Source of the DNA: Naegleria gruberi
Taxonomy: Eukaryota
Assembly (NCBI GenBank): GCA_000004985.1
Contig: GG739209.1
Length of the DNA: 3,749 nt
Reading direction: 5' to 3' (one strand)
Shown here: positions 1 through 3,749 of the stretch, in pieces
Layout: the number at the start of each line of letters is the position of its first letter
Numbering within the stretch: the first letter of the stretch is position 1
Position numbers and translations under genes: made by a program
The notes under the pieces: model-generated
The model's database searches: none
What the model was told of the DNA's origin: nothing
The model's input: the letters and a program-made list of their open reading frames with translations, nothing else

Positions 1-117
1 TTCATTTTTTAAAAAAACGTCACAACACATCAACTGAATTTTCATCATCCTCACACAAAAATATTTCATTATTATTATTAGTAGAGGATTTCATCTTGAT
101 TGTTGTGGGATCTATTT

Positions 118-124
118 TATAAAA
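118..124 (+). promoter_or_regulatory. TATAAAA, a candidate TATA box for the + strand membrane-protein gene.
   Basis: Seen directly, 155 nt upstream of ATG 279. In AT-rich DNA this motif has low specificity on its own. Confidence 0.15.
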
Positions 125-148
125 CACGCCATTGTGTGTTGAATACTA

Positions 149-199
149 TTATATATTGTAATAAGAGTTAATATATTGTAATAACATAATATATTGTGT
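149..199 (+). promoter_or_regulatory. Direct tandem repeat of about 2.5 copies in the upstream region. The repeat unit is TtATATATTGTAATAAsa with a period of about 20 bp.
   Basis: The 14-mer ATATATTGTAATAA occurs identically at 151..164 and 171..184, and a partial third copy ATATATTGTG is at 189..198. This is 80-130 nt upstream of ATG 279. Related GT-rich motifs (cattgtgtgtt at 130..140) and CA-rich motifs (cacaacacatcaac…cctcacacaaaaa at 21..60) flank it. Confidence 0.3.
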
Positions 200-278
200 T
201 TAACTTTTAAAATTACAAGACTAAATTGTAAAGCTACTAACTTGATATCTAACGCAATATATCATCATTAACATCAAC

Positions 279-1178
279 ATGAATGATACAAATATTATAA
301 TAGATTACAATAATAATAATACTATTGTTACAACAAGTAATACTTCTATATCAAGTAATAATTCAATAATATTATATTCAGATAATATATATGAATTAGG
401 ATCTAATAATGTTGTGGATTTATCGATATTCTTTGTTGGATTGTTTTTATGTTTAATAACTTTGATAATTTCATTTATAATTTGTTTAAATTCCCAAATT
501 AGGACATGTTGTACTTACTGTAAAAGGAAAAGAGACATTAACAAATTAAAAAAACAAAAACTACCAATGAAAGCACTAACTTATTATGAAAATATTAAAG
601 AATATAATGGAAGTTCTAAATTTTATTCAAATTCTCAACCAATTTTATTTTTAATTTCTTCAATTTCTTTAATTTTTTGGTACTTAGGAATTGGATTATA
701 TTATAATTTATTAAATATGAAATGGTTAGATGTTGAAATGGAAAATCAAACTGCTTCTTTAACAAGTAGAAGAGTTTATTGTATTTGCATCTATATTTGG
801 CTAAATTATATTTTAGGTTCCTATTTATATTCAATTAATATATTTGGAAGAGTATTATCTTTATTTGTTTATAATATTCAATTTGGTAGAGATGAAAGAG
901 TTAACACTTATAGAAAGAAACAATTAATATCATTATCAAGTATTTTAATTTTATCAAGTTTAGTAATTTGTATTGGAGTTGTAATTTCTATTTTTATTAA
1001 ATTTAATACAAATGGATCAAAAACAGAAATGAATACAATTACCTGTAATAGAATGAATAGTATTGGTGAAGATATTGCAATTTCACAATACGATCCANAT
1101 ACTCTAGCACTAGTTGTGTTACAATATTTATTAATTGGTTTTATTTTCTTTATTTGGTGTTTAAGTTTCTTTGCTTCN
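279..1178 (+). CDS. 5' portion (300 codons) of an Asn-rich polytopic membrane protein, cut off by the assembly gap. At least 5 predicted TM helices and an N-glycosylation-rich N-terminus (NDT, NNT, NTS, NNS sequons). Possibly a 7TM or GPCR-like receptor, but the family is not recognised.
   Basis: ATG at 279 is the first ATG after an in-frame TGA at 243..245. The frame then runs 300 codons to the N run, which is very unlikely by chance in AT-rich DNA. Hydrophobic stretches sit at about aa 45-70, 122-143, 167-185, 206-230 and 276-300. A basic cluster (KRKRDINKLKKQK) follows TM1, which fits the positive-inside rule. Codon usage looks dictyostelid (AAT Asn, TTA Leu, GGT or GGA Gly). The base at 1098 is n. 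Confidence 0.7.
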
Positions 1179-2546
1179 NNNNNNNNNNNNNNNNNNNNNN
1201 NNNNNNNNNNNNNNNNNNNNNNNNNNNNNNNNNNNNNNNNNNNNNNNNNNNNNNNNNNNNNNNNNNNNNNNNNNNNNNNNNNNNNNNNNNNNNNNNNNNN
1301 NNNNNNNNNNNNNNNNNNNNNNNNNNNNNNNNNNNNNNNNNNNNNNNNNNNNNNNNNNNNNNNNNNNNNNNNNNNNNNNNNNNNNNNNNNNNNNNNNNNN
1401 NNNNNNNNNNNNNNNNNNNNNNNNNNNNNNNNNNNNNNNNNNNNNNNNNNNNNNNNNNNNNNNNNNNNNNNNNNNNNNNNNNNNNNNNNNNNNNNNNNNN
1501 NNNNNNNNNNNNNNNNNNNNNNNNNNNNNNNNNNNNNNNNNNNNNNNNNNNNNNNNNNNNNNNNNNNNNNNNNNNNNNNNNNNNNNNNNNNNNNNNNNNN
1601 NNNNNNNNNNNNNNNNNNNNNNNNNNNNNNNNNNNNNNNNNNNNNNNNNNNNNNNNNNNNNNNNNNNNNNNNNNNNNNNNNNNNNNNNNNNNNNNNNNNN
1701 NNNNNNNNNNNNNNNNNNNNNNNNNNNNNNNNNNNNNNNNNNNNNNNNNNNNNNNNNNNNNNNNNNNNNNNNNNNNNNNNNNNNNNNNNNNNNNNNNNNN
1801 NNNNNNNNNNNNNNNNNNNNNNNNNNNNNNNNNNNNNNNNNNNNNNNNNNNNNNNNNNNNNNNNNNNNNNNNNNNNNNNNNNNNNNNNNNNNNNNNNNNN
1901 NNNNNNNNNNNNNNNNNNNNNNNNNNNNNNNNNNNNNNNNNNNNNNNNNNNNNNNNNNNNNNNNNNNNNNNNNNNNNNNNNNNNNNNNNNNNNNNNNNNN
2001 NNNNNNNNNNNNNNNNNNNNNNNNNNNNNNNNNNNNNNNNNNNNNNNNNNNNNNNNNNNNNNNNNNNNNNNNNNNNNNNNNNNNNNNNNNNNNNNNNNNN
2101 NNNNNNNNNNNNNNNNNNNNNNNNNNNNNNNNNNNNNNNNNNNNNNNNNNNNNNNNNNNNNNNNNNNNNNNNNNNNNNNNNNNNNNNNNNNNNNNNNNNN
2201 NNNNNNNNNNNNNNNNNNNNNNNNNNNNNNNNNNNNNNNNNNNNNNNNNNNNNNNNNNNNNNNNNNNNNNNNNNNNNNNNNNNNNNNNNNNNNNNNNNNN
2301 NNNNNNNNNNNNNNNNNNNNNNNNNNNNNNNNNNNNNNNNNNNNNNNNNNNNNNNNNNNNNNNNNNNNNNNNNNNNNNNNNNNNNNNNNNNNNNNNNNNN
2401 NNNNNNNNNNNNNNNNNNNNNNNNNNNNNNNNNNNNNNNNNNNNNNNNNNNNNNNNNNNNNNNNNNNNNNNNNNNNNNNNNNNNNNNNNNNNNNNNNNNN
2501 NNNNNNNNNNNNNNNNNNNNNNNNNNNNNNNNNNNNNNNNNNNNNN
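1179..2546. other. Assembly gap or masked region: a 1368-nt run of N. Its length is exactly 456 codons.
   Basis: Seen directly: an uninterrupted n run from 1179 to 2546. Every supplied ORF that crosses it (908..2632 -, 1150..2583 -, 1154..2578 +, 1171..2571 +) exists only because N translates as X. Confidence 0.97.
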
Positions 2547-2627
2547 GTTCGCATTGGTACACTTCCTCTAGCACATGAATCATTTGGAATTCTATCAGGT
2601 TCTAAACTTGGTTCCAGAGGTGATTGA
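2547..2627 (+). CDS. Possible C-terminal coding fragment (…VRIGTLPLAHESFGILSGSKLGSRGD, stop TGA at 2625..2627). It might be the end of the gapped + strand gene.
   Basis: This 85-nt stretch is only about 58% AT, which is coding-like for this genome. It is open only in + frame 0, the same frame as the 279 ORF, because the gap length is a multiple of 3. It is GGT-rich for Gly. However, the - strand frame MDQSPLEPSLEPDRIPNDSCARGSVPMR is also open here with CCA-rich Pro codons, so which strand is coding is unresolved. Confidence 0.25.
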   Translation, partial: VRIGTLPLAHESFGILSGSKLGSRGD

Positions 2628-2631
2628 TCCA

Positions 2632-2997
2632 TTAAGAATAATTCTGCATCTCCTTCGTCTTTTTGTGGGAATGTATACTAATTAAATCCAAAAACATTTT
2701 GTGATAATATCCATATAAATAACATGATCTAATATCTCGTCTACCTACATCTAAAACATTAAACATTTTAAATACACAATCATCCACAGTATATTGAATA
2801 CTCTCTCGTTCAAAATGTCTTTCCTCAATCATTATTGAAGCTATCCTTATTATTTCATTTGATAATTGAAAACAAAATTCCTCTCCATCTTCCGTCTCAT
2901 AAACTTCTTCCAATTCCTTTTCTATTTTCTTCATCATTGCTGAATATTCACTATTTACATTTGTTGGTGGTACATTTGGAGTTGTTGGGGTCGCCAT
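2632..2997 (-). CDS. Hypothetical small acidic protein of 121 aa. No family recognised.
   Basis: Complete ORF with ATG at 2997..2995 and stop TAA at 2634..2632. The sequence reads MATPTTPNVPPTNVNSEYSAMMKKIEKELEEVYETEDGEEFCFQ…YLYGYYHKMFLDLISIHSHKKTKEMQNYS. It is about 63% AT, typical of coding and unlike the AT-richer flanks, and uses dictyostelid-type codons. No convincing GT donor lies near its 3' end, so a single exon is likely. Confidence 0.6.
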   Translation of the reverse strand: MATPTTPNVPPTNVNSEYSAMMKKIEKELEEVYETEDGEEFCFQLSNEIIRIASIMIEERHFERESIQYTVDDCVFKMFNVLDVGRRDIRSCYLYGYYHKMFLDLISIHSHKKTKEMQNYS

Positions 2998-3053
2998 CTT
3001 GATCCGATTACTATTAATTTACTTAGGCTATTGTTGTTGTATATTTTGCTGAT

Positions 3054-3059
3054 TTATTT
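3054..3059 (-). terminator. AATAAA polyadenylation-signal candidate for the hydrolase gene.
   Basis: The - strand reads …gcagtaaataaatcagc…, with AATAAA as the reverse complement of tttatt at 3054..3059. This is about 100 nt downstream of the stop at 3157 and about 60 nt upstream of the next gene's ATG. Confidence 0.3.
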
Positions 3060-3132
3060 ACTGCCGATGATTAGCCTACTAAAACAAAGCTACAACAGTT
3101 GTTCATTAATTTTTTTTAAAACTGTAAATTAA

Positions 3133-3146
3133 ATTTGGCGCCAAAT
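3133..3146. promoter_or_regulatory. Perfect 14-bp palindrome ATTTGGCGCCAAAT. Its core TTTGGCGCCAAA matches two overlapping inverted E2F-type sites (TTTSGCGC). It is a candidate cell-cycle cis-element.
   Basis: Seen directly. The GC-rich GGCGCC core stands out in about 75% AT intergenic DNA. It lies 136-149 nt upstream of the ATG of the 121-aa gene (2997) and 11-24 nt downstream of the hydrolase stop (3157). Confidence 0.3.
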
Positions 3147-3156
3147 ATTACAGTTT

Positions 3157-3463
3157 TTATTCGTTGAGATTTGTTGCTTTAAAAACTTCCTTGATATCTT
3201 CTTTAAAATCCAAAATTGAATAATAATCAAAAATATCATTGTGATCAGCTCCTGGTACTGTAATAAATTTAAATTTGTTTTTAGCATTTTCATAAATTTC
3301 CTTTCCATGTGAATAAGGTACAATACTATCTCTATCACCATGTATAATCAATGTTGGTGCTTTGATATTGGAAACTTTATGAATATTACAAAACATATCG
3401 TATGGTCTCATGAATGGTACAATAGGTGCAAGGAATGATCTTCCCAATCCAACATGTAAAATA
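3157..3463 (-). CDS. Terminal exon of an ABHD17/FAM108-like alpha/beta-hydrolase. It carries the catalytic Asp (…PTLIIHGDRDSIVPYSHGKEIYE…) and catalytic His (…ITVPGADHNDI…), with stop TAA at 3159..3157.
   Basis: The translation ILHVGLGRSFLAPIVPFMRPYDMFCNIHKVSNIKAPTLIIHGDRDSIVPYSHGKEIYENAKNKFKFITVPGADHNDIFDYYSILDFKEDIKEVFKATNLNE aligns well with the C-terminal half of the animal ABHD17 (FAM108) serine hydrolases, recalled from memory (…[33 protein letters not shown]…VEGAGHNDIE…). The exon begins straight after a CAG acceptor at 3466..3464. Confidence 0.85.
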
Positions 3464-3510
3464 CTGTTAATGTCAAAATTTTTGAGAATTTTCACAAATG
3501 TAAAACTTAC
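3464..3510 (-). other. Intron of 47 nt (GTAAGT…TTAACAG) in the hydrolase gene.
   Basis: The - strand reads gtaagttttacatttgtgaaaattctcaaaaattttgacattaacag. It has a canonical GTAAGT donor and a CAG acceptor. The region is open in frame, which is why the supplied ORF 3157..3537 carries the false N-terminal extension MLNHISIEIVSFTFVKILKNFDINS. Confidence 0.55.
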
Positions 3511-3520
3511 GATTTCAATG
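3511..3520 (-). CDS. Putative 10-nt microexon (cattgaaatc) of the same hydrolase gene. Together with its phase-1 and phase-2 junctions it encodes P-L-K-S.
   Basis: It is flanked by an upstream CAG acceptor (3523..3521) and a downstream GTAAGT donor (3510..3505). It restores the reading frame between the two large exons and gives LILQT-PLKS-ILHVGLG, which parallels ABHD17 VVLHS-PLTS-GMRVAF. No single-intron model keeps the frame. Confidence 0.5.
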
Positions 3521-3565
3521 CTGATATGATTCAGCAATCAAATTTCAATTACTACTACTACTTAC
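3521..3565 (-). other. Intron of 45 nt (GTAAGT…ATCAG) in the hydrolase gene. It contains a (TAG)3/(CTA)n trinucleotide repeat at 3551..3562.
   Basis: The - strand reads gtaagtagtagtagtaattgaaatttgattgctgaatcatatcag. It has a canonical GTAAGT donor and a CAG acceptor, and in-frame stop codons inside it. Confidence 0.55.
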
Positions 3566-3749
3566 GTGTTTGTAAAATCAATCCACCCACTGGATACTTT
3601 TCAGCCAAATAAGAGCTAGGTCCAGTTCCAATAGAAATACCAAATATTACAATATCAGCCGGATCAATCTTTTCGTTATTTACAAGATAATTATAGGCAG
3701 CTTCAGCACTTTCATAAACATCTAAATAATAATTCTTTTGATTAGTAAT
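3566..3749 (-). CDS. Internal exon, partial because it runs to the window edge, of the ABHD17-like hydrolase. It contains the nucleophile elbow G-I-S-I-G (GxSxG).
   Basis: Reading the - strand in frame from 3749 gives ITNQKNYYLDVYESAEAAYNYLVNNEKIDPADIVIFGISIGTGPSSYLAEKYPVGGLILQT. This resembles ABHD17 …LYLDVEAAW…ILYGQSIGTVPTVDLASRY…. The exon ends in phase 1 at 3566, immediately before a GTAAGT donor at 3565..3560. Confidence 0.85.

What the first reader, a model, noticed from the sequence alone, without database searches (positions are those of the whole stretch)
3133..3146. Perfect 14-bp palindrome ATTTGGCGCCAAAT, an overlapping inverted E2F-like site, in the 159-nt spacer between two tandem - strand genes
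TTTGGCGCCAAA has the same architecture as the classic double E2F site TTTCGCGCCAAA found in animal DHFR promoters. A GC core this strong inside AT-rich intergenic DNA is unlikely by chance. It sits about 140 nt upstream of the start codon of the 121-aa gene, which is a canonical promoter position. It also lies inside the probable 3' UTR of the hydrolase gene. Dictyostelids encode E2F, DP and Rb-family proteins. If the site is functional, the uncharacterised 121-aa gene would be predicted to be S-phase or cell-cycle regulated.
Basis: partly seen in the sequence, partly recalled or inferred. Interest (0 to 1): 0.55.

Follow-up and report, generated by a model that had tools for sequence, protein, structure and literature searches.

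The report
Conserved E2F-type promoter site in Naegleria
The GC-cored palindrome is real and is kept upstream of the same gene in a distant Naegleria species, so it is most likely a promoter binding site of the E2F type, in an amoeboflagellate rather than a slime mould; binding and cell-cycle control are untested.

Summary
ATTTGGCGCCAAAT lies at 3133-3146 in a 159-nt spacer, about 142 nt upstream of the next ATG.

A 14-bp palindrome is not rare here: 45% of shuffles contain one. The GC core is rare: 0.24% of shuffles have a palindrome of 12 bp or more with an all-GC hexamer core.

Three points need correcting:
- The organism is a Naegleria-clade heterolobosean, probably the N. gruberi complex, not a dictyostelid.
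- The "121-aa gene" is exon 1 plus a read-through intron. The real product is about 193 aa and is distantly related to Pfam DUF4639.
- The palindrome is the centre of a 40-bp compound inverted repeat. That repeat lies inside a 57-nt block that is 98% identical in a sister species, while introns and the rest of the spacer are 50-62% identical.

The decisive result comes from N. fowleri. There the orthologous gene has a different upstream neighbour, yet its spacer carries TTGGCGCCA, then ATTTACA after 6 nt, then an A-run. GGCGCC occurs three times in about 86 kb of Naegleria/Willaertia DNA, always upstream of this gene. The motif therefore belongs to the downstream gene's promoter.

It equals the published E2F1 SELEX consensus, and N. 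gruberi encodes E2F, DEL and RB. Binding and cell-cycle regulation were not tested. I rate it a new member of a known kind, of moderate interest.

The parts
3133..3146 (.). Perfect 14-bp palindrome ATTTGGCGCCAAAT. The conserved core is the 12-bp TTTGGCGCCAAA at 3134-3145, which is two overlapping inverted TTTSSCGC (E2F-type) half-sites around GGCGCC.
   Evidence: It is the only TTTSSCGC or GGCGCC in the window. It is conserved in L001 at 1366-1377. N. fowleri has TTGGCGCCA at L005 2904-2912.
3118..3127 (.). Outer arm of the compound inverted repeat (AAAACTGTAA on +). It contains TGTAAAT at 3123-3129, which reads ATTTACA on the - (sense) strand, 6 nt downstream of TTGGCGCCA.
   Evidence: I3: 10/10 complementary, 20 nt apart. 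It is conserved in L001 and L002. The same ATTTACA lies at the same spacing in N. fowleri, at L005 2919-2925.
3148..3157 (.). Second outer arm (TTACAGTTTT on +). It overlaps the last base of the hydrolase stop codon and the AATAAA hexamer (- strand, 3161-3156).
   Evidence: It is conserved in L001.
3100..3156 (-). 57-nt conserved non-coding block. Reading on the - strand it holds the arm, the E2F-type core, ATTTACAG, TTTT, an A8 run (3110-3117) and TTAATGAA (3102-3109). I propose it is the proximal promoter module of the downstream gene.
   Evidence: Window versus L001: 54 of 55 ungapped columns are identical, compared with 75% ungapped and 58% of all columns in introns plus mid-spacer. P is about 2e-6.
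2998..3156 (-). 159-nt spacer between the hydrolase stop codon and the ATG of the downstream gene.
   Evidence: The middle part (3020-3099) is only 59% identical to L001.
2749..2997 (-). Exon 1 (83 codons) of the downstream gene. The gene belongs to a small eukaryotic family distantly related to Pfam DUF4639.
   Evidence: Orthologs: N. fowleri FDP41_003506 (67% identical) and W. magna ABK040_016450 (46% identical).
2678..2748 (-).
   Evidence: The junction ..LD|YTF.. matches the spliced N. fowleri protein P0018. N. fowleri tblastn shows a gap at the same place. The intron is 56% identical to L001, with indels.
2547..2677 (-). Start of exon 2 of the downstream gene (YTFPQKDEGD...RGSVPMR). It runs into the N gap at 1179-2546.
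   Evidence: The full exon is seen in L001 (to 2130) and in L002.
3157..3749 (-). 3' part of an alpha/beta-hydrolase gene (GxSxG ... HGDRD ... DH), cut by the window end. The stop codon TAA is at 3157-3159, overlapped by AATAAA.
   Evidence: The best hits are N. lovaniensis and N. fowleri, at 56% identity.

Best explanation
The palindrome is the core of the proximal promoter of the downstream - strand gene, a DUF4639-related protein of about 193 aa, in a Naegleria-clade amoeboflagellate.

TTTGGCGCCAAA is an E2F-type site. I propose that an E2F-DP heterodimer, or an E2F7/8-like DEL protein, sits on the symmetric GGCGCC core. The T-rich flanks allow either orientation. An RB-family pocket protein would switch the site between repression and activation.

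The flanking ATTTACA heptamers and the A-rich, TATA-like run just downstream are further promoter elements and would place the transcription start a few tens of nt further on. The genome is compact, so the module abuts the stop codon and AATAAA of the upstream hydrolase gene and probably overlaps that gene's 3' end.

Shown: the sequence match, purifying selection on the block, retention of the motif at the ortholog regardless of the upstream neighbour, and presence of E2F, DEL and RB genes in the genus. Inferred: E2F binding, the position of the transcription start, and any cell-cycle or differentiation-linked expression.
For: 1. The motif matches the E2F consensus on both strands and equals the E2F1 SELEX consensus.
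2. The GC core is rare by chance: 0.24-0.9% of shuffles.
3. The 57-nt block is 98% identical between the window and sister species L001. Introns plus mid-spacer are 75% identical ungapped and 58% over all columns, and third codon positions of exon 1 are 81% identical. P is about 2e-6.
4. In N. fowleri the orthologous gene is 61% identical over exon 1 by tblastn to the L001 protein (67% to the window's exon 1), has an intron at the same place, and keeps the convergent TM-protein neighbour (E = 2e-83). Its upstream neighbour is an mRNA triphosphatase instead of the hydrolase.
5. The 206-nt N. fowleri spacer still carries cagTTGGCGCCAtgaaaaATTTACAaaaaaaa about 92 nt before the ATG. The Markov-1 expectation in that spacer is 0.002 for GGCGCC and 0.0004 for TGGCGCCA.
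6. GGCGCC occurs only three times in about 86 kb of Naegleria/Willaertia DNA held. All three are upstream of this orthologous gene.
7. The Naegleria orthologs of the hydrolase have no such element after their stop codons.
8. N. gruberi encodes E2F, DEL and RB. Its E2F has E2F_TDP (1.3e-28) and E2F_CC-MB (7.8e-32) domains and keeps the RRIYD recognition motif.
9. Weak side support: the N. gruberi CDK1 promoter has CGCGCCAAT (TTGGCGCG on the other strand) at -95. It is the only relaxed E2F match in that 1.9-kb contig.
Against: - There are no binding, expression or transcription-start data.
- Only two independent lineages are informative. The W. magna ortholog is ambiguous: its GAGCGCCAAT probably lies in codons 2-4 of a longer CDS.
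- The N. fowleri site matches strict TTTSSCGC only with one mismatch (GTTGGCGC).
- The CDK1 site is not conserved in N. lovaniensis and is only partly conserved in N. fowleri, so general use of E2F sites in Naegleria is not demonstrated.
- Conservation extends well beyond an E2F footprint, so another factor could be the real reader of the block.
- The downstream gene has no known link to S phase. Its distant relatives point to cilia, if anything.
Confidence: 0.45

Rival explanations
1. The block is a conserved promoter module of the downstream gene, but it is read by a factor other than E2F/DP. This could be a lineage-specific protein that recognises TGGCGCCA together with the ATTTACA heptamers. 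On this view the resemblance to E2F sites is coincidental.
For: - Conservation covers 57 nt, not just 12.
- The GGCGCCA-N6-ATTTACA-A-run arrangement is shared with N. fowleri, which suggests a composite site.
- Strict E2F consensus matches are almost absent elsewhere in the Naegleria DNA examined, including around CDK1 in N. fowleri and N. lovaniensis.
Against: - The 12-mer equals a published E2F1 consensus.
- The N. gruberi E2F DNA-binding domain is canonical and keeps RRIYD.
- No alternative factor with this specificity is known to me.
Confidence: 0.25
2. The compound inverted repeat acts in the hydrolase transcript. It would be a 3'-UTR hairpin placed right after the stop codon and AATAAA, helping 3'-end formation, termination or mRNA stability.
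For: - The repeat abuts the stop codon, with its right arm ending on the codon's last base, and AATAAA overlaps the stop in both the window and L001.
- The RNA folds to -9.1 kcal/mol (z = -2.2) in the window and -9.0 kcal/mol (z = -2.0) in L001.
- Both outer arms are conserved between the window and L001.
Against: - The hairpin is weak: 6-8 of 200 shuffles fold as well.
- The N. fowleri and N. lovaniensis hydrolase orthologs have nothing similar after their stop codons.
- The GC core travels with the downstream gene in N. fowleri, where no hairpin forms (z = +0.5).
- No compensatory changes are available to test pairing.
- Rfam finds nothing: the best hit is 23.7 bits against a 55-bit threshold.
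Confidence: 0.12
3. It is a chance palindrome, or the footprint of a tiny mobile element with inverted ends, and has no function. Its conservation would reflect only the short divergence time.
For: - Perfect 14-bp palindromes are common in this AT-rich DNA: 45% of shuffles contain one.
- The terminal arms look like short inverted repeats.
Against: - The block is far better conserved than introns, the rest of the spacer and third codon positions.
- The GC core recurs at the N. fowleri ortholog (P about 0.002).
- No other copy exists in about 86 kb of related DNA, and there were 0 hits for the compound element in JGI metagenome contigs.
- No target-site duplication is visible.
Confidence: 0.05

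Closest known systems
Overlapping inverted E2F sites of animal G1/S promoters (DHFR TTTCGCGCCAAA; E2F1 HT-SELEX consensus TTTGGCGCCAAA)
   Same: It has the same 12-bp architecture, with a palindromic SGCGCS core and T3/A3 flanks, and the sequence is identical to the SELEX consensus. It lies in a promoter-proximal position and is conserved at the orthologous locus.
   Different: The organism is a heterolobosean, where to my knowledge no E2F cis-element has been described. The target is an uncharacterised DUF4639-related gene rather than a replication gene. The site is embedded in a larger conserved inverted repeat with ATTTACA heptamers. No binding or cell-cycle data exist.
E2F7/8 (DEL) sites, TTCCCGCCAAAA-type, bound by one protein with two winged-helix domains
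   Same: It is a near-symmetric site that suits a factor with two DNA-binding domains, and N. gruberi has a DEL-type gene.
   Different: The core here is GGCGCC rather than CCCGCC. Which family member, if any, binds was not tested.
Intrinsic-terminator-like or 3'-UTR stem-loops immediately after a stop codon
   Same: An inverted repeat abuts the stop codon and is followed by a homopolymer run.
   Different: The predicted stem is weak, the structure is not kept in other Naegleria species, and the conserved GC core tracks the downstream gene rather than the upstream one.

Membership tests
E2F/DP-bound promoter element | Sequence matches TTTSSCGC (ideally on both strands, around an SGCGCS core) | tested here: met
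   TTTGGCGC is present on both strands at 3134-3145. The 12-mer is identical to the E2F1 consensus listed in PMC5449588.
E2F/DP-bound promoter element | The organism encodes E2F/DP-family factors and an RB-family pocket protein | tested here: met
   NgruE2F, NgruDEL and NgruRB sequences are in the supplement of PMC4862756. NgruE2F has Pfam E2F_TDP (1.3e-28) and E2F_CC-MB (7.8e-32). The window groups with the N. gruberi complex. A DP subunit was not seen explicitly. The factors were not looked for in the window's own genome.
E2F/DP-bound promoter element | Promoter-proximal position relative to the regulated gene's transcription start | not testable with these tools
   The site lies 142 nt (window), 132 nt (L001) and 92 nt (N. 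fowleri) upstream of the ATG. No transcript 5' ends are available.
E2F/DP-bound promoter element | Conserved at orthologous loci | tested here: met
   It is conserved in L001 and in N. fowleri despite a different upstream neighbour. L002 begins just after GGCGCC and holds only the flanking part of the block. W. magna is ambiguous.
E2F/DP-bound promoter element | Physical binding by E2F/DP and loss of regulation when the site is mutated | not testable with these tools
   This needs EMSA, DAP-seq, ChIP and reporter assays.
E2F/DP-bound promoter element | Target shows cell-cycle (G1/S) or RB-dependent expression; motif enriched at replication and cell-cycle genes | tested here: inconclusive
   No expression data were available. 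Only one cell-cycle promoter could be fetched. N. gruberi CDK1 has a relaxed site (TTGGCGCG) at -95, N. fowleri has a CGCG variant, and N. lovaniensis has none.
RNA hairpin / 3'-end element of the upstream gene | Stable structure, better than shuffles and kept in relatives (ideally with compensatory changes) | tested here: not met
   The fold is -9 kcal/mol with z about -2 in the window and L001. There is no structure in N. fowleri or W. magna. No covariation is available. There is no Rfam match.
RNA hairpin / 3'-end element of the upstream gene | Travels with the upstream (hydrolase) gene in other species | tested here: not met
   It is absent after the hydrolase stop codons of N. lovaniensis (L003) and N. 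fowleri (L004).
Miniature inverted-repeat mobile element | Multiple dispersed copies and a target-site duplication | tested here: not met
   It is single-copy in all related DNA held. The JGI metagenome scan gave 0 hits. No duplication flanks it. The whole source genome could not be scanned.

The most novel reading that the evidence does not exclude
The site is a working E2F/RB-controlled element that drives a cilium-associated gene in an amoeboflagellate that builds basal bodies and flagella de novo. The family is distantly related to DUF4639. From memory, and unverified, the human member of that family is C2orf81, which a 2026 preprint localises to motile cilia. If so, the link between E2F factors and centriole/cilium gene programmes, known from E2F4/5-MCIDAS in animal multiciliated cells, would be far older than animals. 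Naegleria would then offer a simple system to study it.
Probability: 0.08. Interest if true: 0.65.

Novelty: new member of a known kind. Interest (0 to 1): 0.4.

Why it matters
No cis-regulatory element, and no E2F target, has to my knowledge been defined in Heterolobosea, a lineage very distant from animals and plants. The library searches I ran turned up none, and one of the searches was poorly targeted.

A site identical to the vertebrate E2F consensus, under clear purifying selection and retained at the ortholog across Naegleria species, would be direct cis-level evidence for two things. The E2F-RB module inferred for the last eukaryotic common ancestor would have kept its DNA specificity, and Naegleria promoters could be read with animal motif models. 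It also gives a concrete, easily mutated 12-bp target for the transfection and reporter tools now emerging for Naegleria.

If the site is not E2F-bound, the 57-nt block is still a well-delimited conserved promoter module in a genome where promoters are uncharted.

Tried and rejected
- **Dictyostelid origin: rejected.** The spliced hydrolase hits Naegleria at 56% identity, with no dictyostelid hit at E <= 1e-10. The downstream gene's closest named relatives are N. fowleri and W. magna. The exact N. gruberi CDK1 protein is encoded in the same metagenome as L002.
- **Rfam on 2950-3250:** nothing near threshold.
- **Pfam on the 121-aa ORF and on the spliced proteins:** no hit. Only the bridging homolog P0020 reaches DUF4639. 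There is no PDB relative by sequence.
- **Profile search with alignment A2:** swamped by low-complexity candidates, no new orthologs.
- **JGI metagenome scans:** the compound element gave 0 hits. The GGCGCCA-ATTTACA-A6 module gave 5 hits, all in 39-45% GC contigs that look bacterial and fit chance.
- **AlphaFold2 model of P0020:** mean pLDDT 48, too poor for a fold search, which was not run.
- **Look-up of N. gruberi E2F (P0026) in the contig index:** not on record, so its promoter could not be examined.
- **ATTTACA as a general promoter motif:** about threefold denser in 200-nt upstream regions than overall, which AT-rich composition alone could explain. Inconclusive.
- **A second strict TTTSSCGC in N. 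fowleri (L015 5266):** about 310 nt upstream of a low-complexity ORF. Not informative.
- **Literature search for Naegleria promoter motifs:** nothing useful.
- **W. magna as a third conserved case: dropped.** The motif probably lies inside the CDS there.

Full report
**1. The observation**

ATTTGGCGCCAAAT occurs once in the window, at 3133-3146. The upstream - strand ORF, the C-terminal part of an alpha/beta hydrolase, ends with TAA at 3157-3159. The next - strand ATG is at 2997. The spacer is therefore 159 nt (2998-3156), and the palindrome centre is about 142 nt upstream of the ATG.

**2. Is it more than chance?**

A perfect 14-bp palindrome is not unusual in this DNA, which is 26% GC. Of 5000 dinucleotide-preserving shuffles, 45% contain one, and the window holds a second at 995-1008.

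The GC core is unusual:
- a palindrome of 12 bp or more with an all-GC hexamer core: 0.24% of shuffles;
- any GGCGCC: 0.9%;
- any TTTSSCGC: 2.5%.

The emphasis on "perfect 14-bp" does not.

**3.

The palindrome is the centre of a 40-bp compound inverted repeat. The outer arms are AAAACTGTAA (3118-3127) and TTACAGTTTT (3148-3157), 10/10 complementary. The right arm ends on the last base of the hydrolase stop codon (3157).

On the sense (-) strand the region reads: TAA AAACTGTAAT A TTTGGCGCCAAA TTTA ATTTACAG TTTT AAAAAAAA TTAATGAA. An AATAAA hexamer overlaps the stop codon.

As RNA the repeat folds weakly: -9.1 kcal/mol, z = -2.2, with 6 of 200 shuffles folding as well.

**4. Gene models and organism**

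The 121-aa ORF has only two close relatives among 5.8 billion proteins. One is on Logan contig L001 and one on ENA metagenome contig L002. Comparing these loci shows that the ORF is exon 1 (2997-2749) read through a 71-nt intron (2748-2678). Exon 2 starts at 2677 and runs into the N gap. The full product in L001 is 193 aa.

An exhaustive HMMER search with exon 1 found a properly spliced N. fowleri protein (67% identical, with the junction ..ILD|YTF.. exactly as I modelled it) and a Willaertia magna protein (46% identical). It also found more distant proteins, one of which (P0020) matches Pfam DUF4639 above threshold.

The hydrolase, spliced from L001 (six introns of 39-81 nt, including a 10-nt micro-exon), has N. 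lovaniensis and N. fowleri as its best hits, at 56% identity, and no dictyostelid hits. The exact N. gruberi CDK1 protein is encoded in the same metagenome as L002.

The window therefore comes from a Naegleria-clade heterolobosean, most likely the N. gruberi complex, and not from a dictyostelid.

**5. Conservation in the sister species**

I aligned the - strand of the window to L001:

| Region | Identity |
|---|---|
| Exons | 83-93% |
| Third codon positions of exon 1 | 81% |
| Introns and middle of the spacer | 50-62% of columns, with many indels |
| 57-nt block 3156-3100 (just after the stop codon to TTAATGAA) | 54 of 55 ungapped columns |

The probability of the block's conservation under the intron/spacer rate is about 2e-6. 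L002, where it overlaps, is identical through the block.

In L001 the fourteenth base differs, so the conserved palindrome is the 12-bp TTTGGCGCCAAA. That is exactly the extent of two overlapping TTTSSCGC sites.

**6. Which gene does it belong to?**

This is the decisive test.
- The Naegleria orthologs of the hydrolase (L003, L004) have a different downstream gene, a class II aminoacyl-tRNA synthetase. Nothing resembling the element follows their stop codons.
- The N. fowleri ortholog of the downstream gene (L005) keeps the convergent TM-protein neighbour (38% identical, E = 2e-83) and an intron at the same place. Its upstream neighbour is an mRNA triphosphatase.
- The 206-nt N. fowleri spacer nevertheless contains cagTTGGCGCCAtgaaaaATTTACAaaaaaaa, about 92 nt before the ATG. 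This is the same order as in the window: TTGGCGCCA, six bases, ATTTACA, then an A-run (directly after ATTTACA in N. fowleri; after an intervening GTTTT in the window).
- The first-order Markov expectation in that spacer is 0.002 for GGCGCC and 0.0004 for TGGCGCCA.
All three are upstream of this one orthologous gene.
- No hairpin forms in N. fowleri (z = +0.5).

The GC-cored motif therefore belongs to the promoter of the downstream gene. It is not part of the 3' end of the hydrolase, and DNA-level recognition explains the conservation better than RNA structure does.

W. magna is uninformative. Homology extends upstream of the annotated ATG, and the only in-frame ATG puts its GAGCGCCAAT in codons 2-4.

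**7. Is it an E2F site?**

In favour:
- The 12-mer equals the E2F1 HT-SELEX consensus listed in PMC5449588.
- It has the architecture of the DHFR site ATTTCGCGCCAAACT used as an E2F probe in PMC3205837.
- Medina et al. 2016 (PMC4862756) report E2F1-6, DP, E2F7/8 and pRb families in Excavata.
- Their supplement holds N. gruberi E2F, DEL and RB sequences.
- The N. gruberi E2F scores 1.3e-28 on Pfam E2F_TDP and 7.8e-32 on E2F_CC-MB and keeps the RRIYD recognition motif.

The trans-acting machinery therefore exists in the genus and should have canonical specificity. That last step is an inference from established knowledge of E2F-DP-DNA recognition.

I could fetch only one classical cell-cycle promoter. 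N. gruberi CDK1 has CGCGCCAAT (TTGGCGCG on the other strand) at -95, the only relaxed E2F match in that contig. At the aligned position N. fowleri has CTCGCGAATTT and N. lovaniensis has no such motif. This is weak, partial support at best.

Binding, position of the transcription start, cell-cycle periodicity and genome-wide enrichment could not be tested.

**8. Most likely mechanism**

The block is the proximal promoter of the DUF4639-related gene. An E2F-DP heterodimer, or a DEL-type protein, binds the symmetric GGCGCC core with its T/A flanks. An RB-family protein would gate its activity.

The ATTTACA heptamers are a second, unidentified element. They form an inverted pair in the N. gruberi lineage and a single copy at the same spacing in N. 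fowleri. The A-run is TATA-like and would set the start site a few tens of nt downstream.

Because the spacer is only 159 nt, the module abuts the hydrolase stop codon and AATAAA, and the hydrolase 3' end must overlap it. That double duty may explain why the 5' arm is also conserved.

My confidence that this is a functional promoter element of the downstream gene is about 0.7. My confidence that E2F-family proteins read it is about 0.45.

**9. Rivals**

- Another factor reads the same module (0.25).
- A 3'-UTR hairpin of the hydrolase (0.12). The stem is weak, it is absent from the hydrolase orthologs, and the core follows the other gene.
- Chance or a mobile-element remnant (0.05). The element is single-copy, the metagenome scan gave no hits, and there is no target-site duplication.

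**10. Comparison with what is known, and novelty**

By mechanism and sequence this is an ordinary E2F-type double site. What is new is the setting. It lies in a heterolobosean, where I know of no described E2F cis-element or mapped promoter. It sits upstream of an uncharacterised gene whose distant relatives (DUF4639) may be cilium-associated. The link to human C2orf81 is my recollection and was not verified; C2orf81 is reported in motile cilia in a 2026 preprint.

I class it as a new member of a known kind, of moderate interest. The site type and its conservation stand. The organism, the gene model and the isolation of the site were wrong. The predicted S-phase regulation remains untested.

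Noticed in passing
window ~3404/3405 versus L001 1055-1113; L001 929-938 / window ~3492-3501: The hydrolase gene has a 59-nt intron in the sister species that is absent at the aligned position in the window. This is an intron presence/absence difference between close relatives. Both lineages also have an apparent 10-nt micro-exon.
   Followed up: partly
L002 1-15 (ENA ERZ929261 contig k127_304514): This metagenome contig starts exactly after GGCGCC, inside the palindrome. The assembly or sequencing may have broken at the GC-cored inverted repeat, or it may be coincidence.
   Followed up: no
window 3102-3109 (- strand TTAATGAA); L001 ~1410; L002 ~30: An upstream ATG is conserved in the spacer and opens short uORFs of 11-13 codons in all three sequences. 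The peptides are not conserved. It matters only if transcription starts upstream of it.
   Followed up: no
L014 1-120; L015 9760-9870; L016 9780-9870: CDK1 promoters of three Naegleria species are alignable. They share two CCGTTAC boxes (GTAACGG, a Myb/MSA-like core) and, in N. fowleri and N. lovaniensis (not N. gruberi), an AAAAATTTACAA element that also occurs in the N. fowleri promoter of the DUF4639-like gene. These may be general Naegleria cell-cycle or core-promoter motifs.
   Followed up: partly
window 995-1008: A second perfect 14-bp palindrome, TATTAAATTTAATA, lies inside the coding sequence of the + strand membrane-protein gene. It is all A/T and is expected by chance in this composition.
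   Followed up: yes
window 279-1178 (+), continuing into the N gap 1179-2546; L001 2231-3775; L005 4453-5904: A multi-pass membrane protein with no Pfam family lies convergent to the DUF4639-like gene. This gene pair is syntenic between the window lineage and N. fowleri. The 1368-nt N gap interrupts both genes in the window, which may be why neither has a matching protein entry.
   Followed up: partly
L006 2893-3001 (Willaertia magna JBEGDK010000083.1): The annotated start of ABK040_016450 is probably too far downstream. Homology extends to 2935, and the only in-frame ATG is at 2893, 5 nt after the upstream gene's stop codon.
   Followed up: partly

Follow-up and report, generated by a model that had tools for sequence, protein, structure and literature searches.

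A predicted 10-nt coding microexon in an alpha/beta-hydrolase gene, with counterparts in Naegleria fowleri and Naegleria lovaniensis

The window, meaning the whole 3,749-nt stretch of DNA that was analyzed, contains on its minus strand a gene predicted to encode an alpha/beta-hydrolase, the N-terminus of which lies outside the window (Table 1). The sequence is that of a draft scaffolded assembly: a scaffold gap of 1369 N at 1178-2546 interrupts open reading frames on both strands, and there is a single ambiguous base at 1098. A long open reading frame on the plus strand (279..>1177) enters this gap and encodes an Asn-rich, apparently multi-pass membrane protein. No homolog of this protein was found at E ≤ 0.001 among 5.8 billion proteins, and Pfam gave only a sub-threshold match to DUF898. 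The neighbor downstream of the hydrolase gene is an unrelated 121-amino-acid open reading frame (2997-2632, minus strand, MATPTTPNVPP…) with no Pfam match, the TAA of which overlaps the ATG of a second open reading frame, MDQSPLEPSLEPDRIPNDS… (2632-2547, minus strand), that lies in another frame and also enters the gap. The two frames would be linked by a candidate 35-nt GTATAC…GCAG piece (about 2679-2645), which is unusually GC-rich for an intron here. In N. fowleri (locus L001, 4534-6453) and N. lovaniensis (locus L002, 4417-6200) the 3' neighbor of the hydrolase gene is a class II aminoacyl-tRNA synthetase gene (tRNA-synt_2), so the local gene order is not conserved with respect to these species. 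Rfam and tRNA scans over the window returned no matches.

Table 1. Features of the hydrolase gene in the window, and the corresponding 10-nt exons of two other species
Feature	Sequence	Coordinates	Strand	Remarks
Probable 3' end of upstream intron	attactaatcaaaagaattattatttag	3722..3749	-	Branch-like CTAAT, with AG 20 nt further on; predicted noncoding
156-nt exon	(D)VYESAEAAYNYLV…GISIGTGPSSYLAEKYPVGGLILQT	3566..3721	-	Nucleophile Ser codon 3635-3633 in G-I-S-I-G
Intron 1, 45 nt	GTAAGT…TCAG	3521..3565	-	GTAAGT 3565-3560; CAG 3523-3521
10-nt microexon	CATTGAAATC	3511..3520	-	TCAG before, GTAAGT after
Intron 2, 47 nt	GTAAGTTTT…AACAG	3464..3510	-	GTAAGT 3510-3505; CAG 3466-3464
Last exon	ILHVGLGRSF…HGDRDSIVPYSHG…GADHND…NLNE	3157..3463	-	TAA stop 3159-3157; Asp codon 3330-3328; His codon 3243-3241
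N. fowleri 10-nt exon	CACTGTTATC	L001 4033-4042		Encodes PLLS; introns of 88 nt before and 71 nt after
N. lovaniensis 10-nt exon	CGCTATTATC	L002 3916-3925		Encodes PLLS; introns of 75 nt before and 60 nt after

The 156-nt exon ended …TTA CAA ACA C, in phase 1, with C3566 as its last base. Joining C3566, the 10-nt exon and T3463 gave CCA TTG AAA TCT, which encodes Pro-Leu-Lys-Ser, and the junctions 3566|3520 and 3511|3463 together produced a stop-free frame, …VGGLILQT-PLKS-ILHVGLGRSF…NLNE*, up to the TAA. A first-pass annotation of this DNA had proposed such an exon, reading T-PLKS-ILHV and restoring the frame between the two large exons; the end and phase of the upstream exon, both donors (3565 and 3510), both acceptors (3521 and 3464), the 10-nt exon itself, the minus strand and the restored frame were all confirmed on the sequence. 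It had also remarked that a supplied open reading frame runs straight through intron 2, and the open reading frame in question, 3537..3157 in a mechanical list, does traverse intron 2, and passes through the microexon in another frame. Candidate branch points in the two introns were sought as YTNAY. In intron 1 the candidate was TTGAT, the A of which (3538) lies 17 nt from the 3' end. The best candidate in intron 2 was TTGAC, with its A at 3473, just 9 nt from the acceptor, and this short distance was counted against the microexon.

At the other end of the 156-nt exon, similarity to the Naegleria proteins stopped at the AG at 3723-3722, which in position and phase coincides exactly with the acceptor of intron 3 in N. 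fowleri and N. lovaniensis. In the 28 nt that precede the exon (3749-3722, the first of the gene in the window) there is a branch-like motif, tTACTAATc, located 20 nt 5' of the AG. The residues ITNQKNYYL that these 28 nt could encode are probably not coding.

The spliced product scored above the cut-offs of Pfam Abhydrolase_1, Hydrolase_4 and Peptidase_S9. Its top match in a protein search, far ahead of the others, was N. fowleri FDP41_011129 (59% identity), and a profile search added N. lovaniensis C9374_007861. No near-identical protein was among the matches. The relationship to dictyostelids suggested in the first-pass annotation was not borne out: the best matches were these two Naegleria proteins, three intron positions were common to their genes and the window, and neither list contained a dictyostelid protein. 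The matches and intron positions together indicate a heterolobosean amoeba allied to Naegleria. The match lists of the protein and profile searches also contained no N. gruberi ortholog, despite the public availability of annotated N. gruberi proteins. The hydrolase gene may have been lost from, or mis-modelled in, the N. gruberi annotation, possibly owing to the microexon.

Several lines of comparison placed the protein in its family. The residues of the triad, S39 (GISIG), D110 (HGDRDS) and H139 (GADHND), were invariant in alignments of 26 and of 63 homologs, and the second Gly of GxSxG was invariant in the 26. Ser, acid and His occur in that order on an alpha/beta core, as they do in the serine hydrolases of the alpha/beta-hydrolase fold. 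From these features the gene is predicted to encode a Ser-Asp-His alpha/beta-hydrolase of the Hydrolase_4 / Peptidase_S9 / 'ABHD17-FrsA-like' group. With the ABHD17 and FrsA-like hydrolases (PF12146, PF00326) it shares GxSxG, HGxxD, GAxHN and an LILQSP-hydrophobic-x-S segment. Metazoan ABHD17 (FAM108) depalmitoylases carry an N-terminal cysteine-rich palmitoylation cluster. In contrast, the first 50 residues of the N. fowleri ortholog, on which this comparison was made, contained no Cys and were modelled as one long hydrophobic helix. The earlier description of the gene as ABHD17-like holds only as a family resemblance, which does not extend to the cysteine cluster; JGI annotation names several homologs 'abhydrolase domain-containing protein 17' or 'FrsA'. 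A search of NCBIfam gave sub-threshold matches only, to assorted esterases. When the model of the ortholog was used for a fold search of the PDB, only generic esterase and monoacylglycerol-lipase folds were recovered; the nearest solved structures were the MARTX toxin ABH domain, MHETase/PETase-like esterases and monoacylglycerol lipases.

The four residues spanning the microexon fall in a well-conserved part of this protein. In the AlphaFold model of the N. fowleri ortholog (pLDDT 92), strand 171-175 (GLILQ) was followed by a loop, TPLLS, at 176-180 and a helix at 181-186. The four residues are thus modelled as a tight loop that leads from the core strand GLILQ to the first small-cap helix (ILQVGL), between the nucleophile Ser and the Asp. 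None of the 63 aligned homologs, most of which came from intron-less bacterial contigs, had a gap in the four columns. The first position was Pro in 30 of the 63, the second was hydrophobic in all of them, and the fourth was Ser in 56. This level of conservation indicates that the four residues are needed throughout the family. The segment lay within a continuous exon in the homologs from Triparma, Ectocarpus and one large ENA contig, none of which had intron positions in common with the window. Since the segment is unsplit in the stramenopile and bacterial-type homologs, the split is specific to the Naegleria-related lineage.

To compare possible gene structures, all one- and two-intron GT/GC-AG models between 3640 and 3400 were enumerated, and 111 of them were in frame and free of stops. 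The microexon model ranked first, with 162.9 bits against a profile without Naegleria sequences. The best of the single-intron models, at 154.9 bits, removes one 98-nt intron that begins at the GT at 3561 (GTAGTA) and ends at the acceptor at 3464, which would make the product two residues shorter (…LILQT-RN-ILHV…) and the internal CAG and GTAAGT fortuitous. This structure is very unlikely. It is in frame and without a stop, and intron 3 of the N. fowleri and N. lovaniensis orthologs has a donor of the GTAGT type. Being in frame, however, is automatic for this model, because 4 and 10 share a remainder on division by 3. It scored 8 bits below the microexon model, a gap that widened to 10 bits when N. 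fowleri was included in the profile. It also drops two columns that are present in every homolog and puts other residues in place of the conserved P and hydrophobic-x-S, and the GT at 3561 is merely positions 5-6 of the GTAAGT consensus. The first-pass claim that the frame is broken by a single intron consequently needs to be narrowed: it is correct for the GTAAGT donor at 3565, but not for the GT at 3561 or 3558, which with the acceptor at 3464 give T-RN-ILHV or T-RKY-ILHV in frame. The N. fowleri locus ranked in the same way as the window, with 118.9 bits for the microexon model versus 110.3.

To estimate how likely such an exon is to arise by chance, the 93 interior bases were dinucleotide-shuffled 20,000 times. 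Some stop-free, frame-restoring AG…GT internal exon with a length of 3n+1 was present in 77% of the shuffles, and one of exactly 10 nt in 16%, so restoration of the frame alone is not evidence. Shuffles in which a strong donor followed a 10-nt exon made up 0.33% of the total. P-[LFMIV]-x-S was encoded by a 10-nt exon in 7 of the 20,000 (0.035%), and P-L-x-S by a 10-nt AG…GT exon in none of the 20,000. The encoded P-L-x-S counts as evidence for the microexon. An HMM-score test over all permissive splice models, in which 29 of 400 shuffles reached the observed best score, was too permissive to discriminate.

In order to examine the orthologous loci, the annotated Naegleria proteins were reconstructed from their own genomic sequence by an exhaustive search over GT/GC-AG introns. 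For N. fowleri FDP41_011129 (KAF0983151.1 / XP_044567864.1) there was a single possible reconstruction, with seven exons, the sixth of which was 10 nt long. N. lovaniensis C9374_007861 also had one solution only, which again included a 10-nt exon. In both species this exon occupies the codon position and phase that it has in the window. The exon 5' of the microexon ended …ACA C, in phase 1, in N. fowleri, N. lovaniensis and the window alike. An independent second annotation of N. fowleri (CAG4717283.1) had identical residues, and both N. fowleri annotations contained the inclusion form only. The exon proposed from the window was therefore found again in both species, with PLLS in the four columns. 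The gene models already public for N. fowleri and N. lovaniensis include the orthologous 10-nt exon.

Substitutions within the exon were informative as well. Between N. fowleri and N. lovaniensis, identity was 84-90% in the flanking exons and 57-60% in the flanking introns, which also differed in length. Of the 10 sites in the microexon, the two species differed at 2, in the codon pairs CCA/CCG and CTG/CTA, and each change was synonymous and at a third position. The microexon of the window was set apart from that of N. fowleri by a synonymous TTG/CTG difference and by a codon changed from Leu to Lys. The donor 3' of the microexon, GTAAGT(T/G)TT, was common to all three species. This combination of substitutions and donor conservation is what would be expected of a translated exon rather than of fortuitous intron sequence, and a single 98-nt intron leaves both the synonymous-only changes in the 10-nt piece and the conserved GTAAGT donor in three species unexplained.

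The same comparison bears on whether the gene, with a single 102-nt intron (3565-3464), might instead carry a frameshift, because it is a pseudogene or because the draft scaffold contains an error. The window is of draft quality, as the 1369-N gap and the single N show, and the outer splice sites are both strong. However, if all 102 nt were excised together, the frame would change and a stop would be reached 18 codons on, leaving a product without the Asp and the His. Both exons are otherwise intact, and the catalytic triad is invariant. The same apparent frameshift, mended by the same 10-nt exon, would also have to be present in three independent assemblies of three species, which makes this explanation extremely improbable. 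The microexon is almost certainly real and conserved across the window, N. fowleri and N. lovaniensis.

Apart from the 10-nt exon, the window gene resembled its Naegleria orthologs in some respects and differed from them in others. Protein identity was 57-59%, and the codon position, phase and arrangement of introns, the GTAAGT donor and the P-L-(K/L)-S segment were shared. The flanking introns were shorter in the window (Table 1), the peptide had Lys where N. fowleri and N. lovaniensis have Leu, and the GC content was far lower in the window, at 26%. The 156-nt exon of the window corresponded to exons 4 and 5 of the two species (72 and 87 nt) fused, minus one codon. An 85-88-nt intron located in DPSDI|YVFGISIG in the two Naegleria genes (L001 3773-3857, L002 3666-3753) was missing from the window, where ADIVIFGISI was uninterrupted (3660-3630). 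This difference would represent one loss or gain of an intron between the lineages, in which both introns flanking the microexon appear to have been retained.

Two properties of the comparison were counted against the microexon. The Naegleria gene models are RNA-seq-guided predictions and not cloned cDNAs, and the window introns, at 45-47 nt, are shorter than the median of 80 bp reported for N. lovaniensis, the genome of which was annotated by BRAKER1 with RNA-seq (PMC6125883). N. fowleri genomes have been annotated by AUGUSTUS with transcript hints, and their introns average 126-144 bp (PMC8296547). For both species, the support for inclusion of the microexon in mature transcripts is therefore indirect. 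In metagenome contigs there was no match to a 28-mer across the spliced junction and none to a 35-mer from an exon, so the negative result is uninformative.

Taken together, the sequence comparisons indicate that the Ser-Asp-His alpha/beta-hydrolase gene very probably contains a constitutive coding microexon at positions 3520-3511 of the minus strand. At 10 nt it falls within the limit of 30 nt or less for coding microexons, and also within the class of 15 nt or less; its inclusion is both required by the reading frame and compatible with it, and its length, phase and residues are conserved in the orthologs. During splicing, the two GTAAGT…CAG introns of 45 and 47 nt would be excised and the 10 nt kept in the mRNA. 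Because these introns are so short, each is likely to be recognized individually, by intron definition. With just 10 nt separating the acceptor of intron 1 from the donor of intron 2, the introns are probably removed sequentially; the first splice would join the microexon to one of its neighbors, and the second would then encounter an exon of normal size. Constitutive inclusion would be expected, since a transcript that skipped the microexon would run out of frame into an early stop.

That same early stop could be regarded as a sign of regulation. The microexon may be real and alternatively spliced, with either its skipping, which leads to the premature stop, or use of the donor at +4, which gives the in-frame RN form, acting as a switch that regulates the output of hydrolase. 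Regulation is common among microexons elsewhere, and plant microexons tend towards detained flanking introns (PMC8831610). However, no isoform was found in support of such a switch, both of the N. fowleri annotations show inclusion, and with a length of 3n+1 skipping of the microexon destroys the enzyme. Alternative splicing of this kind is considered unlikely. A related and slightly more doubtful proposal concerns why the arrangement has persisted. The microexon and both of its introns may have been kept since the lineage split from N. fowleri and N. lovaniensis, while the neighboring intron was lost or gained, because they are functional: if the two minimal introns on either side of a 3n+1 microexon were taken out slowly or in a set order, this could serve as a splicing checkpoint, at which skipping yields a premature stop and hydrolase expression is thereby tuned. 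If this long shot were correct, microexon use would be regulated in Discoba too, a group far removed from animals and plants.

As a constitutive exon, the 10-nt segment has clear parallels among known microexons, which are well established in animals, plants and fungi. The conserved plant microexons described by Yu et al. 2022 (PMC8831610), coding exons no longer than 15 nt, are likewise tiny, constitutive, located within conserved domains and easily missed or misannotated. Omission of plant microexons from gene models leads to frameshifts or small deletions (PMC8831610). Unlike the plant examples, the microexon in the window belongs to another supergroup (Discoba) and has extremely short flanking introns. 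The animal neuronal microexons (3-27 nt, dependent on SRRM4/nSR100 and PRP-40) are also very short and make splice-site pairing difficult. They are mostly multiples of 3 nt, alternatively spliced and regulated by tissue, and their long flanking introns are recognized by exon definition. In contrast, the microexon in the window is 3n+1 in length, obligatory for the frame and flanked by introns of 45-47 nt. A literature search found no paper on microexons in Naegleria. The microexon in the window is an unremarkable instance of something already known and opens no new question.

For annotation, the consequence is that ORF-based or naive gene callers would truncate or frameshift the hydrolase, the correct model of which requires the 10-nt exon. 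For the biology of the lineage, the gene structure predicted here suggests that the heterolobosean spliceosome copes with a 10-nt exon placed between introns of 45 and 47 nt. The arrangement appears to be stable between the window, N. fowleri and N. lovaniensis, which provides a small datum on the conservation of introns and microexons in Discoba.
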